This document shows, one piece after another, positions 1 to 64,000 of a stretch of DNA of 64,000 nucleotides; the stretch's first letter is position 1; each line of letters begins with the position of its first letter. Location of the stretch: NCBI GenBank assembly GCA_038237515.1, contig JBBRYP010000009.1, forward strand, positions 7,953-71,952. The letters run 5' to 3'. Source of the DNA: Gaiellales bacterium (lineage in GTDB: Bacteria; Actinomycetota; Thermoleophilia; Gaiellales; Gaiellaceae). Made by a program: the position numbers and the translations under genes. The notes under the pieces were generated by a model. That model ran no database searches and was not told where the DNA came from. It worked only from the letters and a program-made list of their open reading frames with translations.

Positions 1-100
1 TCCTGTGCGCGGGCGAGCCCGGGATCCCGATCAGGGCGGCACCGGCAAGCGCCACCAGGATCAGCCCGACGAGGAGGAGGTGCGACCTACGGGTCGACAA
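1..100 (-). CDS. secD: Probable protein-export membrane protein SecD, first 33 codons only (runs off the window start)
   Basis: TTG at 100-98 followed by STRRSHLLLVGLILVALAGAALIGIPGSP (basic N-terminus plus TM helix), 7 nt downstream of the yajC stop. Identity rests only on yajC-secD synteny. Confidence 0.4.
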   Translation of the reverse strand, partial: MSTRRSHLLLVGLILVALAGAALIGIPGSPAHR

Positions 101-106
101 AGCCGT

Positions 107-1632
<1,526 letters not shown>

Positions 1633-1832
1633 TTACCGGGCGCCAGCGCGCGGTTGACGCCAATCTGCCGTGCGCTTCAACGGTGCGGGCGAAGACCCGT
1701 GCCGCACCCCCATGTTCTCGCCTTCGCCACCGGCATTCGGCCGATTCGTCGTCAAGGCGGCGCCAACGCAGATAAACTAACGATCTGGACACCCTCTCTG
1801 CGACTGAGGCGGCGCGTCGTCTCGGCACCAGC

Positions 1833-2498
1833 GTGCCGCGCGTCAAGCGCGCGATCGGCCGGCTGGGCCTCAGGGTCGAGCGTGTTCCCGGTGGCCGTGT
1901 GCGGTTGACCGGTCAGCAGCTGGAGGACCTGCGCGGCGAACTGGGCCGCCCGGCGTCGGTCGAGGGGCTGAGCCGTGTCGAGACGCAGGTGCTCGCGGCC
2001 CTCGCGCGCGCGCCGCGCGGGCTCACCTCCGTGCGCGCGGTCGCACGCCGCGCGGGTGTATCCCCGACGGCCGCGGCCGCTGCCATCCGTTCGCTCTCGA
2101 GACGTGGCCTGATTTGGCGGGTTCGAGAGTGGGCTGCGGCTGGACGCGCTCGGGAGCTGGAGCTCTTCCGGGCCGACGCGACCGCGCCTGGTTGGCCGGC
2201 GATCGCCCAGCAGCTTACCGCCGTGCAGCTGCCGGCCGAGCGGTCGCCGCGGCGCCCGACGCGTGTCCCCGCGCGACTTCGACACCTGTTCTGGAACGCG
2301 GACCCGGCCGGTCTCGACCTCCGTAGCGCCGGCGGCTACATCGCGGAGCGTTTGCTCTCGACCCGCGATCTCGACGGTCTGGGCTGGGGCCTGAACGCGC
2401 TCAGCGCCGCCGATTGGGAGCAGGCGAGCCGAAGCCGGGGCCTCGCTCCGGCGGAGCGGGCGCTCGCACGCAACCTCGCGCGGCACGCCGGCAGGTGA
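1833..2498 (+). CDS. Double-HTH DNA-binding protein, putative AbiEi-like antitoxin/regulator of the downstream nucleotidyltransferase
   Basis: MarR/wHTH-like segment (LSRVETQVLAALARAPRGLTSVRAVARRAGVSPTAA). An excisionase-type HTH (LSATEAARRLGTSVPRVKRAI) begins upstream of GTG 1833. The only in-frame start after the TAA at 1773 is CTG 1785, so the true 5' end is uncertain. Stop overlaps the next gene's start (GTGA). Confidence 0.6.
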   Translation: MPRVKRAIGRLGLRVERVPGGRVRLTGQQLEDLRGELGRPASVEGLSRVETQVLAALARAPRGLTSVRAVARRAGVSPTAAAAAIRSLSRRGLIWRVREWAAAGRARELELFRADATAPGWPAIAQQLTAVQLPAERSPRRPTRVPARLRHLFWNADPAGLDLRSAGGYIAERLLSTRDLDGLGWGLNALSAADWEQASRSRGLAPAERALARNLARHAGR

Positions 2499-3217
2499 GC
2501 CTTCCCCAGTGGCTGCAGGAGCTTCTGGCGGGTGATACGGCTGCGACCTGGGAACAGCTGGCGCCGTTCGTTCCCCACCGGTCCTACCTCGCGGGGGGGA
2601 CGGCCATCGCCGTCCACCTCCGCCACCGTCAGAGCCGCGACCTCGACTTCTTCTTCCACGACCAAACCGTCGATCTCGACGCCTTGCTCGAGCGACTGCA
2701 AGCCCGCGGCCCGGTCGCCGTCACCGAACGCTCTCCTGGCACGCTCAACGTGCTCTTCGACAAGACGAGGGTGCAGTTCCTCCAGGCTGGCCTCGTTCGA
2801 CCCGAGCGGCGACTCGAGCCGACGACCGAGGCCGCCGGCCTACAGATCGCAGGTCTCGGCGATCTGCTCGCGATGAAGCTGAACGCGATCGCCGGTCGCG
2901 GGCAGCTGCGCGACTACTTCGACCTGATGGCGATCGAGCAGCAAGGCCGCCGCAGCGTCGACGAAGGACTGGCGCTCTTCCTCCGGCGCTACGAGCCGGA
3001 TCACGCAGAGAGCGCGCTGACTCCGGTTCTGCTCGCGCTCGGCTATCTCGACGACGTCGGCGACGACCCGTTCCTACCGCTCGATCGCGCCGCAATCTCC
3101 AACTACTGGCAGCGACGCCAACCGGAGATCATCGCCGCCGTCGAACGCTACGGCGTCGCCAGACTCACGCCGCTCGACCCTGCCTCGCCCGGCCATGAGC
3201 TCCGACGTGCACCGTGA
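2495..3217 (+). CDS. Nucleotidyltransferase, AbiEii/AbiGii-like type IV toxin family
   Basis: GTG 2495 overlaps the upstream stop. YLAGGTAIAVHLRHRQSRDLDFFF is the NTase signature of this family; LAMKLNAIAGRGQLRDYFDL follows. An alternative upstream start exists at 2414. Confidence 0.65.
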   Translation: MSLPQWLQELLAGDTAATWEQLAPFVPHRSYLAGGTAIAVHLRHRQSRDLDFFFHDQTVDLDALLERLQARGPVAVTERSPGTLNVLFDKTRVQFLQAGLVRPERRLEPTTEAAGLQIAGLGDLLAMKLNAIAGRGQLRDYFDLMAIEQQGRRSVDEGLALFLRRYEPDHAESALTPVLLALGYLDDVGDDPFLPLDRAAISNYWQRRQPEIIAAVERYGVARLTPLDPASPGHELRRAP

Positions 3218-3237
3218 GTCGAAGCTCTAGGGGACGC

Positions 3238-4182
3238 TCAACGGATCAGCATCGCGTCGCCGAAGGAATAGAACCGGTAGCGCTCCGCGATCGCGAGGCG
3301 GTACAGCTCGCGGGTCTCCTCCACCCCGCAGAAGGCCATCACGAGCGCGAGCAGGGTCGAGCGCGGCAGGTGAAAGTTCGTCAGCAACGCGTCGACCCGC
3401 CGGAACTCGAACGGAGGGCGGACGAAGAGGTCGGTCCGCCCGCGGAGAGGTGCATCGCGTGCGAGCGATTCGAGCACCCGAACCGTCGTCGTCCCGACGG
3501 CGAGGACGCACTTGGCCGCGCGGATCCGCTCCCAGGCGTCGGGCCGCACCTCGTAGCGCTCGCCGTGGAGCGGATGCTCGGAGAGGAGCTCGACGGTCAG
3601 GGGGCGGAAGGTGTCGAGACCGACGTGGAGCGTGACGCGCTCAACCGTCAGCGCGGACAGGAGCTCGGGCGTGAAGTGCAGGCCGGCGGTCGGCGCCGAG
3701 GCCGAGCCCGCCTCCCGTGCGTAGACCGTCTGGTAACGGCCGGGATCGTCGAGCCGCTCCATGATGTACGGGGGGAGCGGCGCCTCTCCCGCCGGCTCGC
3801 CCGTGAGGCGGAGCCGCCAGCGCCCCCCACCCAGCGGCTCGAGGAGCTCGACGGGGCCGAGCCGCTCGCCGGCGCGCAGCCGCCGGGAGGGACGCGCGAG
3901 GGCCTCCCAGAGACCGTTCTCGCCGACCCGCTCGAGGAGGAGCACCTCGGCCGCTCCCCCACTCGCACGCCGCAGGCGGAGGCGGGCCGGCACGACCCGC
4001 GTGTCGTTGACGACGACGAGCTCTTCCGGGCCCACCTCGAGCCCGACCTCGCTGAAACGCCGGTGGCGCACGGCTCCGCTGCCGCGTTCGTAGACGAGGA
4101 GGCGCGAGGCGTCGCGGCGGTCCGGCGGCCGCTGGGCGATCAGCTCGGGAGGGAGCTCGTACTCGAGCTCGGACGAGCGCAT
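3238..4182 (-). CDS. queA: S-adenosylmethionine:tRNA ribosyltransferase-isomerase
   Basis: 314 aa. MRSSELEYELPPELIAQRP...DASRLLV...VVNDTRVVPARL...HFTPELL...VGTTTVRVLES match QueA throughout. Confidence 0.9.
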   Translation of the reverse strand: MRSSELEYELPPELIAQRPPDRRDASRLLVYERGSGAVRHRRFSEVGLEVGPEELVVVNDTRVVPARLRLRRASGGAAEVLLLERVGENGLWEALARPSRRLRAGERLGPVELLEPLGGGRWRLRLTGEPAGEAPLPPYIMERLDDPGRYQTVYAREAGSASAPTAGLHFTPELLSALTVERVTLHVGLDTFRPLTVELLSEHPLHGERYEVRPDAWERIRAAKCVLAVGTTTVRVLESLARDAPLRGRTDLFVRPPFEFRRVDALLTNFHLPRSTLLALVMAFCGVEETRELYRLAIAERYRFYSFGDAMLIR

Positions 4183-4209
4183 CCGACGCGGAGGTTACCG
4201 TTCGAGCCC

Positions 4210-4659
4210 GTGAGGGAGGACGCGATCGAGCGGGCGATGCGGCGCCTCGCCCAGGCCGCAGGCGACGAACCGGACCCGGCGGCGGCGACTGTCGCGCTCG
4301 AACGAGCCCGCAACCAGATCGAGTCGCTCGCGGAAACCGCGGCGCAGTTCGAGGCGGCGCTCCCCGACCGGGTCGGAGAGGCCGTTCGCGAGGGCCTGCG
4401 CCGGGAGACCCTCCCCGTCGCGCGCCAGCTCGCCGAGACCCGCGGGCTCGCCGGCCAGACGATCCGCCGGCTCGAGGGGATTGAGCACGATCTGCTCGCC
4501 GAGCGCGCCGCCCGGGTTGACGACCTCGCTCTGCTCGTCGACCTCGTCACCTCCGGCTGGAAAGGCATCGACGAGAGGCTGGCGCGGATCGAGTCGGCGC
4601 TCGCCGCCAACCTCCACCCCGCTTCCGCTCCCGCGGCGAACAGCTCCGTCGCAGCCTGA
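4210..4659 (+). CDS. Hypothetical protein (helical/coiled-coil-like)
   Basis: Only the last ~150 codons of ORF 3214..4659 lie outside queA antisense. GTG 4210 or ATG 4237 are possible starts. Divergent from queA. No recognisable domain. Confidence 0.4.
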   Translation: MREDAIERAMRRLAQAAGDEPDPAAATVALERARNQIESLAETAAQFEAALPDRVGEAVREGLRRETLPVARQLAETRGLAGQTIRRLEGIEHDLLAERAARVDDLALLVDLVTSGWKGIDERLARIESALAANLHPASAPAANSSVAA

Positions 4660-4709
4660 AGCGCCGCGGGCGCTCATGCGCCCCTGGAGCCTGCCGATAA
4701 CGAAAGCTC

Positions 4710-5858
4710 GTGGGCTCGTCGTCGCCGCTCCTGCGGGCTCTCGCGCCGGCGCTTCACCGGAGGCACCTCGTCCTCTGGCTGTGGAGCGCGTACTGGTTCT
4801 CACAGCGCGCCTTCGTCCGCGGCGGCGACTGGCACTACTTCCGGGAGTCGAGCGATCTCCTCTTCGGACGGCATCCCCGCGGCATGACGTTGCCGGGAGG
4901 ACTGCACCTGTTCGCGAACTATCCCGAGCAGCATATGGGACCTCTGAGCGTGGTCCTCGCGGGCGGCTTCCGCCTTCTTCCCGGTGACGGGCGAGTCCCC
5001 GCCGGGATCTTCATGTGCGCGCTCGGGCCGCTCGCCGTCCTGCTGCTCGAGCGGGCGGCGGTCGCCGCGCGCGGGCTGAGACACGCAGAGGAGGACGATC
5101 TTCTCCCCTTCGCCAGCCTCGCAGGCGGTCTCGTCTTCCTGCGGGCCCGGGTCGACGTCGCCGGACCGGTCGCGCACCTCGACGACGTGATCGTGCTCGC
5201 CGCCGCGGCCGTCCTCGTCTGGGCCGCGGCCACGGGGCGACACCGGCTCGCGGGCGCCGCGGTCGGGATCGCGATCGCCGGCAAGAGCTGGGGCGTGCTC
5301 CTGCTGCCGCTCCTCGCCTGCTTCGGGAGCGGCCGGGCCCTGAGAGCCGCCGCTATCGCGACCGCGATCGCGGCTGCGGCCTGGCTTCCGTTCGTCCTCG
5401 GCGATCCTGGCACCCTCGCCGCGCTGCGCGTGAACCAGGTGAACGACGCCTCTTCGGGACTGCGCGCGCTGGGGATCCACACGCTGATGACGCCCCACTG
5501 GCTCCGGCCCGCGCAGATCCTCCTGGGCCTGGCGGTGGGCGGTCTCGCGATTGCCCGCGGCCGCTGGGCGGCCGCGCTCCTGGTCGCGGTGGGAACCCGC
5601 CTCACCCTCGACCCCGCCACCTTCCCCTACTACACGCCGGGCCTCGTTCTCGCGGCCCTCGCTTTCGACCTCGTCGGCTCTCGCCGCACCTTTCCGGCCT
5701 GGACGCTCGCGAGCTTCCTCTGCCTCGCGACCGTCCCGCAGGTCGTCGCGGACCCCCACCTCCGCGGCCTCGCCCGCGCAGGGATCGCGCTGGCGCCGCT
5801 CGCGCTGCTCGCTCCGCTGCGGCACGCCCGACTCTTCCCAACGCCGAGACCTGCCTAG
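4710..5858 (+). CDS. Polytopic integral membrane protein, possibly a GT-C type (DUF2029-like) glycosyltransferase
   Basis: 382 aa with about 9-10 hydrophobic segments. The family assignment is by general resemblance and by the adjacent DPPR-synthase-like gene only. Confidence 0.5.
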   Translation: MGSSSPLLRALAPALHRRHLVLWLWSAYWFSQRAFVRGGDWHYFRESSDLLFGRHPRGMTLPGGLHLFANYPEQHMGPLSVVLAGGFRLLPGDGRVPAGIFMCALGPLAVLLLERAAVAARGLRHAEEDDLLPFASLAGGLVFLRARVDVAGPVAHLDDVIVLAAAAVLVWAAATGRHRLAGAAVGIAIAGKSWGVLLLPLLACFGSGRALRAAAIATAIAAAAWLPFVLGDPGTLAALRVNQVNDASSGLRALGIHTLMTPHWLRPAQILLGLAVGGLAIARGRWAAALLVAVGTRLTLDPATFPYYTPGLVLAALAFDLVGSRRTFPAWTLASFLCLATVPQVVADPHLRGLARAGIALAPLALLAPLRHARLFPTPRPA

Positions 5859-5869
5859 ATGTTTTGATC

Positions 5870-6011
5870 GGTGATTCACGCGAGCCCGGCTGGTGGCCCA
5901 GACGCGGCGAGGATCAGCACGCCCACTCACCGTCCGTAGCGCTGCTACGAACGGCGAGCGGTCGCACTGCCCTGCTTGGTCTGGGCCATCCCCGACAGTG
6001 CGAGAATCACC
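5870..6011. other. 142-nt rod-like imperfect hairpin in a convergent intergenic region
   Basis: Nested complementary arms: GGTGATTCACGC (5870-5881) with GCGAGAATCACC (6000-6011); TGGCCCAGAC with GTCTGGGCCA; central CGTAGC-GCT-GCTACG. Confidence 0.6.
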
Positions 6012-6021
6012 GACCAACCAT

Positions 6022-6912
6022 CTAAGCGAGGAGGAGGATGATCGCCGCCGTCGCCGCCCAGCCGGCGACGGTGAGGACGATCGGGAGGTCGGTCAGCAGG
6101 ACGTTCTCCGGCTCCTCCCCGAGATCGTGGCGGTGGATCAGCAGCAGGTAGCGGAAAACGCCGAAGAGGACGAATGGGATCGTCGCCATCATCGCCTTCG
6201 AGTCGCGGGCCGTGAAGGTGTAGAGCGCGTAGGCAATCACGGTCGACGCGGCGACAACGGACACGAGCTGGTCGACGAGCGAGAGCGAGTAGCCCTCGAG
6301 CACCGGCCGGCCGGGCGCCGCCTCCGCCCCGACGAGGACGAGCTCGGCGCGCCGCTTGGCGAAGGCGAGGAAGAGGGCGAGAAGCGCGGTGCACACGAGC
6401 AGCCAGGGAGAGATCGGGACCTCGACGGCCTGGGCCCCCGCCGCCGCACGGATGACGAACAGGGCGCCGATCGCCATCACGTCGATCAGCACGACGTGCT
6501 TGAGGCGCAGCGAGTACGCGCTCTGCAGGAGAAGGAAGCCCGCCATGTAGAGCACCGACCACCAGCCGAATGCACCGGCCAGGAGGAGCGCGCCGAGCGC
6601 GAGGACGCCCGCGAGGGTGAGGGCAGCCGCGGGCGAGAACTCGCCGCGCGCGACCGGCCGGCCGCGCTTGACGGGGTGCGCGCGGTCGCGCTCGGCGTCG
6701 AGGACGTCGTTCAGGAGGTACGCGGCGCTCGAGGCGGCGCAGTAGGCGGCGAACGCCGTCGAGGCCTCGAGCCACCGGTAGGCGTCGCCCAGCTTGGCGG
6801 CGAAGATGATTCCCGCCAGGAGCAGGAGGTTCTTCGACCACTGCCGGGGTCGCATCGCGACGAGCGCGGCGCGGAGGCTCGAGCGGCGCCGAAGGACGGC
6901 GACGGCGTGCAC
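6022..6912 (-). CDS. UbiA-family prenyltransferase, decaprenyl-phosphate phosphoribosyltransferase-like
   Basis: MRPRQWSKNLLLLAG and LLNDVLDAERDRAHPVKRGRPVARGE (NDxxDxxxD motif), with about 8 TM segments. Confidence 0.8.
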   Translation of the reverse strand: MHAVAVLRRRSSLRAALVAMRPRQWSKNLLLLAGIIFAAKLGDAYRWLEASTAFAAYCAASSAAYLLNDVLDAERDRAHPVKRGRPVARGEFSPAAALTLAGVLALGALLLAGAFGWWSVLYMAGFLLLQSAYSLRLKHVVLIDVMAIGALFVIRAAAGAQAVEVPISPWLLVCTALLALFLAFAKRRAELVLVGAEAAPGRPVLEGYSLSLVDQLVSVVAASTVIAYALYTFTARDSKAMMATIPFVLFGVFRYLLLIHRHDLGEEPENVLLTDLPIVLTVAGWAATAAIILLLA

Positions 6913-6915
6913 CGG

Positions 6916-8310
6916 CTACGCGGCGTTGTTCGGTAGCACGAGCTCGAAGCGGCTCCCTTTCCCGGGCGCCGTCTCGAGGTCGATCCGGCCGCCGAGCGCG
7001 ACTGCGAGCTCCCGCGCGATCGCGAGTCCGAGGCCGGTGCCGGCTCCGTCGAGCGACCAGAACGGCCGGAAGATCCGTTCGCGATCCTGCGGGCCGATCC
7101 CTGGGCCGGTGTCCCCGACCGCGACCGAAACGGTGCCGTTCTCCGCCTCGAGCGAGAGATCGATCTTCCCGCCGTCGGGCGTCCAGCGAAAGGCGTTCGA
7201 GAGCAGGTTCGAGATGATCTGGAGGACGCGGTCCCCGTCGGAGACGATCACCGGGCTCGCCGCGGCCTCGTGTCGATAGTCGATTCCACGGCGTCGCGCC
7301 TCCTCGACGAATGCCGCGTACGCATGGTCGACCAGATGCTCCATCGCGACCTCCTCCCTGAGCACCGTGAAGCGGCGGGCGTCGAGCTTCGCGAGATCGA
7401 GGACGTCGCCGACGAGCCGCGCCAGCCGGTTCGCCGCCGCGGCGATGACGTCGAGCGACTCGCGCCGTGCCCCCGGATCCTCGGCGAGCCCCTCCCGGAG
7501 CGCCTCGACGTGCCCGCGGATGGCCGTCAGCGGCGTGCGGAGCTCGTGCGAGACCGTCATCAGGAAGTTGCGCTCGAGCCGCTCCGCCTCCGCGAGGCGT
7601 TTCGCCATCTCCCCGAACCGGTCGGACAGGTGCTCGATCTCGCCGCCGCCCGGCACCTGGGGCACCGCGACCTCGTAGTCGCCCTCGGAGATCTGGTCGG
7701 CGGCCTTCGACAGGGCGAGGACCGGTCCGGTGATGCGCCGCGACAGGTACCAGGCGAGCAGGCCGGCGACCGCCACGCCGCCGAGCAGCGAGACACCGAG
7801 CAGCTTCAGCAGCGTCAGCCAGGCGTGCGTCAGCGTCGTCTTCGGGGTTGCGATCACGAGCGCGCCGATCGGCGGCGGGGTCGCCTCGAGGAGGAGCGGG
7901 TTCGCGACGGCGATGAACAGGCGGCGCTCGCCAGGCGGGCGGAACTCGAAGGTGACGTTCTCGCCACGGAGGATCGCCTGCCAATCGAGGATCCTGCGCG
8001 GCAGCTCCCGCAGGCCGGAGGTCTGGCCCGGGAAGGGCGGCGCGCCCACGTAGAACAATCGGTCGCCGGTCGCCTGCTCTAGCTGGCCGGCTGCGAACTT
8101 CGGGGCGGAACGGCCCTCGTCGATGGCCCGAACGGCAGCCTCGGCGTACAGGCTCGTCAGTCCGTTCGCCTCGCGCCGCAGCTCGTGCAGCGACTGCGCG
8201 TGCGTGTAGGTCTGGTACAGGCGGACCGCGATCGCCGTCGTCACGATCCCGGCGAGCACGATGCCCGCCAACGACAGAGCCGGCAGCCGGAATCGCAGCG
8301 AGCGGGACAT
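6916..8310 (-). CDS. Sensor histidine kinase (TM-sensor-TM-HAMP-HisKA-HATPase)
   Basis: ATG at 8310 gives MSRSLRFRLPALSLAGIVLAGIV. H-box FLMTVSHELRTPLTAIRG; G-boxes DTGPGI and GTGLGLAI. The longer ORF extending to 8493 overlaps the regulator gene. Confidence 0.9.
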   Translation of the reverse strand: MSRSLRFRLPALSLAGIVLAGIVTTAIAVRLYQTYTHAQSLHELRREANGLTSLYAEAAVRAIDEGRSAPKFAAGQLEQATGDRLFYVGAPPFPGQTSGLRELPRRILDWQAILRGENVTFEFRPPGERRLFIAVANPLLLEATPPPIGALVIATPKTTLTHAWLTLLKLLGVSLLGGVAVAGLLAWYLSRRITGPVLALSKAADQISEGDYEVAVPQVPGGGEIEHLSDRFGEMAKRLAEAERLERNFLMTVSHELRTPLTAIRGHVEALREGLAEDPGARRESLDVIAAAANRLARLVGDVLDLAKLDARRFTVLREEVAMEHLVDHAYAAFVEEARRRGIDYRHEAAASPVIVSDGDRVLQIISNLLSNAFRWTPDGGKIDLSLEAENGTVSVAVGDTGPGIGPQDRERIFRPFWSLDGAGTGLGLAIARELAVALGGRIDLETAPGKGSRFELVLPNNAA

Positions 8311-8320
8311 GTGAGAGAGG

Positions 8321-9031
8321 TTACGCGGCCGGGTGCGATTCCCTTGCGGGCGAGACCTTGTAGCCGACGCCCCACACCGTGACCACCGGCGACGCGTCGC
8401 CGAGCTTTCGCCGCAGCTGGCGCACGTGGACGTCGACGGTCCGGGTGTCGCCCGCGAAGGTGTAGCCCCAGACACGCTCGAGCAGCTGGTCACGCGTCAG
8501 CACGAGGCCGCGGTGGTCGAGCAGCTCCCAGAGCAGGTCGAACTCCTTCGGAGCAAGCTGGATCTCCTCCTCACCCACGCGCACCTCGCGCCGTCCCGCA
8601 TCCACGAGCAGGTCACCGTGGCGGATCTGCTTGCTCTCGCCCTTGCGCCGCTCGGGAGCCGCGCGCCGCAGGATCGCCTTGACCCGCGCGACCAGCTCGC
8701 GTGGGTTGAAAGGCTTCGTCAGGTAGTCGTCCGCGCCCACCTCGAGGCCGATGATCTTGTCCACGTCCTCGTCGCGCGCGGTCAGCATCAGGATCGGAAC
8801 CTCGGAGCGCTGGCGAATCCTGCGGCAGACCTCGACACCGTCGATGTCCGGGAGCATCAGGTCGAGCACGATCAGGGACGGCTGAGCCGACTCGGCCTGG
8901 GCGAGCGCCTCGCCCCCGGTCGCCGCAGTTCGCACTTGATAGCCGGCGTTTTTCAGGTAGAGGGCCACGAAGGACGCGATCGAGGCTTCGTCCTCGACGA
9001 CGAGAACCGTCTGGGGCTTCCCTGTCGCCAA
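8321..9031 (-). CDS. OmpR/PhoB-family response regulator
   Basis: 236 aa. VLVVEDE...LDLMLPDIDG...ADDYLTKPF receiver domain plus a winged-helix C-terminus (VDVHVRQLRRKL...VWGVGYK). Confidence 0.95.
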   Translation of the reverse strand: MATGKPQTVLVVEDEASIASFVALYLKNAGYQVRTAATGGEALAQAESAQPSLIVLDLMLPDIDGVEVCRRIRQRSEVPILMLTARDEDVDKIIGLEVGADDYLTKPFNPRELVARVKAILRRAAPERRKGESKQIRHGDLLVDAGRREVRVGEEEIQLAPKEFDLLWELLDHRGLVLTRDQLLERVWGYTFAGDTRTVDVHVRQLRRKLGDASPVVTVWGVGYKVSPARESHPAA

Positions 9032-9055
9032 GGCGACCAGGATGCCAGAGCTCGT

Positions 9056-9547
9056 CTAGGAGCCCGAGCCCGGCGCGGGTCCGGTGCCGAGCTGGAGCAC
9101 CGTCACGACGTCCGGGAAGGGGCGGTTCGCGGTGCCGTCGACCGAGTAGCTCCCTGCGGCAAGCGCGGCGGAGGGGCCGAGGGTGATGCTCCCGCGACCG
9201 ACGATGGTGAGGTCGGTGCCGGTGCCGGTCACCTTGACGCGGAAGAAGCCCCCGATGATGCGGAAGCGGATGTCGGCACCCGAGTAGGTCGACTTCGTGT
9301 CGGACAGGTCCTTCCGCGCCTCGTAGCCCCACACGACCGGCGGCTTCCCGTCGTTCGGCGAAGGGTCGATGATCGTCACGGTGCCGTGGTGGATCTGGCC
9401 GATCACGACGCCCCGGATGGCCAGCGAGACGAAGCCGCTCGCCGCCTTGACCGAGAGCGTGCCGTCACCGGGGGCGGTTGTCAGCGCCTGCGCGGTGAGC
9501 GGGACCGCGAGCAGGCACAGCAAGCAGAGGATGCAGAGGCGCTTCAC
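9056..9547 (-). CDS. Secreted hypothetical protein (signal peptide, beta-rich)
   Basis: MKRLCILCLLCLLAVPLTAQA signal sequence. First gene of the string with the two-component system. Confidence 0.6.
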   Translation of the reverse strand: MKRLCILCLLCLLAVPLTAQALTTAPGDGTLSVKAASGFVSLAIRGVVIGQIHHGTVTIIDPSPNDGKPPVVWGYEARKDLSDTKSTYSGADIRFRIIGGFFRVKVTGTGTDLTIVGRGSITLGPSAALAAGSYSVDGTANRPFPDVVTVLQLGTGPAPGSGS

Positions 9548-9638
9548 GGAACGAGTATCGATCGGCGAGGTGTGCCGTGGATAAGCGCAAGGTTAAGAAA
9601 GTGTGATCGACCGAAGGCTTTACGAACGGCGCAGGGGC

Positions 9639-10823
9639 CTACGTCCCGTAACTCAGAGCTTCGTTCGTGTACACCCCCGCCGCATTCCACAGCATGTAGC
9701 CGCGCGCGTGCATGTTCCGTGCCGCAGCGATCTGATCCTCGACGTCCGCCAGGGTGTAGGTGCGGTAGAGAGAGAAGTCCTGCAGCCACGGGATGATCTT
9801 CGCGCGGCGGCCCCGCACCGCCCGCTGGAAGTCGCGGACCGCGTAGGTGACGGTCGTCCCGGGAACGTCGTTCGGGGTCTGCAGGTTGTACTCGCCCGGC
9901 CCGAAGTGGGACGGGTACACCATCGGGTAGATCGCGTCGAGGATCTTCGAGACCCGGCGCGGCGCCTGCCCGATTCCGAGCTCGTGCGAAGCGGCGAGGC
10001 CGAAGAGGTCGGCCGAGACGCGAACGCCGAGGGGCCGCAGGCGATGCGTTGCGTAGGAGAGGAAGTTCGCGATCGTCGTCGATTTCGCCTCCTTGCGGGC
10101 GCCCGGGTAGACGATCAGGGACAGGTCGCCGTCGCTTGGGAAGCGGACGTAGTCGAACTGGATCTCGTCGAAGCCGGCCCTGGCCGCGGAGACGGCGATG
10201 TCGACGTCGTAGCGCCAGACGCGCCGGTCGTACTCGTTCGCCCAGCCGAGGCCGCCGTTGTTCCGCCAGACCGAGCCGTCGGTCGTCCGGAGCGCCAGGT
10301 CGGGCCGCGCGGTCGTCAGGACGGGGTCCTCGAAGACGACGACGCGGCCGATCAGGTACATCCCGCGCGCGTGCACCTTGCGGGCGACCTCGCGCGGGTC
10401 GTAGTAGCGCTTGGCGGCACCGGTCTTCAGCGCCATCGCGGCGTAGCGCGGCGACTCGAACCCGACCTCGCCGTTCTCGTCCTTGACGTCGAGCTCGATC
10501 GTGTTGAGGCCGAAGCTCTGGAGCGCCAGGTACTCGTCGACCTTGCCCTGGAGCGACGCGAGCGCCATCGTCACATGAACGCCCCGCACCTCGGCGGGAA
10601 GCGGACGCGCGTGCGGCCTGGGGAAGGGCTTGAGCTTCCCGCCCGCGAGATCCGTGAGCCGCTTCGAGCCATGGGAGATGAAGGCGGCCCCGAGGGCGAG
10701 CCCAGCGCCGATCCCGAGCAGCACGACCAGGGCGCCGAGGCGCCTGAGCCGACGCCGCCGCCGGGCGCGCCGGCGACGCTCCCGGAAGCGCTCGTTCGAG
10801 TCCATTCGCTCGTGCACGTACAC
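9639..10823 (-). CDS. Putative glycoside hydrolase (DUF4015/GHL-type TIM barrel) with N-terminal TM anchor
   Basis: LNTIELDVKDENGEVGF, GRVVVFEDP, GFDEIQFDYVRFPSDG and IYPMVYPSHF are characteristic of this family. Confidence 0.7.
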   Translation of the reverse strand: MYVHERMDSNERFRERRRRARRRRRLRRLGALVVLLGIGAGLALGAAFISHGSKRLTDLAGGKLKPFPRPHARPLPAEVRGVHVTMALASLQGKVDEYLALQSFGLNTIELDVKDENGEVGFESPRYAAMALKTGAAKRYYDPREVARKVHARGMYLIGRVVVFEDPVLTTARPDLALRTTDGSVWRNNGGLGWANEYDRRVWRYDVDIAVSAARAGFDEIQFDYVRFPSDGDLSLIVYPGARKEAKSTTIANFLSYATHRLRPLGVRVSADLFGLAASHELGIGQAPRRVSKILDAIYPMVYPSHFGPGEYNLQTPNDVPGTTVTYAVRDFQRAVRGRRAKIIPWLQDFSLYRTYTLADVEDQIAAARNMHARGYMLWNAAGVYTNEALSYGT

Positions 10824-10877
10824 CGGCGACCGCCCACCGTATGTGCTCGCGGCGCCGTCTGCAACCTCAAACTTCCT

Positions 10878-11555
10878 TTACGACAGCCCGCCGGCCGCGC
10901 TCAGCGACTCGCTGACGACGGCGGCACCACGGCGATGGAGCGCGAGACGAACGGCCGTGAGGAGGTTCGGCAGGCTCGTGAGGGATGCGAGCACGAGTGT
11001 CCCGACGACGATCTGCGAGATTCCCCACCGGCTGCCGAGGCTCGTGGCCGCGGTCACCATCCCCACGCTGCCGAGGACGATCGCGCCGAGGCCGGCAAAG
11101 AGCGCGAGCACGTCTCGGCGCGACGCGGGCGCCGCCCGCTCGTCGCCGCAGATCGTCGATCGCCTCGCTGACGGCCGCGCTGGCGAACGGCGCATGACCC
11201 CGCCCGGCAGCAGCCGCCCGACCCTCGCCGGCCGGACGGAGAGCAGCACGACGTAGGGGACGAGCACGACCGCGAGCAGGCCTCCGCCGACCGGCGCGCC
11301 GGTGCCTCCGAGCACGAGCGCGGCCCCGATCGCAGTCACTGCCAGCGCCACGGCGCCGTTCAGGGCCAGCCCCTGCCGGTGGATCCGCACGTTCCCGGCG
11401 ACGAGCACGCTGACGCCGAGCAGGCCGGCGAGGTTGAACACGTTCGAGCCGAGCACCAGCCCGATCCCGAGGTCGTTGTGCCCGGCGGCGAGCGCTGCGA
11501 CCGCCGAGGAGATCTCCGGCGCGTCCGCACCGAGCGCCGTCACCAGTCCGTGCAA
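10878..11555 (-). CDS. CaCA (Na+/Ca2+ exchanger) family membrane protein, apparently truncated at both ends
   Basis: Alpha-1 repeat GLVTALGADAPEISSAVAAL...GSNVFNLAGLLG and alpha-2 repeat GISQIVVGTLVLASLTSLPNLLTAV. There is no room for TM1 upstream, and the ORF stops before the second GSNxFN and the last TMs. TTG start. Confidence 0.5.
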   Translation of the reverse strand: MHGLVTALGADAPEISSAVAALAAGHNDLGIGLVLGSNVFNLAGLLGVSVLVAGNVRIHRQGLALNGAVALAVTAIGAALVLGGTGAPVGGGLLAVVLVPYVVLLSVRPARVGRLLPGGVMRRSPARPSARRSTICGDERAAPASRRDVLALFAGLGAIVLGSVGMVTAATSLGSRWGISQIVVGTLVLASLTSLPNLLTAVRLALHRRGAAVVSESLSAAGGLS

Positions 11556-11622
11556 ACCCTCCGAGAGGCCCTCCCTGCGGCTCCGGTCCTGACCCGCCGG
11601 CGGCTGCGCCCGGGACCTTCGT

Positions 11623-12249
11623 CTACGGCAACTCGTTCGAGTCGAAAGGCTTCTGCGCCAGCACCCAGAGGAAGCGGACGGGGCCGTGGCCTGGCTCCTC
11701 GGTCGCTAGGACCCGCGCCTCTACGACCTCCAGCCTCGCTCTCGCGAGGAGCCGGGAGTTCGTCCGCTCGTCGAAGGAGGCGAAGAACATCGGCGTACCG
11801 AGCCAGTCCGGGTCGGTTTCGTCTTCCGACCCTTCGACGCCGAGCGTGGCGAGGAACCAGCCGCCGGGGCGCAGCCAGTCGGCGATCCGTTCCAGCAGCG
11901 GTCCCTGTTCGCTTCGGCGAATGTGCCCGAACATGAAGAGCGAGACGACGGCGTCGAAGGAGCTCGGGTCGAACGAGACGAGGATCGCGTCGGCACGAAC
12001 GAACGTCGCGTCGGGAAAGGCTCGGTGGGCCCGAGCGATCTGCTCGCCCGAGATGTCGACGCCGGTATGGCGGTAGCGCGCCACGAGGGCGGCGGTCGCG
12101 GGGTTGTCGCCGCCGGACCCGAGCTCGAGCACCTGCGCGCCCGCCGGCACTCGCGCCGCCAGGCGCTCCAACCACCGTAGGGCCGGACTCTCGAACGAGG
12201 CTGTCCAGGCCGCGTACCGATCCGCAATCGCGTCGTAGCCCGCGCGCAC
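11623..12249 (-). CDS. Class I SAM-dependent methyltransferase
   Basis: VLELGSGGD (motif I), GVDIS, FDAVVSLFMFGHI, LRPGGWFL. Confidence 0.85.
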   Translation of the reverse strand: MRAGYDAIADRYAAWTASFESPALRWLERLAARVPAGAQVLELGSGGDNPATAALVARYRHTGVDISGEQIARAHRAFPDATFVRADAILVSFDPSSFDAVVSLFMFGHIRRSEQGPLLERIADWLRPGGWFLATLGVEGSEDETDPDWLGTPMFFASFDERTNSRLLARARLEVVEARVLATEEPGHGPVRFLWVLAQKPFDSNELP

Positions 12250-12266
12250 GGTCTCGTGGGGGTCGC

Positions 12267-12626
12267 TCAGCTCGCGGCCTCCACGAGCGCGCGTGCCTGC
12301 GCGAACTGCTGCTCGCTCAGACGGATGTGCGAGTGCCGCCAGATGCTCTGCGGGAACACACCAGCGGCCTCGACCGGCGGCGCGTCGCGCAGGTCCGCCG
12401 CGTGCGCGAGCGGGCGAATGGGAAATCGCCAGCTCCAGCGGGTCCGGAGCGTATCGTGCTCCGGCACGCCGACGATCTCGACGACGCCGAAGATCGCCTG
12501 CCAGACGGCGGCGTAGAGGATCGCCAGCTCTCCCGGCTCCACGGACGGGCGCCTCGATGAGGAGTGGGCGACGATCTCGGCGGCCTCCACGCGTGCGGGA
12601 AGGGGCCGGTCGCCGCGGCCGCGCAC
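12267..12626 (-). CDS. Hypothetical protein (small, possibly PUA/EVE-like fold)
   Basis: Only the 3' ~360 nt of ORF 12267..13634 lie outside the thiolase gene. GTG 12626 is in frame. High third-position GC. No confident family. Confidence 0.45.
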   Translation of the reverse strand: MRGRGDRPLPARVEAAEIVAHSSSRRPSVEPGELAILYAAVWQAIFGVVEIVGVPEHDTLRTRWSWRFPIRPLAHAADLRDAPPVEAAGVFPQSIWRHSHIRLSEQQFAQARALVEAAS

Positions 12627-12640
12627 GAGGAGCCAGTGGG

Positions 12641-13870
12641 TCAGAGCCGCTCGACGACCGCCGCGATCGCCTGACCCTGCCCGATGCACATCGAGGCGAT
12701 GCCGTAGCGCGCCGCGCGCCGGTCGAGCTCGTTCAGGAGCGTCGCCGTGATCCGGGCGCCCGTCGCACCGAGCGGGTGGCCGAGCGAGATGCCACCGCCG
12801 TTCGGATTCACGTCGCCGATGCGATCGGCGAGCCCCGTGTCCTTGGCGAACTGGAGCGCGACGCACGCGAAAGCCTCGTTGACCTCGATCACGGACATGT
12901 CGTCCCAGCCGAGGCCCGCCTTCGCCAGCGCCTTCTCGCAGGCCTGCGGGTTCCCGTGCAGCATGCGGTAGGGATCGACGCCCGCGAGGCCGAACGAGAC
13001 GAACCGGCCGCGCGGCTCGAGACCGAGCTCCGAGGCGCGGCGCTCGCTCGCCAGCAGCATCGCCGCGGCGCCGTCGACGATCTGGCTCGAGTTCCCGGCC
13101 GTGATCCTGCCGCCGGCGACGAAGGCCGGCTGGAGCGCCGCCAGCTTCTCTGCGGAGGTGTCGCGGCGCGGCGCCTCGTCCACCGCGAAGAGCGTCTCGG
13201 CAGGCGAGGCGACGGCGACCGTCGTCTCGGCCTCGGCGGCGGTGGAACGTGTCGGCTCGGCGGGGCCGGGCGAGCGGCCGAGCTCGATCGGAACGATCTC
13301 GTTCTCGAAGCGGCCGGCGTCGACGGCGGCGACTGCGCGCCGGTGCGACTCGAGCGAGTACGCGTCGAGGTCCTCGCGCGCGAGCTGCCACTCCGTCGCG
13401 ATCGCCTCGGCCGAGATGCCTTGCGGCACGATCTCCCACGCGTCGAGCAGCTTCTCCGAGAAGCCGTTCCAGTCGATGTTCGAGCCCATCGGGACGCGGG
13501 ACATCGACTCGACACCCGCCGCGACGACGACGTCGAGCTCGCCCGCGCGAATCGCCGCGACGCCGTTGAACGCGCACTGGAGCGAGGAGCCGCACTGGCG
13601 GTCGACCGTGGAGGCACAGACCGTCTCCGGCCACCCGGCGATGAGGGCGGCGACCCGCCCCACGTTCAGCCCCTGCTCGCCGATCTGGGTGACGCAGCCC
13701 ATCTGGACGTCCTCGATCGCACCCGGGTCGAGGTCGAGCCGCAGGGCAAGGCTGTTCAGCACCTGCGCCGCGAGCTCGTCGGCGCGCACGCCGGCGAGCG
13801 AGCCGTTGCGCCTGCCGATCGGCGAGCGCACGGCCTCGACGATCAGCGCGTCGGAGGCAGGGCCCGCCAT
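12641..13870 (-). CDS. Acetyl-CoA C-acyltransferase (thiolase)
   Basis: 409 aa. IVEAVRSPIGR, active-site Cys context VDRQCGSSLQ, and C-terminal GGGISLGHPLGATGARI...MCIGQGQA. Confidence 0.92.
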   Translation of the reverse strand: MAGPASDALIVEAVRSPIGRRNGSLAGVRADELAAQVLNSLALRLDLDPGAIEDVQMGCVTQIGEQGLNVGRVAALIAGWPETVCASTVDRQCGSSLQCAFNGVAAIRAGELDVVVAAGVESMSRVPMGSNIDWNGFSEKLLDAWEIVPQGISAEAIATEWQLAREDLDAYSLESHRRAVAAVDAGRFENEIVPIELGRSPGPAEPTRSTAAEAETTVAVASPAETLFAVDEAPRRDTSAEKLAALQPAFVAGGRITAGNSSQIVDGAAAMLLASERRASELGLEPRGRFVSFGLAGVDPYRMLHGNPQACEKALAKAGLGWDDMSVIEVNEAFACVALQFAKDTGLADRIGDVNPNGGGISLGHPLGATGARITATLLNELDRRAARYGIASMCIGQGQAIAAVVERL

Positions 13871-13893
13871 CGGTGCAAGTCTAGACTCAGCGC

Positions 13894-15321
13894 GTGGCCG
13901 TCACGCTCCCGCAGCGCCGTCTGCTGATCGACGGCGAGTGGGCCGAGACGGGCGAGTGGCTCGACGTGCGCTCGCCGTACTCCGGCGAGGCGGTCGCGCG
14001 AGTCGCGAGAGGCGGTGCAGCGGAGACGGGCCGCGCGATCGACGCGGCAGAACGCGCGATGCGCGAGCCGCTCCCGGCGCACAGGCGGGCGGAGATCCTC
14101 GTCCGGGTCGCGGGCGCCCTCGGCCGGCGGCACGACGAGGCCGCGGCCACGATCTGCGCCGAGGCCGGCAAGCCGATGAAGGCCGCGCGCGTGGAGGCGA
14201 GGCGCGCGATGTCGACCTACACGATGGCCGCCGTCGAGGCACGCAAGCTCGCGGGCGAGATGGTGCCGATGGATGCCTCGCAGGCGGGCGAGGGCAAGCT
14301 CGCGTTCACGCTCCGGTTACCGATAGGGGTGGTCGGCGCGATCACACCCTTCAACTTCCCGCTGAACCTCGTGGCGCACAAGATCGCCCCCGCGCTCGCA
14401 GCCGGGTGCGCCGTCGTGCTCAAGCCCGCGTCGCAGACGCCGCTCTCCGCCCTGCTCCTCGCGGAGCTCGAGACGGAGGCCGGCCTGCCCCCGGGCTGGC
14501 TGAACGTCATCGCCGGTCCCTCGGCGGAGATCGGCGACCGCCTGGTGGAGGACGAGCGGGTGCGGGCGCTGACGTTCACGGGCTCGTCGTCGATCGGCTG
14601 GAAGCTGCGGGAGCGTGCCCCGCGAAAGAAGGTGGCACTGGAGCTCGGCAACTCGACGCCCGTGATCGTCGCGGCGGACGCGGATCTCGAGGTCGCGGCG
14701 GCCAAGCTCGCCGCCAACGCCTTCTCCTTCGCCGGCCAGAGCTGCATCTCCGTCCAGCGCATCTATGTCGAGCGCGCCGCCCGCGAGACGTTCCTCGCGC
14801 GCTTCCTGCCGCGCGTCGACGAACTCGTGCTGGGCGACCCCGCGGACGAGGGAACGGATGTTGGACCGGTGATCGACGGAGCGGCTCGCGAGCGGATTCT
14901 CGAGTGGATCGAGGAGGCGCGTCAGGTGGGCGCCGAGATCCTGCGGGGCGGGAAGGCTCGCGGTGTGCTGATCGAGCCGACCGTGATCGCCGAGCCCGGC
15001 CGCGAGCTGAAGGTCTCCTGCGAGGAGGTCTTCGGTCCCGTCTGCACCGTCAACGCGGTCTCCTCGATCGACGAGGCGATCGACCTCGCGAACGGCACTC
15101 GCTACGGGCTCCAGGCAGGTATCTTCACGCGCAGTCTCGAAACCGCCCTCGTGGCCGCCCGCGAGCTGGAGTTCGGCGGCGTGACGGTCAACGAGGCTCC
15201 GACCTTCCGGGCCGACCAGATGCCCTACGGGGGCGTCAAAGACTCGGGGAACACGCGCGAGGGACCTGCGTACGCCGTGCGCGAGTTGACTGAGCCCCGC
15301 GTCGTCGTCGTCGAGCTGTGA
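13894..15321 (+). CDS. NAD(P)-dependent aldehyde dehydrogenase
   Basis: 475 aa. FNFPLNL...KPASQTP, ELGNSTP, FAGQSCISVQR (catalytic Cys), PYGGVKDSG. Confidence 0.92.
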   Translation: MAVTLPQRRLLIDGEWAETGEWLDVRSPYSGEAVARVARGGAAETGRAIDAAERAMREPLPAHRRAEILVRVAGALGRRHDEAAATICAEAGKPMKAARVEARRAMSTYTMAAVEARKLAGEMVPMDASQAGEGKLAFTLRLPIGVVGAITPFNFPLNLVAHKIAPALAAGCAVVLKPASQTPLSALLLAELETEAGLPPGWLNVIAGPSAEIGDRLVEDERVRALTFTGSSSIGWKLRERAPRKKVALELGNSTPVIVAADADLEVAAAKLAANAFSFAGQSCISVQRIYVERAARETFLARFLPRVDELVLGDPADEGTDVGPVIDGAARERILEWIEEARQVGAEILRGGKARGVLIEPTVIAEPGRELKVSCEEVFGPVCTVNAVSSIDEAIDLANGTRYGLQAGIFTRSLETALVAARELEFGGVTVNEAPTFRADQMPYGGVKDSGNTREGPAYAVRELTEPRVVVVEL

Positions 15322-15413
15322 CCGGCGTACATCCCGCGGTGTCACCCGGCGGCAAACGCGCGTAGCGAGCGGCGATCGCCGCTCCGGGACGCTGTAGACT
15401 CGCCGCTCCTGCG

Positions 15414-16124
15414 ATGGCTCGACTGCCCCTGCTCTCCCGCAAGCAGCGCCTCCCGGTCGAGGCGGAGCACCCGGCGCCCGAGGGTGTCCCACCAGCGCCG
15501 CCCGCGGATGCCTCGCCTCCGGAGTTGCCGGCTGCGCCGCCGGCACCACGCCGGCCTCCCCATCCCGGCGTCCTGCGCCGCGAGCGTCGCGCGCTCGCGC
15601 GGGCGCGCGAGGACCGCATCCGCGACCTCGGGGGCCTGATGCTCGAGATGCACCGGCGTGAACGCCTCCGCGTCGACCTGCTCGAGGACCAGTGCGTCGA
15701 GCTCCTGTCGATCGAGGCTCGCATGCAGGAGATCGACGGGCTGCTCGTGACGACGCGGCAGGAGGTTCAGGCCGCACGCTGCACGTGCGGCGCGCCGGTT
15801 ATCTGGGGCTCTCACTTCTGCCCCAACTGCGGACGCCCTTGGGGCGAGGCCGTCGTCCAGTGCGTGACCTGCGGACATGCGCTTCCGGCCGATGCCCAGT
15901 TCTGCGCGAGCTGCGGAACGCCGGCGCCTCCTCCAGTGGGGGAGTCGGTGCCGGCCGAGCCGAACCCGACGCCCGAGAGCACAACGCCGGCGGAGGAGCC
16001 TGCGCCCGCAGCCGCGCCTCCCGCGGTGGAGCAACCGCCGGCCGAGCCGGCGGGGTGGCAGGCCGAGCCTGCCGGAGAGGCCTCGCCGGCAAACGAGGCC
16101 GCTCCCGACTCCTGGGAGCGCTAG
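15414..16124 (+). CDS. Double zinc-ribbon protein with Pro-rich ends and a central coiled coil
   Basis: CTCGAPVIWGSHFCPNCG and CVTCGHALPADAQFCASCG. Confidence 0.7.
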   Translation: MARLPLLSRKQRLPVEAEHPAPEGVPPAPPADASPPELPAAPPAPRRPPHPGVLRRERRALARAREDRIRDLGGLMLEMHRRERLRVDLLEDQCVELLSIEARMQEIDGLLVTTRQEVQAARCTCGAPVIWGSHFCPNCGRPWGEAVVQCVTCGHALPADAQFCASCGTPAPPPVGESVPAEPNPTPESTTPAEEPAPAAAPPAVEQPPAEPAGWQAEPAGEASPANEAAPDSWER

Positions 16125-16130
16125 AACCCC

Positions 16131-16892
16131 GTGTCCGAGCCTCTGCCGCCGGACGGCCCCCCGCCGCCTCCCGGGCCGGACGCCGGCGGCGGCCTCTGCC
16201 CGCGGTGCGGGGCCCCGCACCCCCCCGGACAGGAGTACTGCCTCGAGTGCGGTCTACGCTTGCCGCTGGCGCGCGGCTACGTCCCCACGCGGGTCGTCCC
16301 GTCCCTGACCCGCTCCTGGCGGCGCGTGATTCCCTGGTACCCCGGTGACTGGCTGTGGCCCGTCCTGCTCGGCTTCGTCATCGCCGCACTCGGCGCGACG
16401 GTCGCGATCATCTCGACGCGGGACAACGGCGGCGGCTCGACGACGATCGTCGCGACGAACGGCACCGGTGCCGATACGGGGACGACGAGCGCGCCGACCT
16501 CGACGACCTCGCCGACCGACAGCGGGGCGGGAACCGGCACCGAAACCGGGACGAATCCTCCCCCACCGCCTCCACCGCCACCGCCACCTCCTCCGCCCCC
16601 GCCACCGAGTGGCCCGATCAAATGGCCCGCGGGGAAGACCGGCTGGACGATCGTCCTCGCGTCGGTCGCCCATAGCGACGGTCTGCCGGTCGCGCGGGCG
16701 ACTGCGAAGAAGGCGCTGGCGGCAGGGCTCGGCGACGTGGGCGTCCTCGACTCGTCGAACTTTTCGAGCCTCAACTCGGGGTACTACGTCGTCTTCTCGG
16801 GCGTCTACGAGACTCAGGGCGAGGCTCATGGAAACCTCTCCACCGCGCGCTCCACCTTCGCTCAGGCCTATCCGCGCCAGATCAAGCCGTAG
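16131..16892 (+). CDS. Zinc-ribbon / TM / poly-Pro linker / SPOR-domain protein
   Basis: CPRCGAPHPPGQEYCLECG, TM helix WLWPVLLGFVIAALGATVAII, a 17 x Pro run (16557-16607), and a SPOR-like C-terminus GWTIVLASV...GYYVVFSGVYETQGEA. Confidence 0.75.
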   Translation: MSEPLPPDGPPPPPGPDAGGGLCPRCGAPHPPGQEYCLECGLRLPLARGYVPTRVVPSLTRSWRRVIPWYPGDWLWPVLLGFVIAALGATVAIISTRDNGGGSTTIVATNGTGADTGTTSAPTSTTSPTDSGAGTGTETGTNPPPPPPPPPPPPPPPPPSGPIKWPAGKTGWTIVLASVAHSDGLPVARATAKKALAAGLGDVGVLDSSNFSSLNSGYYVVFSGVYETQGEAHGNLSTARSTFAQAYPRQIKP

Positions 16893-16996
16893 CCGGCCGG
16901 AGCGTTTCAGCCGTCACAGCCGGGGCATCGAACGTCCGGGAGCGGACGTGACAGGAGAGAACGCTGTTTGCGTCAGAGGCAACTTGAGCGGAGACT

Positions 16997-17024
16997 TTGT
17001 GACAGCGCCCAAACCGGTTAAACT
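16997..17024 (+). promoter_or_regulatory. Candidate sigma-70-type promoter for the 17110 gene
   Basis: TTGTGA, 16 nt, TAAACT (TANNNT-type -10) in the lower-GC spacer. TTAAC repeats follow at about 17052-17090. Confidence 0.3.
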
Positions 17025-17109
17025 CGTGGTAGGAGTCGCGCCCGCACGAAGGTTAACTGTCGCTTAACAAAGCTTTGCGGGTACTTAACGACGATCCGAG
17101 GATACTGAG

Positions 17110-17556
17110 ATGGACGAGCGAATGCGGTTGATCCAGAGCTGTATGTATCAATACTCCAGAGCCATCTACAGGTCGATCCGAGACCTGATCGACCCGTACG
17201 TGGCCTCTGACGTGCGCCTCGAGTATCGGCGGGACGTGCTCGCGGCTTGCGAGCAGACGATGGAGCGGCTGGCCCGAGACCCGGAGTATTTCGCGAACCC
17301 CGACCGCGCGCTCTTCCAGGACATTCGGCGCTACTTCCCGATCACCGCGCAGGCGCAGGTTGCGTGGACGGTGACGAAGGGCGTCGACGCGGCGGTCTCG
17401 TTTATCGTGGAGCAGATCGAGGCCGGCGCGTTCGACGGCGGTGTTTCGCGCTGCCGTGCGACCACCCGTAAGGGAAAGCCGTGTCAGCGGACGCCTCTTC
17501 CGGACCGCGACTACTGCCCGTCGCATCAGCACCTCGAGCAGTCGGTCGCCGCCTGA
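17110..17556 (+). CDS. Hypothetical protein with C-terminal Cys/His cluster
   Basis: 148 aa with a clean ATG. Lower GC than its neighbours. C-terminus is CRATTRKGKPCQRTPLPDRDYCPSHQH (C-x10-C-x10-C-x2-H, zinc-finger-like). Confidence 0.6.
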   Translation: MDERMRLIQSCMYQYSRAIYRSIRDLIDPYVASDVRLEYRRDVLAACEQTMERLARDPEYFANPDRALFQDIRRYFPITAQAQVAWTVTKGVDAAVSFIVEQIEAGAFDGGVSRCRATTRKGKPCQRTPLPDRDYCPSHQHLEQSVAA

Positions 17557-17601
17557 CGCGCGGGCGCGGCCGCTAAACAAAACCGCGCCCGTCCAGCTCA
17601 T

Positions 17602-18462
17602 GTGAGTGTGAGGCGGACAGGGGCGACGCCCGCACAGCTGGAAGCGCTCTACCGCGAGCGCTTCACGCACTTCGCTCGGGTGGCGGCGGCGATCTGCGCG
17701 TCGTACTCGAGGACGAAGCGAGCCGGCACGAGGTCCCCGTCCGCTCGAACACCTTCCTCTACGTCGCCGAGCACCGGGTGCGGCGCGTGTGGGCGCGTAC
17801 CGCCGCCGGGCTCGTCGGCGTACCGTTCGTCCCCCACCGTTCGAGCTAGGCGGTGGCATCTCGGTGCGTGCGGCGCCTGTGCGGCGGCCGGATCCCCTGG
17901 CTCGAGACACGCGAGCCGCGCGGCCGGCCGCTCAGCGTCCTCCCGCCCCGGCCGCGGGTCGCCGTGCTCGGGCGCAGGCTCGAACCGGCCCCGCACACGA
18001 GGGTGGTCTTCGGCCGCGTCCTCACGTCGGACCCCGACCGGCCGGTGCGGATCGCCCTGACCCTGAACGCAGACCACGTCGGCGGGCGGGTTGCTGGCAT
18101 CTGCTCCTGGCTCGTCACCCGGGGCCCGAATCGTGGCGCTGCTCGCGGGCGGGGAGCGCGCCCCGGTCCAGCTCGTGGACAACACGTTCCTCGTCGACCT
18201 CCCGCGTACGAAGCTCCCGGCGCGCCTCGTCGGCCGCGTCCGCTCGGACGTGGTGGCGGTGCGGATACGCTTCGCGGACGGCACGACGACGACGCTGCGT
18301 CCGACCCGCGGCTACGTCCTCTACGCGGCCCCACGGGAGCACCTGTCCGCTGCCACGGGCGCGGTCGCCGCCGAGGGCCTTCGCCGTGACGGTAGCGTCG
18401 TCGCGAGGCTGTCGTTCGTCCCGCCGAAGCCTTCGCGCGCCGTCGGTGGCCACGTGCGGTAG
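17602..18462 (+). pseudogene. Decayed locus: ECF-sigma N-terminal remnant fused or adjacent to a frame-disrupted beta-rich protein
   Basis: High third-position GC tracks the frame of the 17602 start codon up to about 17694 (AQLEALYRERFTHFARVAAAI, sigma-70 region-2-like). It then switches at ~17690 to a second frame, which is interrupted by an in-frame TAG at 17847-17849. At the homopolymer CCCGGGGCCC (18118-18127) it switches back to the original frame and continues to the stop at 18462. Confidence 0.55.
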
Positions 18463-18536
18463 ATCTCTCGCTGCCTGCGCGGAGCCGCCGGCGCCGCCGT
18501 GCCGCCCCCGCCGGCCGAGCGATAAGCTCGGCCGGC

Positions 18537-20555
18537 GTGTCACACGACACCGACAAGCTGATCCGCCAGCTCTCGCTCGTCGCCTTTCTGATGGCCGAGC
18601 GGCGGCCGCTGACGGCTCGTGACGTCAAGTCGAACGTCGAGGGCTACCAGGAGATGTCCGACGAGGCGTTCGCCCGCCGCTTCTACTCCGACCGAACCGA
18701 GCTGATCGGGCTGGGCGTCCCGCTCGATTCCCAGCGCGACGAGTTCACGGGAGAGGAGCTCTACACCCTTCGCTCGGAGCGCTACTTCCTGCCGCCCCTC
18801 GAGCTCTCGGACGAGGAGCTGGCGGCGCTCCAGACCTGCTTCTACCTCCTGGAGGGCAAGTTCGCCTATGCGGAGCCCCTCCGGCTCGCCCTCCAGAACC
18901 TCGCACTCGGGCGCCCGGGCTTCGACGAGGCGCCGACCGAGACGGCCGTGCGCGTCGAGGTCCGCGACCCCGACTACTCGGTGGAGATGTCGAGCCGCCT
19001 CGGCAAGCTCGAGGGAGCGATCTCGAAGCAGCGGACGATCCGCTTCCGCTACTGGTCGATCGCACGCGACGAGGAGCGGGAGCGGCAGGTCAACCCGTAC
19101 GCGCTCTTCCAGGAGAACGGCGGCTGGTACGTCGTCGGGCGCGACCTCGAGGCGCAGGACGAGCGGACGTTCCGCGTCTCGCGCATCCGCGGGGAGATCC
19201 GGTTCGCGACCCGGCGGGAACGCGACTTCCGGCTCCCGGCCGGCTTCGACATCGAGAACTACCGCGGCCGCCCCCCCTGGCAGATCGGCGAGACAGCCGG
19301 CGAGGCGAGGATCGAGGTCGGCGGCGACACGGCCTGGTGGGTCGAACGCGCCTACGGGCGCAGCGGGCGCGTGGAGGATGGTGTCTTCGTCACGCCCTAC
19401 TCGAGCCTCCCCCTCCTCGCGTCGTGGGTTCTTCGCCAGGAGGGTCGAGCGATCCCGGCCGCTCCTGCCGCCCTCCGGCGGGAGGTGGCGGCGAGCCTGC
19501 GGCGCGTCCAGGAGCGTCACGAAGGTCCGCCCGCTGCGCCGGCCGAGGAGTTGTCGGTTCCTCACGTGGACGGGCAGGTCGAGCGGCCCTCGGGGCCCGT
19601 CGTGCCGGAGCGGTTCGCGGTCCTCCAGGCGCTCCTGGCCTTCCTGCTCGCCCGCTGCGGCGAAGGGCCCGAGACGGTGATCGCAGCGTCGGAGCTCGTC
19701 GAGCGCTTCAAGATCCCGCCGGAGGAGCTCGAGGAGCACCTCTCGCTTCTCAACCTCGTCAACTTCGGCGGGGGCTGCTACGCGGTCTACGCCGAGCTCC
19801 ACGGCGACGAGATCCACGTCGACAAGGAGCTGTTCGGCGACACCTTCAGGTCGCCTCCGCGACTGACGCCGCTCGAGGCGAGGGCGATCCGCCTGGCGCT
19901 CGAGTTCGTCGGGCCGATGATCGCTGCCGATGCGAACACGCCGCTGGAGCGGGTCCGGCGCAAGCTCGAGGAGACGTTCGGTGCGTTCGAGCCCGCGCAG
20001 CACTCGGCGCCGCACGTCGACCTGGCCGAGGCGGACCTGGTCGCGACCCTCACGGACGGCATCCGCGGCCTGCGGCTCGTCGAGATCGAGTATCAGAAGG
20101 AGGCCGACGACGCCCCGGCGTCCCATCTCGTCGAGCCCTACGTGCTCGAACGGGAGCTCCCGCACTGGTACGTCCACACCTGGGATCGCACCCGCGACGG
20201 TAAGCGCAGCTTCCGCCTCGACCGCATGAAGGGCGCACGGCTCGTCGCCGGGAGCTTCGAGCCGCGGGAGGATTTCGAACCCGACCGGCTGAGCGAGGCG
20301 CGCGTGGCCCGAATCCTCTACACGCCCGCGATCGCCAGGTGGCGCCTCGAGCGCGGCGACGCACGAGCGCTCTCCGACGGCTCCGCCCTCTCGGAGACCG
20401 CGGTCGGGAGCCCCGAGTGGCTGATCGGCGAGATCCTCTCCTTCCGGGGAGAGGCCGTCGTTCTCGAGCCGCCCGACCTGCGAGCGCAGATCGCGCGGCG
20501 CGCGCGCGAGCTCGCGCGCGAGCTACGCGTCTCGCGGCTCCCCGCGCGGGCCTGA
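18537..20555 (+). CDS. Fused PafB-PafC-like transcriptional regulator (two HTH-WYL-WCX modules)
   Basis: 672 aa. N-terminus KLIRQLSLVAFLMAERRPLTARDVKSNVEGY...EAFARRFYSDRTELIGLGVPL resembles PafB. Two WYL-type cores (NPYALFQENGGWYVVGRD..RTFRVSRI and VEPYVLERELPHWYVHTWD..RSFRLDRM). Confidence 0.8.
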   Translation: MSHDTDKLIRQLSLVAFLMAERRPLTARDVKSNVEGYQEMSDEAFARRFYSDRTELIGLGVPLDSQRDEFTGEELYTLRSERYFLPPLELSDEELAALQTCFYLLEGKFAYAEPLRLALQNLALGRPGFDEAPTETAVRVEVRDPDYSVEMSSRLGKLEGAISKQRTIRFRYWSIARDEERERQVNPYALFQENGGWYVVGRDLEAQDERTFRVSRIRGEIRFATRRERDFRLPAGFDIENYRGRPPWQIGETAGEARIEVGGDTAWWVERAYGRSGRVEDGVFVTPYSSLPLLASWVLRQEGRAIPAAPAALRREVAASLRRVQERHEGPPAAPAEELSVPHVDGQVERPSGPVVPERFAVLQALLAFLLARCGEGPETVIAASELVERFKIPPEELEEHLSLLNLVNFGGGCYAVYAELHGDEIHVDKELFGDTFRSPPRLTPLEARAIRLALEFVGPMIAADANTPLERVRRKLEETFGAFEPAQHSAPHVDLAEADLVATLTDGIRGLRLVEIEYQKEADDAPASHLVEPYVLERELPHWYVHTWDRTRDGKRSFRLDRMKGARLVAGSFEPREDFEPDRLSEARVARILYTPAIARWRLERGDARALSDGSALSETAVGSPEWLIGEILSFRGEAVVLEPPDLRAQIARRARELARELRVSRLPARA

Positions 20556-20565
20556 GCTCCAGCTC

Positions 20566-22347
20566 CTAAACAGGCAGCTCGAGCGAGAACGTCGCCCCGC
20601 GATCGGGCGCGGAGCGAACTTCGAGCGTGCCGCCGTGGCTCTCCGCGATCGACCTGGCGATGAAGAGGCCGAGGCCCGAGCCCGGCTTGGCCTGGCCACC
20701 GTGGGCGCGACCGAACTTCTCGAAGATGAGCCCCTGATCCTCGTGGGCGATGCCCGGCCCCTGGTCGGCGACCTCGACGTAGATCCGGCCGTTCGTCCCG
20801 TGGGCGGTGACCATCACCTCACCGCCTGTGGGCGAATACTTGACGGCGTTCTCGATCAGGTTCAGCAGCACTTGACGCAGGCGCTCGCGATCCCCGCGCA
20901 GCAACGGCAACGGATCCTCGACGCGAACGTCGACGCGGATCTCGTCCTGGCCGACGGAGACGGCTGCGACCGTCTCCCGGACGAGCTGGCCCAGCTCGAC
21001 CACGCCGAACGAGTAGCTGAACGTGCCGGCTTCGATCCGCGACGTGTCCAGCACGTCTCCGACGAGGCTCGCGAGGCGGTTCGTCTCGTCGCCGATCAGG
21101 GCGAGGAACGATTCGCGCTGCTCGGGAGTGAGCTCGCGACCGCGCGTCCGGAGCGTCTCGGCGGCTCCGATCACAACCGCCATCGGACTCCGGAGCTCGT
21201 GCGAGACGAGAGAGACGAAATCTGCACGGAGCGCCGAGAGGCGGCGGAGCTCCTCGACCGTCCGGCGCTCTGCGTCGTAGGCACGGATGTTCTGGACGGC
21301 CGTCCCGGCGAGGCGCCCGAGCAGGGTGACGAGCTCGACCTCGTCCGCACGGAAGGAGTCTGGCTCGCGGCGCAGCAGCGCGAGCATGCCGGTGGGCCGC
21401 GCCGCGCTCAGGAGCGGCGCGACGAGGCGGCAGCGGAGCCCGATGGCGAGCAGGTCGGCCTCCTCCGGGTGGCGCTGGTCGGTCATGTCCGGGCGGTAGA
21501 TCGTCCTCGCGGTCGAGATGACCTCCTCCACCAGCGCGCCGCGCGGGAGGATCGTTCCGGGCGGGAGGCGTTCCTCGACCCCGACGCCGGCTGCCGCGAT
21601 CACGCGCATCTCGCTCGCCTCCTCGAGGATGATCGCGACGCGATCGAACGGGATCAGCCCCTGCAGCTCGCGGATGAACGCGTTGAAGGCCTGCTCCAGC
21701 GCAAGCGAGGAGCCGAGTGCGCGGACGCACCGGTTCGCGGCTTCGAGCAGGTCGACTCGCCGTCCCAGCTGGTCGCGCAGGCCCTCAGCCTCGGCCGCGC
21801 GGGCTTCTGCGAGCCCCGTCTCCGTCCGCAGTGCCCGAACGAGCCAACCGACGATGACGCCCATGAGGATCTCGACGCCGACCTGAAGCGTCACGTAGTT
21901 CAGCTGGAAGGATTCGGGGGAGAACCGCTGAGCGCGGAGGTGCTCGAAGAGGACGAGGAGGGGCGCCGTCGCGAGCGCGAGCGCGATCGGGCCGACAATT
22001 CCATAGCGGAGCGCTGCCTCGACGACGATCAGGTAGAGCAGCTGCCGGACCGGTGTCCCGCGCTGGAAGTGGTAGATGAGGATGAACGCCGAGACGACGC
22101 CGGCATCGAAGAGAAGCGCCGCGCAGCCGAGTCGCTGCTGCGCACGGCGACCGAGCTCGAGCCGGCTGAGGCGGAAGAAGGCGATTCCGCCGGCTGCCAG
22201 CACGGCGGTCGTCAGCCACGCGAGCAGGCCGTACTGCCGGGGGTGGTGGCCGACGAGGAGGATCTGGACGATCGCAAGCGGGACAGCGGCGAGGCGGATC
22301 CACGCCAGCCAGATCTCTGCCCGCCGCCGGCCCTCCAGCTCCCTCAT
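20566..22347 (-). CDS. Membrane-bound GAF-domain sensor histidine kinase
   Basis: About 6 N-terminal TM segments, a GAF-like region, H-box FVSLVSHELRSPMAVV, and G-boxes DQGPGI and GSGLGLFI. ATG 22347 forms an ATGA overlap with the queG stop. An alternative start exists at 22383. Confidence 0.9.
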   Translation of the reverse strand: MRELEGRRRAEIWLAWIRLAAVPLAIVQILLVGHHPRQYGLLAWLTTAVLAAGGIAFFRLSRLELGRRAQQRLGCAALLFDAGVVSAFILIYHFQRGTPVRQLLYLIVVEAALRYGIVGPIALALATAPLLVLFEHLRAQRFSPESFQLNYVTLQVGVEILMGVIVGWLVRALRTETGLAEARAAEAEGLRDQLGRRVDLLEAANRCVRALGSSLALEQAFNAFIRELQGLIPFDRVAIILEEASEMRVIAAAGVGVEERLPPGTILPRGALVEEVISTARTIYRPDMTDQRHPEEADLLAIGLRCRLVAPLLSAARPTGMLALLRREPDSFRADEVELVTLLGRLAGTAVQNIRAYDAERRTVEELRRLSALRADFVSLVSHELRSPMAVVIGAAETLRTRGRELTPEQRESFLALIGDETNRLASLVGDVLDTSRIEAGTFSYSFGVVELGQLVRETVAAVSVGQDEIRVDVRVEDPLPLLRGDRERLRQVLLNLIENAVKYSPTGGEVMVTAHGTNGRIYVEVADQGPGIAHEDQGLIFEKFGRAHGGQAKPGSGLGLFIARSIAESHGGTLEVRSAPDRGATFSLELPV

Positions 22348-23375
22348 CCGCGCGCCCGCTCGCGGATCCGCCGCACCGCCCACTCGGCGTGCTCGGCGAG
22401 AAGCGGGTCGGGGTCGTCCGCGTGCGCCTGCGCGAGCGCGAGGTCATCGAGCTGCCCGACGTTCCCGAGCGCGACGAGCGCGTTCCGGCGCAGGTACCTC
22501 GGGTCGTTCCGCGGGAAGTAGAGCCGGTCGTACCGTTCGCACAGCTCGGCGTTCGAGGCCTCGAGCCAGTCGACGAGGGACACGTGCGGGCTGCCCTGCG
22601 CCGGCTCGGAGGCCCGGCGTTTCTCGACGCCGCGATTCCAGGGGCAGACGTCCTGGCAGATGTCGCAGCCGTAGACCTGATCGCCGAGCTCCGCCCGGTA
22701 TCCCTCGGGAATCGGTGCGGCCGACTGCGTCCAGTAGGACAGGCAGCGGGTCGCATCGAGCGTTCCCGGCTCGTCGAGGGCGCCGGTCGGGCACGCGTCG
22801 ATGCACAGCCGGCACGACCCGCAGTCGAGCTCGAGCGGCGGCGTCGGCTCGAGCGCGGCAGTGGTGACGAGCGTGCCGAGGACGACCCAGGATCCGTACC
22901 TCCGCGTGATGAGCATCGTGTTCTTCCCGTAGAAGCCCACGCCTGCGCGCGCGGCCGCCTCCCGATCGACGTGCTGGTTCTCGTCGACGAGAACGCGGTG
23001 CGCGCCGCCGAGCCTCCGTGCGAGCTCCTCGAGCCGCTCGCGAAGCTCGCCGTAGCGGTCGCTCCAGGTGTAGCGGGGAAGACGGCCGACCGGCCCAGCG
23101 GGCTGCGACGGGTCGGGAGCGTAGTAGCAGAGCGCCGCCGACACGACCGTTCGCGCATCGGCGAGGAGCAACTCGGGATGGCACGAGACCTCCGGCCGCG
23201 CCATCGTGAAGCGCATGTCGGCGAAGAGGCCCCGGTCGCGCCTCTCGCGGATGTGACGCTCCGTCTCCTCGTAGGGCGCGACCGGCGCGGCGCCCACGGC
23301 GTCGAGTCCTAGTTCCTCCGCCAGGGCCTCCAGCTCCACCCGATTCACCGGGATAGTGTGCCCGGGTGCGGGCAA
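22344..23375 (-). CDS. queG: Epoxyqueuosine reductase
   Basis: CGSCRLCIDACPTGAL and GCDICQDVCPWN 4Fe-4S motifs, plus a HEAT-like C-terminus (RNALVALGN). The start is either TTG 23375 or GTG 23348. Confidence 0.88.
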   Translation of the reverse strand: MPAPGHTIPVNRVELEALAEELGLDAVGAAPVAPYEETERHIRERRDRGLFADMRFTMARPEVSCHPELLLADARTVVSAALCYYAPDPSQPAGPVGRLPRYTWSDRYGELRERLEELARRLGGAHRVLVDENQHVDREAAARAGVGFYGKNTMLITRRYGSWVVLGTLVTTAALEPTPPLELDCGSCRLCIDACPTGALDEPGTLDATRCLSYWTQSAAPIPEGYRAELGDQVYGCDICQDVCPWNRGVEKRRASEPAQGSPHVSLVDWLEASNAELCERYDRLYFPRNDPRYLRRNALVALGNVGQLDDLALAQAHADDPDPLLAEHAEWAVRRIRERARG

Positions 23376-24355
23376 TTCGAATTCACGAGGACGGCGGGCC
23401 CGAGGTCCTGCGCTACGAGGAGGCCCCCGACCCGGAGCCGGGCGAGGGAGAGGCGCTGATCCGCCTCAAGGCCGCCTCGCTCAACCACCTCGATGTCTGG
23501 GTGCGAAAAGGCATGCCGTCGGTGCCGAAGCCCCGCATCCTCGGCGCCGACGGCTCAGGCGTCGTCGAGGCGCTCGGTCGCGCCGTGACGGGCCTCGAGC
23601 CGGGGCAGGCGGTCGTCGTGAACCCGGGGCTCGAGCACGGCGAGGCGATCCACGTCATCGGCGAGCACACCCAGGGAACCCACGCGGAGCTGGTGGCCGT
23701 GCCGGCGACGAACGTCTACCCGTTGCACGAAGGCCTCTCCTTCGAGGAGGCGGCGGCCTTTCCGCTCGTCTTCGAGACGGCCTACCGGATGCTCGTGACG
23801 AAGGCGCGGCTGCAGGAGGGCGAATGGGTGCTCGTGTGGGGCATCGGAGGCGGCGTCTCGACCGCCGCGTTCCAGATCGCGAAGGCTCTCGGAGGCCGGG
23901 TCCTCGTCACGTCCTCGAGCGACGAGAAGCTCGCACGTGCCACCGCGCTCGGAGCCGACGCCGCCGTCAATCACGTAGACGGCGACGTCGAGGCGGCCGT
24001 CCGCGAGGCGACCTCCGGCCGCGGCGTCGACGTCGTGGTCGAGCACGTCGGCCAGGCGACCTGGAAGCGCTCTCTCGCTGCGGTCCGCACCGGCGGCCGC
24101 GTCATCGTCTGCGGCGCCACGACCGGAGCGAACCCACCCGCGCAGCTCCACCGCATCTGGTGGAAGCAGCTCGCGATTCTCGGCTCGACGATGGGAACGC
24201 GTGAGGACTTCGAGGGCGCCTACGAGCTCGTCGCGAGCGGCCGGGCGAAGCCGATCGTCGACTCGGTGCTCCCGCTCTCGGAGGCTAGAAAGGCGCACGA
24301 GCGACTGGAAGCGGGCGAGCAGCTCGGCAAAATCGTGCTCTCGATCCCGGATTAG
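23366..24355 (+). CDS. Zinc-type alcohol dehydrogenase / NADPH:quinone oxidoreductase family
   Basis: 329 aa. MRAIRIHEDGGPEVL, LNHLDVW, GADGSGVVEALG, GGGVSTAAFQIAKALG. Confidence 0.9.
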   Translation: MRAIRIHEDGGPEVLRYEEAPDPEPGEGEALIRLKAASLNHLDVWVRKGMPSVPKPRILGADGSGVVEALGRAVTGLEPGQAVVVNPGLEHGEAIHVIGEHTQGTHAELVAVPATNVYPLHEGLSFEEAAAFPLVFETAYRMLVTKARLQEGEWVLVWGIGGGVSTAAFQIAKALGGRVLVTSSSDEKLARATALGADAAVNHVDGDVEAAVREATSGRGVDVVVEHVGQATWKRSLAAVRTGGRVIVCGATTGANPPAQLHRIWWKQLAILGSTMGTREDFEGAYELVASGRAKPIVDSVLPLSEARKAHERLEAGEQLGKIVLSIPD

Positions 24356-24364
24356 GCTTCGGCG

Positions 24365-24664
24365 CTAGCCGAAGCCAAGGATGAACTTGGCGTCTTCCGA
24401 CATCCTCTCGGGCGTCCACGGTGGTTCCCACACGAGCTCGATCTCGACCTCCTCCACTCCCGGCACCGCCGAAGCGACGTTGTGGATGTCCTCCTGGATC
24501 ATCGGCCCGGCCGGGCAGCCCATCGACGTGAGGCTATGGATGACCTTCACGTTCGGGCCCTCGATCTCGACGTCGTAGAGGAGTCCGAGATCGACGATGT
24601 CCATCCCGAGCTCGGGATCCTCGACCTGTCGAAGAGCCTCGACGACCTCGTCCTTCGTGGGCAT
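24365..24664 (-). CDS. DUF59 (SufT/PaaD-like) Fe-S cluster assembly protein
   Basis: 99 aa. VEDPELGMDIVDLGLLY...LTSMGCPAGPMI. Confidence 0.88.
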   Translation of the reverse strand: MPTKDEVVEALRQVEDPELGMDIVDLGLLYDVEIEGPNVKVIHSLTSMGCPAGPMIQEDIHNVASAVPGVEEVEIELVWEPPWTPERMSEDAKFILGFG

Positions 24665-24681
24665 CTACCTAGTCTAGCCGG

Positions 24682-25311
24682 CTAGTCGTCGAGAGCCTGC
24701 CGCGCCCGCTGCGGATCGACCGGAGTGCCGCGGCCTGCCCGTAGCCAGTCGACGAGGTGAGCGCGGCCCATGACCCACACCCCCTGCCGGCGGTAGGGGC
24801 TGTCGTCGCGCGTCGCGAGGCAGATGACGGGGGTCACCCAGACCCTCAGGCGCTCGTGCGCCCACGACGCCTCGCGCTTGGCCTGCCGGAGGTGGCGCTC
24901 CTCGTAGCGCCGGAGCTTCGTCTCGACGACGTAGGCGCCGGTCCGGCCGCAGACGAGGTGGTCGACATTGCCGCCGTGATCGAGCTCGAGATCGTGCAGG
25001 ACGAGCATCCCCTCGCCGCGAAGCCGCTCGAGCTCGATTCCCACCTCGCGCTCGGCCCGGCTGCCGCGGACCCAGCCGATCGCCTCGACGCTCGCCTGCT
25101 CGGCGGAACGGAAGGCGATCAGCGCAAGGGCCACGACGCCGAGGCCGGCCACCGCTCCGTGGCCTGAACTCAGCCATCCCAGCCGGGCCGCCAGGGCGCC
25201 GGTCAGGATGGAGACGCCGAAGAGCGCGAGCAGGAGCCAGACGCGGCGCGTCTCGCGCCGGCTGCGCTCGGTCGCCCACGCGCCGGGCATACGAGCTTCG
25301 TCGACCCCCAC
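24682..25311 (-). CDS. Membrane-anchored NERD (nuclease-related domain) protein
   Basis: Two N-terminal TM helices, then GSRAEREVGIELERL...VLHDLELDHGGNVDHLVCGRTGAYVVETK, the NERD core. Confidence 0.7.
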   Translation of the reverse strand: MGVDEARMPGAWATERSRRETRRVWLLLALFGVSILTGALAARLGWLSSGHGAVAGLGVVALALIAFRSAEQASVEAIGWVRGSRAEREVGIELERLRGEGMLVLHDLELDHGGNVDHLVCGRTGAYVVETKLRRYEERHLRQAKREASWAHERLRVWVTPVICLATRDDSPYRRQGVWVMGRAHLVDWLRAGRGTPVDPQRARQALDD

Positions 25312-25371
25312 GAGAATTGAATCGGCTGCGTGGGCGTGTTTCCTTAGAGTCGTCGCGGCAGAACGTGACGC

Positions 25372-26379
25372 TTAGAGCAGCAGTCGAACCTCCTCGCGGC
25401 GCTCCCGCGCGAAGAAGTGGACGCCGTCGACGAAGCGGACCCAGTTGCAGCGCGTACACATCACGAGGGAATGGGAACGAGCGCTGTCGGCGAGGAAGCG
25501 CACGCCGCGGAGCAGGTCTCCGTTCGAGACGCCCGTGGCGGCGAAAATGATCTCTCCGGGCGCGAGGTCGTCGATCGTAAAGACGCGCTCGATGTCCTCG
25601 ATCCCCTGCTCCCGCGCCTCCTCGACCTCGCGGCGGGAGGTCGGCCAGAGCTGCGCCTGGAGCTCCCCGCCGAGACAGCGGAGGGCCGCGGCGGACAGGA
25701 TCGCCTGGCGGGTGCCGCCGATCCCGATCGAGAGATGGTCGTTGGTGCCGCGGATGGCAGCCGAGATCGACGCGGTGACGTCTCCGTCCTGGATCAACTT
25801 GATGCGGGCCCCCGCCGCCCGCACGTCCTCCACGAGGTCGTGGTGGCGCGGCCGGTCGAGGATGATCGTCGTGACGTCGTTCACGTTCCGCCCGAGCGCC
25901 ACGGCGATCGCGCGGACGTTGTCGCCAGGCGTTTGCGCCAGGTCGATCTTGCCGCGCGCGACCGGTCCGACCGCCATCTTCCGCATGTACATGTCGGGCA
26001 GAGTGAGGAGCCGGCCCGGTTCCCCGACGGCGATCATGGACATGGCTCCGTTGCCGCCGCGGGCGACGACGCCGCGGCCTTCTAAGGGATCGAGTGCCAG
26101 GTCGACCGCGCGGCCGCCGGCTCCGATCTGCTGCCCTGCCGCGAGCCGCGCGTCGACCTCCGGGCCCCCGATCACGATGCGACCGTCGATCGGGAGCCGC
26201 TCCAGCGCCCGCTCCATCCCGGAGGACGCAGCCTCCTCGGCCGCCTCCTGATCGGCTCGGCCGAGCCACCGCGCGCCGATGAGCGCCGCGGCCTCCGTCG
26301 CCCGTGCGTAGCTCTCGCAGAGGCAGAGATCCTTCTTACCCAGGTCGAGCCCCCGTGCCTCGGGCGCGGTCTGCGTCAC
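25372..26379 (-). CDS. glpX: Class II fructose-1,6-bisphosphatase
   Basis: 335 aa. ATEAAALIGARWLGR, DPLEGRG, GDVTASI, GIGGTRQA. GTGA overlap with the upstream gene. Confidence 0.9.
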   Translation of the reverse strand: MTQTAPEARGLDLGKKDLCLCESYARATEAAALIGARWLGRADQEAAEEAASSGMERALERLPIDGRIVIGGPEVDARLAAGQQIGAGGRAVDLALDPLEGRGVVARGGNGAMSMIAVGEPGRLLTLPDMYMRKMAVGPVARGKIDLAQTPGDNVRAIAVALGRNVNDVTTIILDRPRHHDLVEDVRAAGARIKLIQDGDVTASISAAIRGTNDHLSIGIGGTRQAILSAAALRCLGGELQAQLWPTSRREVEEAREQGIEDIERVFTIDDLAPGEIIFAATGVSNGDLLRGVRFLADSARSHSLVMCTRCNWVRFVDGVHFFARERREEVRLLL

Positions 26380-27287
26380 CGGAGCGATACCCGCTGCATC
26401 CGCTCCGCCCCTCCGAGTGTGAGCTCGATCACGGAGGCGACGGCCTGCTCCATGTCGCCATTCTCCACGACCGGGACCCCGCTCCGCCCCGCGCGCTCGA
26501 CGAGGTAGTCCTGGACGCGGCGGATGTCGTCGATCGCGTCGAGGTACTTCTCGACCGGCCGCAGGCCCTCGGAGGTCGCGTCACGCACCCAGAAGTGGCT
26601 CGCATGCACGTCCTCGTGCCGCACCGTCAGCAGCGCATGGACGAACAGGGCGCCGCCCACATCGGTCGGGAGGAGCCCCGGAACCAGGTGCACCCCCTCG
26701 AGGATCATCGACCATCCCTCGCGGAGCGCCCGATCGATCGCCGCCCGGACGCCGACCAGGACGTAGCGGGTCTGGTCGAGGAAGCCGCGGAGGACGGCGT
26801 CGGCGCCGTCGTCGGCGTCGACGGCCGAGCCCGCCTCGAAGCTCGAGTAGTGGATCGACGGCATGAAGTCGCGCGAGAAGAAGGCCCTCATCGTCTCGCG
26901 CACGAAGTCGGTCGAGGTAACGCGCGTGATGCCGAGCCGGTGCGCGGCCTCGGTCGCGACCGTCGACTTGCCGGTGCCGGTCGCGCCTCCGATCAGGACG
27001 ATGATCGGCAGATCCAGCTGCTGGAGCTCGCCGTAGCGGCGCAAACGTGAGACTGCCCTCTCCCCGTCGATCGCCCCGAGGGTTTCGATCGCCAGCTCGT
27101 GTAGGCGCTCGAGGTCGACCGCCGCCTCGCACCGATCGGCCAAGTCGAGCTCGACGCGGCGAGCCAGCGCGTAGGCGCGGTCGGCGGGCACTCCGCCCCC
27201 CATCAGCGCTCGTGCCATCAACCCCTTCGAGTAAGGCAGACCGTCCTCGCCGCCCAGCGGGTACGGCCGTCGACGCGGCTCGGTCAC
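26376..27287 (-). CDS. 2-phosphoglycerate kinase (COG2074-type, ATP-cone-like N-terminus plus P-loop kinase)
   Basis: LPYSKGLMARALMGGGVPADRAYALARRVE, then the P-loop IVLIGGATGTGKSTVATEAAHRLGI..VTSTD. GTGA overlaps on both sides. Confidence 0.7.
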   Translation of the reverse strand: MTEPRRRPYPLGGEDGLPYSKGLMARALMGGGVPADRAYALARRVELDLADRCEAAVDLERLHELAIETLGAIDGERAVSRLRRYGELQQLDLPIIVLIGGATGTGKSTVATEAAHRLGITRVTSTDFVRETMRAFFSRDFMPSIHYSSFEAGSAVDADDGADAVLRGFLDQTRYVLVGVRAAIDRALREGWSMILEGVHLVPGLLPTDVGGALFVHALLTVRHEDVHASHFWVRDATSEGLRPVEKYLDAIDDIRRVQDYLVERAGRSGVPVVENGDMEQAVASVIELTLGGAERMQRVSLR

Positions 27288-28498
27288 GGTGCCACCGCCG
27301 CCGCGGTTACTCCGTCGGCCAGCGCGGCGAGCCGCATCTCGAGCTCAGGCCCCCCGTCGCGCGGAAGGACGTCGTTCCCCGCGAAGACGACCTCCACGCA
27401 CCGCTCCGCCGCCACCTCGCAGACCACGTCGATCGCCGCCGCCTTGACCTCCACGAGGTACACCTCGGCATCGACCCTCGCAAGATCCCGGCGCAGCGCC
27501 GGCCGGTCGGCGAGGTTGCGCGAGACGAGCACGATCTGGGCGTCGAGATGCTCGACGGGAGCGGGTCCGGTGGTGAAGACGGCGACGCGTCGGCCATCGA
27601 GCGGCTGCTCGGGACGGAGCCGCAGCGTGATCGGCACGACCGGAACGTCCTTCAGGCGCCGGATCGGCTCGGAGGCGCTCCCGCCGGTGAGGAGGACGAG
27701 GTCGGACATGAGCACCCGGTAGGCATTCAGGAACGAGACAGCGTCCTCGGCATCGCGCGCCACGAGCACGCGGCGATCGGTGGCGACCGGAGGAAGGGCG
27801 GCGCCGCTCCCGTCGAAGAGCAGAACCTCCGGGTCGAGCGTCAGAGCGAGGTCGATCCCGGCGGGGACGTTGGAGGTGGTGGTAGCTCCTGAGAGGCCAC
27901 CGCCGCAGCGCCTGCAGCCGACCGTCGGGACACCCACGAGTGCGGCCGTCTCCAGGTAATCGGAGGCGGCGTGGGCCCCGCTGCGCGAGAGCTCGAGCAG
28001 CCCTTGAGGGCTCGGCGGCTCCACGCAGAGCTCGGGCTCGGCAGGACCTCCTCGCCCCATGGAGACGACCACGACGCGGCCTCGCCGCGCGAGCATGCGG
28101 GCGAGGTGGCCGGTAACGGCCGTCTTGCCGACTCGCTTGCCCGTCCCGACGACGCTGATCGACGGCCGTGGGCAGGGCTCGAGCGCTGGCGGGTCGAAAC
28201 GGAAGTCGGCGCCCGCGTAGGGAATCCCGTGGGCGAGCACCCGGCTCGCGAGGCGCAGCCGCTCTCGCGGGCCGAGCACCGGCTCGTCGGAAAGGTCGAT
28301 GACGAGCTCGGGCTCGTGGTCAGTCAGCGCCTGCTCGAGATCGTGCGCCAGCGGCACCCCGTACGCGCCGTCGCCGCGGAGCTTCTCGATTCCCCCGACG
28401 AGGAGCGCACCCACGACCTCGTAGGGAAGCTCGTCCAGGGCGTCCCGGACGACAGACGGGTAGTGCTCGCCGTCTACGATCGCAAGGACGCGCGTCAT
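27284..28498 (-). CDS. cpgS: Cyclic 2,3-diphosphoglycerate synthetase
   Basis: ATG 28498 gives MTRVLAIVDGEHYPSVVRDAL...GGIEKL, then the P-loop-like VVGTGKRVGKTAVTGHLA. ATGA overlap with the upstream gene. The long ORF extending to 28912 is out-of-frame overlap. Confidence 0.7.
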   Translation of the reverse strand: MTRVLAIVDGEHYPSVVRDALDELPYEVVGALLVGGIEKLRGDGAYGVPLAHDLEQALTDHEPELVIDLSDEPVLGPRERLRLASRVLAHGIPYAGADFRFDPPALEPCPRPSISVVGTGKRVGKTAVTGHLARMLARRGRVVVVSMGRGGPAEPELCVEPPSPQGLLELSRSGAHAASDYLETAALVGVPTVGCRRCGGGLSGATTTSNVPAGIDLALTLDPEVLLFDGSGAALPPVATDRRVLVARDAEDAVSFLNAYRVLMSDLVLLTGGSASEPIRRLKDVPVVPITLRLRPEQPLDGRRVAVFTTGPAPVEHLDAQIVLVSRNLADRPALRRDLARVDAEVYLVEVKAAAIDVVCEVAAERCVEVVFAGNDVLPRDGGPELEMRLAALADGVTAAAVAP

Positions 28499-29301
28499 GA
28501 GCGGGTGGTGACTTCGTTCTCGATCCGGCCCGTGTACTTCTCGTAGGCGAGGGTCTCCGTCGAGAACTGGATGATCCGCTCCTGACCGTGGAACGGATAC
28601 TTGCGCCAGACGTCGACGTGCGAGTCGACGATCTCGACGATGTTGTAGCAGGGCCGCGTGTTGCCCCGGAGGCGCGACGACGACACCGTCCCGGTGTTGA
28701 CGATGAAGAGGTTCTCGAGCCGCCACGCGTACGGGACGTGCTTGTGCCCGCACAGCACAAGGTCGACGCCCGCGCGCTGGAGGCACTCGATCGCGTCCCC
28801 CGCGTCGTAGACGACGTTGCGCTCGCGCCCCGTTCCCGGAACGGGAAGCAGGTGGTGGTGGAGCACGAAGACGCGCAGCTCGGAGTCGTCCGCGAACTGC
28901 TCCTCGATCCACCTGTAGCGCCCGCGCCCGATCTGGCCCTCGTCGAGGTCGGGCTGCGTGGAGTCCGCGGCGACGACCGTGACGCCCCCCTTCCGGACGA
29001 CGGGGTTGCGCTCACCGAACAGCTCCTCGAAGTGAAGGTAGCCGACGTTGCGCGAGTCGTGGTTGCCGGGGATGACGACGAGCGTGTCGCACTGGAGGCG
29101 GTCGAGGTAGCTCTTCGCCTCGGCGTACTCGGGCTTGAAGCCGAACGTCGTGAGATCGCCCGAGCACACGACGATCTCCGGGCCGAGCTCGTTGATCTCG
29201 CTGATCGCCCGCTCGAGCAGTGCAGGAACGAAGTGCGGGCCGCCGCAATGGAGGTCCGAGATGTGGGCGATCGTGAAGGCACCGCTGCGGCGGGCGGGCA
29301 T
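28495..29301 (-). CDS. Calcineurin-like metallophosphoesterase
   Basis: ISDLHCG, SGDLT, GNHD, VLHHH, CGHKH motifs. ATG 29301 (MPARRSGAF) is preferred because the longer start at 29418 would overlap the divergent gene. Confidence 0.85.
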   Translation of the reverse strand: MPARRSGAFTIAHISDLHCGGPHFVPALLERAISEINELGPEIVVCSGDLTTFGFKPEYAEAKSYLDRLQCDTLVVIPGNHDSRNVGYLHFEELFGERNPVVRKGGVTVVAADSTQPDLDEGQIGRGRYRWIEEQFADDSELRVFVLHHHLLPVPGTGRERNVVYDAGDAIECLQRAGVDLVLCGHKHVPYAWRLENLFIVNTGTVSSSRLRGNTRPCYNIVEIVDSHVDVWRKYPFHGQERIIQFSTETLAYEKYTGRIENEVTTRS

Positions 29302-29381
29302 GCCGCGAAGTGTAGAGCCGGGCGACGGTGGGGTTTCGGCGTCCGGCGCGCGAGCTACGCTGTGGTTACGTGGAGCTGGAA

Positions 29382-29738
29382 ATGCCGGTTTTCCAGGCGT
29401 ATCGCGGGTGCGAGCCACCCCGCTTCGCCAACGAGGCGGAACTCGAGTGCGCGAAGATCCTCGACTACCACGGCGTGCCGTGGGCCTACGAGCCTCGGAC
29501 GTTCGTGCTGGAGGAGGGCCCCGACGGGCGAGTCGCCGAGGCCTTCACCCCCGACTTCTACCTTCCGGAGCAGGACCTCTACCTCGAGGTGACCGTGATG
29601 AAGCAGTCGCTCGTGACGCGCAAGAACCGGAAGTTGCGCAAGCTCCGGGAACGGTATCCCGAGGTTCGCGCCAAGCTCTTCTACAAACGCGACATCGAGC
29701 GCCTGGCGCAGCGATACCACCTCGATCTGGCGTCATAG
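29382..29738 (+). CDS. Hypothetical protein with a PD-(D/E)xK-like motif
   Basis: FTPDFYLPEQDLYLEVTVMKQ resembles a restriction-endonuclease-fold core. ATG 29382 is preferred over 29328. Confidence 0.5.
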   Translation: MPVFQAYRGCEPPRFANEAELECAKILDYHGVPWAYEPRTFVLEEGPDGRVAEAFTPDFYLPEQDLYLEVTVMKQSLVTRKNRKLRKLRERYPEVRAKLFYKRDIERLAQRYHLDLAS

Positions 29739-30295
29739 AGCGCGACGTTCGCGTCGGCGAGGTCTACCTGTCGGGTGCGGCGATCCACTCGCGCGTCCAG
29801 GAGCTCGGCGGGCAGCTTGCTACCGACTACGCAGGCCGGGAGCCGATCCTCGTCGCGACGCTGAAAACGAGCTTCATCTTCCTTGCCGATCTGTCCCGCG
29901 CGACTCCCATCCCTCACGCCGTCGACTTCGTCGAACTCGCGGGCTACGGCGGCGCCGCGATGGGAGGGCATGCGGCGATCCGGTTCCTCAAGGATCTGGA
30001 CACCGAGATAGCCGGCCGCGACGTCGTCCTCGTCGAGGACATCGTCGACACGGGACTCACCCTCAACTACCTCGACCGGATGTTCCGCCTGCGCGCCCCA
30101 CGCTCCCTCGCGGCCGTCACGCTCCTCGACCGACCCTACCGCCGCCTCGTCGACGAGCTCCCGGTGCAGTACGTGGGCTTCACCGTGCCCGACGAGTTCT
30201 TCGTCGGCTACGGCTTCGACCTCGACGAGCGCTACCGGAATCTGCCCGACCTGCACTACGCGCACCCGAACGGCGCCGGACTCGCCGAAAGTTAG
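29735..30295 (+). CDS. hpt: Hypoxanthine-guanine phosphoribosyltransferase
   Basis: LVATLKTSFIFLADL, the PRPP motif VVLVEDIVDTGLTL, and FVGYGFDLDERYRNLP. There is no ATG/GTG/TTG near the conserved N-terminus. ATA 29735 (overlapping the upstream TAG) or CTG 29768 are the only candidate starts. Confidence 0.85.
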   Translation: MERDVRVGEVYLSGAAIHSRVQELGGQLATDYAGREPILVATLKTSFIFLADLSRATPIPHAVDFVELAGYGGAAMGGHAAIRFLKDLDTEIAGRDVVLVEDIVDTGLTLNYLDRMFRLRAPRSLAAVTLLDRPYRRLVDELPVQYVGFTVPDEFFVGYGFDLDERYRNLPDLHYAHPNGAGLAES

Positions 30296-30310
30296 GCGAA
30301 CCTAAGTTTT
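30288..30310. promoter_or_regulatory. Candidate DtxR/MntR-family operator upstream of mntH
   Basis: AAAGTTAGG-CGAA-CCTAAGTTT inverted repeat, 24 nt upstream of the mntH start. The arms match the TTAGG...CCTAA ends of the DtxR/IdeR box. Confidence 0.45.
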
Positions 30311-30333
30311 CGGGGTTACACTGCCAGGAAGAC

Positions 30334-31614
30334 GTGATGGGGACGCGGATAGACGCTCTGCCGCGCCCACCGGGCGCGGGCGAGCTGGTTCTACGGGGGC
30401 AGCAGCGACGCCTTCGCCTCCTTCCGTTCCTAGGCCCTGCGTTCATCGCCTGCGTCGCGTACATCGATCCGGGCAACTTCGCGACCAACATCGCCGGGGG
30501 CTCGAAGTTCGGGTACACGCTCGTGTGGGTGATCGTCGCCGCCAACCTGATGGCGATGCTCATCCAGTTGCTTTCGGCGAAGCTCGGCATCGCCACCGGG
30601 CAGAACCTGCCCGAGCTCTGCCGCGAGCGCTTCTCGACGCGGACGGCGATGGGTCTCTGGGTTCAGGCGGAGCTCATCGCGATGGCCACCGACCTCGCCG
30701 AGTTCCTCGGGGCCGCGCTCGGGTTCCATCTGCTCCTCGGGATCCCGCTGTTCGCGGCCGCCGTCATCACCGGCGTCGCGGCCTTCGCGATCCTTGCGCT
30801 GCAGCGCTTCGGCTTCCGGCCGTTCGAGGCGGTCATCGCTGGGATCGTCGGGGTCGTCGGCGTCTCCTACGTCGCAGAGCTCTTCTACGCGAAGCCGCCC
30901 TATGCCACCGTCGCGAAGCACGCGTTCGTGCCGGAGTTCAGAGGCCAGGAGTCGGTGCTGCTCGCGGTCGGGATCCTCGGCGCGACGATCATGCCGCACG
31001 TCATCTACCTCCACTCCGCTTTGATGCAGAACCGCGTGGTGCCGGAGAACGACCAGGAGGCGCGGCGGCTGATGCGCTACACGAGGGTCGACGTGGCGAT
31101 CGCCATGTCGCTCGCGGGCTTGATCAACGTCGCCATGCTCGTAGTGGCGGCCAGCGTCTTCTACAAGTCGGGCTTCCTCCACGTCGACTCGCTCGAGGGC
31201 GCCCACCGCACGCTCCAGCGTCTCCTCGGCGGCAGCGCCAAGACCCTGTTCGCGCTCGCCCTCGTCGGGTCGGGCCTCTCCAGCTCGACGGTCGGAACGA
31301 TGGCCGGGCAGGTGGTCATGCAGGGCTTCATCCGGCGCAAGATCCCGGTGTTCGTCCGTCGCCTGGTGACGATGCTACCGGCGTTCGTCGTCATCGGGAT
31401 TGGCGTCGACCCCTCGCGGACGCTCGTCCTCAGCCAGGTCGTCCTCTCCTTCGGGATCCCGTTTGCGCTGATCCCGCTCGTCCTCTTCACCTCGCGGAGG
31501 GACGTCATGGGCGCCCTGGCGAACCACCGCCTGACGACGGCGGTCGCAGTCGTGGTCGCGGCACTGATCTGCGCGCTCAACGTGTTTCTGCTCGCGCAGA
31601 CGTTCGGGCTGTAG
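30334..31614 (+). CDS. mntH: Nramp-family divalent metal (Mn2+) transporter
   Basis: 426 aa. FLGPAFIACVAYIDPGNFATNIAGGSKFGY and ATIMPHVIYLHS. Confidence 0.93.
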   Translation: MMGTRIDALPRPPGAGELVLRGQQRRLRLLPFLGPAFIACVAYIDPGNFATNIAGGSKFGYTLVWVIVAANLMAMLIQLLSAKLGIATGQNLPELCRERFSTRTAMGLWVQAELIAMATDLAEFLGAALGFHLLLGIPLFAAAVITGVAAFAILALQRFGFRPFEAVIAGIVGVVGVSYVAELFYAKPPYATVAKHAFVPEFRGQESVLLAVGILGATIMPHVIYLHSALMQNRVVPENDQEARRLMRYTRVDVAIAMSLAGLINVAMLVVAASVFYKSGFLHVDSLEGAHRTLQRLLGGSAKTLFALALVGSGLSSSTVGTMAGQVVMQGFIRRKIPVFVRRLVTMLPAFVVIGIGVDPSRTLVLSQVVLSFGIPFALIPLVLFTSRRDVMGALANHRLTTAVAVVVAALICALNVFLLAQTFGL

Positions 31615-31670
31615 CCGCTTCGCCTCCGGGTGTCCCGTGCGCCGAGTGCGGCTACCGAGGCCACTGAGTC

Positions 31671-31890
31671 CGACGACGGCGAGGCGGGCGAGGTAAAGAA
31701 CCTCCTCGGCGTTGAAGGACCAGTCATTGGTGTGCATGAGCCGGTAGGCGAGTGCATGTGCACGGAGGGGGCGAAGGGGGGAACTCCGTTCCCCTCTTGG
31801 AGCGGAGGCGAAGCTGCAGCGATAACTCCAACATCCCGTATGGCAGCCGGGGGTCTCGGGGGGCGCGAGCCCCCCGGAAAGCGAGGCGCC
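31671..31890 (+). repeat. Copy A of the ~230-nt structured intergenic repeat (3' end diverged or truncated)
   Basis: Shares ...GAGCCGGTAGGCGAGTGCATGTGCACGGAGGGGGCGAAGGGGGGAACTCCGTTCCCCTCTTGGAGCGGAGGCGAAGCTGCAGCGATAACTCC...GCCGGGGGTCTCGGGGGGCGCGAGCCCCCCGG with the copies at 36775 and 51392. Confidence 0.85.
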
Positions 31891-33089
31891 TACAAATAGC
31901 CCAGCGGATCCACAGCCGACCCGTTGATGCGCACCTCGAAGTGGAGGTGGGGCCCGAAGCAGTGGCCTGTGCAGCCGACATAGCCGAGAACCTGGCCTTG
32001 AGAGACCTGCTGGCCGCTCGAGACGGCGAGGGCGGACTGGTGGCCGTAGGCGGTCGAGATGCCGCCGCCGTGGTCGACCACGACCAGGTTGCCGTAGCCC
32101 CCGAGCCAGCCTGCGTAGACGACGGCGCCGGACGCGGCCGAGTGGATCGGGGTGCCGTACCCGACGCCGATGTCGATGCCCTCGTGCATGCGACCCCAGC
32201 GCCAGCCGAAGGGGCTCGTGATCGGGCCGTTCACCGGCCAGATCAGTCCGGCAGCGGACGGCGGCGCGGACGAGGGAGCCGAAGACGGTGGTGCCGAAGC
32301 CTCGGCTGCACGGATCTTTGCCGCGAGCTGGGCGCTCACCCTGGAGAGCGACTCCGCCTCGGCGACCTCCTCCCGCTCGGCCTTCGTCAGCCCGGCCAGG
32401 GCGCCCTGCTTGCGCTCGCGCTCACGGGCGACGGCGTACTCGCCGGCCAGCAGCCGGTCGCGCACCTCCCGCACCTGCGCCGTTCGCGCCTCGATGACGC
32501 GGGTGGCGGAAGCGACGCCGACGCGCGTACGCCTCGTCGTGAGCCGAGCGATGCGCGCGTCGTCGCGCGCCTGCTCCACCTCGCGCGCGATCTGCTTGTC
32601 CCCCTGTGTCACCAGGCGCAAGAACTCGAGGTCGTCGATCAGCTGCGAGAGGCTGCGCGCGGAGATCAGCACGCCGAGGGTGCCGACCTCGTCGCCTTCG
32701 TACAACTCGATCAGCCGTCGGTCGAGCCGCGCGAGCGCCACCGCGTATTCACGCCGCAGGAACCCGAGACGCTGCGTCTGGAGCTCGAAGAGCGCCGTCA
32801 GGTGGGCGAGACGCTCTTGGTGGAGCTCGAGGTCCTGCTCGAGCGGCGCCAGCCGCGCCTGCGCGCCTCCCACCGCGCCCTCGAATCTGCGAATGCGCGT
32901 CGTCACGGCCGCGATTTCGCCCTTCAACGTCGATTCGCGCGCCTGAAGCGCGGCGATCTTGTCGTGGACGCGCGCGAGCTGCGCGTCGACGTCCACCTTC
33001 CGCTGGGAGGGATTCGTCCCGGCGGCGGGAGCGGCGGCAGCGACGACCGCCAGCACGGCAAGGAGAAGCGAACGGCGCACCCTGACCAC
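31890..33089 (-). CDS. M23 peptidase with N-terminal coiled coil (EnvC-like)
   Basis: C-terminus HEGIDIGVGYGTPIHSAASG...VDHGGGISTAYGH...GPHLHFEV. GTG 33089 or 33080 precedes the signal/TM RRSLLLAVLAVVAAAAPAAG. The longer ORF extending to 33347 overlaps the upstream gene. Confidence 0.85.
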   Translation of the reverse strand: MVRVRRSLLLAVLAVVAAAAPAAGTNPSQRKVDVDAQLARVHDKIAALQARESTLKGEIAAVTTRIRRFEGAVGGAQARLAPLEQDLELHQERLAHLTALFELQTQRLGFLRREYAVALARLDRRLIELYEGDEVGTLGVLISARSLSQLIDDLEFLRLVTQGDKQIAREVEQARDDARIARLTTRRTRVGVASATRVIEARTAQVREVRDRLLAGEYAVARERERKQGALAGLTKAEREEVAEAESLSRVSAQLAAKIRAAEASAPPSSAPSSAPPSAAGLIWPVNGPITSPFGWRWGRMHEGIDIGVGYGTPIHSAASGAVVYAGWLGGYGNLVVVDHGGGISTAYGHQSALAVSSGQQVSQGQVLGYVGCTGHCFGPHLHFEVRINGSAVDPLGYL

Positions 33090-33126
33090 GATTTCGGCGG
33101 CCGGGACAGCGTCCCTGCCGCGGGTG

Positions 33127-33618
33127 CTACTCCGCCTGCGGGATCCCGGGCGCCGGCGCCGGGGGCGTCGCGGGCGGTGGGTACGGCTCGGGAATGTCGG
33201 GCTGCTGCGGCGGCTCGTGCGGGACCGGCGTCGGCTCGGGCACGATCGCCGGCTCCGGAGGCGTCGAGGGCGGCGGGTACGGCTCGGACATGTCGGCCGA
33301 ACCGTACACGCCTCGGCCCGCGCGGGGCTCGAGCGCGGCCAGCGCACCGGCCGCGGCGCGCCGGAGCGGCGTCACGAGCACGCGGTAATCCTCGTCGGAG
33401 ATCTTCCCCGTCCGCTGGTCGAACTCGAGCTCCTTCAGCGCTGCGAGCGCGCGGTCCCGCTCCTCCGCGAGCGCGAGCTGACGCTGCTCCAGCGGCCCCG
33501 GGTCGTCGAGCAGGTCGGCGTCGCGGCGAAGGGCCGGCTCGCGCAGAAAAGGCCGGGCGACGAACAGAACGACTAGGACAGCCAGGACGGCTGCAAGCGC
33601 CAGAGCAGCCGCCGTCAC
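33127..33618 (-). CDS. CcmI/CycH N-terminal-like cytochrome c biogenesis protein with Pro-rich tail
   Basis: GTG 33618 forms a GTGA overlap with the ccmF stop. TM helix, then ALAALKELEFDQRTGKISDEDYRVL, and repeated EPYPPP(S/A)TPP in the tail. Confidence 0.5.
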   Translation of the reverse strand: MTAAALALAAVLAVLVVLFVARPFLREPALRRDADLLDDPGPLEQRQLALAEERDRALAALKELEFDQRTGKISDEDYRVLVTPLRRAAAGALAALEPRAGRGVYGSADMSEPYPPPSTPPEPAIVPEPTPVPHEPPQQPDIPEPYPPPATPPAPAPGIPQAE

Positions 33619-35606
33619 GCCGTCTCGGCGAGGATGCCGCTGTAACGCGCGGCGAGGCGACGTTCCTCGCGTGCGTCCGGCCACAGCGCGATGAGCGAGC
33701 CCCCGAGGAAGACGAAGCCTGCGAGCCAGATCAGGTTCACGAGCGGCTTCACGAGCACCTTGAAGTAGATGCTCCCGTCGGAGTTGACCTGGTCGACGAT
33801 GACGTCGACGTCCTCCGCCCGCAGCAGGTCGCGGTGGATCGCCATCTCGTTCGAGGTCTGCCGTTCGGCCGCGTAGTAGTTCTTGCCCGGGTCGACGCGG
33901 CCGACGAGCCGCCCGCCGCGGTAGAGGTCGGCGGAGGCCCGCAACTCGCGGGCGTTCCCGGCCTGGCGCTCCGTCGTGCCACGGTAAACGAGGCGGTACG
34001 AGGCGACCTGCATCGACTCGCCCGGCCGCAGCTTTCGCTCCCGGACCGTCTGGTAGGCGCTGGACCCGGCGACGCCGATCGCCAGGAAGACGATCGCGGC
34101 GTGGACGACGTAGCCGCCGTAGCGACGCCGGTTGCGGCTGACGAGGGAGCCGAAGGCAGTCAACCAGCCCTCGCTCGCGACCGCCCGCCGCGCCACCGTA
34201 CCCCTGCCGAACTCGAGGAGGATCGAGCCCAGGACGAAGGCGGAGAAGGAGTAGGCGATCAGGCCCGGCCGCGACGAGCCGGCTCCGAGCGCTGCAAGGG
34301 CGGCGCCGGTCGCGACGGCGAGTACGAGCGGCCACGCGAACGTCTTCCCGAGCGAGCGCAGCGACGCCTTGCGCCAGGCGACGAGCGGCCCGATCCCCAT
34401 CAGGAGCAGGAGCGGCAGCCCGAAGGATCTGAGGAAGAAGTCGTAGTACGGACGCCCCACCGTCACCGCCTCCCCCCGGACCGCCTGCGAGAGGAGCGGG
34501 TAGGTGACGCCCCAGAGGATCGTGAGGCAGAACGCGACAAGCAGCAGGTTGTTGTAGAGGAAGGTCGCCTCACGCGACACAAGCGACTCGAGCTTCGTCT
34601 TCGCGCGCAGGAGCGGCAGGCGCAGGAAGACGAGCGCGACAGAGCCGGCGGTGATGAAGCAGATGAAGCCGAGAAACCAGGGCCCGATCGAGCTCTCGGT
34701 GAACGAGTGGATCGAGTTGATCACCCCGGACCGGGTCAGGAAGGTGCCGAAGATCGACAGACAGAACGCCAGGATCACGAGCAGCATGTTCCAGACCTTC
34801 AGCATCCCCTTCCGCTCCTGCACCATCACGGAGTGGAGGAACGCCGTCGCCGCGAGCCACGGCATCAAGGCGGCGTTCTCGACCGGATCCCAGGCGAAGT
34901 AGCCGCCCCAGCCGACCTCGACGTAGGCCCAGTGCGCACCGAGGAGCTGGCCGATCCCGAGGAACGCCCAGGCGGCGAGCGTCCAGCGACGGGTCGCGAC
35001 GATCCAGCGTTCGTCCGTCCGGCCGGAGAGGAGAGCCCCCATCGCAAAGGCGAACGGGACGGTGAGCCCGACGTAGCCGAGGTAGAGCATCGGCGGGTGC
35101 GCGACCATGTACGGGTTCTGGAGGCTCGGGTTCAGGCCGGCGCCGTCCGCCGGGGCGACCTGCGTGGCGAACGGGCTCGCGACCCCGACGAGCAGGAAGG
35201 CGAAGAAGGTCGAGACGAGGCCGAGGACCGGCACGACCCACGCCACCACGTCGCGAGCCGCGTGCCGGTTCAGCAGGACAGCCGCCGCCCCGTATCCGGT
35301 AAGGACGACGAGCCAGAGGAGGAGCGAACCCTCCTGCCCGCCCCAGAAGGCCGACATCGCGTAGAGCGTCGGCAGGCGCCGGCTCGTATGGTCGGCGACG
35401 TAGGTGAAGGAGAAGTCGCGGCGGATGAGCGCCGCGAGCAGGACGACCCCGGCGAGGGCCGCGGCGCCGAAGGCCGCGAGCAGCGCGTTCTGCGCGGACA
35501 CCGCGAGCCGCCGCCTGCGCTCGCGGGCCGCAAGAGCCCCGGCGAGAAGGGCGTAGAGGCTCAGCCCCAGGCAGACGACGAGCGCGGCGCGACCCAGCTC
35601 GGGCAT
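33615..35606 (-). CDS. ccmF: Cytochrome c-type biogenesis heme lyase CcmF
   Basis: 663 aa, polytopic. WGGYFAWDPVENAALMPWL (WWD-type motif). Confidence 0.92.
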   Translation of the reverse strand: MPELGRAALVVCLGLSLYALLAGALAARERRRRLAVSAQNALLAAFGAAALAGVVLLAALIRRDFSFTYVADHTSRRLPTLYAMSAFWGGQEGSLLLWLVVLTGYGAAAVLLNRHAARDVVAWVVPVLGLVSTFFAFLLVGVASPFATQVAPADGAGLNPSLQNPYMVAHPPMLYLGYVGLTVPFAFAMGALLSGRTDERWIVATRRWTLAAWAFLGIGQLLGAHWAYVEVGWGGYFAWDPVENAALMPWLAATAFLHSVMVQERKGMLKVWNMLLVILAFCLSIFGTFLTRSGVINSIHSFTESSIGPWFLGFICFITAGSVALVFLRLPLLRAKTKLESLVSREATFLYNNLLLVAFCLTILWGVTYPLLSQAVRGEAVTVGRPYYDFFLRSFGLPLLLLMGIGPLVAWRKASLRSLGKTFAWPLVLAVATGAALAALGAGSSRPGLIAYSFSAFVLGSILLEFGRGTVARRAVASEGWLTAFGSLVSRNRRRYGGYVVHAAIVFLAIGVAGSSAYQTVRERKLRPGESMQVASYRLVYRGTTERQAGNARELRASADLYRGGRLVGRVDPGKNYYAAERQTSNEMAIHRDLLRAEDVDVIVDQVNSDGSIYFKVLVKPLVNLIWLAGFVFLGGSLIALWPDAREERRLAARYSGILAETA

Positions 35607-35610
35607 GGAG

Positions 35611-36003
35611 CTACGTCTTCTTCGGCGAGTACTTCGACGGGCACTTCGTGACGAGCGAGTTCGGCACCGCGACGAAGACGCCGCGACGCAGGCTCCCGTC
35701 CACCACCGCGTGCCGCCCGACCTGGAAGAGGTCCGGGACGGAGCCCTTGTAGAGAACCGGCACGCTCACCCGCCCCTTGATGTCACGCAGGCGGAACCGG
35801 AGCCCGGCCGCGTGGGCGTCGCCGCGGACGGGCGCGAGGACAACGCCGGCGAGCGAGACCTTGCCGGCGTGGCCGGGCAGCTGGCTCGGGCGGAGCGAAG
35901 CTGTGCCGCCGCCCGCGATCGAGGTGTAGAGCAGGAAGACTGCGAGGCACGCCGCGACGGAAAGCGCAACCACGAGCCGTGCGGGGCTCTGCTTGCGGGC
36001 CAC
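35611..36003 (-). CDS. ccmE: Heme chaperone CcmE, CxxxY variant
   Basis: GTG 36003. TM anchor, then an OB-fold-like body (VSLAGVVLAPV...RFRLRD...VPVLYKGSVPDLFQ). The C-terminus is VTKCPSKYSPKK, with Cys (35641-35643) where canonical CcmE has the heme-binding His. Confidence 0.8.
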   Translation of the reverse strand: MARKQSPARLVVALSVAACLAVFLLYTSIAGGGTASLRPSQLPGHAGKVSLAGVVLAPVRGDAHAAGLRFRLRDIKGRVSVPVLYKGSVPDLFQVGRHAVVDGSLRRGVFVAVPNSLVTKCPSKYSPKKT

Positions 36004-36080
36004 CCCGGGAGTGTAGCCTCGGCGGCCCCGATTGCGACGGGATGCGAAGCCACGCCCTGCGGCGCAGCGGCGCCTCGAGC

Positions 36081-36320
36081 CTAGTGGGACGCGCGCGTCG
36101 GGCTGCGGTCCGGGATCCGGTAGCCGTGATCCTCGCAGAGGCTGCCGGGCGCATCCTCTGTCAGCGCGTCGCAGTAGCCCTTGCCGTACGCCGCGCGCAT
36201 GAAGGCCGCGACGACGCCGAGGTTCCACTCGTCGATCTCGCATGCCTCCCGCCAGAGGTCCGCGAGACGAAGGTCGATGTCGAGCTCGAGAAGCTCGATC
36301 CGAGAGGGGTCCTTTGCCAT
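36081..36320 (-). CDS. Small acidic hypothetical protein (79 aa)
   Basis: ATG 36320 (MAKDPSRIELLELDIDL...). Third-position GC is very high. Immediately upstream of ccmE on the same strand. Confidence 0.55.
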   Translation of the reverse strand: MAKDPSRIELLELDIDLRLADLWREACEIDEWNLGVVAAFMRAAYGKGYCDALTEDAPGSLCEDHGYRIPDRSPTRASH

Positions 36321-36517
36321 GGAAAAAGCGTAGGTCCGGCATCGGACGACATGAGTCGCTTGGCTTCTCGTGCGGAGCGGCGGCTTTTCCGCGCAGCGGC
36401 TCCAACCAGGCGCGTAGTGGGAGGCGGAGGGCGGGGGTGGCTCTTCGCTTCCGAGGGCGGGGCGGGCGGCTTTGCGGCGCAACTAGTCCCACTCGGGCGC
36501 GGCGAGAGGCGATGAAC

Positions 36518-36737
36518 GCGAGGGGCGCGATTGAATCGCTTCGCTCCTCCGGGGCTCTCGCCCCCCGAGCCCGCCGGCGACCATGCAGGCGAGAGCAGTT
36601 GGACGCTCCGCCTGCGGCTCCGCTGGATGGGGGACTCGGCGTCCCCCATCACCCCCCGCGGCGCAACTGGACTGGGCCTTCGGCCCGCAGATACCAAGGG
36701 GAGGCTCCCAAAGGCAGCGAATCGAGGGACGATCACC
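36518..36737 (-). repeat. Copy B-left of the structured repeat (most diverged, inverted relative to B-right)
   Basis: Its reverse complement aligns along its full length with 36775-37012 (GGTGAT...TTGGTA...GCCGAAGG...GGGGGAC-GCCGA-GTCCCCC...AGCGGAG...CTCGGGGGGCGAGAGCCCC...GCGATTCAATCGCGCCCCTCGC). Confidence 0.75.
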
Positions 36738-36774
36738 CGGGCTGCCGTGACGGGTGGTGGAGAGGTCAACCGAC

Positions 36775-37012
36775 GGTGATGGAGAGCGTCTGTGCACGGA
36801 GAACCTCATCGGCGAGGATGGAGAACCGTTGGTACGCACGAGCCGGAAGGCGAGTTGCATGTGCCCGGAGGGGGCGAAGGGGGGAACTCCGTTCCCCCCT
36901 TGGAGCGGAGGCGAAGCCGCAGCGATAACTCCTCGAAGGGTGTAGGCAGCCGGGGGGTCTCGGGGGGCGGGAGCCCCCCGGAAGAGCGGAGCGCTCAATT
37001 CGCGCCCCTCGC
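36775..37012 (+). repeat. Copy B-right of the structured repeat (full length)
   Basis: Near-identical over about 235 nt to the reverse complement of 51392-51625. Hairpins GGGGGGAAC-TCC-GTTCCCCCC, CCGGGGGGTCTC...GGGAGCCCCCCGG and GCGC-TCAATTC-GCGC. Confidence 0.9.
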
Positions 37013-37120
37013 AAACCCGCCCCTCGCCCGCCCCGCCTCTCGCCGAGCCGGGTCGCACGCGTTGCCGTCCGGAAAGCCGCCCGCTCCGGGACGGAGTCCC
37101 CTACGAGCTATCGTCGCCGC

Positions 37121-38029
37121 ATGACCCCGACGATCCGCCTCGGGCCTGCGCGCTGCCCGTCTCGAGAGAGTCCCGACGAAGCGATCCGGCTCCTGCTCGA
37201 GCGCGGCTACACCGCCTGCGAGCTCGACTTCGAGGGCCGGTTCTGGATGGATTACGCGTTCGCGGAGCGCCTCGGCGCGCTCGGGCGCGAGGCGGACATC
37301 GCCCTCTCCGTGCACGCGCCGATCGCCGGGTTCCTCGGCCAGCTGGAGCGCGACAAGAAGCACCGGATGGCCCTCGGCATGCTCGACCATTCCGCGGGAC
37401 TCGCGGCAGCGGCCGGCGCCGAGCTCGTCGTCTTCCACCCAGGCTTCCTCCTCGGCCGGGAGCGGCAGGCTGCGCTCGACGCGGTCGTCGAGCAGCTCCG
37501 GGAGCTGCGCGAGCGGCTCGAAGCGAAGGGACGAGCGGTTCCCTTCGGGATCGAGATCATGGGGCGCGTCCGCGAGCTGGGCACCGCCGCGGACGTCTTC
37601 TTCGTCGCGGCGCAGCTGCCCTGGGTGCGTCCCGTGATCGACTTCGCGCACCTCCACGCCGTCACCGACGGCGGTTTCACCGAGGCAGGAGCGTTCGCCG
37701 GCGTCCTGGAGATCGCAGACTCGATCCTCGAGCCGGGGATTCCCTTCCACGTCCACTTCTCCGACATCGCCTACGCGAACCGCAACGAGACGAAGCACCT
37801 CTCCTACGGCGAGGGAACGCTCCGCGCCGGCCCTCTGCGCGAGGCTTTGGCGGCCTGCGAGCGGCCCGCGACGGTGATCAGCGAGTCGCCGGACGAGGCG
37901 TCACATCAGGCGATCGGAGCGGCACTCGCCTCGAGGACTGCCGCGAGCTTGCCCGCTGGAACGAGCTCGAGCAAGCGGCGCGCGAAGGGCTCCGCCTCGT
38001 CGCCGCGGTCACGCTCGACGAGGAACTGA
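37121..38029 (+). CDS. TIM-barrel AP-endonuclease-2 / endonuclease IV-like (xylose isomerase-like fold) protein
   Basis: SVHAPI, VVFHPG, GIEIMG, IDFAHLHA, HVHFSD: the metal-ligand pattern of the Nfo / sugar-phosphate-isomerase fold. The last ~40 codons overlap the convergent gene. Confidence 0.7.
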   Translation: MTPTIRLGPARCPSRESPDEAIRLLLERGYTACELDFEGRFWMDYAFAERLGALGREADIALSVHAPIAGFLGQLERDKKHRMALGMLDHSAGLAAAAGAELVVFHPGFLLGRERQAALDAVVEQLRELRERLEAKGRAVPFGIEIMGRVRELGTAADVFFVAAQLPWVRPVIDFAHLHAVTDGGFTEAGAFAGVLEIADSILEPGIPFHVHFSDIAYANRNETKHLSYGEGTLRAGPLREALAACERPATVISESPDEASHQAIGAALASRTAASLPAGTSSSKRRAKGSASSPRSRSTRN

Positions 38030-40869
38030 ACGAGCGCCTCGAGCGGCTCGATCTCGGTCAGCCGGAAGTCCGTTCCCTCGAGCACCTCGAGGGCCTCCCT
38101 GAGGAGCGCCTCGGCCTCTACGTCACGGCCCTGCGCGGCGCGGACGAGCGCGAGCGCGAGGCGCGTAGTCGAGCGGGACGACTGGTCGTGAGGACCGACC
38201 GTTCGTCGCGACTCGAGCGCCACGAGCTCCGCCTCCTCGACCCTTCCCAGACGTACCAGCACCTGCGCGAGGCGCCGCTGGCTCTCGCAGAGCGTCCCTC
38301 GATCGCCGACCGCCTTGAGTACGCGGATCGAGTCCCTCAGGAGTCGCTCGGCGCGGGGGAGGTCGCCACGCCTTGCCGCTACCTCTCCCAGCAGCATCAG
38401 CGACCGCGCCCGGTGCGTCTCTGCACCGGCCTCCTCGAACAAAGCTCGCGCGTCCTCGAGCGCAGGCTCGGCCTCGTCGAGCTGCCCGAGCAGGAGGTGG
38501 AGATCGGCGACGCCGCGCCGTGCCCAGGCCCGGTGGACGATGCTGCCGCTCTCCTCGGCCAGCTCGTTGCCCCGCTCGATCAGGGGGCGCGCCTTCTCGT
38601 GCTCGAGCCGCTCGATGTAGAGGTAGGCGAGCCCGTGGGCGGCGCCACCCTCGAGATCCTTGCGACCTAGGTCTCGTGCCATCTCGAGGCTCGCCCGGGT
38701 CTGCCTCTCCGCCTCGCTCAGGTCGCCGACCCACCACGCGATCGTCGAGAGCACCCCCAGCGCGTCGTAGCGCGCCTCGCTTGCCTCGCCGTCCAGCACT
38801 TCGAGCGCCCGCATGGCGAGAGCCCGGGCCCGCGGCAGATCGGCCTCGTGGAGCAGTGCGACGTCTGCCAGAGCGGTCAATGCCCGGCCTTCGGTCGCGC
38901 CCTCGCCGGATTGCTCGGCCGCCTCCCGGACGAGCTCCATCTCCGCGGACACCGCCGGGAAATCGGAGAGCCGCCAGGCCGCGCGCGCGGCGTGGAAGCG
39001 GCGTGGGAGCGTCGGCTCGAGCTCGACCGCCCGGACGAGGAGGGTGCGGCCCGATCGGTTGGCCTCGCGGGCGAGGGCCCTGCGACCCGCCTGCTCGAGG
39101 GCGGCCGCCGCCTCGGCCGCGAGCGCACGCGGCGCGACGCCGTCGAGCTCCGCCAGCAGTGCCGCCGCCTGATCGAGGTGGTAGGCGCGAATCTCGAGCA
39201 GCTCCTCCCCGGCCCGTTCGCGCAGCCAGCCCGCGAAGCGCTCGTGGTGGCCCGCGCGAGCGGACTTCGAGAGCCCGGAGTAGGCGACCTCGCGGATGAG
39301 GACGTGCTTGAACCGGAAGGCGCGCTCGCCCGTGATCGTCGAGCGCGCCTCTCGCTGCACGAAGTCGCGCAGGAGCAGATCGTCGAGGACGGCGTCGACG
39401 TCCAGATCCTGCGCAAGGTGTCGCATCGCGCCGGCCCAGAAGGTGCGTCCGATGACTGCGGCCCGCTGCAAAAGCGCCTTCTGGTCGCTCCCGAGCCTGT
39501 CGATGCGCGATGCGATCAGGGCGTGCAGCGTGTCGGGAATCCGGTCGACGAGCGCCTCGCCGCACTCGTCGAGCGCGCGGACCGTCTCCTCGAGGAAGAG
39601 CGGGTTGCCCTCCGTCTTGTCGAAGAGCGCGCGACGGAGCGCCGGCGAGAGCGTCCCGCTCTCCACGAGCGCGTCGACGAGCTCCTCCGACTCCTCGGGC
39701 GCCAGGGGCTCGAGCTCGATCGCCGTTGCTCGCACGCTGCCGCCGCCCCAGCTCGGGTGAACGTCGAGAAGCTCGGCCCGCGCGAGGCACAGCAACATGA
39801 GCGGCGCCTCCCGTACCCAGGCGGCGAGATGCTCGATCAGCTCGAGAAGCGGCTCCTCCGCCCAGTGGATGTCCTCGAAGACGAGGACGATCGGCTGGGC
39901 AGCTGCCAGCTGCTCGAAGAACTCCCGCGCGGCCCACGCGATCTCCTGCTGGGATCGCTCGGCCTCGACCGCCTCGAGCACGCCCGAAGCGAGACCGAGC
40001 AGGTCAGCTACGGCTTCGTCCTCGCAGCACGCGCGCAGCTTCAGGACCGCTTCCTTCACCGGATCGTCGTCGGAGATGCCCGCCGCGGTCTTCACCATCT
40101 CCGCGAGGGGCCAGTAGGTGATGCCCTCCCCGTAGGGCAGCGCGCGCCCCGTCAGCACGGTCGCGCCCTCGAGACCCGCCACGAACTCGGCCGCCAGACG
40201 GCTCTTCCCCACCCCAGGCTCGCCGTAGACGGTGAAGAGGTGTGCGCGCCCGTTTCGGACTGCGCGCGCGAACGTGTTGTGCAGGAGCTCGAGCTCTTCC
40301 TCCCGGGCCACGAACCTCACGGTGACGTTTGTCCGGGCGTGAGCGCCGTTACGCGAGGCGCCGAGCACGTGCCAGGTCGCGAGCGGCTCTTCGCGGCCCC
40401 GCAGCTCGAACGGACCGAGCTCCTCGAGATCGAGCCGCCCCGCCGTGAGGCCGTGCGTGCCCGGCCCGATCAGGATCTGCCCCGGCTTGGCCGCCTGCTG
40501 AAGGCGGGCCGCGACGTTCACCGCCTCGCCTGTCGCGAAGGTGGATTCGGCGTCGTCGACGACGACCTCTCCCGATTCGATCCCGATCCGGCACTCGAGG
40601 CCGAGGTCCACCACCGACTCCATCGTGGCAAGCGCCGCCCGCACGGCCCGCTCTGCGTCGTCCTCGTGCGCGCGGGGCACCCCGAATGCCGCCATCACGG
40701 CGTCGCCGGCGAACTTCTCGACCATCCCGCCGTGGAGCGCGATGCAGTGCGAGACCTGGTCGAAGAAGCGGTTCACCCGCCGCCGCACGACCTCCGGGTC
40801 CGCGATCGCGACGAACGACGTCGAGCCGACCAGATCGACGAAGAGGACCGTTGCAAGCTTGCGTTCCAC
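37906..40869 (-). CDS. Class III adenylate/guanylate cyclase - AAA/STAND ATPase - TPR multidomain protein
   Basis: 987 aa. ATVLFVDLVGST...KFAGDAVMAAFG...GEAVNVAARL cyclase domain, P-loop GEPGVGKSRLAAEF, and a long TPR-like helical C-terminus. Confidence 0.88.
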   Translation of the reverse strand: MERKLATVLFVDLVGSTSFVAIADPEVVRRRVNRFFDQVSHCIALHGGMVEKFAGDAVMAAFGVPRAHEDDAERAVRAALATMESVVDLGLECRIGIESGEVVVDDAESTFATGEAVNVAARLQQAAKPGQILIGPGTHGLTAGRLDLEELGPFELRGREEPLATWHVLGASRNGAHARTNVTVRFVAREEELELLHNTFARAVRNGRAHLFTVYGEPGVGKSRLAAEFVAGLEGATVLTGRALPYGEGITYWPLAEMVKTAAGISDDDPVKEAVLKLRACCEDEAVADLLGLASGVLEAVEAERSQQEIAWAAREFFEQLAAAQPIVLVFEDIHWAEEPLLELIEHLAAWVREAPLMLLCLARAELLDVHPSWGGGSVRATAIELEPLAPEESEELVDALVESGTLSPALRRALFDKTEGNPLFLEETVRALDECGEALVDRIPDTLHALIASRIDRLGSDQKALLQRAAVIGRTFWAGAMRHLAQDLDVDAVLDDLLLRDFVQREARSTITGERAFRFKHVLIREVAYSGLSKSARAGHHERFAGWLRERAGEELLEIRAYHLDQAAALLAELDGVAPRALAAEAAAALEQAGRRALAREANRSGRTLLVRAVELEPTLPRRFHAARAAWRLSDFPAVSAEMELVREAAEQSGEGATEGRALTALADVALLHEADLPRARALAMRALEVLDGEASEARYDALGVLSTIAWWVGDLSEAERQTRASLEMARDLGRKDLEGGAAHGLAYLYIERLEHEKARPLIERGNELAEESGSIVHRAWARRGVADLHLLLGQLDEAEPALEDARALFEEAGAETHRARSLMLLGEVAARRGDLPRAERLLRDSIRVLKAVGDRGTLCESQRRLAQVLVRLGRVEEAELVALESRRTVGPHDQSSRSTTRLALALVRAAQGRDVEAEALLREALEVLEGTDFRLTEIEPLEALVQFLVERDRGDEAEPFARRLLELVPAGKLAAVLEASAAPIA

Positions 40870-40954
40870 GCCCTAAGTGTAGAAACGGCAGGCGCCGGCG
40901 CGGGCTTCCCTCGCGGTGGCCGGTGCCGGGGTTGCCGAAGGCACACGATGTCGA

Positions 40955-42250
40955 TCAACGCAGCGGTGCGAGCGCCTCGAGCGCGTCGAAGATGTCGGCC
41001 TTCGCCTGCTGCGGGCCGAGCACCGCGACCGACCGGTCCCCACGCTCGACCTCGCCGACGACGCCGCCTGCGGTCGTCAAGTAGAAGCGGACGACTCCAC
41101 CCCGGCTGAGCGGGATCGTCTTTGCCGGCACATACCGGTCCGCGACCACCTCCGGCGGCACGACCCGCCGGTAGTTCCACACGGTGAGGCTGTCGCCGTA
41201 CCGGAGCAAGTACCCGTCGCCGGCGTTCCAGCGAACGCGAACGACTTGCCTCAAACGCTCGCCGTGGTAGCTGGGCCCGACCCACTGGAGCGGAGGCCGG
41301 ACTTTCCGGGCTGCTCCCGGCGTCAACGCCTGCCGCCCCACCTCTCTCAGCACACGACCGGGAGCCACCCGCTCGACGACCCGGATGCCCGTGGGTGCGC
41401 GAAGGTCGAAAGCGCCGCGGGCGGCACCCCGAGGAAAGCTGCGGAACCGCGTGACGACGATGCGGGAGAACGGCGGACGGCCGGGCTCCCGCCAGACGAT
41501 CAGCCTCGGCAGGTACGACGCCGCGTCGATCGTCACCACCTGCTCTATGCGAGCGGTGTCGGGAAGCGCCTGGGCGGGCAGGATCAGGCGGTAGGCGCTT
41601 CGGCCTCGATAGGTGATCCGCGAGGTCTCGCCGCGCCGCTGCTGGAGCGCTCGCCGGTAGAGCTCGATCGGATCGACGAGCTCCGCACAGCCGCTTCCGA
41701 ACGCCCGGCAGCTCGGGCCGACGACGACCACGTCCTGAGCGATGTCGTACCGGCTGACGCGCCCACGCTCGAGGAGCGTCGCCGCGACACGCCTACCGTG
41801 GACGAACTGGTTCCAGATCACGCGCCGGCCGTCGGAGTCGATCCAGCCCGACCGCGTCGAGACCGGAAAATCGCCGGCGCCGACGGGCTCGATCCGCTCG
41901 ACCACGTGCAGCACCCGCGGGGGACCGAGTGCCGCGGCAGCTCTCCCCTCGATGTCGAGCCCGCCGCCGCGGACGAGGAACGCGAGCGCCGCTGCGCCTC
42001 CGAGCACGACGGCGAGGCCCACGCCGGACGCAGCGAGTCGCAGCCGGTGTGGTCGCGCTGCCGGCGCGACCCGCGGTAGCGACCGTGCGAGCGCCCGCTC
42101 GACCTCCGCCTCGCCGACCTCTTCGCGGGCGGCGTCCGCCGCGCGCGACAGCACGAGCGCGAGGCGGCCGGCCTCCCCCTCGCCGGCCTCGCGTCCGTCC
42201 AGCACGCGGGCGAGCCTCGCCGCGACGGATCGCTCCTCACGCACGGGCAC
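40955..42250 (-). CDS. Putative anti-sigma factor / membrane protein with large extracytoplasmic domain
   Basis: Overlaps the ECF sigma stop by 14 nt. Single TM (GVGLAVVLGGAAALAFLV) after a ~75-aa cytoplasmic segment. No recognisable domain beyond that. Confidence 0.5.
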   Translation of the reverse strand: MPVREERSVAARLARVLDGREAGEGEAGRLALVLSRAADAAREEVGEAEVERALARSLPRVAPAARPHRLRLAASGVGLAVVLGGAAALAFLVRGGGLDIEGRAAAALGPPRVLHVVERIEPVGAGDFPVSTRSGWIDSDGRRVIWNQFVHGRRVAATLLERGRVSRYDIAQDVVVVGPSCRAFGSGCAELVDPIELYRRALQQRRGETSRITYRGRSAYRLILPAQALPDTARIEQVVTIDAASYLPRLIVWREPGRPPFSRIVVTRFRSFPRGAARGAFDLRAPTGIRVVERVAPGRVLREVGRQALTPGAARKVRPPLQWVGPSYHGERLRQVVRVRWNAGDGYLLRYGDSLTVWNYRRVVPPEVVADRYVPAKTIPLSRGGVVRFYLTTAGGVVGEVERGDRSVAVLGPQQAKADIFDALEALAPLR

Positions 42251-42773
42251 GGATCCCTTCCCTCTCCAGCGACTCCTGCAGCTGCCGGCCCGCGCGCAGC
42301 AGGGCCATCTGGCAGGCTCCTACGCTCCGGCCCGTGAGCCTGGCGACCTCGGCGAACGGATAGCCCTCGACGAGCCGCAGGTGGACGAGCAGCTGGTGCT
42401 GCGGCGAGAGCTCCGCGAGCGCGCGCCGCAGAGCCTCGCGCTCGGCGACCGTCTCGAGGCGATCCGGTGCCTCCTCGCGAGCCGCGACCTCGGGCGCAGA
42501 TACCTCCCTGCCGCGCTTGCTCACCGTGTCGGCTGCCATGTTGGCCGCGACCCGGTAGAGCCAGGCGAGAACCGGCCGACCCTGCCAGCGCAGCCGCGGG
42601 ACGCGGCGGAAGGCCTCCACGAAGACCTCCGATGCGAGTTCGGCCGCGTCGTCGCGGGAGCCGAGCCGCACCGACAGGTAGCGCACGATCTCGGCGTAGT
42701 GGGCGCGGAACAGCGCGTCGAAGTCGTCCTGCTCACGGCGGAAGCGTCGAAGCTCGAGGGGATCGTCCTGCAC
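42237..42773 (-). CDS. ECF-type RNA polymerase sigma-70 factor
   Basis: 178 aa. FDALFRAHYAEIVRYL...ELASEVFVEAF (region 2) and LSPQHQLLVHLRLVEGYPFAEVARLTGRSVGACQMALLRA (region 4). Confidence 0.9.
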   Translation of the reverse strand: MQDDPLELRRFRREQDDFDALFRAHYAEIVRYLSVRLGSRDDAAELASEVFVEAFRRVPRLRWQGRPVLAWLYRVAANMAADTVSKRGREVSAPEVAAREEAPDRLETVAEREALRRALAELSPQHQLLVHLRLVEGYPFAEVARLTGRSVGACQMALLRAGRQLQESLEREGIRARA

Positions 42774-42780
42774 TCGCCCC

Positions 42781-44367
42781 TCAGGTCGGCAGCGTCCGGA
42801 CTCCGGCGGCCCGGCGGCGTACGAAGCCGGGCTCCAGAAAGGTCGCGGCGATCGTCCCGCCGGCTGAGGCCGCGGTCGTCGACGAGGGGAAGGCAGCGGC
42901 CGGAACCGGCGGAAGTCCGGCGGCCTCGCGCCGGAGGCGCTCCGCGAGCGGTGGCGAGATCCGGACGCGCCCGTCCGGGCGGAGCAGGACGTGCGCCCTC
43001 GGCAGGTAGCTCAGGAGCGAGCCCTCGACCGACCACGGATTCGGGTGCTTCCAGAGGATTTGAACCACGAGCGCCGACTCGGTCTCGCGCGGCAGGCCCA
43101 CCTCGGCGAGGGGCCCGAGGAGGGCGAGGTACGGCGCAGGGTCGGCCGCGCGGTGCGTCCCGAGGAAGACCGCCCTCGCTTCCGGCGCAGGGAAGGGCTT
43201 CAAGCCTCGCGCCGCCGCGCGCAGACGGGCGAGTTCACGTGGCGCCGGCTGAGACCAGCCGGCGAACCCGCCGCTCTCGTCGTCGGCGAGCCATGCCCCC
43301 GAGCCGGGCACGAACCAGGCTCGGGTGTGCGCGACGATGCGCCCCCGTTCGTCGGCGTAGCCGATCCTGACGCGGTAATGGCTTCCGGGCTCGGGTGCGC
43401 GGGAGGAATCCAGCCGAAGGCCGCGCCGCGATGCCACCCGGAGAGCGGCGTTTGGCGAGACCGACCTGCACCCCGTCGGGCGACAGACCTGGAGCGAAGC
43501 GATCTCCTTCGCCGCCGCAGCCCCGGCGAGGACGAGGGCGAAGGTGACGAACGTCGTCCCGAGGCCCACCGCCCGGGCATGCGCGAGGCGGCGGCGGCGC
43601 GACGCGAGGACGAGCCCGAGCGGCCCGACGCCTAGTGCCAGGGCGCCCGTCGCCAGTGCCACGGTCGCCCACGGAAAAGGATCCGCCGGGGTGGTGGGCG
43701 GCAGCCCCGCAGCCTCGCGCTCGATCCCGACGGCGAGCTCTTCGGGAACCCGGACGTAACCGTTCGCGCCGAAGAGGATGCGTTGCCGGGGGTAATACAC
43801 GAACAGCTCCTGCGCCGACCACGGGTTCCTGCCTCGCCAGTGGAGCGTGATGTAGATGGACCTGCCGGTCGGGGGAGACCCCGGGAGACGCCGAAGGCCG
43901 AGGAGCGACGCGTAGGCAGCCGGCTCGCGCGAGGGGTGCGCACCGACCCGGACACTGGTGAGGCGCGGAGGTGCGTACGGATCGAGGCCGCGGGTCGCGC
44001 GCCGAAGCGCCGCGGCCTGCCTAGCGCCGGCGCGCCCCCAGGCCTGAGCCTGGCCACGCTCGTCCTCGGGGCGCAGCAGGCCGGGTGCGGCCACGAAGTA
44101 CGACCGGAACGCCTCGAAGAGCCGGCGGCCGTCGCGGGCGTAGAACCGGACGACGTAGTAGCTCTGCGGCGAGGCCGCAGGCACCTCGGACACCGGCGAC
44201 GAGGTTCCGTACGGGCCGGCGCCGAACGCGCGCGCAGCGGACGCGCCGATCTCCCTGCAGGCGGACGCGCCGCACACCTCGACGGCACCGATCTCCTTCG
44301 CGCCCGCAGCTGGGACGACCAGGCTCGCTCCCACCAGGGCCCCGCCTGCAGCGATCCAGTTCCTCAT
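42781..44367 (-). CDS. Hypothetical envelope protein built from two tandem ~260-aa homologous modules
   Basis: Each module has a hydrophobic segment, then AAGAKEIGAVEVCGASAC / AAAAKEIASLQVCRPTGC ... NPWS ... REAAGLPP. Confidence 0.6.
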   Translation of the reverse strand: MRNWIAAGGALVGASLVVPAAGAKEIGAVEVCGASACREIGASAARAFGAGPYGTSSPVSEVPAASPQSYYVVRFYARDGRRLFEAFRSYFVAAPGLLRPEDERGQAQAWGRAGARQAAALRRATRGLDPYAPPRLTSVRVGAHPSREPAAYASLLGLRRLPGSPPTGRSIYITLHWRGRNPWSAQELFVYYPRQRILFGANGYVRVPEELAVGIEREAAGLPPTTPADPFPWATVALATGALALGVGPLGLVLASRRRRLAHARAVGLGTTFVTFALVLAGAAAAKEIASLQVCRPTGCRSVSPNAALRVASRRGLRLDSSRAPEPGSHYRVRIGYADERGRIVAHTRAWFVPGSGAWLADDESGGFAGWSQPAPRELARLRAAARGLKPFPAPEARAVFLGTHRAADPAPYLALLGPLAEVGLPRETESALVVQILWKHPNPWSVEGSLLSYLPRAHVLLRPDGRVRISPPLAERLRREAAGLPPVPAAAFPSSTTAASAGGTIAATFLEPGFVRRRAAGVRTLPT

Positions 44368-44456
44368 CGTCTTCCTCCTCGTCGGATATTCGACCTATCC
44401 GCGACCGGAGGGCAAACCTCACAGACCGCCGAGGGGCGGCAGTTAGCATCCGGCCG

Positions 44457-45797
44457 GTGCTCGACCCGAAGATCTTCAAGGCGTACGACGTGCGCGGGAT
44501 CTATCCGACCGAGCTCGACGAGGAGGGGGCGTACGCCATCGGCCGGGCATACGCGGCGCACCTCGAACCCAGCCGGATCGCGGTCGGGCGAGATATGCGC
44601 CTGTCGGCTCCGGGGATCGCGCAGGCGGTGATGGACGGCGCCGCCGACGGCGGGGTCGATGTCCTCGATCTGGGGCTCGTCGGCACGGAGATGGTCTATT
44701 TCGCGGTGGGAGAGCTCGGGCTGGGCGGAGGCATCGCGGTCACCGCCTCGCACAACCCGAAGGAGTACACGGGCATGAAGATCGTCCGGCGCGGCGCGCT
44801 TCCCGTCGGCGGCGAGTCGGGCCTGCTCGACATCCGCGACCGCGCCCTCCGCGGCTTCGACCGGAGCGCCGCCCGTGGCCGGATCCGCCCCGCCGACGTC
44901 TGGCCCGCGTTCGTCGAGCGCGTGCTGTCGTTCGTCGAGCTCGAGCGAATCCGGCCGCTGCGCGTCGTCCTCGATGCGGCGAACGGGATGGCCGGGGCGA
45001 TGCTCCCGCCGGTGCTCGAACGCCTCCCGATCGACACCGTCCGCTGCTACTTCGATCCGGACGGGAGCTTCCCGAACCACGAGCCGAACCCGCTCCTGCC
45101 CGAGAATCGCGAGTTCATCGTCTCGAAGACGCTGGCGGAGGAGGCCGACTTCGGGGTTGCCTTCGACGGCGATGCCGATCGGTGCTTCTTCGTCGACGAT
45201 ACCGGTGAGTTCGTCCCGGGAGACTTCGTCACGGCGCTGCTCGCGGAGTCGATCCTCGCCCGTCACCCCGGGGAGAAGGTGATCTACGACGTGCGCGCCA
45301 GCTGGGCCGTGCCGGAGACGATCGAGCGCGCGGGTGGGACCGCCCTCGTGAACCGGGTCGGCCATGCCTACATCAAGCATCGGATGCGGAAAGACGATGC
45401 GGTCTTCGGCGGCGAGGTCTCCGGCCACTACTACTTCCGCGAGTTCTCGCAGGCCGACTCCGGGGTGATCCCGTTCCTGCTCATGCTCGAACTCGTCTCC
45501 ATGCGAGCGGCCCGGCTGTCCGAGATCCTCGAGCCCTACCGCAAGCGCTACTTCATCACCGGCGAGCTCAACACGCCCGTCCCCGACGTCGCGCTCAAGC
45601 TCCAGGAGCTGCAGGAGCACTTCGGACGGGAGGGGAGGGTGAGCCATCTCGACGGGGTCTCGATCGACGCGCAGGATTGGCACATGAACGTCCGGCCATC
45701 GAACACGGAGCCGCTTCTGCGCCTGAACCTCGAAGCACGCACGTCGGAGCTGATGGAGCGAAAGCGCGACGAGGTGCTCGCGATGATCCGCTCCTGA
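44457..45797 (+). CDS. Phosphomannomutase/phosphoglucomutase
   Basis: GTG 44457. FKAYDVRGIYP, the catalytic loop TASHNPKEYTGMKI, FDGDADRCFFVD, GEVSGHYYF. Confidence 0.92.
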   Translation: MLDPKIFKAYDVRGIYPTELDEEGAYAIGRAYAAHLEPSRIAVGRDMRLSAPGIAQAVMDGAADGGVDVLDLGLVGTEMVYFAVGELGLGGGIAVTASHNPKEYTGMKIVRRGALPVGGESGLLDIRDRALRGFDRSAARGRIRPADVWPAFVERVLSFVELERIRPLRVVLDAANGMAGAMLPPVLERLPIDTVRCYFDPDGSFPNHEPNPLLPENREFIVSKTLAEEADFGVAFDGDADRCFFVDDTGEFVPGDFVTALLAESILARHPGEKVIYDVRASWAVPETIERAGGTALVNRVGHAYIKHRMRKDDAVFGGEVSGHYYFREFSQADSGVIPFLLMLELVSMRAARLSEILEPYRKRYFITGELNTPVPDVALKLQELQEHFGREGRVSHLDGVSIDAQDWHMNVRPSNTEPLLRLNLEARTSELMERKRDEVLAMIRS

Positions 45798-45824
45798 GCT
45801 GCGCCGTTCGAGCGCCGGCGACGC

Positions 45825-46346
45825 GTGTCGCCGGCAAGAGATGCCGCGGCGTCTACGATCGGGGCCGTGAGTCGGCGGGCGGGCCAGGTCACGGAGCGCA
45901 GGCCGCCCTTCCGTTTCTCCGCGTTCGCCCGCGTCGGCTTCTCGGACACCGATGCGCAGGGCATCGTCTATTACGGCCGGTACCTACCCTTCTTCGACGG
46001 CGCCCGTGTCGAGTACCACCGGCACCTGGGCCTCCTGCGGCTCGAGCCGCGCGAGCATGAGTTCGTGATGCGCGCGTGCACGATCGACTATCTCGCCCCG
46101 GCTCGCTTCGACGACGAGCTCGAGATCTTCGTGCGGGTGAGCCGTATCGGCCGCACGAGCGCGACGTACGAATTCGCGGCGTCCCGGGTACCCGACGACG
46201 TGCTCATGGTCACGGCCACGCAGACGCTCGTGCTCGTTGACGTGAAGCGGCGGCGGCCGGTCGAGGTCGACCAGGAGTACAGACGCGGCATCGAGCGTCT
46301 CGAGCGAGGTGCCGCCTCCGCCGGATCCCCTCGGACGGGGGATTGA
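45825..46346 (+). CDS. YbgC/4HBT-family acyl-CoA thioesterase
   Basis: VGFSDTDAQGIVYYGRYLPFFDGARVEY. The start may be a downstream GTG. Confidence 0.8.
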   Translation: MSPARDAAASTIGAVSRRAGQVTERRPPFRFSAFARVGFSDTDAQGIVYYGRYLPFFDGARVEYHRHLGLLRLEPREHEFVMRACTIDYLAPARFDDELEIFVRVSRIGRTSATYEFAASRVPDDVLMVTATQTLVLVDVKRRRPVEVDQEYRRGIERLERGAASAGSPRTGD

Positions 46347-46582
46347 GTCGTTCCGGGGGTGCGCTTTCATGTGGTGGGTGACGGATCAGCAGCGATGGAT
46401 CTTCATGCGCGGACTCGAAGGACGGCCGGCGCTCGTGCGCTGGTTCGGGGGGCACGCGGTTCGCTTCTACCTCAAGGTCAGGGTCCGAGAGCGCCAGAGC
46501 CCTGCCAGAAGAGTCAACCAGGGCGCCTGACAGGCATCCACCGGGGCCACTTCCCGGTGAGGTCACCAATGCGCGAGCCGGC

Positions 46583-46948
46583 GTGAGCCGTGCTCAGGTC
46601 TACCGCGGGGCGCTCGAGGCGGTCGACCGTGTCGTCAATCGCGGCGGCGACGCGGATGACGTGCTGCGCGCCGTCGCCGCGATCCTCCACGAGCGGGCCG
46701 GCTACGCCAGGGCGGGGGTCTCCTTCGCTGGCGAGGGAAGGCTCGAGCTCGGCTCTGGGGCGGGCACTCCCGGCGGCGCGCCCGCGAGGTTCGCTGTCAC
46801 CTTCGGCGGTCGGGAAGTCGCCGCGCTCGAGGTCCTGCCCGCACCGCGGACCGGCGACGAGCGTGCCTTCCTTGAGCGGGTCGCGCTCCTCGTCTCGCCC
46901 TACTGCTCCAGCGCCGCAGACAGCGGCGGCGAGGCCCGACGGGCGTAG
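46583..46948 (+). CDS. Small GAF-like domain protein
   Basis: 121 aa. VLRAVAAILHERAGYARAGVSF..., high third-position GC. Family assignment is tentative. Confidence 0.5.
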   Translation: MSRAQVYRGALEAVDRVVNRGGDADDVLRAVAAILHERAGYARAGVSFAGEGRLELGSGAGTPGGAPARFAVTFGGREVAALEVLPAPRTGDERAFLERVALLVSPYCSSAADSGGEARRA

Positions 46949-46966
46949 CGCCTCCCTGCCGTCGGA

Positions 46967-49174
46967 TCACGACGGAGTCATGCGATACGCGTCGAAGACG
47001 GCCTCGACGTTCCGCAGCGCCGTCAGCAGCGAGCGCAACTCCTTGACGTCCCCGACCTCCGCCGTGTACCAGTTCTTCGCGAGCTGATCCTCGACGACGC
47101 CGCCGTAGGACACGATGTTGGCGCCGTGCTCGGCGAACGTCCGCGCGACGTCCTCGAGCAGGCGCGACCGATCCCAGGCATCGACCGCGATCTGGACGCG
47201 AAAGCTCGAGGAGGTGACGCCGCCGTCCCAAGAGACCGGCGTGAAGCGTTCGGCGTTCCGGCGCAGCGTCTTCACGTTCGGGCAGTCCTCGCGGTGGATG
47301 GTGATCCCCTTGCCGAGCGAGATGTAGCCGACGATCGGGTCGCCCGGCACCGGTGTGCAGCACTTCGCGAGCCGGACGAGCACGTCCTCGACTCCCGTCA
47401 CGGCGATGCCGACGTTGTCGCTCGAGACGACGTTCCTCGCCTTCGGCGCCTTGAGCGGGATGGTCTCCTCGGATGCGACCTCTTCCGTCTTCAGCCGCTG
47501 GATCACCTTCTTGACGATCTGCCCTGCCTGGAGCTTCCCCTGGCCGAGCGCGATGTAGAAGTCCTCGGCTTTCTTGAAGCCCGTCTCTCGGATCACCTGG
47601 GCGAGCACCGCCGATCCGACGAGCTTGCGGTAGGGGAGGTTCTGCGAGCGGAGCGCGGACTCCAGCGCCTCACGCCCCTTCTGCTCGGAGTCCTCGCGGT
47701 TCTCGCGCGAGAACCACTGGCGGATCTTGTTCCGCGCGCGGGAGGAGGCCGCGAGCGACATCCAGTCGCGTGACGGGCCTCGGCCGCTCTTCGCGGTCAG
47801 GATTTCGACGAAGTCGCCGCTGCGCAGCCGGTAGTGGAGCGGCACGATCCGACCGTTCACCTTCGAGCCGACGGTGCGGTGCCCGACGTCCGTGTGCACG
47901 GCGTAGGCGAAGTCGATCGGAGTCGACCCCGCCGGCAGCGTCTTCACGGCGCCCTTGGGGGTGAAGACGTACACCTCCTCGTCGAGCAGGTCGGTTCGGA
48001 AGTTCTTCATGAACTCGCGCGGATCGGACTCGTCCGCCTGCCCGTCGATCAGCTGCTTGACCCAGGCGCGCCACTCGGCATCCTGACGGCCGCCCTTGCG
48101 GCGTTTGTAGAGCCAGTGCGCGGCGATCCCGAGTTCGGCGATGTCGTGCATCTCCCGCGTGCGCACCTGGATCTCGAGCGGCCGGCCCTTGGGTCCGATC
48201 ACGGTCGTGTGCAGGGCGCGGTAGCCGTTGAACTTCGGCATCGCGATGTAGTCCTTGAAGCGGCCGGGCATCGGCTTCCAGAGCGAGTGGATGAGGCCGA
48301 GCGCGCCGTAGCAGTCGCGCGTCCCCTCGTCCCCGGAGCGCTCGGCGATCACGCGCATCGCCGTCAGGTCGTAGATCTCGTTGAACTCGCGACCCTTCTT
48401 GGCCATCTTGTCGTAGATGGAGTAGAAGTGTTTGGCGCGACTCGAGATCTCGGCCGGGATGTCGACCTTGTCAAGCTCTTTCTGGAGCACTCCGGCCGCC
48501 TCCCGCACGTGCTCCTCGCGGTCGGCCCGCCGCTCCGCGACCATCGTCTTGATCTCGGCGTACTTGCGCGGGTGGAGCGTCGCGAAGGCGAGGTCCTCCA
48601 GCTCCCATTTGAGCTCGTGGATGCCCAGGCGGTGCGCGAGGGGCGCGTAGACTTCGAGCGCCTCCTTCGCCTTGCGCACCTGGGTCTGCTTGCCGAGATA
48701 CTCGATCGTGCGCAGGTTGTGGAGACGGTCGGCGAGCTTGATGAGGATCACGCGCCGATCCTCGGCCATGGCCATGATCATCTTCCGGTAGTTCTCGGCC
48801 TCCGCGTGCTCCCGGCTTTGGAAGTGGATCCGGGTCAGCTTCGTCACCCCGTCGACGAGCTTCGCGACCTCCTCCCCGAACTCCGCCCGCAGCGTGTCGA
48901 GGCTCGTATCCGTGTCCTCGACGACGTCGTGGAGAAGCGCGGCGGCGAGCACCGGTTCCTCCTGGCGCAGCTCCGCCAGGATCTTCGCGACGCCGAACGG
49001 GTGGATGATGAACTCCTCGCCGGAGCGGCGTTGCTGGCCTTCGTGCGCCTCCGCAGCGGCATGGAAGGCCCGCGTAAGCAGCTCCCGATCCACGTCCGGG
49101 TTGTACGCGGCGACATCGGAGATCAGCTCGTCGACCCGATCCTGCTGGCGCTCGGCTGCCTCCACGACGGCCAT
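46967..49174 (-). CDS. relA: Bifunctional (p)ppGpp synthetase/hydrolase Rel
   Basis: 735 aa. HD domain (HPFGVAKIL...LLHDVVEDT), synthetase domain (YRALHTTV), and TGS and ACT regions. Confidence 0.95.
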   Translation of the reverse strand: MAVVEAAERQQDRVDELISDVAAYNPDVDRELLTRAFHAAAEAHEGQQRRSGEEFIIHPFGVAKILAELRQEEPVLAAALLHDVVEDTDTSLDTLRAEFGEEVAKLVDGVTKLTRIHFQSREHAEAENYRKMIMAMAEDRRVILIKLADRLHNLRTIEYLGKQTQVRKAKEALEVYAPLAHRLGIHELKWELEDLAFATLHPRKYAEIKTMVAERRADREEHVREAAGVLQKELDKVDIPAEISSRAKHFYSIYDKMAKKGREFNEIYDLTAMRVIAERSGDEGTRDCYGALGLIHSLWKPMPGRFKDYIAMPKFNGYRALHTTVIGPKGRPLEIQVRTREMHDIAELGIAAHWLYKRRKGGRQDAEWRAWVKQLIDGQADESDPREFMKNFRTDLLDEEVYVFTPKGAVKTLPAGSTPIDFAYAVHTDVGHRTVGSKVNGRIVPLHYRLRSGDFVEILTAKSGRGPSRDWMSLAASSRARNKIRQWFSRENREDSEQKGREALESALRSQNLPYRKLVGSAVLAQVIRETGFKKAEDFYIALGQGKLQAGQIVKKVIQRLKTEEVASEETIPLKAPKARNVVSSDNVGIAVTGVEDVLVRLAKCCTPVPGDPIVGYISLGKGITIHREDCPNVKTLRRNAERFTPVSWDGGVTSSSFRVQIAVDAWDRSRLLEDVARTFAEHGANIVSYGGVVEDQLAKNWYTAEVGDVKELRSLLTALRNVEAVFDAYRMTPS

Positions 49175-49433
49175 GCGCCCAGTCTACTCCCGGCCTCCGG
49201 CGATCGATCCCCCGTCGAGGGGAGGACGCCGCGGCAGGGATTGCCGTTACGACATTGAACCGATGGAACCGGTGCTTCGACGACGTCGAACCCGACGCAG
49301 GGCCCTCGAGCTCGCCCGCCTCCTGCTCGCGCTCGACGCGGCCTCGGGGGCTGAGTCCGGGGCGACGCCTCGCACGAGCCGCATCTCGCTGCGAGCGGCG
49401 CGCGGCTGAGCCCGGGTGCGGCGGCCGCGGCTC

Positions 49434-51305
49434 TTACGCAGCCTGCGCGAGCGGCGGAGCCTCGAGCAACGCTCGGAACGTCGGGGATTCGAGGAGGTGT
49501 CGCCGGTTCGACGCGCCCGCGCCAAGTCCCAGCTCGTCGAACACCGCCCTCGCGTCGTCGCTCCAGCCGCTCTCGCCTGCCCGCCACATCGCCGCGAAGC
49601 GCTCGCGCAGCGCCTCGTAGCCCTCGGACGCCTCGAAGATCTCCCGGACGACGAGTTGCGGCGCGACCGTGCCGTTCCAACGGTTCTCCTGGAGACGGAA
49701 GGCGACGTCGTAGCGGCAGGACGCCCGGAAACGGTCGAGGTCGCGGCCCCGGCCGAAGGCGATCGCGCTGCCGGCGTCGCGGCGGCGCTCGTGGACCCGG
49801 AAGCGGAGATGCTTCCCCTCCCCCACGGCGCTCAACTCGGCCAGCTCACAATCGGCGACGAGCAGCGTGACATTCGGGTTCCCGAGGCCGAAGGGCGCAA
49901 GGCGGCCAAGTTCCTCGCACAGGCCGAGGGTGAGTTCCGAGCCGTGGACGACAGCGTCGACGGCGGTGGTGCGATCGAGGTCGCGGTCGTCGAGTAGCCC
50001 ACTCGCGTGGCGTCCGAAGGCGGCGGCGAACGCATCGACGCGATCCGGTTCGATCGACAGCCCGGCAGCCGCTCGGTGGCCCCCGAAGCGGCAGAGGTGC
50101 TCGGCGCACACCGCGAGCGCGGCATGGAGGTCGAACGCGGGGATGGAGCGGCCGGAGCCCTTCCAATCGCCCGCCGTGCCGGCGATCATCACGACCGGCC
50201 TCGAGAACCGCTCGACGAGCCGAGACGCGACGATTCCGATGACGCCTTCGTGCCAGCCCTCGTCCGCGAGCACGTAACCCCGCTGCCCGCGTCGCGAGGG
50301 CGGCCAGCTCTCCACCTGGGCGAGCGCCTCCCGCAGAATGCGATCCTCGACCGCCTGACGATCGCGATTGAGCTCCTCGAGACGGGCAGCGAGCTCCTCG
50401 GCCGGCGCGGCGTCGTCGGTCAGCAGCAGCTCGAGGGCGGCCTCCGGTCTTCCGAGCCGGCCGGCCGCGTTGATCCGCGGAGCGAGCCGGAAGCCGACGC
50501 CCGCCTCGTCCACCGTCGCGGGATCGACCCGAGCGCTCTGCATGAGCGCCCGGAGCCCGGGCTTCTGCGTGCGCGCGAGGCGCTTCAGGCCCGCGGACGC
50601 GAGCGCGCGGTTCTCGTCGACGAGCGGGACGACGTCGGCGATCGTGGCGAGGGCGACGAGGTCGAGATGGCGCTCCAGCAGCTCCGCCTCTGCCCCGAGG
50701 AGCGCCTGGCCGAGCTTGTAGACGACGCCGGTTCCGCAGAGCTCGGGGAAGGGATACTCGGACGGGCGCGTTGCGACGATGGGACAGGCGGGAAGCGTCT
50801 CTCCCGGCCTGTGGTGATCGGTGACGACGACCTCCAGGCCGGCCGCCCGCGCTTCCGCGACCTCGTCGATGGCGGTGATCCCGCAGTCGACCGTGAGCAC
50901 GAGGCCGCACCCTTGATCCGAGAGCCGGGCCAGCGTCTCGCGCGAGACGCCGTACCCCTCCTCGAAGCGGCTCGGGAGATGCCACTCGACGTCGGCACCC
51001 AGTTCGCGCAGGACGAGCACCGCCAGAGCTGTGGCGCAGATGCCGTCGACGTCGTAGTCACCGTGCACGCAGATGCGTCGACCGGCGTCGATCGCCCTGC
51101 GGATCGCGGCGCAGGCCTCGTCCATCGCGCCGAGCAGGAACGGGTCGTGAAGGGGCGGCCGTCCCTCGAGGAAGCGCTTCGCGGGCTCGACTTCGGCGAG
51201 TCCGCGGCGGACGAGCACGCTCGCCGTCGTAGCGCTCACACCGAGCGCCTCGGCCAGCGAGGCGGCCGCGCGAGGCGGGCAGGGAGCACGGATCGTCCAG
51301 CTCAT
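49434..51305 (-). CDS. recJ: Single-stranded-DNA-specific exonuclease RecJ
   Basis: 623 aa. VHGDYDVDGI, TVDCGI, VVTDHH (DHH motifs), GGHRAAAG (DHHA1). Confidence 0.92.
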   Translation of the reverse strand: MSWTIRAPCPPRAAASLAEALGVSATTASVLVRRGLAEVEPAKRFLEGRPPLHDPFLLGAMDEACAAIRRAIDAGRRICVHGDYDVDGICATALAVLVLRELGADVEWHLPSRFEEGYGVSRETLARLSDQGCGLVLTVDCGITAIDEVAEARAAGLEVVVTDHHRPGETLPACPIVATRPSEYPFPELCGTGVVYKLGQALLGAEAELLERHLDLVALATIADVVPLVDENRALASAGLKRLARTQKPGLRALMQSARVDPATVDEAGVGFRLAPRINAAGRLGRPEAALELLLTDDAAPAEELAARLEELNRDRQAVEDRILREALAQVESWPPSRRGQRGYVLADEGWHEGVIGIVASRLVERFSRPVVMIAGTAGDWKGSGRSIPAFDLHAALAVCAEHLCRFGGHRAAAGLSIEPDRVDAFAAAFGRHASGLLDDRDLDRTTAVDAVVHGSELTLGLCEELGRLAPFGLGNPNVTLLVADCELAELSAVGEGKHLRFRVHERRRDAGSAIAFGRGRDLDRFRASCRYDVAFRLQENRWNGTVAPQLVVREIFEASEGYEALRERFAAMWRAGESGWSDDARAVFDELGLGAGASNRRHLLESPTFRALLEAPPLAQAA

Positions 51306-51391
51306 CCCGATCGACGGTACGGACGCCGTCGGACGCCGTCCTTGCGGGACGCAGCGAGTCCGAGCCGACGCGCGGCGAGGGCCAGGGGAAA

Positions 51392-51625
51392 GCGAGGGGC
51401 GAGTGAATCGCTGCGCTTTGCCGGGGGGCTCTCGCCCCCCGAGACCCCCGGCCGCCTACACCCTTCGAGGAGTTATCGCTACGGCTTCGCCTCCGCTCCA
51501 AGGGGGGAACGGGGTTCCCCCCTTCGCCCCCTCCGGACACGTGCACTCGCCTGCCGGCTCGTGCATACCAACCAGTCCTCCAAGAACGCCGAGAGGTTCT
51601 CTGGGCACAGATGCTCTCCATCACC
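51392..51625 (-). repeat. Copy C of the structured repeat (full length), 87 nt upstream of and co-oriented with recJ
   Basis: The reverse complement begins GGTGATGGAGAGCATCTGTGCCCAGAGAACCTC and ends GCGATTCACTCGCCCCTCGC, colinear with 36775-37012. Confidence 0.9.
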
Positions 51626-51688
51626 GCGCGCGGGTCGCACTCGTTGCGCTCCGCATCCCCGCCCGCGGAAAGCGAAGACTCGTACGGG

Positions 51689-51970
51689 CTATTCGTGCGG
51701 GAGCGGTCCGACGAAGAAGGACAGCACCACCATGGCGCCGAGGACGGCCAACGTGACGGCGACGATCAGCCGGGGGTGCCGCTGGTTTCGCAGCGACTGG
51801 AGCGCGATCCTCACCCAGAGCGCGATCAGCATGACGGCGGCTCCGACGGCTGCGACGATCACGGGCGCGAGCACTGCGGCTCGATCCCACGAAAGCTCGA
51901 AGAGATACGCGACGAGGACGGTCACGCCCGCACACGCGAGCGCAGAACCGACGAGCAGCCTCGGCCTCAT
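51689..51970 (-). CDS. Small membrane protein (3 TM, 93 aa)
   Basis: Three hydrophobic helices, high third-position GC, no family recognised. Confidence 0.5.
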   Translation of the reverse strand: MRPRLLVGSALACAGVTVLVAYLFELSWDRAAVLAPVIVAAVGAAVMLIALWVRIALQSLRNQRHPRLIVAVTLAVLGAMVVLSFFVGPLPHE

Positions 51971-52002
51971 GAGGGTATTTTCGCCGTTGGTATCCTCCGC
52001 CC

Positions 52003-52458
52003 GTGCCGGAGGCGAACTACTCGTCGGGCGAGGACTACGTCGTCCAGTTCCTCGGCTATCACTTCTGCTTCAACGCGTTCGACTTCGAGCAGCGGGTCGT
52101 GGCCGCGGCGGTCAAGCTTGGACTGCTCGAGGTGAACGAGCTCGACGAGGACGAGACGGCGGACCTGGTCGAACTCGCCGCGCACGGACGGATCTACGAA
52201 GCGCGAAGCGGTTTCGGCCGCTACCTCGTCCGCCACTGGGAACGGATCGCCCTCAACGAGGGGGAATCGCTCGTCTACTGGCTGCGAAAGCTCATCTTCC
52301 GGGGGGCGTGGCTCGACCATCGGGTCAAGGAAGGCCTGCTCGAGGTGAGCTGGGACGAGGAGGAGGCGGAGTTCGCCTATCGAGATCCCCGGGGTGGACG
52401 CGCTCTGCTGGAGCTCGCTCCCGTGCCCTCCTGGCACGCGCTCCAGTTCAGGCGGTAG
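52003..52458 (+). CDS. Hypothetical protein (151 aa, acidic)
   Basis: High third-position GC and a clean frame. The end overlaps the convergent vapC by 11 nt. No family recognised. Confidence 0.55.
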   Translation: MPEANYSSGEDYVVQFLGYHFCFNAFDFEQRVVAAAVKLGLLEVNELDEDETADLVELAAHGRIYEARSGFGRYLVRHWERIALNEGESLVYWLRKLIFRGAWLDHRVKEGLLEVSWDEEEAEFAYRDPRGGRALLELAPVPSWHALQFRR

Positions 52459-52831
52459 GTCCGCGAGTCTCGACCAGATCTCCGATCAGGGCGAAATCTT
52501 TCGGGTTCTTTGTCAAGAGCGGGACCTTGTGCACGTTCGCTGTGGCGGCGATGACGAGGTCGAGAGCTCGTCGGCGCGGCTTGCCGCCACGATTTACAAC
52601 GGCGGCCGCGAGCCGCCCCCATTCCCGGGCGACCGCGGCGTCGACCGGCAGCGGGTCGAAGGTAGCCTCGATCACGCCGAGCCGTTGTGAACGGCGAGCT
52701 CGCTCATCCTCTGAGCTGGCGACGAGGACGCCGAAGTGCAACTCCGCGAGCGACGCGGCGCTGACGGCGCCTTCGAGGTCGCCCGGACTTTCCGCGGCGA
52801 TCAGGACCGAAGTGTCGAGGAGGACGCGCAC
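52448..52831 (-). CDS. vapC: PIN-domain ribonuclease toxin VapC
   Basis: MRVLLDTSVLI...LVIAATANVHKVPLLTKNPKDF, with conserved acidic residues in the PIN arrangement. Confidence 0.85.
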   Translation of the reverse strand: MRVLLDTSVLIAAESPGDLEGAVSAASLAELHFGVLVASSEDERARRSQRLGVIEATFDPLPVDAAVAREWGRLAAAVVNRGGKPRRRALDLVIAATANVHKVPLLTKNPKDFALIGDLVETRGPTA

Positions 52832-53083
52832 CTATCTGGCGAAGACATCGGTGATCTCCCCGGGAAGCCTCGCCAGATCGTCGTCGAGCGTCTGCGGCGC
52901 CGGCGTCTGCCAGACGCGCTGCATCGCAGGCCCGTCCACCCATTGGCGTGAGCGCTCCGGTCCAAGTCGGGCGACCGGACGGCCCGCAACGGTAACCGTG
53001 AATTCTTCGCCCGACTCAGCCCGCCGCAGCACCTCGCCGACGTTGTTGCGTAACTCCTTCTGGGGAATCGTGGTCACGGCCAC
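52832..53083 (-). CDS. vapB: Phd/YefM-type antitoxin
   Basis: ELRNNVGEVLRRAESGEEFTVTVAGRPVARL. Its stop abuts the vapC start. Confidence 0.8.
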   Translation of the reverse strand: MAVTTIPQKELRNNVGEVLRRAESGEEFTVTVAGRPVARLGPERSRQWVDGPAMQRVWQTPAPQTLDDDLARLPGEITDVFAR

Positions 53084-53141
53084 AGGGTAGCAGTTCTGCT
53101 ACCTACCCTTGTCCTGTCCGCATCCCGCGTCTCCGTACGCA

Positions 53142-54152
53142 TCAGAAGAGCGCGCGTGCAGCCTCGGTCGTCGCCCCGATGTGCTCGCGGCCGAGCGCGG
53201 TGAGGACGCGCCCGCGCGGCGTGCGCTGCATGAAGCCGAGCTGGAGCAGGTACGGCTCGTACACGTCCTCGATCGTGTCCGGCTCCTCCCCCAGCGACAC
53301 CGCCAGCGTCGAGAGGCCGACGGGGCCGCCCTCGAATTTCCACGCGATCGCCGCGAGCAGCTCGCGATCGGTCCGCTCGAGACCCGCGTCGTCGACCTCG
53401 AGCAACTCGAGCGCCTCGCGCGCGACTGCCGTCGAGATCTCTCCCTCGTGGCGCACCTCGGCGACGTCGCGGACGCGCCGAAGGATCCGGTTCGCAACCC
53501 GCGGCGTGCCGCGCGAGCGGCGGGCGATCTCGGCCGAGGCTTCGGGGGTGATGGCGACGGCGAGGATCGCGGCCGAGCGCGTCACGATCCGGGCCAGCTG
53601 TTCGGCGTCGTAATAGCCGAGGCGGAACGTCATCCCGAAGCGGTCGCGCAGCGGCGTCGTGAGCAGGCCCGTCCGCGTCGTCGCGCCGACGAGGGTGAAC
53701 GGCGGCAGGTCGAGGGTCAGCGTCCGGGCGGCCGCCCCCTGCCCGACGACGATGTCGAGGCGAAAGTCCTCGAGCGCCGGGTAGAGGATCTCCTCGACCG
53801 CCGGGTTCAGACGATGGATCTCGTCGATGAAGAGCACGTCGCGCCGCTCCAGCGAGGTCAGAATCGCCGCCAGGTCCCCCTTTCGCTCGAGCGCGGGACC
53901 CGCGACGGTGCGGAGGCCGACGCCGAGCTCCGAGCGCACGATGTACGCGAGGCTCGTCTTGCCGAGCCCGGGCGGCCCGACGAGCAGGACGTGGTCGAGC
54001 GCCTCTTCGCGGGCGCGTGTCGCCTCCAGCGCCACGCGAAGCTGCTCCTTCGTCCGCTCCTGACCCACGAACTCGTCGAGGGCGCGCGGTCGCAGCGAGC
54101 GCTCGACCGCATCCTCCTCCGGCTGGAGCACCGGCGCGAGAAAGTCGTTCAC
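53142..54152 (-). CDS. ruvB: Holliday junction branch migration helicase RuvB
   Basis: [13 protein letters not shown], Walker [12 protein letters not shown], Walker [10 protein letters not shown]. Confidence 0.96.
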
Positions 54153-54327
54153 GCGCGTCCCTCGCCGGCGGCGGCTCCCGCCCGGCAGAGCCGGGCTCCG
54201 CCGCCGCCTGACGTCGCTCGCAGCACCCGGCTCTCCGGGCCCTCACTAGACGTACTGTCCCCTCCGGCCGGGCACCGCGAGCGACGCCCGAGGAACGCGC
54301 GGGCGTTGGTGGTTGCCACAGGGCGTC

Positions 54328-54888
54328 TCACGCCGCCCTCAGCGCTTGCCGGACCCGCTCCTCCACCGGGAGCTCCGGGTCGATATCGGCGAGCCTTTGG
54401 TCGGCATCGACGACGCTGAAGCCAAGCTCGACCAGCGCGTCCCGGGCGACGGAGCCGTGAGCCCCTCTAGCCTCCGGCGCGTAAGCGGCGGAGGCCAGCT
54501 TCTCCTTGAGCTCGAGCACGACTCGCTGCGCGGTCTTCTTCCCGATACCAGGGATCGCCTCGAAGCGAGCGGTGTCCTCGAGCGCGATCGCCCGTCGCAG
54601 GTCGGCCGCCGGTGAACCCGAGACGATCGCGAGGGCCACCTTCGGCCCGACGCCCGAGACCGAGAGCAGGTGCTCGAAGAGCTCCCGTTCGCCGGCGTCG
54701 GCGAACCCGTACAGCTGGAGAGCGTCCTCGCGGACGTGCAGGTAGGTCTCGACCTCCACCTCGGCCGAACCCTCTGCGCGGCGCAACACCGAGGGGGTTG
54801 CGTTGACGAGGTAGCCCACGCCTCCGACGTCCAGCACGAGGCCGTCCGCGCGGCGCGCGACCGGCCGGCCCCTCAAACGAGCGATCAC
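54328..54888 (-). CDS. ruvA: Holliday junction DNA helicase subunit RuvA
   Basis: GTG 54888 (GTGA overlap with the ruvC stop). VIARLRG...VGGVGYLV...LLSVSGVGPKVALAI...IPGIGKKTAQRVVLELK. Confidence 0.92.
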   Translation of the reverse strand: MIARLRGRPVARRADGLVLDVGGVGYLVNATPSVLRRAEGSAEVEVETYLHVREDALQLYGFADAGERELFEHLLSVSGVGPKVALAIVSGSPAADLRRAIALEDTARFEAIPGIGKKTAQRVVLELKEKLASAAYAPEARGAHGSVARDALVELGFSVVDADQRLADIDPELPVEERVRQALRAA

Positions 54889-55373
54889 CCGGCGATCCTG
54901 AGCAGGGGCGGCGCCAGCGCGTGGCAGATGGCAACCGCGAGCGCGTCGGAGGCGTGGGAGGTGCGGGGCGCATCGGTCAGGCCGAGGATGGCGACGACCA
55001 TCCTCTGGACCTGTTGCTTGTCGGCGCGTCCGTAGCCGCACACGGCGTTCTTCACGTGCGCCGGCGCGTATTCGGTGCACTCGCGCGCCGCGGAAGCCGC
55101 TGCGACCAGTATCGCGCCGCGCGCCTGCCCGACGGAGAGCGCGATGCGGGCGTCAGCGCCGACGAACGACTCCTCGAGCGCGATCGCGTCGGGCCGGTGG
55201 ATCGAGATGAGGCCGGCGACGCCGTCGAAGAGAGTCTTCAGCCGCACCTCGATTCGGTCGCGCGCCGACGTGCGCCACGACCCGTGGTCGATGGCCCTGA
55301 GGCGGCCCGCGCTTTCGTGGACGATCCCGTATCCGCACGCTGCCGTTCCCGGGTCGATGCCGAGGACTCTCAC
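54885..55373 (-). CDS. ruvC: Crossover junction endodeoxyribonuclease RuvC
   Basis: MRVLGIDPGTAACGYG...ALEESF...GYGRADKQQV...SHASDALAVAICH. Confidence 0.95.
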   Translation of the reverse strand: MRVLGIDPGTAACGYGIVHESAGRLRAIDHGSWRTSARDRIEVRLKTLFDGVAGLISIHRPDAIALEESFVGADARIALSVGQARGAILVAAASAARECTEYAPAHVKNAVCGYGRADKQQVQRMVVAILGLTDAPRTSHASDALAVAICHALAPPLLRIAG

Positions 55374-55420
55374 AGCAAGAGGTTAGGCGCGCCTGCGGAC
55401 GTTCCTTCGCCGCCGCGAGG

Positions 55421-56047
55421 TTGCTTGCGGCACCAGGGTGGAAGAATCTGCCCGTGCGCGAGGAAGTGTCGGTCACGCTGCCGGAGGGGGTCGAGCTCCC
55501 GCTCGGAGGCACCACCTCGATCGGCCGTCTCGTCGACAACGACCTCGTGATCGCCTCGACGACCGTCAGCCGCCACCACGCCCGGCTGATCCGAGGCGAG
55601 CAGGGGCGCTGGTTCGTCGAGGACCGGGGCAGCCGCAACGGCACGTTCCTCAACGGCACGAGGATCCAGCCTGGCGTCCCGCTTCCGCTCCACCACAGCG
55701 ACCGGATCGGCATCGGCTCTGAGACGATCGTCTTCTCCTGGGTGCCCGAGAGCGCTGATCCGGAGTCGACAGACCCTCTCGTCGCCGCGCCGGCCCCGAC
55801 GCGCCCCCTCTCGCCTTTCCAGACGCAGGTCGTCCGCTGCCTCTGCGCGGGCTGGCTCGACGGAGGAAGCCTCGACCGCCTCCCCTCGAACGAGGAGATC
55901 GCCTCGCAGCTGGGAACCGCCGGCGCCTCGGAGAGCGTGAAGGCAGCGCTACGCCGCGCGTATGCGAAGGCCGGGCTCTCGGCCGGTACGCCGCACGCGA
56001 AGCGGCGGGCCCTCTGCCGGATCGCGCGGCAGCGCAGCTGGATTTAA
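55421..56047 (+). CDS. FHA-domain protein with C-terminal LuxR/GerE-like HTH
   Basis: GRLVDNDLVIASTTVSRHHARL...DRGSRNGTFLNG (FHA), then LSPFQTQVVRCLCAGW...SNEEIASQLGTAGASESVKAALRRAYAKAGL. GTG 55454 is an alternative start. Confidence 0.75.
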   Translation: MLAAPGWKNLPVREEVSVTLPEGVELPLGGTTSIGRLVDNDLVIASTTVSRHHARLIRGEQGRWFVEDRGSRNGTFLNGTRIQPGVPLPLHHSDRIGIGSETIVFSWVPESADPESTDPLVAAPAPTRPLSPFQTQVVRCLCAGWLDGGSLDRLPSNEEIASQLGTAGASESVKAALRRAYAKAGLSAGTPHAKRRALCRIARQRSWI

Positions 56048-56279
56048 CATGGGTGAACCCCTGGTTCCCCCATAAGCCCCCTCCTTCCCGGCGCCTGGGC
56101 AGGGTGCTTGTCTGCGGGGCCGGTCACGGGTGGCTGCGTCCCATCGTTGCTCGACCGCTTGTTGGGGCTCCCGCCGCGGGAACCGCGGCTCCGCCCGCTT
56201 CTCGCGGCCGCTCCTGACGGGCTACAACACCTAGCAGAGAGCGGAGCTTTTCAACGATCTTAGAAGGACGGGGCACGGA

Positions 56280-57143
56280 ATGTTGATCGGCGTTGGCGAT
56301 ATTCGGCTCTTCGTGGAGGTGCTTGGCCAGGAATGGGTTGTTGCTGACGGTGCGATGAAGCGCCAGCCCGTGCTCATCGGTCTTCACGGCGGGCCGGGGG
56401 TCGACGGGTTGGGGTTGAGGCACTCCCTCGCTCCGCTGGCGGACGTCGCCCAGGTGATCGTTCCGGATCAGCGAGGACACGGACGCAGCGATTCCGGTTC
56501 CCCCGAAAGCTGGAACCTGCCAACCTGGGCCGCTGATGTCCGACGTCTCCGTGACGCACTCGGCGTCGAGCGTCCAGTGGTGCTGGGTCTCTCGTTCGGC
56601 GGCTTCGTCGCTCAGCAGTATGCCTTCACGTATTCCGACGAGATCGCCGCACTCATCCTGATCAGCACGGCCCCGCGCTTCCCCGGCTCCGAGGAGGTGA
56701 TCGCACGCACACGGGAAGTCGGCGGCGACGAGGCCGCCGAAGCAATGCGACGGGACTTCGAGAACCCGACTGCTGAGACCGCCGCCGCGGTGGCGCGTCT
56801 CTGTCGACCTTTGTACTCGCGCCGCGCGACACCTGATCCGCTGCGCGCAGCCCTCGAGCCGCACTTCATCCGAACACCCGAGGTGATCGAACGGTGGTGG
56901 GCCGAGGCAGGGCGTTCGATGAACCTACGGCCCCATCTCCGGGATGTGCGATGCCCGACGCTCGTCCTGATAGGCGAGCACGACCCGCTGAATCCACCTG
57001 CTCTGGGTCGGGAGATCGTCGATGCGATCCCGAACGACCTCGCCCGCCTCGAAGTCGTCCCCGAGGCAGCTCACCAGCTCATCGGCGACAACCCGGAACA
57101 CGCCCATCGCTGCATCCGCGAGTTCCTAGTCGAGTTGGACTGA
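56280..57143 (+). CDS. Alpha/beta hydrolase (proline iminopeptidase-like)
   Basis: HGGPG, nucleophile elbow GLSFGG, and a C-terminal His region. Confidence 0.85.
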   Translation: MLIGVGDIRLFVEVLGQEWVVADGAMKRQPVLIGLHGGPGVDGLGLRHSLAPLADVAQVIVPDQRGHGRSDSGSPESWNLPTWAADVRRLRDALGVERPVVLGLSFGGFVAQQYAFTYSDEIAALILISTAPRFPGSEEVIARTREVGGDEAAEAMRRDFENPTAETAAAVARLCRPLYSRRATPDPLRAALEPHFIRTPEVIERWWAEAGRSMNLRPHLRDVRCPTLVLIGEHDPLNPPALGREIVDAIPNDLARLEVVPEAAHQLIGDNPEHAHRCIREFLVELD

Positions 57144-57176
57144 TGCGCGGGGAGAGCCGTGCGTTGCCAATCGCTC

Positions 57177-57932
57177 TCACGAAGCGACGGCTTCCAGGAC
57201 TCGCTCCGGGATGTCGAAGTTGGCGTAGACCTCCTGGACGTCGTCGTTGTCCTCCAGGGCGTCCACCAGCCGTAGCACCTTCTTCGCGGCCGACTCCTCC
57301 GCGAGCTCGACGGTCGTCTTCGGGATCATCGTCAGCTCCGCCGACTCCACCGCGATGCCGGCGGCTTCGACCGCCTGGCGGACGGCGACGAGCGCGTCCG
57401 GCGCGCACAGCACCTGGAACGACGAACCGTCGCGGGTCACGTCCTCTGCGCCGCCCTCGGCCGCAGCAAGGATGAGGTCGTCCTCGTCGGCGGTCTCGGC
57501 GTCAACGAGGACGACCCCGCGCCGCTCGAAGAGCCAGCCGACGGCGCCGGAGCCGCCGAGCGATCCGTCGTACTTCGTGAACAGGTGCCGGACGTCCGAC
57601 GCGGTGCGGTTGCGGTTGTCGGTCAGCGCCTCGACGATCAGCGCGACGCCGCTCGGCCCGTAGCCCTCGTAGACGACGGTCTCGAACGCCTGTGCGTCGG
57701 CGTCGGCGCCCGAGCCCCGCGCGATCGCGCGCTCGATGTTGTCCTTCGGCATCGAGTAGGACCGCGCCTTCTCGACCGCGTTCGCGAGCGCCAGATTCGC
57801 AGAAGGGTCTCCCCCGCCTTCGCGGGCCGCCACGATGATCGCCCGCGAGAGCTTCGAGAAGAGCTTCCCGCGCTTGATGTCGGCAGCGCCCTTCTTGTGC
57901 TTGATCGACGACCACTTGCTATGCCCTGACAC
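57177..57932 (-). CDS. yebC: YebC/PmpR-family transcriptional regulator
   Basis: [28 protein letters not shown]... Confidence 0.95.
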
Positions 57933-58500
57933 CCTGCTCCTCCCTCATGAGCTCGAGAAATCGCTCGTGGACGCGTGTATCGCCAGTCAGCTCCGGGTGG
58001 AAGGAGGACACGAGGAACCTGCCCTGGCGGAGCAGCACCGGGTCGCCGTCGAGGTCGGCGAGCACCTCGACGTCGGGGCCTGCCTGCTCGACCCGCGGCG
58101 CCCGGATGAAGACGCCGCGCAACGGCTCCGGATCGCCGTCCAGCTGCAGGTCCGCCTCGAAGCTCGCCACCTGCCGTCCATACCCGTTCCTGCGCACGAG
58201 CAGGTCGACACCCCCGAGCAGCGGCTGGCCGGGCACCCCGTCGACCGTGTCCCGCGCCAGGAGGATCATCCCTGCACAGGTGCCGAAGACCGGCCGTTCG
58301 AAGCCCCGGATCGCCTCCTCCAGCCCGTAGAGGCGGATCAGCCGCCCGATAGCGGTCGACTCTCCGCCGGGGATGACGAGCCCATCGAGACCGTCGAGCT
58401 GCTCCGGCCGTCGCACCTCGACCGGTTCCACCCGAAGCCGGCGGAGCATCGCCGCGTGCTCGCGGAAGTTGCCCTGGACGGCGAGGATCCCGATCTTCAC
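57919..58500 (-). CDS. pdxT: Pyridoxal 5'-phosphate synthase glutaminase subunit PdxT
   Basis: [15 protein letters not shown]...[10 protein letters not shown]...GTCAGMILL...FHPE. Confidence 0.95.
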
Positions 58501-58543
58501 GCTGCGGATTCTACGGAGGCGCGCACCCGCTCTCGTCGCCGCC

Positions 58544-59307
58544 TCAGATCATGAACGCGCCGCCGTTGTGGTCGATCGCCTGCCCTGTGACGCCGCGGGC
58601 GTCGGGCGAGAGCAGCCACGCGACGGTGCCGGCGATGTCCTCGGGAGCGCTCATCCGGCGTAGGGGCACCTGGCTCATCGCGATGCCGTGGGCGTCCTCG
58701 CGGGTGCCGCCGATCTCGGCGGCGAGTCCGTCCAGCCCCTCCCACGCCATCTCGGTGTCGACCCAGCCCGGGCAGATCGCGTTGACGTGCGCGCCCGCCG
58801 GCGCGAGCTCGGCGGCGAACGCACGCACGAGCCCGAGCAGCCCGGCCTTCGAGGCGCAGTAGCCCGTGTAGCCGGCGACACCGATCCGGGCGAGGATCGA
58901 CGCGATCACGACGACATGCCCCCCCCTCCGGCCCATTCAAGAGGTGCGGCTCGGCCGCCCAGACGCAGCGGTAGGTGCCGACGAGATTCGTCGCGACGAG
59001 ATCCTCGTAGCGATCGCCTGGCCCTGCCGCGTTCGGGCCGCCCATGCCGGCGTTCGGGACCAGCGCGTGGAGCGGGCCGTCTCGCTCCACGGAAGCCGTG
59101 AAGGCTGCGTCCACCTGCTGCGCGTCGCGGATGTCGCAGGCCGCGAAGAAGGCGGCCGCGTCGCGTGCCACGGACGCGAGGCGCGCCTCGTCCCCGAGCG
59201 AGCAACGTCAGGCGAGCGCCGTCCGCCGCGAGCCGAAGCACAATCGCCCGCTCGATACCAGTTCCGGCACCGGTGGCGACGACGTGCCGCCCCTCGATTC
59301 GCCCCAT
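58544..59307 (-). pseudogene. Short-chain dehydrogenase/reductase carrying two +1 frameshifts
   Basis: N-terminus VVATGAGTGIERAIV in one frame, PNAGMG...TNLVGTY in a second, and YTGYCASKAG...NAICPGWVDT in a third. The shifts map to the C4 run (59192-59195) and the C8 run (58918-58925). Confidence 0.75.
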
Positions 59308-59678
59308 GACCGATCAGGTTATTCAGAGGTTGACGCGGGAGGCGCTACGAGCTAAGGGCCTGTCCACAAAGTGAGCCAGGGCGCCTGACAGACGTCACGC
59401 GCCTCGATCCGGCGTCCTCGGTCGCGCAGATATGCCTGCATATCGACGCTCCCTGCGTCCTTGCCTCAAGACGCGTGCCGCCTGTCATCCACCGTGGCCA
59501 CTTTCCGGACAGGCCCTAACCGTGCCGCGCGACGAACAAGAGGCTCATGAGGAAAGCAGGGGGGTTCTCTCCGCTCGCTTGAGTCGCCACCGCATATCCA
59601 GTCGCGGGCGGAGCCGGGCTCCGCCCGGCGGGAGCCCACGGTGCAGTGGCCAGTACGCCGCGCAGAAGAAGGGGGCCA

Positions 59679-59703
59679 ACGGGGGAAACCTGGTTTCCCC
59701 CGT
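59679..59703 (-). terminator. Candidate terminator hairpin after pdxS
   Basis: ACGGGGGAAACC-AGG-TTTCCCCCGT begins 3 nt after the pdxS stop and is followed by TGGCCCCCTTCTTCTG (a weak U tract). Confidence 0.45.
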
Positions 59704-59706
59704 TCT

Positions 59707-60591
59707 CTACCAGCCGCGAGTCTCGAGCAGCTGTTCGGGCGCGAGCGCGGCGGTGGAAAGGCCGCTCATCGCGTCGCCGAGCCCGCTGGAGATGCGGGCG
59801 AGGATCTCCGGGTCGCGGAAGTGCGTGGTCGCCTCGACGATCGCTTTCGCGCGGGGCGCCGGGTCGTCTGCCTTGAAGATTCCGGAGCCGACGAAGACGC
59901 CGTCGGCGCCAAGCTGCATGCAGAGTGCGGCGTCCGCGGGGGTCGCGATGCCGCCGGCGGTGAAGGTGACGACGGGCAGACGCCCGTGCTCGGCAACCCA
60001 GCGGACGAGCTCGACCGGCGCCTGGAGCATCTTCGCCTCAGCGAACAGCTCCTCCGCCGGGAGGACCCCCAGTCGGCGGATGCCCCCGAACACGGTGCGC
60101 ATGTGGCGCACGGCGTTCACGATGTCACCGGTGCCGGCCTCGCCCTTCGTGCGGATCATCGCCGCCCCCTCGGCCACCCGACGGAGCGCCTCGCCGAGGT
60201 TGCGGCAACCGCAGACGAACGGCACGCGGAACTGCCACTTGTCGATGTGGTGCTCCTCGTCGGCCGGCGTGAGCACCTCGCTCTCGTCGATGTAGTCCAC
60301 CTCGAGCGCCTCGAGGATCTGTGCCTCGACGAAGTGGCCGATCCGCGCCTTGGCCATCACCGGGATGGTCACGGCTTCCTGGATCTCGCGTACCTTGTCA
60401 GGATCGGCCATGCGGGCGACGCCACCCTGCGCCCGAATGTCTGCGGGAACGCGCTCGAGCGCCATCACGGCGACGGCTCCGGCCTCCTCTGCGATCAGCG
60501 CCTGGTCGGCGTTGGTGACGTCCATGATCACTCCGCCCTTGAGCATCTCGGCGAGGCCGCTCTTCACGCGCATCGTTCCGAGTTCCGCCAC
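59707..60591 (-). CDS. pdxS: Pyridoxal 5'-phosphate synthase lyase subunit PdxS
   Basis: 294 aa. [14 protein letters not shown]...[13 protein letters not shown]...[14 protein letters not shown]. Confidence 0.97.
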
Positions 60592-60615
60592 GGACTCGAT
60601 TGTAGTCAGACGGCG

Positions 60616-61356
60616 CTAGGAGAGAGCGGTCTCGCCCGGGCGCGGCTCCTCGAGCCCCGTCTCTCTCGGCCCGACGACTGCGGGGCGCAGCGGCCGCAGG
60701 TAGAGCAGCTCGTACAGGAGCGCCGCGACCGCTCCGCCGACGAGCGGCCCTGCATACCAGATCCAACCGTCGCTCCAGGTGTTGTGGACGAGCTGGGTTC
60801 CGAAGGCCCTGGAGGGATTCATCGCCGCGCCCGTCAAGGGGCCGGCCATGAAGATGTCGAGCGTGATCGTGAAGCCGATCGCGAGCCCGGCGATCGACTT
60901 GAAGGTGCCGCGCGAGTCGGCGGCGGTGGCGAAGATCACCCACACGAGGAAGAAGGTGAGGATCGCCTCGATCGCGAATCCGGCGCCCGGTCCGATGCGG
61001 TTGCTCAGGACGGGGGCTCCGAGGTTCACCGCGTCGATCCTGTCCGACGGGTAGATCCACCAGAGCATGAGCGCCGCCACTGTCGCCCCACCGAACTGCG
61101 CGAGCCAGTAGACGGCCGCAAGGGCGGGCTTCATCCGGCGCGTGACGAGGAAGCCGAACGTGACCGCCGGGTTGAAGTGGCCCCCGGAGATGTGTCCCAC
61201 CGCGGAGGCCATGACCGCGATCACGAGCCCATGCGCCAGGGCGATCGCGACGAGATCTTGGCCGCCCACGGTGATGATCGTCCCGGCGCCGACGAAGGTC
61301 AGGGCGAACGCACCGACGAGCTCCGCGACCCCGCGCCGCAGCCAGTCGCCGTCCAT
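60616..61356 (-). CDS. MIP-family channel (aquaporin/aquaglyceroporin)
   Basis: HISGGHFNPAVTFG (first NPA box) and GAAMNPSRAFG (second box reads NPS). Confidence 0.9.
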   Translation of the reverse strand: MDGDWLRRGVAELVGAFALTFVGAGTIITVGGQDLVAIALAHGLVIAVMASAVGHISGGHFNPAVTFGFLVTRRMKPALAAVYWLAQFGGATVAALMLWWIYPSDRIDAVNLGAPVLSNRIGPGAGFAIEAILTFFLVWVIFATAADSRGTFKSIAGLAIGFTITLDIFMAGPLTGAAMNPSRAFGTQLVHNTWSDGWIWYAGPLVGGAVAALLYELLYLRPLRPAVVGPRETGLEEPRPGETALS

Positions 61357-61393
61357 GGGGCCCGAGGTTACGGACCGCGTCGGACGGGCCCGG

Positions 61394-62176
61394 TTACAGG
61401 AGCTCGCGCTCGAGCACCGAAGCGACCGCGCGAAGCGCCATGCGCGTCTCCTCGAGTGCCGGTTCCCGCGTAGTCACGCGCTGGAGCGCGAGCCCGGGCA
61501 GCAGGAACAGCCGCCGCCACCCCCGTGCGGACTGGACGACCCTCCAAAGCTCCATCGTCGCCGCGAGCGAGAGCAGGCTCACGACTGCGGGCGTGTAGAA
61601 CGCCGGCGGCAGCGGCCAGAGACGTTGCGCGGCGAAAGCGACGGGGAAGACGAGGACGGCGAAGTTCGTGCCGCAGCGCGTCGCGAAACGCGTCGGCCTC
61701 GCCTCGCCCCGCCAGGTTGCGAGGAGACGCCCCTCTTCGGCGGCTGCGATCGCGCGGTGCTCCGCGCCGTGGAGGTAGAGCGTCCGACCGCGCAGCAGCC
61801 AGAAGACGAGCGACACGGTCAGCGTCAGGCCCGCCACGAGCGCCACCGTGTGAGGCAGGAAGATGAAGGCGCAGGGCGCGATCAACGCGAGTGCGAGGAG
61901 TCGCCGTTCCCGAGGGCGTGCGACACCCGTCCGGCGGAAGAGCGGCGAGAGCGAGGCGAGCAGGCGGGCGACGCCACGGGCCAGCGGGACCCGCCGCAGG
62001 CCCCTTGGCGGCTGGGGCATCCCGCCGTGCCGGATCGAGCCGTCCCGACCTGCGAAGGCCCAGAAGCGCTCGCTCACGATCACGACGCCGTCGGGCCTGG
62101 CCATCCCGCCCAGGCGCGGAAGCGCGAGGGCGGCACCGTCGGCGCGCGAGAGCAGGGTCGTCAACCGGTCTTCCAC
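61394..62176 (-). CDS. DUF1385-family membrane protein
   Basis: GGMARPDGVVIVSE, LHGAEHRAIAAAEEG, RCGTNFAVLV. GTG start. Confidence 0.75.
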   Translation of the reverse strand: MEDRLTTLLSRADGAALALPRLGGMARPDGVVIVSERFWAFAGRDGSIRHGGMPQPPRGLRRVPLARGVARLLASLSPLFRRTGVARPRERRLLALALIAPCAFIFLPHTVALVAGLTLTVSLVFWLLRGRTLYLHGAEHRAIAAAEEGRLLATWRGEARPTRFATRCGTNFAVLVFPVAFAAQRLWPLPPAFYTPAVVSLLSLAATMELWRVVQSARGWRRLFLLPGLALQRVTTREPALEETRMALRAVASVLERELL

Positions 62177-62259
62177 GGGGACGTCTTAGCTTCGACGAGG
62201 GGAAGCGGGCGCGCAAGGGCCGCGGGACCTATCCCGGCGGCTTTCCCGGCCCAGAGGAC

Positions 62260-62302
62260 AAAAAAATGCCAGATCCGGATGACCCGAAGGCCCGCCGGAT
62301 CT
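62260..62302 (-). terminator. Intrinsic terminator (UUCG-capped hairpin plus U7) on the minus strand
   Basis: On the minus strand: AGAUCCGGCGGGCC-UUCG-GGUCAUCCGGAUCU, then GGCA and UUUUUUU. Confidence 0.7.
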
Positions 62303-62312
62303 GACGCCCGGG

Positions 62313-62342
62313 ACTCTATTCGGCGGGCGCGGCGGCTGTCAA
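62313..62342 (-). promoter_or_regulatory. Near-consensus sigma-70 promoter on the minus strand
   Basis: On the minus strand: TTGACA (62342-62337), an 18-nt spacer, then TAGAGT (62318-62313, TANNNT type). Confidence 0.55.
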
Positions 62343-62415
62343 GGAAGAACTCTCGAAGGAGATCGGGCGCCGCAGCGCGAATTCTCGCAAGCCGGTTCTT
62401 TCCCGGTTTCTGCGG

Positions 62416-63273
62416 ATGCGTCGATTCGTTCTTCTGCCACTCCTCCTGCTCGCCTGGAGCGGGGCGCCGGCCGCCGCGGAGATGGGGAACCCGCAGGTTG
62501 CCGCACTCCAGGTGGCTCTGCACGCGCGGGGCCTCTACTCGGGCACGATCGACGGAGAACCCGGTGCGCCGACCACCAGGGCGGTTCGTAAGCTCCAACG
62601 CGCCGCGCGGATCACGGAGGACGGCGTCGCCGGGCCTCAGACGCGGTCGGCACTCGGTGCCTTCGCGACACCCTCGCTTGGCAGCCGACTGGTCAGGGAG
62701 GGCATGGCGGGTTGGGATGTGGCCGGTCTCCAGTTCCTGCTGGCGTGGCACGGCTTTCCCTCCGGGACCCTGGACGGCGTCTTCGGCGAGCGGACACGGG
62801 CCGCGCTCCTGAGGTTCCAGCGCTGGGGAGGCGTTCCCCAGACCGGGAACGCCGGACCCCAGACGCTCGCGGCGCTCCAGGCGCCGCCCGCCCGGTCCCC
62901 GCTCACGCTCTCGTGGCCGCTCCCCGCAGTTCTCGGCGATCCGTTCGGCCCCCGCGGCGTCCGCTTCCACGCGGGCATCGACATCCCGGCCGTCACCGGC
63001 ACGTACGTACGCGCGGCGGCCCCGGGGCTCGTCGTCTACGCCGGCTGGCGGGACGGGGGCTGGGGCAATGAGGTCACGGTCGAGCACGCCGATGGGGTCC
63101 GCACGATGTATGCGCACCTGTCGCGCGTCGAGGTGGGACTCGCGCAGCGCGTAGCCACCGGAGCGCTCATCGGCCGCGTGGGCGCGACGGGCGACGCGAC
63201 CGGCCCCCACCTGCATTTCGAGGTTCGCCTGCGCGGCGCGGCGGTCGACCCGCTGCCGGCGCTCGTGGGCTAG
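62416..63273 (+). CDS. Secreted peptidoglycan-binding (3 x PG_binding_1-like) M23 peptidase
   Basis: Signal peptide. Repeated ALQ..L...G.Y.G.IDG..G..T..A...FQ motifs. C-terminus HAGIDI...VEHADGVRTMYAH...GPHLHFEV. Confidence 0.88.
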   Translation: MRRFVLLPLLLLAWSGAPAAAEMGNPQVAALQVALHARGLYSGTIDGEPGAPTTRAVRKLQRAARITEDGVAGPQTRSALGAFATPSLGSRLVREGMAGWDVAGLQFLLAWHGFPSGTLDGVFGERTRAALLRFQRWGGVPQTGNAGPQTLAALQAPPARSPLTLSWPLPAVLGDPFGPRGVRFHAGIDIPAVTGTYVRAAAPGLVVYAGWRDGGWGNEVTVEHADGVRTMYAHLSRVEVGLAQRVATGALIGRVGATGDATGPHLHFEVRLRGAAVDPLPALVG

Positions 63274-63310
63274 CGGGTCCCCCGTCGATGTCGGTGGGCG
63301 ATCCACCGCA

Positions 63311-63469
63311 TCAGAGGTACATCACCCATTTGACACCGGGACAGCCGCAGTCCTTGTTCTTCGTGGCGCACTTGCGGCAGTCCCAGAACTCCCACCAGAT
63401 CCACTTCAGGTGGTAGACCTCGAGGACGAGGAGAGCGAGGATCGAGAGGAGGACTTCGGTCTGGGACAC
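63311..63469 (-). CDS. Small membrane protein with Cys-rich tail (52 aa, below the ORF-track cutoff)
   Basis: GTG 63469: VSQTEVLLSILALLVLEVYHLKWIWWEFWDCRKCATKNKDCGCPGVKWVMYL. About 90% third-position GC. Confidence 0.5.
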   Translation of the reverse strand: MSQTEVLLSILALLVLEVYHLKWIWWEFWDCRKCATKNKDCGCPGVKWVMYL

Positions 63470-63754
63470 CCTTCAATCCTCGTCATCGGCGCACCGGGCG
63501 GCAATGGGCCGATCGGCCTATTCTCCCGATCCGCGGGACCCGCCCAGACGTTCGACCTAGCGGGCTCCGTGACGATCAACCTCATCCGCGACGAAGATCC
63601 CTGGGGCGGGTGGTGGTGCCGTCCCTGGGGGTCATCCGCCAAGTACTCGTGGTCGGTGGACGGCGACACGCTCACGCTGAGGCCGGTCGGCGGCATCGAC
63701 CCGAACCATCAACGCGGCGGCGTCTTCACGGGCACCTGGACGCGCGTCCACTGA
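63410..63754 (+). CDS. Hypothetical protein (Trp/Gly-rich beta-type C-terminal domain), 5' end uncertain
   Basis: The coding signal is convincing from about 63476 (ILVIGAPGG...SWSVDGDTLTLRPVGG...GVFTGTWTRVH). The annotated start overlaps the opposite-strand small ORF. There is no canonical start between 63470 and the GTG within GSVTINL. Confidence 0.4.
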   Translation: MVDLEDEESEDREEDFGLGHPSILVIGAPGGNGPIGLFSRSAGPAQTFDLAGSVTINLIRDEDPWGGWWCRPWGSSAKYSWSVDGDTLTLRPVGGIDPNHQRGGVFTGTWTRVH

Positions 63755-63829
63755 TCAGGAGGGAGGGAGGCCGCGCGAGGAGCGGCCTCTCCCGCTTCTT
63801 TCGGGCCAAGGCCGCCGTGAACTTGGTGA

Positions 63830-63902
63830 TGGGCCCGCCAGGATTCGAACCTGGGACCGACGGATTATGAGTCCGCTGCTCTGACCGCTGAGCTACAGGC
63901 CC
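63830..63902 (-). tRNA. tRNA with CAU anticodon (elongator Met, or Ile2 if lysidinylated), no encoded CCA
   Basis: On the minus strand: GGGCCTGTAGCTCAGCGGTCAGAGCAGCGGACTCATAATCCGTCGGTCCCAGGTTCGAATCCTGGCGGGCCCA. This folds as a cloverleaf with a 7-bp acceptor stem, a TPsiC loop GGTTCGAATCC, and an anticodon loop CTCATAA. It lacks the three consecutive G-C pairs in the anticodon stem typical of initiator tRNA. Confidence 0.9.
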
Positions 63903-64000
63903 GGGGGCCGAGCGTAGCGCTCCCGCGCCTCCACACGCGCTTCGCGAAGCGCCGGGGAAGGAGTGCGAGTTAGGTGCGGTTGAACTTCCCGATCGGTAAA

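Follow-up and report, generated by a model that had tools for sequence, protein, structure and literature searches.

Results

The GC-rich sequence between mntH and a convergent M23 peptidase gene of this Gaiellales bacterium from soil is likely an old, 3'-truncated copy (copy A) of a non-autonomous, non-coding, modular interspersed repeat, the family of which would have spread within a Gaiellales lineage by transposition in trans. The family is best read as a MITE/BIME-like mosaic repeat that would be mobilised in trans. The window analysed, 64,000 nt in its whole length, is C9:7953-71952 of the draft genome G000, and positions without a contig or locus label refer to it.

The mntH/M23 spacer and copy A

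The original prediction placed the repeat between mntH and an M23 peptidase gene, and Pfam matches support both. The mntH gene (30334-31614, + strand) encodes an Nramp-family divalent metal transporter (PF01566, E 3.9e-128), and the peptidase gene (31890-33347, - strand) belongs to Peptidase_M23 (PF01551, E 6.2e-35). The mntH gene converges on the spacer, and its orthologues at 93%, 77%, and 75% identity show the same synteny. Between the two stop codons lie 275 nt (31615-31889), and the repeat runs right up to the peptidase stop codon (31890-31892). At its C-terminus the peptidase is intact and native, its ..VDPLGYL* end being identical in the orthologues of two relatives (G014 and G007). As listed, the peptidase ORF has 485 amino acids and its N-terminus reaches about 90 residues beyond those of two orthologues (395 and 398 amino acids); a direct repeat of 50 nt (33151-33200 and 33247-33296, 88%) lies within the extension (33080-33347, - strand). 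Translation probably starts further downstream than listed.

A structured GC-rich repeat with a diverged 5' end and a truncation at the peptidase stop had been predicted to fill this spacer, and repeat search, blastn, and a covariance model bore this out; the core string quoted in the prediction is present in the sequence as well. In the repeat search of the window, 31753-31829 paired with 36856-36932 (96%), and 31705-31829 together with 31842-31880 paired with an inverted copy at 51418-51593. With copy B as the query, blastn covered 31697-31889 (+ strand). The covariance model of the core, R1, matched at 31727-31890 over its full length (1-164) with 178 bits and an E-value of 1e-42, and found exactly three further copies in the window, the number that had been predicted. 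The core of copy A, of about 165 nt, is complete and 86.7% identical to the consensus of the F subfamily, copy A being among the most diverged F copies.

The initial part of the spacer (31615-31671, + strand) was compared by eye with the 5' flanks of copy C and of the copy at C29:27218. It may faintly resemble the inverted tail terminus (GCGCCGAGTGCGGCTACC versus GCGCAACGAGTGCGACC), an uncertain likeness seen by eye and without statistical support. Then follows a worn 5' module (31672-31726, + strand; consensus GACGGTGATGGAGAGCGTCTGTGCCCAGAGAACCTCCTCGGCGTT..), recognised from 5'-end alignments, which is the diverged 5' end of the prediction; homology as reported by blastn and nhmmer begins within it, at 31695-31697. 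The core (31727-31889, + strand), as delimited by R1, contains the hairpins H1-H5 and the conserved GGAAAGCGAGGCGC. In the model structure, H1 (31733-31756, + strand) reads TGCAT-GA-GCC GGTA GGC-GA-GTGCA, and its pairs covary across genomes. The segment at 31764-31798 (+ strand) comprises the GGAGGGGGC motif and the 11-bp hairpin H2 (AAGGGGGGAAC TCC GTTCCCCTCTT), and at 31799-31829 (+ strand) the H4 stem, GGAG..CTCC, surrounds the mini-hairpin H3, GGC-GAA-GCT, in which a compensatory change from G-C to C-G separates the subfamilies. The linker at 31830-31848 (+ strand) corresponds to the most variable alignment columns (110-125) and is in copy A a hybrid of the two main linker variants. H5 (31858-31875, + strand), GGGGGG C-GCGA-G CCCCCC, has a GNRA-type loop, and the H5 module is nearly identical in genome G072. 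The 3' tail of about 100 nt that full copies carry (..ATTCACTCGCCCCTCGC..GGTCGGACTCGTTGCGCTCCGCAAAGCCGCC) is absent from copy A, and similarity stops at 31889, the base before the peptidase stop, just where the prediction had it cut off.

Copies and modules of the family

Copy B, of the F subfamily, has its core at 36829-36995 (+ strand, 179.5 bits with R1) and extends over about 36774-37049 with its 5' module and tail. Head to head with it stands a core of the P subfamily (36535-36697, - strand, 63 bits with R1), which is about 73% identical to F. The core of copy C, again of the F subfamily, lies at 51407-51571 (- strand, 186 bits with R1), and the full span of about 51335-51665 includes a tail and, on the 5' side, an inverted tail terminus.

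Across the 3.9-Mb, 100-contig draft, nhmmer gave 47 hits at 31 loci, a similarity far beyond chance. The family thus extends well beyond the window, as both BLASTN and nhmmer against the genome showed, and a repeat confined to the window is not what was found. Fifteen of the 31 loci are situated at contig ends or within about 60 nt of them, indicating that the repeat breaks the assembly; the true copy number is probably larger than counted here.

Anchored flank alignments and coverage profiles were used to map the modules. A 5' module (CGGTGATGGAGAGCGTCTGTGCCCAGAGAACCTCCTCGGCG..) is present in about 18 copies, the core of about 165 nt (GTTGGTATGCAC ... GGAAAGCGAAGCGAT) in about 43, and the tail of about 100 nt, with GCCCCTCGC-like words and a sharp end at GGTCGGACTCGTTGCGCTCCGCAAAGCCGCC, in about 25. 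Units vary between 165 and 330 nt, a full unit being about 330 nt, and many copies share the same sharp 3' boundary. On their 5' side, copy C and C29:27218 carry an inverted tail terminus of about 30 nt, which is not recognisable in most single copies, copy A included. Copies are single, tandem, or head to head, and truncated and internally deleted derivatives are present. At nine loci a P arm and an F arm are joined head to head into a symmetric composite about 560-600 nt long, with tails at both outer ends; the same arrangement was seen in G072. In the tandem arrays found at several loci, core and tail are repeated with an identical junction, ..AAAGCCG|GGTTGGTATGCA. The H2 module of about 35 nt also occurs solo, at 59672-59703 of the window and, in the orthologous spacer of a close relative, at L110:3517-3557. 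The former (+ strand), GGGGCC-AACGGGGGAAAC CTG GTTTCCCCCGT, matches model positions 41-72 with 19.6 bits, and solo hairpins like it were seen in many genomes of the bacterial family.

No reading frame is conserved between copies and indels shift the frame, so the element is regarded as non-coding. Every copy lies between genes, the orientation to the neighbours being mixed, and none interrupts a recognisable gene; three apparent gene overlaps were over-extended ORFs of a crude gene caller. No protein family or ORF recurs beside the copies in G000.

Selection on the hairpins

The five hairpins were set by hand, since the consensus that RNAalifold derived from a plain MAFFT alignment was poor. 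Among the F copies of this genome, variability is four times lower in paired columns than in unpaired ones (0.025 vs 0.11), the sites that vary being positions in loops and in one linker. In H5, for instance, the loop differs between copies (GAGA, GTGA, GGGA, GCGA, GAAA) on a fixed stem. In the cross-genome alignment, which comprises 39 matches in genomes other than G000, 93.6% of the cells are paired, compared with 69% in shuffles and at most 60% with slid partners, and 33 of the 35 pairs show double changes, all counted on a model-fitted alignment that inflates covariation. Compensatory differences between the F and P subfamilies in H1, H2, H3, and H4 were checked by hand. Owing to the effect size and these hand-checked differences, and despite a count that leans on the model, the alignments argue convincingly for selection on the hairpin stems.

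Stems kept in this way could also belong to a multi-copy structured non-coding RNA, either a gene or a cis-acting module, that needs the fold of the G-rich strand and for which any mobility would be a secondary trait or mediated by RNA. The loop of H5 conforms to G-N-R-A in every case, with a variable N, covariation is strong, G-U pairs outnumber A-C pairs 37 to 10 in the cross-genome alignment, and copy A folds with z = -4.3 on the + strand compared with -2.2 on the - strand. However, the 37:10 ratio comes from a fitted alignment in which the scoring favours G-U, and within this genome the two kinds of pair number 10 and 7, with no strand bias. Moreover, GNA and GNRA loops such as GCGAAGC are very stable in DNA too. 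Neither an Rfam match nor a promoter-like site was found at the element. At gathering scores, Rfam 15 reported only a tRNA in the whole window, and a permissive scan of copy B gave only chance-level matches (E 0.24 or worse). The orientation of the copies to genes is random, many copies are truncated, tandem, or inverted, and related genomes differ in copy number from 0 to more than 30, all of which speaks against an RNA of this kind. We therefore consider it quite unlikely. A further reading, that of a mobile structured RNA module, has the conserved multi-hairpin fold of the G-rich strand, with its GNRA-type loops and its stems kept by compensation across genera, act as RNA and the head-to-head pairs as divergent transcription units; examples would be a non-autonomous element with RNA-mediated mobility, or a portable cassette for RNA stability or termination that the host selects. 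This, too, we hold to be improbable. On neither strand is H2 or H5 followed by a U-tract, and the sole match of a terminator scan is a weak 5-bp stem (31718-31701).

Filled and empty sites

Mobility is indicated by the nuoF-nuoG junction. In G000 the two genes are separated by a gap of about 320 nt (L112:599-916, on contig C69) that holds a copy of the repeat co-oriented with the operon, whereas in G001, a genome of the same genus, and in G002, G003, and G008 they overlap or are 15-47 nt apart, without an insert. As the site is filled here and empty in the same-genus genome, the family is mobile, and the element is tolerated within the essential nuo operon. The nuoF-nuoG insert has an outer inverted repeat of its own (CTCCATTCA .. 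TGAGTGGAG), unlike the usual termini. No target-site duplication was visible at copies B and C or at this insert; the junctions could be placed only approximately, as the available empty sites come from diverged genomes.

The mntH/M23 synteny is kept in three relatives, all with different spacers. In GCA_038237865, the MntH of which is 93% identical, the 219-nt spacer cannot be aligned with copy A, and both gene ends align up to their stops. Of the element, this spacer holds only the short module of GGAGGGGGC plus hairpin (L110:3517-3557), abutting the M23 stop codon. Judged by its sequence, this module may resemble a terminator of the M23 gene that lacks a U-tract. The spacers of the more distant G014 and G007, 136 and 243 nt long, contain other hairpins and no element. 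A weak match of R1 in the G007 spacer (16.8 bits) was dismissed, as it looks like a generic string of hairpins. The dissimilar spacers of the relatives suggest that the mntH/M23 spacer turns over quickly through the exchange of hairpin modules, and that copy A is a lineage-specific arrival.

The presence of an H2-like hairpin already in the orthologous spacer of a close relative, the weak G007 match, and the tandem arrays with identical junctions could be explained without any mobility, if terminator hairpins that already existed had given rise to the copies through segmental duplication, unequal recombination, and gene conversion. Such processes would have to account for 31 dispersed loci with unrelated flanks, for a clean insert between the translationally coupled nuoF and nuoG at a site that is empty in four relatives, and for a sharp 3' boundary common to many copies. 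This makes a non-mobile origin highly improbable.

Distribution in other genomes

No match to the element was obtained by blastn against 60 relatives. Diverged copies of full length were detected by the covariance model in a few genomes belonging to the same bacterial family. Of these, G072 has at least 14 diverged copies, including head-to-head pairs, and G001 three, the other genomes having one or few. In a 300-genome sample of the class, none was found outside G000 at E 1e-5. The exact pattern of the H5 module occurred in only two Gaiellales MAGs among 185,579 species genomes, and a metagenome scan added nothing on distribution. We found no description of the element in the literature.

Several other matches were discarded. 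Model matches of about 143 nt in various genomes were false positives in the coding region of nuoF (CGKC..PCREG motif). The region of this iron-sulfur motif (ATGCACGAGTCGTGCGGCAAGTGCACG.., L112:266-292) agrees at 34 of 44 nt (about 77%) with H1 and the GGAGGGG stretch, a likeness that is probably due to chance and at most an unprovable origin. The only exact match of a 21-mer of the core was a chance one within a coding region of a Thermoanaerobaculia MAG, the exact-word matches of the tail terminus among the 185,579 species genomes were scattered and likewise due to chance, and the 24-mer GGAGCGGAGGCGAAGCCGCAGCGA matched two unrelated metagenome contigs exactly. One of these two contigs (L049:7686-7887) carries the 24-mer in an 89-nt tandem repeat of three units. 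Orthology of the two arm types between genera was dropped as well, the arms clustering by genome in the tree.

Search for a mobilising enzyme

According to the Rfam and insertion-sequence comparisons, the element matches neither an Rfam family nor an IS end, either of which would have spoken against the original prediction. No autonomous full-length insertion sequence with the termini of the element was found in G000, where the draft assembly may hide one. An ISL3-type IS that lies between two copies (L033:1077-2452, on contig C29) was rejected as a source: its terminal repeats (GGCTCTTC..) are unrelated, and its transposase is frameshifted. A TnpB guide scaffold or IS200/IS605 derivative (PATE) was likewise rejected, PF07282 being absent from G000, G001, G072, G080, and G082 with the controls matched.

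RAYT-like Y1_Tnp genes were present in all five of these genomes, with four in G000 and at least one in each of the other four, which were the other element-bearing genomes tested. The four genes of G000, all diverged Y1/HUH genes, are situated at C8:61135-61461 (L084), C8:40988-41560, C12:13712-14170, and C13:47060-47700. Their presence would fit a repeat of the REP/BIME or REPIN type, in which single-stranded DNA hairpins are recognised by an HUH/Y1 (RAYT-like) transposase and spread without terminal repeats or target duplications. The stems kept by compensatory change, the mosaic, tandem, and inverted arrangements, the solo hairpin module of about 35 nt, and the lack of a definable target duplication are all in line with this. 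On the other hand, Y1 genes of such type are common, so that their presence is weak evidence, and the unit of the element is ten times the length of a REP. No significant similarity to the element was seen in the flanks of the four genes either, and different short palindromic repeats of their own border at least two of the genes; a RAYT association was rejected on these grounds. The gene at C8:61135-61461 is bordered on both sides by a palindromic REP of about 34 nt, GACATGTCTGGGGGCCTGACCCCCAGACATGTC, that recurs at five or more other sites, and that at C8:40988-41560 has on its right side CCTCTGAGG-type repeats, which recur on contigs C58, C15, and C10. Judging from their sequences, the REP systems of the Y1 genes are separate from, and unrelated to, the element studied here. 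A REP/BIME- or REPIN-type element is thus an unlikely reading.

Discussion

We prefer a MITE/BIME-like mosaic repeat mobilised in trans, and the history of copy A can be pictured accordingly as follows. A full unit, consisting of the 5' module, the five-hairpin core of about 165 nt, and the tail of about 100 nt with its sharp ..CTCCGCAAAGCCGCC end, would be recognised through its hairpins by the mobilising machinery or by the host, as single-stranded DNA or as RNA. At this locus the element would have replaced the ancestral mntH/M23 spacer. A later deletion may have removed the tail and gone no further than the peptidase stop codon, beyond which it would have damaged the gene. Two features do not sit easily with this reading: most single copies are without a recognisable left terminal repeat, which is against classical MITE anatomy, and conserved internal stems are not expected of a DDE-type MITE.

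In its present position, the element would passively be transcribed together with both convergent genes, at their ends. Hairpin H5 immediately follows the peptidase stop and H1-H5 follow mntH; these G+C-rich hairpins could then form 3'-end or terminator-like structures without a U-tract, and copy A probably supplies 3'-end hairpins to both genes. Any role as a terminator or stabiliser would be purely conjectural; the U-tract is absent, and the co-oriented copy within the nuo operon argues against efficient termination in that orientation. The original prediction assigned the repeat to the 3' UTR of mntH, a position that copy A may well have. The reverse complement of copy A lies equally directly behind the peptidase stop, and the mixed orientations of the copies together with the one within the nuo operon indicate that the family is not a dedicated mntH 3'-UTR element. 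The sequence of copy A should consequently not be taken for a locus-specific regulator of manganese transport.

The repeat accounts for the unusual size of the mntH/M23 spacer, for about 30 further long intergenic regions of this genome, and for many of its contig breaks. Undescribed and lineage-restricted, it forms a repeat family of the Gaiellales, which are poorly studied and mostly uncultured and in the genomes of which convergent-gene spacers turn over fast through the exchange of hairpin modules. With its stems under selection, the family is a usable case for asking whether such hairpins are recognised as DNA or as RNA.

Among known systems, the MITEs, such as Correia/NEMIS of Neisseria and ERIC/IRU of enterobacteria, are likewise small, non-coding, multi-copy, intergenic, and hairpin-folding, with presence or absence differing between relatives and, as in the fullest copies here, with inverted termini. 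Correia/NEMIS and ERIC/IRU are also co-transcribed with neighbouring genes, which by analogy may hold for the present element. In contrast to MITEs, neither a target-site duplication nor a parent IS was found here, a left terminal repeat is missing from most copies, which are single arms, and the units of 330-600 nt have internal stems kept by compensation and form tandems. The BOX element of Streptococcus pneumoniae (boxA-boxB(n)-boxC) shares a modular build, with a middle module that may form a tandem array flanked by different 5' and 3' modules, a stable predicted structure, and an intergenic location. There is, however, no sequence relation to BOX, the modules are several times longer here, and head-to-head composites of two arms are common. 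Like the REP/BIME and REPIN sequences that go with RAYTs in E. coli and Pseudomonas, the element forms G+C-rich mosaics of hairpins in direct and inverted order, is strictly extragenic, shows structure-dependent conservation, and occurs in a genome with RAYT-like Y1 genes; yet these genes are flanked here by other, short REPs, and the unit is about ten times longer. Because several defining tests of each of these families failed or were left open, we do not place the element in any named family and regard it as an undescribed member of the bacterial interspersed structured repeats.

Follow-up and report, generated by a model that had tools for sequence, protein, structure and literature searches.

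Probable insertion of a lineage-restricted, non-coding mobile repeat, as a head-to-head pair, between two divergent promoters upstream of cytochrome c maturation genes in a Gaiellaceae genome

Why should two divergently transcribed genes of a bacterial chromosome be separated by a long, foldable inverted repeat? In the 64-kb stretch that we analysed from the genome of an uncultured soil actinobacterium of the Gaiellaceae (64,000 nt; hereafter the window), a gap at positions 36321–37120 lies between two divergent genes. The one on the minus strand is a conserved 79-aa open reading frame (the small ORF), with ccmE and ccmF after it; the one on the plus strand encodes an AP_endonuc_2/xylose-isomerase-like TIM-barrel protein (the TIM gene). 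An earlier note on this DNA had described the gap as 800 nt of non-coding sequence, had recognized in it two copies of a repeat arranged back to back, and had proposed that these were a divergent pair of 5'-leader RNAs, a MITE-like composite or a cruciform-forming regulatory region. The gap is indeed 800 nt long and contains no ORF with coding-like composition. The window (G+C 70.7%) is otherwise core chromosome, with tgt, queA, queG, two-component systems, relA, recJ, ruvABC, yebC, pdxST and the ccm genes. A Pfam scan of ~49 genes of the 64-kb window found no transposase, integrase, reverse transcriptase, TnpB or RAYT, and thus none of the partner proteins (RAYT- or TnpB-like) that had been suggested as worth looking for.

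The back-to-back arrangement is present as described, with ATCACC, the reverse complement of GGTGAT, at 36732–36737, GGTGAT itself at 36775–36780, and 37 nt between them. The outward-facing inverted ends are likewise there, comprising an outer pair of 49 nt (36518–36566 and 36964–37012, 80% complementary) and a second pair of 44 nt (36604–36647 and 36881–36924, 73% complementary). The left copy (L) is recovered when the right copy (R) is used as a blastn query in the window (E = 1.7e-13), and it scores 107 bits with a covariance model for which the best unrelated match scores 16.5 bits, so that the homology of L and R is far beyond chance. The inverted pair thus stands as proposed; its size, ~500 bp, does not. 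Aligning R, L and a more distant copy, C (described below), with wider flanks revealed ~75 nt more of similarity past the reported outer ends, a stretch that we call the tail. R reaches ~37098 and L reaches ~36440 (36418 where the tail is delimited as a feature), and the inserted inverted block, including an additional solo tail (L2), occupies ~36353–37098, that is ~745 nt versus the 495 nt of the earlier description. A full unit is ~310–340 nt long and consists of a head (GGTGATGGAGAG), a GC-rich hairpin core and a ~75-nt tail. Searching the window with a tail profile (nhmmer) yielded five tail modules, every one of them attached to element copies: those of R, C and L, together with L2 and a module that we call T3.

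Read from left to right, the gap begins with what corresponds to one half of the ancestral promoter region on the small-ORF/ccmE side (36321–36352, minus strand), the CATG..GAAAAGGGTAGGACC..GTCGGACGACAT block of nearly all relatives, within which lies the conserved motif ATCGGACGACAT (36341–36352, minus strand). The solo tail L2 follows as the outer left end of the block (36353–36417, minus strand; nhmmer E = 2e-12 over 36340–36417); its identity is 81% with the R tail and 89% with T3, and it forms an inverted repeat with 37069–37088. Next come the L tail (36418–36517, minus strand), recognized by continued alignment and by nhmmer (E = 5e-17 over 36425–36516), and the L core (36518–36737, minus strand), identified by blastn and the covariance model as a diverged outgroup of the family with 58–67% identity to the other copies. 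The 3' 140 nt of L are alignable to these copies and its 5' ~55 nt almost unalignable. The 37-nt spacer between the two heads (36738–36774) has no similarity elsewhere in the window that we could find, and contains, at 36753–36764, GGTGGTGGAGAG, a near-duplicate of the R head. The R core (36775–37012, plus strand; 166 bits) comprises the head, a hairpin with a GNNA loop and a multi-branch 3' domain made up of a closing helix (P1), an 11-bp hairpin (H1), a 9-bp hairpin with a GNRA loop (H4) and a terminal hairpin. The R tail (37013–37098, plus strand) ends in ...CGCTCCGGGACGGAGTC and aligns with the C and L tails, T3 and L2. The gap closes with the other half of the promoter region, on the TIM side (37099–37120, plus strand), where GCTATCGT matches the GCTAGCGT or GGTAGCGT of relatives at the same position.

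To establish what this site looks like elsewhere we compared 80 CcmF-anchored loci from Gaiellaceae and Thermoleophilia genomes (best CcmF identity 80%), in which the order cyclase, TIM gene, small ORF, ccmE, ccmF, M23 peptidase and Nramp is kept. Among the 62 relatives with both flanking genes present, the divergent gap between the TIM gene and the small ORF has a median length of 58 nt and measures at most 125 nt in 47, whereas it is 800 nt in the window. The short gaps have a layout in common: CAT-G..GAAAAGGGTAGGACC..GTCGGACGACAT lies next to the small ORF, and the TIM start is immediately preceded by a box of the TAGCGT type. Both of these ancestral halves are kept in the window (36321–36352 and 37099–37120), ~745 nt apart. 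A second such site lies upstream of recJ: the gap between a small membrane-protein gene and recJ is 48–51 nt in relatives versus 383 nt in the window, and its recJ-proximal end reads ...CCTCCG-TAGCGT/TACGGT-N8-ATG in relatives and ...GCGTCCG-TACCGT-CGATCGGG-ATG in the window. Judged by this comparison of sequences, the ~745 nt of DNA are shown to be an insertion relative to the ancestral state, with the ancestral −10 boxes surviving on either side. Both comparisons of filled with empty sites are between species only, and since the nearest relative has a protein identity of 75–80%, the empty sites give the ancestral state rather than a record of recent mobility. The next-best RecJ anywhere is only 75% identical, which means that there is no congeneric genome for comparison, and absence of the element elsewhere is therefore absence at roughly family-level distance.

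Eleven relatives (loci L014, L021, L022, L026, L043, L052, L057, L061, L063, L066 and L068) also have an enlarged gap between the TIM gene and the small ORF, of 480–4625 nt. We considered whether these gaps hold the same element and rejected this, the DNA being unrelated, with some of it common to those relatives. Insertions seem to have landed at this divergent promoter repeatedly.

The surviving promoter halves bear on whether the repeats could act as 5' leaders. In the window a −10 box, TACGCT (36327–36332), lies 6 nt before the ATG of the small ORF (36320); TATCGT (37109–37114) lies 6 nt before the ATG of the TIM gene (37121); and TACCGT (51314–51319) lies 8 nt before the start of recJ, with copy C ending just upstream of that box. 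A TANNNT hexamer ending 5–9 nt before the start codon is found for the small ORF in 61 of 62 relatives and for the TIM gene in 50 of 62, against a background of 0.2%. In mycobacteria the SigA −10 box is TANNNT and precedes the transcription start by 6–13 nt; leaderless mRNAs make up about a quarter of the total (PMC6448022). From the conserved boxes 6–8 nt before the start codons we infer that the small ORF, the TIM gene and recJ are leaderless, in which case the elements would lie upstream of the core promoters and would not be 5' leaders. No TANNNT hexamer occurs in any of the four copies in the window on either strand, which is weak evidence because only about two would be expected by chance, and scans of the elements for consensus promoters and terminators returned nothing. 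As T3 aligns through the TIM −10 box, we asked whether the element had supplied that box; we judge it to be native, relatives having GCTAGCGT at the same place. Two further features of the small-ORF side deserve mention. The motif GTCGGACG(A/G)CA at 36341–36352, ~10 nt upstream of the small-ORF −10 box, occurs in nearly all Gaiellaceae relatives (loci L001–L080) and may be a regulator binding site for the ccm operon. The small ORF itself (36081–36320, minus strand), which lies directly upstream of ccmE and begins MAKDPSRIELLELDIDLRLADLWREACEIDEWNLG..., shows 72–90% identity among relatives and matches no Pfam family; its expression is apparently driven by a leaderless promoter.

The repeat is not confined to this locus. 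Beyond L and R, the window contains two further copies, C (core 51392–51625, minus strand) and A (~31672–31889, plus strand), which brings the total to four copies plus the solo tails L2 and T3; no other genuine repeat family occurs in the 64 kb. With its tail, copy C spans 51321–51625 between the small membrane-protein gene and recJ, and is 82–88% identical to R (87% by blastn). The inverted tail module T3 (51621–51697, plus strand; nhmmer E = 1.2e-15) abuts the head of C; its local alignment scores are 43 with the R tail, 39 with the L tail and 35 with the C tail (maximum of 300 shuffles, 29), and it gives copy C a layout like that of an element with terminal inverted repeats. Copy A, truncated at both ends, fills the convergent gap between the stop codons of the Nramp gene (31614) and the M23 peptidase gene (31890); it is 84% identical to R by blastn (31697–31889), 96% identical over a 77-nt core, and scores 143 bits with the covariance model, which gives 107–166 bits for the four copies. 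R, C and A are 76–88% identical among themselves and L is 58–67% identical to each, so that the nearest relatives of R are the copies 5 kb and 14 kb away and not L. The outgroup position of L means that the pair represents two separate insertions, and we reject a local inverted duplication.

The ends of the units are less regular. In R, L and A head and tail do not form an inverted repeat with each other, each of these copies being a single unit without a terminal inverted repeat of its own; the block from L2 to R, on the other hand, is bounded by inverted tails that are 70–89% identical, and copy C is likewise bracketed. Candidate direct repeats of 5–6 nt flank both insertions (GAGTC at 36353–57 and 37094–98; GTACG(G) at 51317–22 and 51682–87), with uncertain boundaries, and each may be due to chance. 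A model in which the dimer is the mobile unit, of the two-arm type, was discarded, as the tail identities do not partition cleanly. We likewise rejected the idea that the tail is an independent, widespread REP-like motif or an insertion target, the tail profile matching copy-attached modules only and nothing in relatives. Two observations concern the DNA next to these copies. Right after the Nramp stop, at 31617–31628 and ~45 nt upstream of truncated copy A, there is a 12-nt exact inverted copy (GCTTCGCCTCCG) of the core motif CGGAGGCGAAGC, which could be due to chance (E about 0.2 per hit) or could be the remnant of a rearranged copy. The small membrane protein encoded upstream of recJ (51689–51970, minus strand) is 93 aa long here versus 65–69 aa in relatives; its extra 27 C-terminal residues adjoin T3, its stop codon lies inside the stretch that aligns with the tail, and the insertion may have changed the 3' end of this gene.

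Outside the window we found the family nowhere. Two independent probes with 25–27 specified bases, each matching all four copies, had no match in 185,579 species-representative genomes (GTDB), in JGI metagenomes or in IMG/VR; the 80 syntenic loci from relatives, 1.43 Mb in all, yielded no element to blastn, to nhmmer or to a covariance model built on the 3' domain (best covariance-model E = 0.3); and distant blastn searches of plasmids and phages were equally negative. A scan of the whole window with Rfam 15 at gathering thresholds returned only a tRNA, and the HEARO/ωRNA-type, ribozyme and riboswitch models of that release did not match the element. The element is not protein-coding, since R and C differ by 1-nt indels, the composition is non-coding, and a search of 5.8 billion proteins with a six-frame composite gave no homologue. 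We found no description of such repeats in Gaiella in the literature. As far as the collections searched extend, the repeat family is one not described before and is known from this Gaiellaceae lineage only.

The hairpins of the element raise the question of whether it acts as RNA. The earlier note had reported that the strongly diverged L copy keeps its hairpins, and had singled out changes in a G-rich stem and in the terminal stem; both observations are borne out by the aligned copies. The H1 stem changes from AAGGGGGGAAC/GTTCCCCCCTT to AUGGGGGAC/GUCCCCCAU in L, and the terminal stem, which is GCGC/GCGC in R, reads GCGA/UCGC in both L and C. The H1 helix measures 11 bp in three copies (R, C and A) and 9–10 bp, with a larger loop, in L; H4 has 8–9 bp (5–6 in L). 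These features would suit a structured-RNA gene or module that has spread and whose hairpins would be conserved on account of the fold; its product might belong to a family of small RNAs, or might be associated with a transposon and serve as guide or scaffold in the manner of ωRNA or bridge RNA. In keeping with such an RNA, the long-range helix P1 closes a multi-branch 3' domain in both R and L; H4 has a GNRA loop in all four copies (GGGA, GAGA, GCGA and GAGA), the N being the sole variable site within an otherwise invariant 25-mer; in each of the four copies the fold of the element (plus) strand is 7–19 kcal/mol more stable than that of the complement; a change in copy A leaves the H1 pairing intact on the plus strand only, as G·U; and L retains H1 despite ~35% divergence. 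Nevertheless, covariation, the test that had been proposed, did not rise above shuffled controls on any measure. With four copies, 90.8% of cells are paired, 277 of 500 shuffles reach the observed covariation value, the RNAalifold covariation term is +1.38, and only one base pair has changed on both sides. The fold z-score is only −2.1, the structure of the middle of the 3' domain is not conserved in L, and mutually exclusive pairings compete near the 3' end (for example H5 with H5' and P1). A permissive Rfam scan of 36300–37200 (E up to 10) gave chance matches only (E of at least 0.29), neither a −10-like box nor a consensus promoter or terminator is present in or at the head of any copy, and Watson-Crick hairpins are equally expected for recognition at the level of DNA. 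We therefore regard the structured-RNA explanation as unlikely. The retention of the hairpins is real; that it reflects an RNA function is not established, the constraint on RNA and that on single-stranded DNA being inseparable with four copies. A bolder version is that the element is a mobile gene for an undescribed class of structured RNA, for instance a guide or scaffold RNA that partners a transposon-derived enzyme from another part of the genome and whose 3' end reads into adjacent promoter DNA. We consider this very much a long shot; if it were true, the head-to-head pair would set two such RNAs against two divergent leaderless promoters.

The position of the pair might instead suggest that the copies act in cis on ccmE and the TIM gene, as 5' leaders or regulatory regions, whether attenuator-like, riboswitch-like or a cruciform operator. 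As the earlier note had remarked, each copy has its 3' end towards a gene start, which holds for all three promoter-proximal copies, and R ends ~22 nt before the TIM ATG; moreover, the block (635 nt folded as a whole) forms one long imperfect hairpin as a single strand (z = −7.7). The region is, however, wholly absent upstream of the orthologues in 62 relatives, and the same element stands before the unrelated gene recJ and, as copy A, in a 3'–3' convergent gap. The conserved −10 boxes place the predicted starts of the mRNAs downstream of the elements (PMC6448022), which argues against a divergent pair of leader RNAs. For the cruciform, the arms are ~66% identical and the region is dispensable in relatives. 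Arms of such identity, with their matched parts 233–397 nt apart, are a poor substrate for cruciform extrusion. We judge regulatory readings of either sort to be highly improbable. It could also be argued that the pair arose by inverted duplication on the spot or as an artefact of assembly, the source being a contig of a metagenome-assembled genome without a close relative and chimeric reads being able to yield inverted, fold-back structures. Artefacts of this kind give near-perfect palindromes, whereas here the arms differ by many indels as well as by substitution, R is closer to the distant copies than to L, and the ancestral promoter halves on either side are both complete and in the correct orientation; we find this explanation scarcely credible.

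Of the explanations considered, we think it probable that the element is a lineage-restricted, non-autonomous, non-coding mobile repeat of the MITE or interspersed-repeat kind. The MITE-like composite of the earlier note is the proposal that fared well, and this reading follows from the filled and empty orthologous sites, including the second filled site at recJ, the retained promoter halves, the dispersal of the copies and the restriction of the family to one lineage. Mobile repeats typically leave decay products, of which truncated copy A and the solo tails L2 and T3 are examples, and the size, the lack of coding capacity and the stable stem-loops fit the description of bacterial MITEs (PMC5896051). 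Against a mobile element stand the absence of a mobility gene from the window, the lack of a terminal inverted repeat in R, L and A, target-site duplications that are only weakly suggested, the uniform orientation of the promoter-proximal copies and the greater stability of the plus strand in all four copies.

On the mobile-element reading, we suggest that at least two insertions hit a single permissive site, the short stretch that separates the −10 boxes of the two divergent leaderless promoters. This stretch is practically the only dispensable DNA of a 50-nt intergenic region, which would explain why the copies end so near to start codons. A copy of the younger type, R, and the outlying copy L would thereby have come to lie head to head, with the extra solo tail L2 at the left edge. 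It is plausible that L2 and R are the two ends of one element bounded by terminal inverted repeats, as at copy C, and that L was nested later between them. To judge from copy C and the block from L2 to R, long, imperfect inverted tails would mark both ends of the complete unit. The mobilizing enzyme would have acted on the copies in trans, its gene lying elsewhere in the genome, and the hairpins would presumably be kept as recognition or folding signals for mobilization, as single-stranded DNA or as RNA. At the ccmE/TIM locus the elements would be mostly passengers, whose incidental effects may be to cut the two promoters off from upstream sequence common to both and to supply terminator-like hairpins.

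Elsewhere in the window we noted two unrelated features. A short-chain dehydrogenase gene (58544–59307, minus strand) is split into two overlapping frames, C-terminal (58544–58936) and N-terminal (58906–59307), with the break at an 8-C homopolymer (~58920–58928), and is either a frameshifted pseudogene or affected by an assembly indel. Downstream of pdxS is a ~400-nt gap of locally lower G+C (59308–59706), which matches no Rfam family. A hairpin in it, AACGGGGGAAACC-TGG-TTTCCCCCGTT (59679–59705), lies directly after the pdxS stop, resembles H1 of the element and is likely a terminator; a second hairpin lies at ~59603–59628.

The back-to-back structure is not a designed regulatory palindrome, and the locus is a caution for annotation: what looks like a regulatory, 800-nt palindrome upstream of cytochrome c maturation genes is, on the most probable reading, inserted mobile DNA and not an ancestral control region. 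It also illustrates that two divergent leaderless actinobacterial promoters packed into ~50 nt can tolerate a 745-nt insertion when their −10 boxes are spared. The family comes from the poorly sampled Gaiellaceae, with no relative above ~80% protein identity, and could be used as a strain or population marker or lead to the mobilizing enzyme.

Three groups of known repeats invite comparison. Like PATEs derived from IS200/IS605 and the ends that encode ωRNA, several copies are single units without terminal inverted repeats or obvious target duplication, with hairpins near their ends and a structured 3' part of 150–250 nt. Unlike in those elements, there is no HEARO or other Rfam match, no short conserved target motif 5' of the head and no TnpA or TnpB nearby, and inverted tail modules are foreign to the IS200/IS605 family. 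With REP/BIME sequences and with REPINs, which are REP doublets mobilized by RAYT transposases (PMC3116915, PMC3733652), the pair shares its intergenic, inverted head-to-head arrangement foldable into a long hairpin, the occurrence of singlets as decay products, restriction to one lineage and a presumed single-stranded hairpin substrate. REPs, however, are 20–40 nt long with a GTAG or CGTC tag, and the arms of REPINs are nearly identical, whereas here the arms are ~310 nt long and ~66% identical, the head is GGTGAT without either tag, R is related more closely to a distant copy than to its partner, and no RAYT lies within the 64 kb; on unit size, tag and arm identity the family falls outside REP/REPIN. 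The third group comprises Correia/NEMIS elements of Neisseria, RUP of Streptococcus and the MITEs of Coxiella (PMC5896051). From these the present family differs in having inverted ends that are long (~60–75 nt), imperfect (70–89%) and missing from several copies, in lacking a clear target-site duplication, a TA terminus or a known parent insertion sequence, and in consisting of asymmetric units (head, core and tail) instead of simple palindromes. It resembles them in being small, non-coding, intergenic, dispersed, hairpin-forming and lineage-specific, in its filled and empty sites, truncated copies, solo ends and adjacency to promoters, and in the inverted tail modules that bound copy C and the block from L2 to R.

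Follow-up and report, generated by a model that had tools for sequence, protein, structure and literature searches.

What is the repeated sequence that lies upstream of recJ in this genome, and does it belong to the control of recJ? The locus was studied in a 64-kb stretch of Gaiellales DNA (the window; 64,000 nt, G+C content 70.7%). The Gaiellales are an abundant and little-cultured order of soil actinobacteria. The first-pass annotation had described 51392-51625 as a full-length repeat copy that could be a leader or regulatory RNA as well as a MITE. The genes around it are as follows.

46967-49183, reverse strand: rel.
49434-51305, reverse strand: recJ, with the Pfam domains DHH, DHHA1 and RecJ_OB; homologues of 621-625 aa cover 100% of it.
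51689-51970, reverse strand: small hydrophobic ORF of 93 codons upstream of recJ; relatives have genes of 65-69 aa at this position.
53142-54242, reverse strand: ruvB.

We aligned the interval 51392-51625 (copy C) with the reverse complement of 36775-37012 (copy B). The alignment had 240 columns, 210 of them identical (87.5%), with 22 mismatches and six gap runs of 3, 1, 1, 1, 1 and 1 nt. The match over about 235 nt seen earlier is thus real and far beyond chance, and the differences quoted from it (GAGTGCACGTGTCC versus GAGTTGCATGTGCCC, and CCC versus TCC in a hairpin loop) are present. The argument that the indels speak against a conserved peptide was also correct, as gap runs of 1 to 3 nt shift the reading frames. 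The interval itself, however, is not the full element. Outward homology of C with B and D continues beyond 51392 to about 51341 (score of the outer stretch of C versus B, 36; shuffle mean 19, sd 2.9), and the 60 nt past 51625 repeat the arm's outer part in inverted orientation; therefore the unit spans about 51335-51685, or ~350 nt. It starts at 51335-51341, and at its other end homology to the outer part of D reaches ~51675. The element accordingly ends ~30 nt from the recJ ATG and ~5-15 nt from the stop codon of the small ORF, instead of the 87 and 64 nt given before. Near its two ends lies a 39-nt inverted repeat with a score of 36, about 6 sd above the mean of 500 shuffles (mean 16.9, sd 3.0, maximum 33). 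Because of this inverted-repeat architecture, the label of C as co-oriented with recJ is arbitrary. The parts of copy C are listed below.

51335-51685 (each end within 10 nt), no strand assigned: full unit of copy C, specific to the window, between the small-ORF stop and a conserved block next to recJ.
51343-51381, forward strand: subterminal inverted repeat of the recJ-side arm, pairing inversely with 51618-51656 over 39 nt.
51392-51625, no strand assigned: interval of the first-pass annotation, which is the arm core plus a tail common to B.
51421-51451, forward strand: Unit 1, CCGGGGGG-CTCTCG-CCCCCC-GAGA-CCCCC-GG, a hairpin with an additional C-run behind it; no block of the family is more conserved.
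51500-51531, forward strand: Unit 2, AAGGGGGGAAC-GGG-GTTCCCCCCTT-CG-CCCCC, likewise a hairpin with an additional C-run behind it; the hairpin persists in B, D and types 1 and 2 of a Gaiellales MAG, with altered closing pairs (A-T/A-T, A-T/T-A, G-C/T-A).
51618-51656, reverse strand: subterminal inverted repeat of the small-ORF-side arm, apparently a remnant of the outer part of the opposite (D-type) arm; it resembles the outer regions of D and B (GCGCAACGAGTGCGACCCG).

With one whole arm and the outer ~60 nt of another, copy C resembles a composite that has lost its interior. A perfect 10-nt tandem duplication, CGGACGCCGT CGGACGCCGT, was seen at 51320-51339, exactly at the putative recJ-side junction of C. 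Its recJ-proximal part (51320-51334) falls in the block conserved with relatives, and the duplication might be a junction footprint or the product of slippage.

The window was then found to hold three loci with four arms in all. The core pattern GGGGCTCNCGCCCCCCGAG-N40-55-CTCCGCT matched four times, with none expected and none found in any of 100 shuffles, and a profile search and a covariance model both returned exactly four arms, A, B, C and D. The dispersed copies A, B and C share 83-88% identity, copy A (~31697-31889) being 83-84% identical to B and C, whereas copy D (36518 onward, forward strand) is only ~70% identical. The elements differ in size, from 275 nt for A and ~350 nt for C to ~700 nt for the composite made of D and B. 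The two other loci are the following.

31615-31889, reverse strand: copy A, which fills the whole spacer between the convergent stop codons of an Nramp gene (31612-31614) and an M23 peptidase gene (31890-31892).
36358-37100, no strand assigned: composite D-B, consisting of the D arm (forward, core 36539-36657), a centre and the B arm (reverse, core 36870-36989).

Copy A lacks the outer ~95 nt of its arm, and the homology of B to C spans 36774-37153. The D and B arms stand tail to tail and form one composite between divergent genes; their outer parts are related to each other (score 51; shuffle mean 20.7, sd 3.0). The outer end of B faces an AP_endonuc_2-family gene (37121-38029, forward), and that of D faces a gene of ~77-79 aa (36081-36320, reverse). 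It had been remarked that three of the four copies sit upstream of a co-oriented gene. The outer ends of C, B and D do face gene starts, but B and D are arms of one composite, so the count arises because D-B sits between divergent genes and C sits beside recJ.

Some further features of the window were recorded. Just outside arm D, the stretch 36352-36410 (GAGTCGCTTGGCTTCTCGTGCGGAGCGGCGGCTTTTCCGCGCAGCGG) resembles a second, tandem copy of a D-type outer end; therefore the true left end of the composite is uncertain within 36358-36428. Two 50-nt direct repeats (33151-33296, 88% identity, 96 nt apart) lie in the long ORF upstream of the M23 peptidase domain, where the product of the gene caller starts later (388 aa, versus an ORF of 493 codons). 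A 719-aa PafBC-like protein with two WYL domains, HTH_PafC and WCX is encoded at 18396-20555 on the forward strand, with a NERD-domain protein nearby at 24682-25371 on the reverse strand. The sole Rfam match at the gathering threshold in the window is a tRNA gene (63830-63902, reverse strand).

All copies in the window lie within 20 kb (31.6-51.7 kb), as would be expected if the repeats arose by local segmental duplication or gene conversion in this chromosome region and did not belong to a dispersed family. They occur, however, in both orientations and between unrelated flanks, and related arms were found on at least ten separate contigs of other Gaiellales MAGs as well as on a metagenome contig. 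A genome scan with the core pattern returned ten contigs, nine of them in one Gaiellales MAG (JBBRYK01) and one in another (JBBQRN01). A metagenome scan returned three contigs, with a true arm in L012 and the short hairpin alone in L011 and L013; the latter two were considered as copies of the element and rejected, since the hairpin is present and the element is not. A scan of viral contigs gave no match. As the genome and metagenome scans required exact pattern matches, these copy numbers are lower bounds. The copies in other genomes already contradict a local duplication, which we regard as extremely improbable. The distribution of the family among Gaiellales is patchy.

The arms in the MAG are of two types, ~65-70% alike, which face each other across a common centre. 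The resulting composite of ~450-500 nt is itself repeated (L001, L002, L005, L006 and L009), and truncated or solo arms occur in L003, L007 and L009. In one MAG arm (L004, ~67-200), about 12 G and more than 30 C replace the second hairpin. This run probably arose as an assembly or sequencing artefact at the homopolymer hairpin, and elements of this kind may therefore interrupt or distort the assembly of MAGs. The short hairpin GGGGGGCTCNCGCCCCCC was seen alone in unrelated metagenome contigs (L013, ~800-870, reverse complement; L011, ~450-480), in L013 as an inverted doublet (GCGAGC-hairpin-GAG...CTC-hairpin-GCTCGC) that is REPIN-like.

We then compared the recJ locus with its counterparts in relatives. 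The best RecJ homologues are proteins of Gaiellaceae MAGs with ~75% identity. L014 (JBHEMU010000021) and L017 have the gene order of the window (ruvC, ruvA, ruvB, small genes, recJ, rel), and the distance from the stop of the small gene to the recJ ATG is 48-51 nt, in contrast to 383 nt in the window. The repeat element is absent upstream of recJ in L014, L015, L016 and L017. In L015 and L016 the spacer between the small ORF and recJ holds a different insert with a reverse-strand gene for a 176-aa product (L015 3371-3901, L016 1-480; GCA_013695295, GCA_020063725); the product has a match to Pfam Phage_T4_gp19. Because these two carry a different insert there, the spacer may be a recurrent insertion site.

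The D-B site gave a similar picture. In L019, 55 nt separate the two divergent gene starts, versus 800 nt in the window; the first ~38 nt beside the small gene can be aligned, and the element is absent upstream of AP_endonuc_2. At the A site, a closer relative (L018, 85% identity in M23) has an unrelated spacer of 219 nt and not an empty site. This M23-Nramp spacer was considered as a decayed copy of A and rejected, its similarity being no better than that of shuffles. The covariance model detected no arm in ~55 kb of the relatives' loci, versus four in the window. The element is thus present in the window and absent at the orthologous recJ and AP_endonuc_2 sites, a difference seen at family-level divergence (~75% RecJ identity). 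The insertion of C is accordingly a matter of parsimony and not of strain polymorphism, the closest relatives at the recJ locus sharing ~75% RecJ identity. Because related genomes do without the element at the recJ site, it probably represents an ordinary insertion, as opposed to a control element dedicated to recJ.

Between the element and recJ lies a block that is outside the element and shared with the relatives.

51306-51334, reverse strand: ancestral block next to recJ, GTCCG-N6-TCCG-TACCGT-N8-ATG, conserved with relatives.

One prominent feature of this block is a TANNNT hexamer that resembles a −10 element (TACCGT, 51314-51319). The window, L014, L015 and L017 have in common the pattern GTCCG-N6-(T/A)CCG-TANNNT-N8-ATG, in which T-A-N3-T and the flanking CCG and GTCCG are invariant; therefore the 29 nt next to the recJ ATG are ancestral. 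Similar TANNNT-N6/7-start blocks, read from the sequence, lie beside B and D and are common to L019. Hexamers of the TANNNT form thus precede, by 6-8 nt, the starts of recJ, of AP_endonuc_2 (37108-37113) and of the ~77-79-aa gene (~36327-36332), with conservation in L014, L017 and L019.

The usual −10 element of Actinobacteria is TANNNT, and leaderless transcripts are frequent among them. From this and from the conserved hexamers near the starts, we infer that transcription begins downstream of the element, at the start codons or right beside them. The conserved block suggests a promoter downstream of copy C and a leaderless or near-leaderless recJ transcript, and the three hexamers together suggest transcripts of this kind in this lineage for AP_endonuc_2 and the ~77-79-aa gene as well. 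The first-pass annotation had named a recJ start downstream of the element as evidence against a leader, and it is beside the ATG, downstream of the element, that the putative start falls.

A rival reading can be weighed on this basis, namely that of a cis-regulatory leader, or of a small RNA gene in many copies, that would be transcribed in the sense of recJ and control recJ-rel and other downstream genes by its hairpins. Three arms have their outer ends towards gene starts (C towards recJ, B towards AP_endonuc_2, D towards the ~77-79-aa gene), but the conserved TANNNT-N6-8-start blocks lie downstream of the element, relatives lack it upstream of recJ and AP_endonuc_2, and copy A is located between convergent gene ends. 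The genes adjoining the copies show no evident common function. A functional link between recJ and a possible endonuclease IV among the downstream genes was considered and dropped, the AP_endonuc_2 protein scoring far below the Nfo cut-offs and being no clear Nfo; the neighbours are functionally unrelated. Read-through from the small ORF would place the element in that transcript, and conserved hairpins are present in it; yet a scan of 51200-52000 for sigma-70 promoters and intrinsic terminators found none in the element, with terminator-like sites outside it only, and no T-run follows its hairpins. Single-sequence folding gave z-scores of −0.9 and −1.7, not distinguishable from shuffles.

Searches with RNA models pointed the same way. 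No Rfam family, 6C RNA included, reached threshold in C, in D-B or in the MAG composite, and the best matches of a sensitive search (E values of 0.27-0.45), far below threshold, fell on unrelated families from eukaryotes, viruses or archaea. The 6C RNA of Actinobacteria (Rfam RF01066) resembles the element in its actinobacterial host and in two hairpin modules with C6 runs, which would stand in loops under an alternative fold. This 6C-like fold was tried and rejected, for neither strand matched the covariance model; moreover, the element is multi-copy and mobile-like, unlike a single conserved gene, and has no terminator. Taken together, these results make a leader or small RNA very unlikely. 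Of the two readings first offered, the MITE-type one is supported, with dispersed, inverted, non-coding copies that are absent in relatives and patchy in distribution, and the leader RNA is not.

Coding capacity and marks of mobility were also examined. The copies hold no conserved ORF, their frames being shifted relative to one another, and a six-frame translation of C used as protein query against 5.8 billion sequences gave no match at E<=0.001. Neither a transposase nor an autonomous element with matching ends was found in the ~40 Pfam-scanned ORFs of the window, which are housekeeping, or between the MAG arm pairs, and we know of no parent IS for this Gaiellales repeat family. At the junctions assigned to C, known to within 10 nt, no target-site duplication was seen.

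A TA duplication of the IS630/mariner-like kind (TA at 51318/9 and 51683/4) was considered for C and dropped, because the alignment with L014, L015 and L017 shows that the recJ-side TA, part of the −10-like hexamer, is ancestral along with 15 nt beyond it. In the MAG, the arm ends read TA|GGGGTC(G/T)G, with TA preceding most of these ends. The composite in L002 has similar ends, GGGTCGGCACGGCCG and GGGGTCTGTTCGGCCG, and TA on both sides; TA is rare in the window, at 1% per position. As target-site duplications, these TA flanks are only suggestive. The ends GGGGTC(T/G)G resemble Tn3-type repeats, and ends of the Tn3 family were rejected in view of L002, which lacks a flanking 5-bp duplication.

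The most conserved part of the family is the arm core of ~120 nt, which contains two G6-loop-C6-N4-C6 units; the other strand reads G6-N4-G6-loop-C6. Across 14 arms of five to six types, TTTCCGGGGGGCTC-N-CGCCCCCCGAG-N-CCCCCC(GG) and TCCGCTC are nearly invariant, as is the second hairpin, GGGGGG(A)AC-loop-G(T)TCCCCCC, with a further C5-6 run after it. Both hairpins are predicted by RNAalifold from the arm alignment. The closing pairs of the second hairpin vary in sequence yet still pair (AA/TT in B and C, AT/AT in MAG type 1, GT/AC in MAG type 2, GAT/ATC in D), and these are compensatory changes between types in one hairpin. The window has five distinct sites of the three-block sequence GGGGG(G)-N4-GGGGGG-N6-CCCCCC, where none would be expected, and every one of them lies within A, B or C.

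This conservation bears on what the element is. A plain decaying MITE leaves the conservation of two three-block units unexplained, and on that ground the core might be a structural module of nucleic acid kept by selection, as opposed to transposon sequence in decay, a reading that we put forward tentatively and with considerable doubt. Such a core could correspond, in Actinobacteria, to the intrastrand-triplex or structure-switching repeats of the BoxC type. A dedicated enzyme might recognise it, or it might act as a U-tract-less terminator or insulator where transcription units are closely packed, as with the small ORF and recJ.

The BoxC/TMECO repeats of enterobacteria are abundant and patchy and have been linked to genome rearrangement (Holder et al. 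2015, PMC4666352). The search definition used for intrastrand triplexes (ITxF) asks for three compatible blocks with stems of 6-15 nt and loops of 1-6 nt, and the TMECO consensus is CCCTCNCCC-N3-6-GGGNGAGGG-N3-GGGNGAGGG (PMC4666352). Unit 1 conforms to the ITxF definition, whereas Unit 2 needs a second loop of 9 nt. Like BoxC/PIT/TMECO of E. coli and relatives (PMC4666352), the units have three consecutive blocks of the G/C homopolymer type with short loops, their strands read purine-purine-pyrimidine and purine-pyrimidine-pyrimidine, and they belong to intergenic repeats that are patchy among related genomes. In the scheme of Holder et al. the G-rich strand of this layout falls in class I and the C-rich strand in class III, in contrast to class II. 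The units do not fit the TMECO consensus in block sequence or block order: the blocks here are G6/C6 and not CCCTCNCCC/GGGNGAGGG, the stems have just 6 nt, and two units lie inside a larger arm. The resemblance, judged by analogy, is one of form only.

A related possibility is that the family consists of REP/BIME-like, host-integrated structural elements, whose units would be recognised as ssDNA by a RAYT-like or other dedicated enzyme, and whose arms may be retained as U-tract-less terminators, mRNA stabilisers or insulators. REP/REPIN/BIME elements are a known kind of bacterial repeat (PMC3116915, PMC2817692, PMC3733652). The likeness to them lies in G+C-rich palindromes in alternating orientation, in mosaics with other motifs, in an extragenic location and in stand-alone and doublet hairpin forms (L011 and L013). 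Short G+C-rich palindromes in alternating orientation are indeed found here, with two hairpins per arm and inverted arms, and other motifs lie between the arms as in BIMEs. The near-invariance of the G6/C6 hairpin units across types, with pairing of the second hairpin kept through double changes, would also fit. So would the first hairpin unit standing alone and as an inverted doublet in unrelated contigs, and the copies that directly follow stop codons (A, the small-ORF side of C, and L012). G/C-rich three-block repeats are, besides, known as abundant bacterial elements (BoxC/TMECO, PMC4666352).

By inspection, however, no GTAG or CGTC tag adjoins the hairpins in the 14-arm alignment, where the flanks are TTTCC...GAG(N) and AA/AT/GT...TT/AT/AC, and the hairpins lack a T-run. 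The units sit within much larger repeats, unlike REP/REPIN/BIME elements; they are embedded in elements of 250-700 nt that move as wholes, which is more MITE-like than REP-like. We hold this REP/BIME-like structural reading to be unlikely, if somewhat less so than a leader.

Well-known bacterial MITEs include Correia/NEMIS in Neisseria, ERIC/IRU in enterobacteria and RUP in Streptococcus pneumoniae. The present family is like them in being small (below ~600-700 bp) and non-coding, with many dispersed copies of high identity and with inverted repeats near the ends, which are subterminal in the window. Its copies are intergenic, near the starts or ends of genes, present or absent between related genomes, and internally deleted in ways that keep both ends. 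It is unlike them in that the inverted 'ends' are arms of ~250-300 nt of two types and not short TIRs, that the arm core is conserved across diverged subfamilies, and that no target-site duplication was seen. Strong core conservation across diverged types is not obviously required of a purely selfish, decaying MITE, which counts against our preferred reading.

With this reservation, copy C is probably a mosaic repeat of a non-autonomous, MITE/BIME-like kind that was inserted upstream of the putative core promoter of recJ. A non-coding, interspersed family of MITE/BIME type would have proliferated in some Gaiellales lineages, its full element consisting of two non-identical inverted arms, as in D-B and in the 450-500-nt composites of the MAG. 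Internal deletion would have given C, in which one arm and the ~60-nt outer part of the other, with inverted repeats near both ends, remain. This copy would have entered a ~50-nt spacer between the small ORF and recJ, just upstream of the TANNNT-N8-ATG block; because that block is read as a core promoter downstream of the element, C would not be a recJ leader. Movement would presumably occur in trans, through an enzyme that recognises the terminal or subterminal repeats or the hairpins, and any effect on recJ-rel would come about by read-through from the small ORF into the hairpins.

These findings explain, by copy C, the unusually long spacer in an otherwise tight ruvCAB, small ORF, recJ and rel region, and they caution that the element should not be annotated as a leader of recJ or a small RNA. 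Full-text literature searches linking Gaiella or Gaiellales to MITEs or REPs returned nothing relevant, and an interspersed repeat family of the Gaiellales is thus documented for which no prior description was found. Its copies could serve as markers for genome plasticity at the strain level in MAGs, and they are likely break points of assembly. If the G6/C6/C6 units have a structural role, the family would provide a high-G+C parallel to the BoxC/TMECO repeats of enterobacteria.
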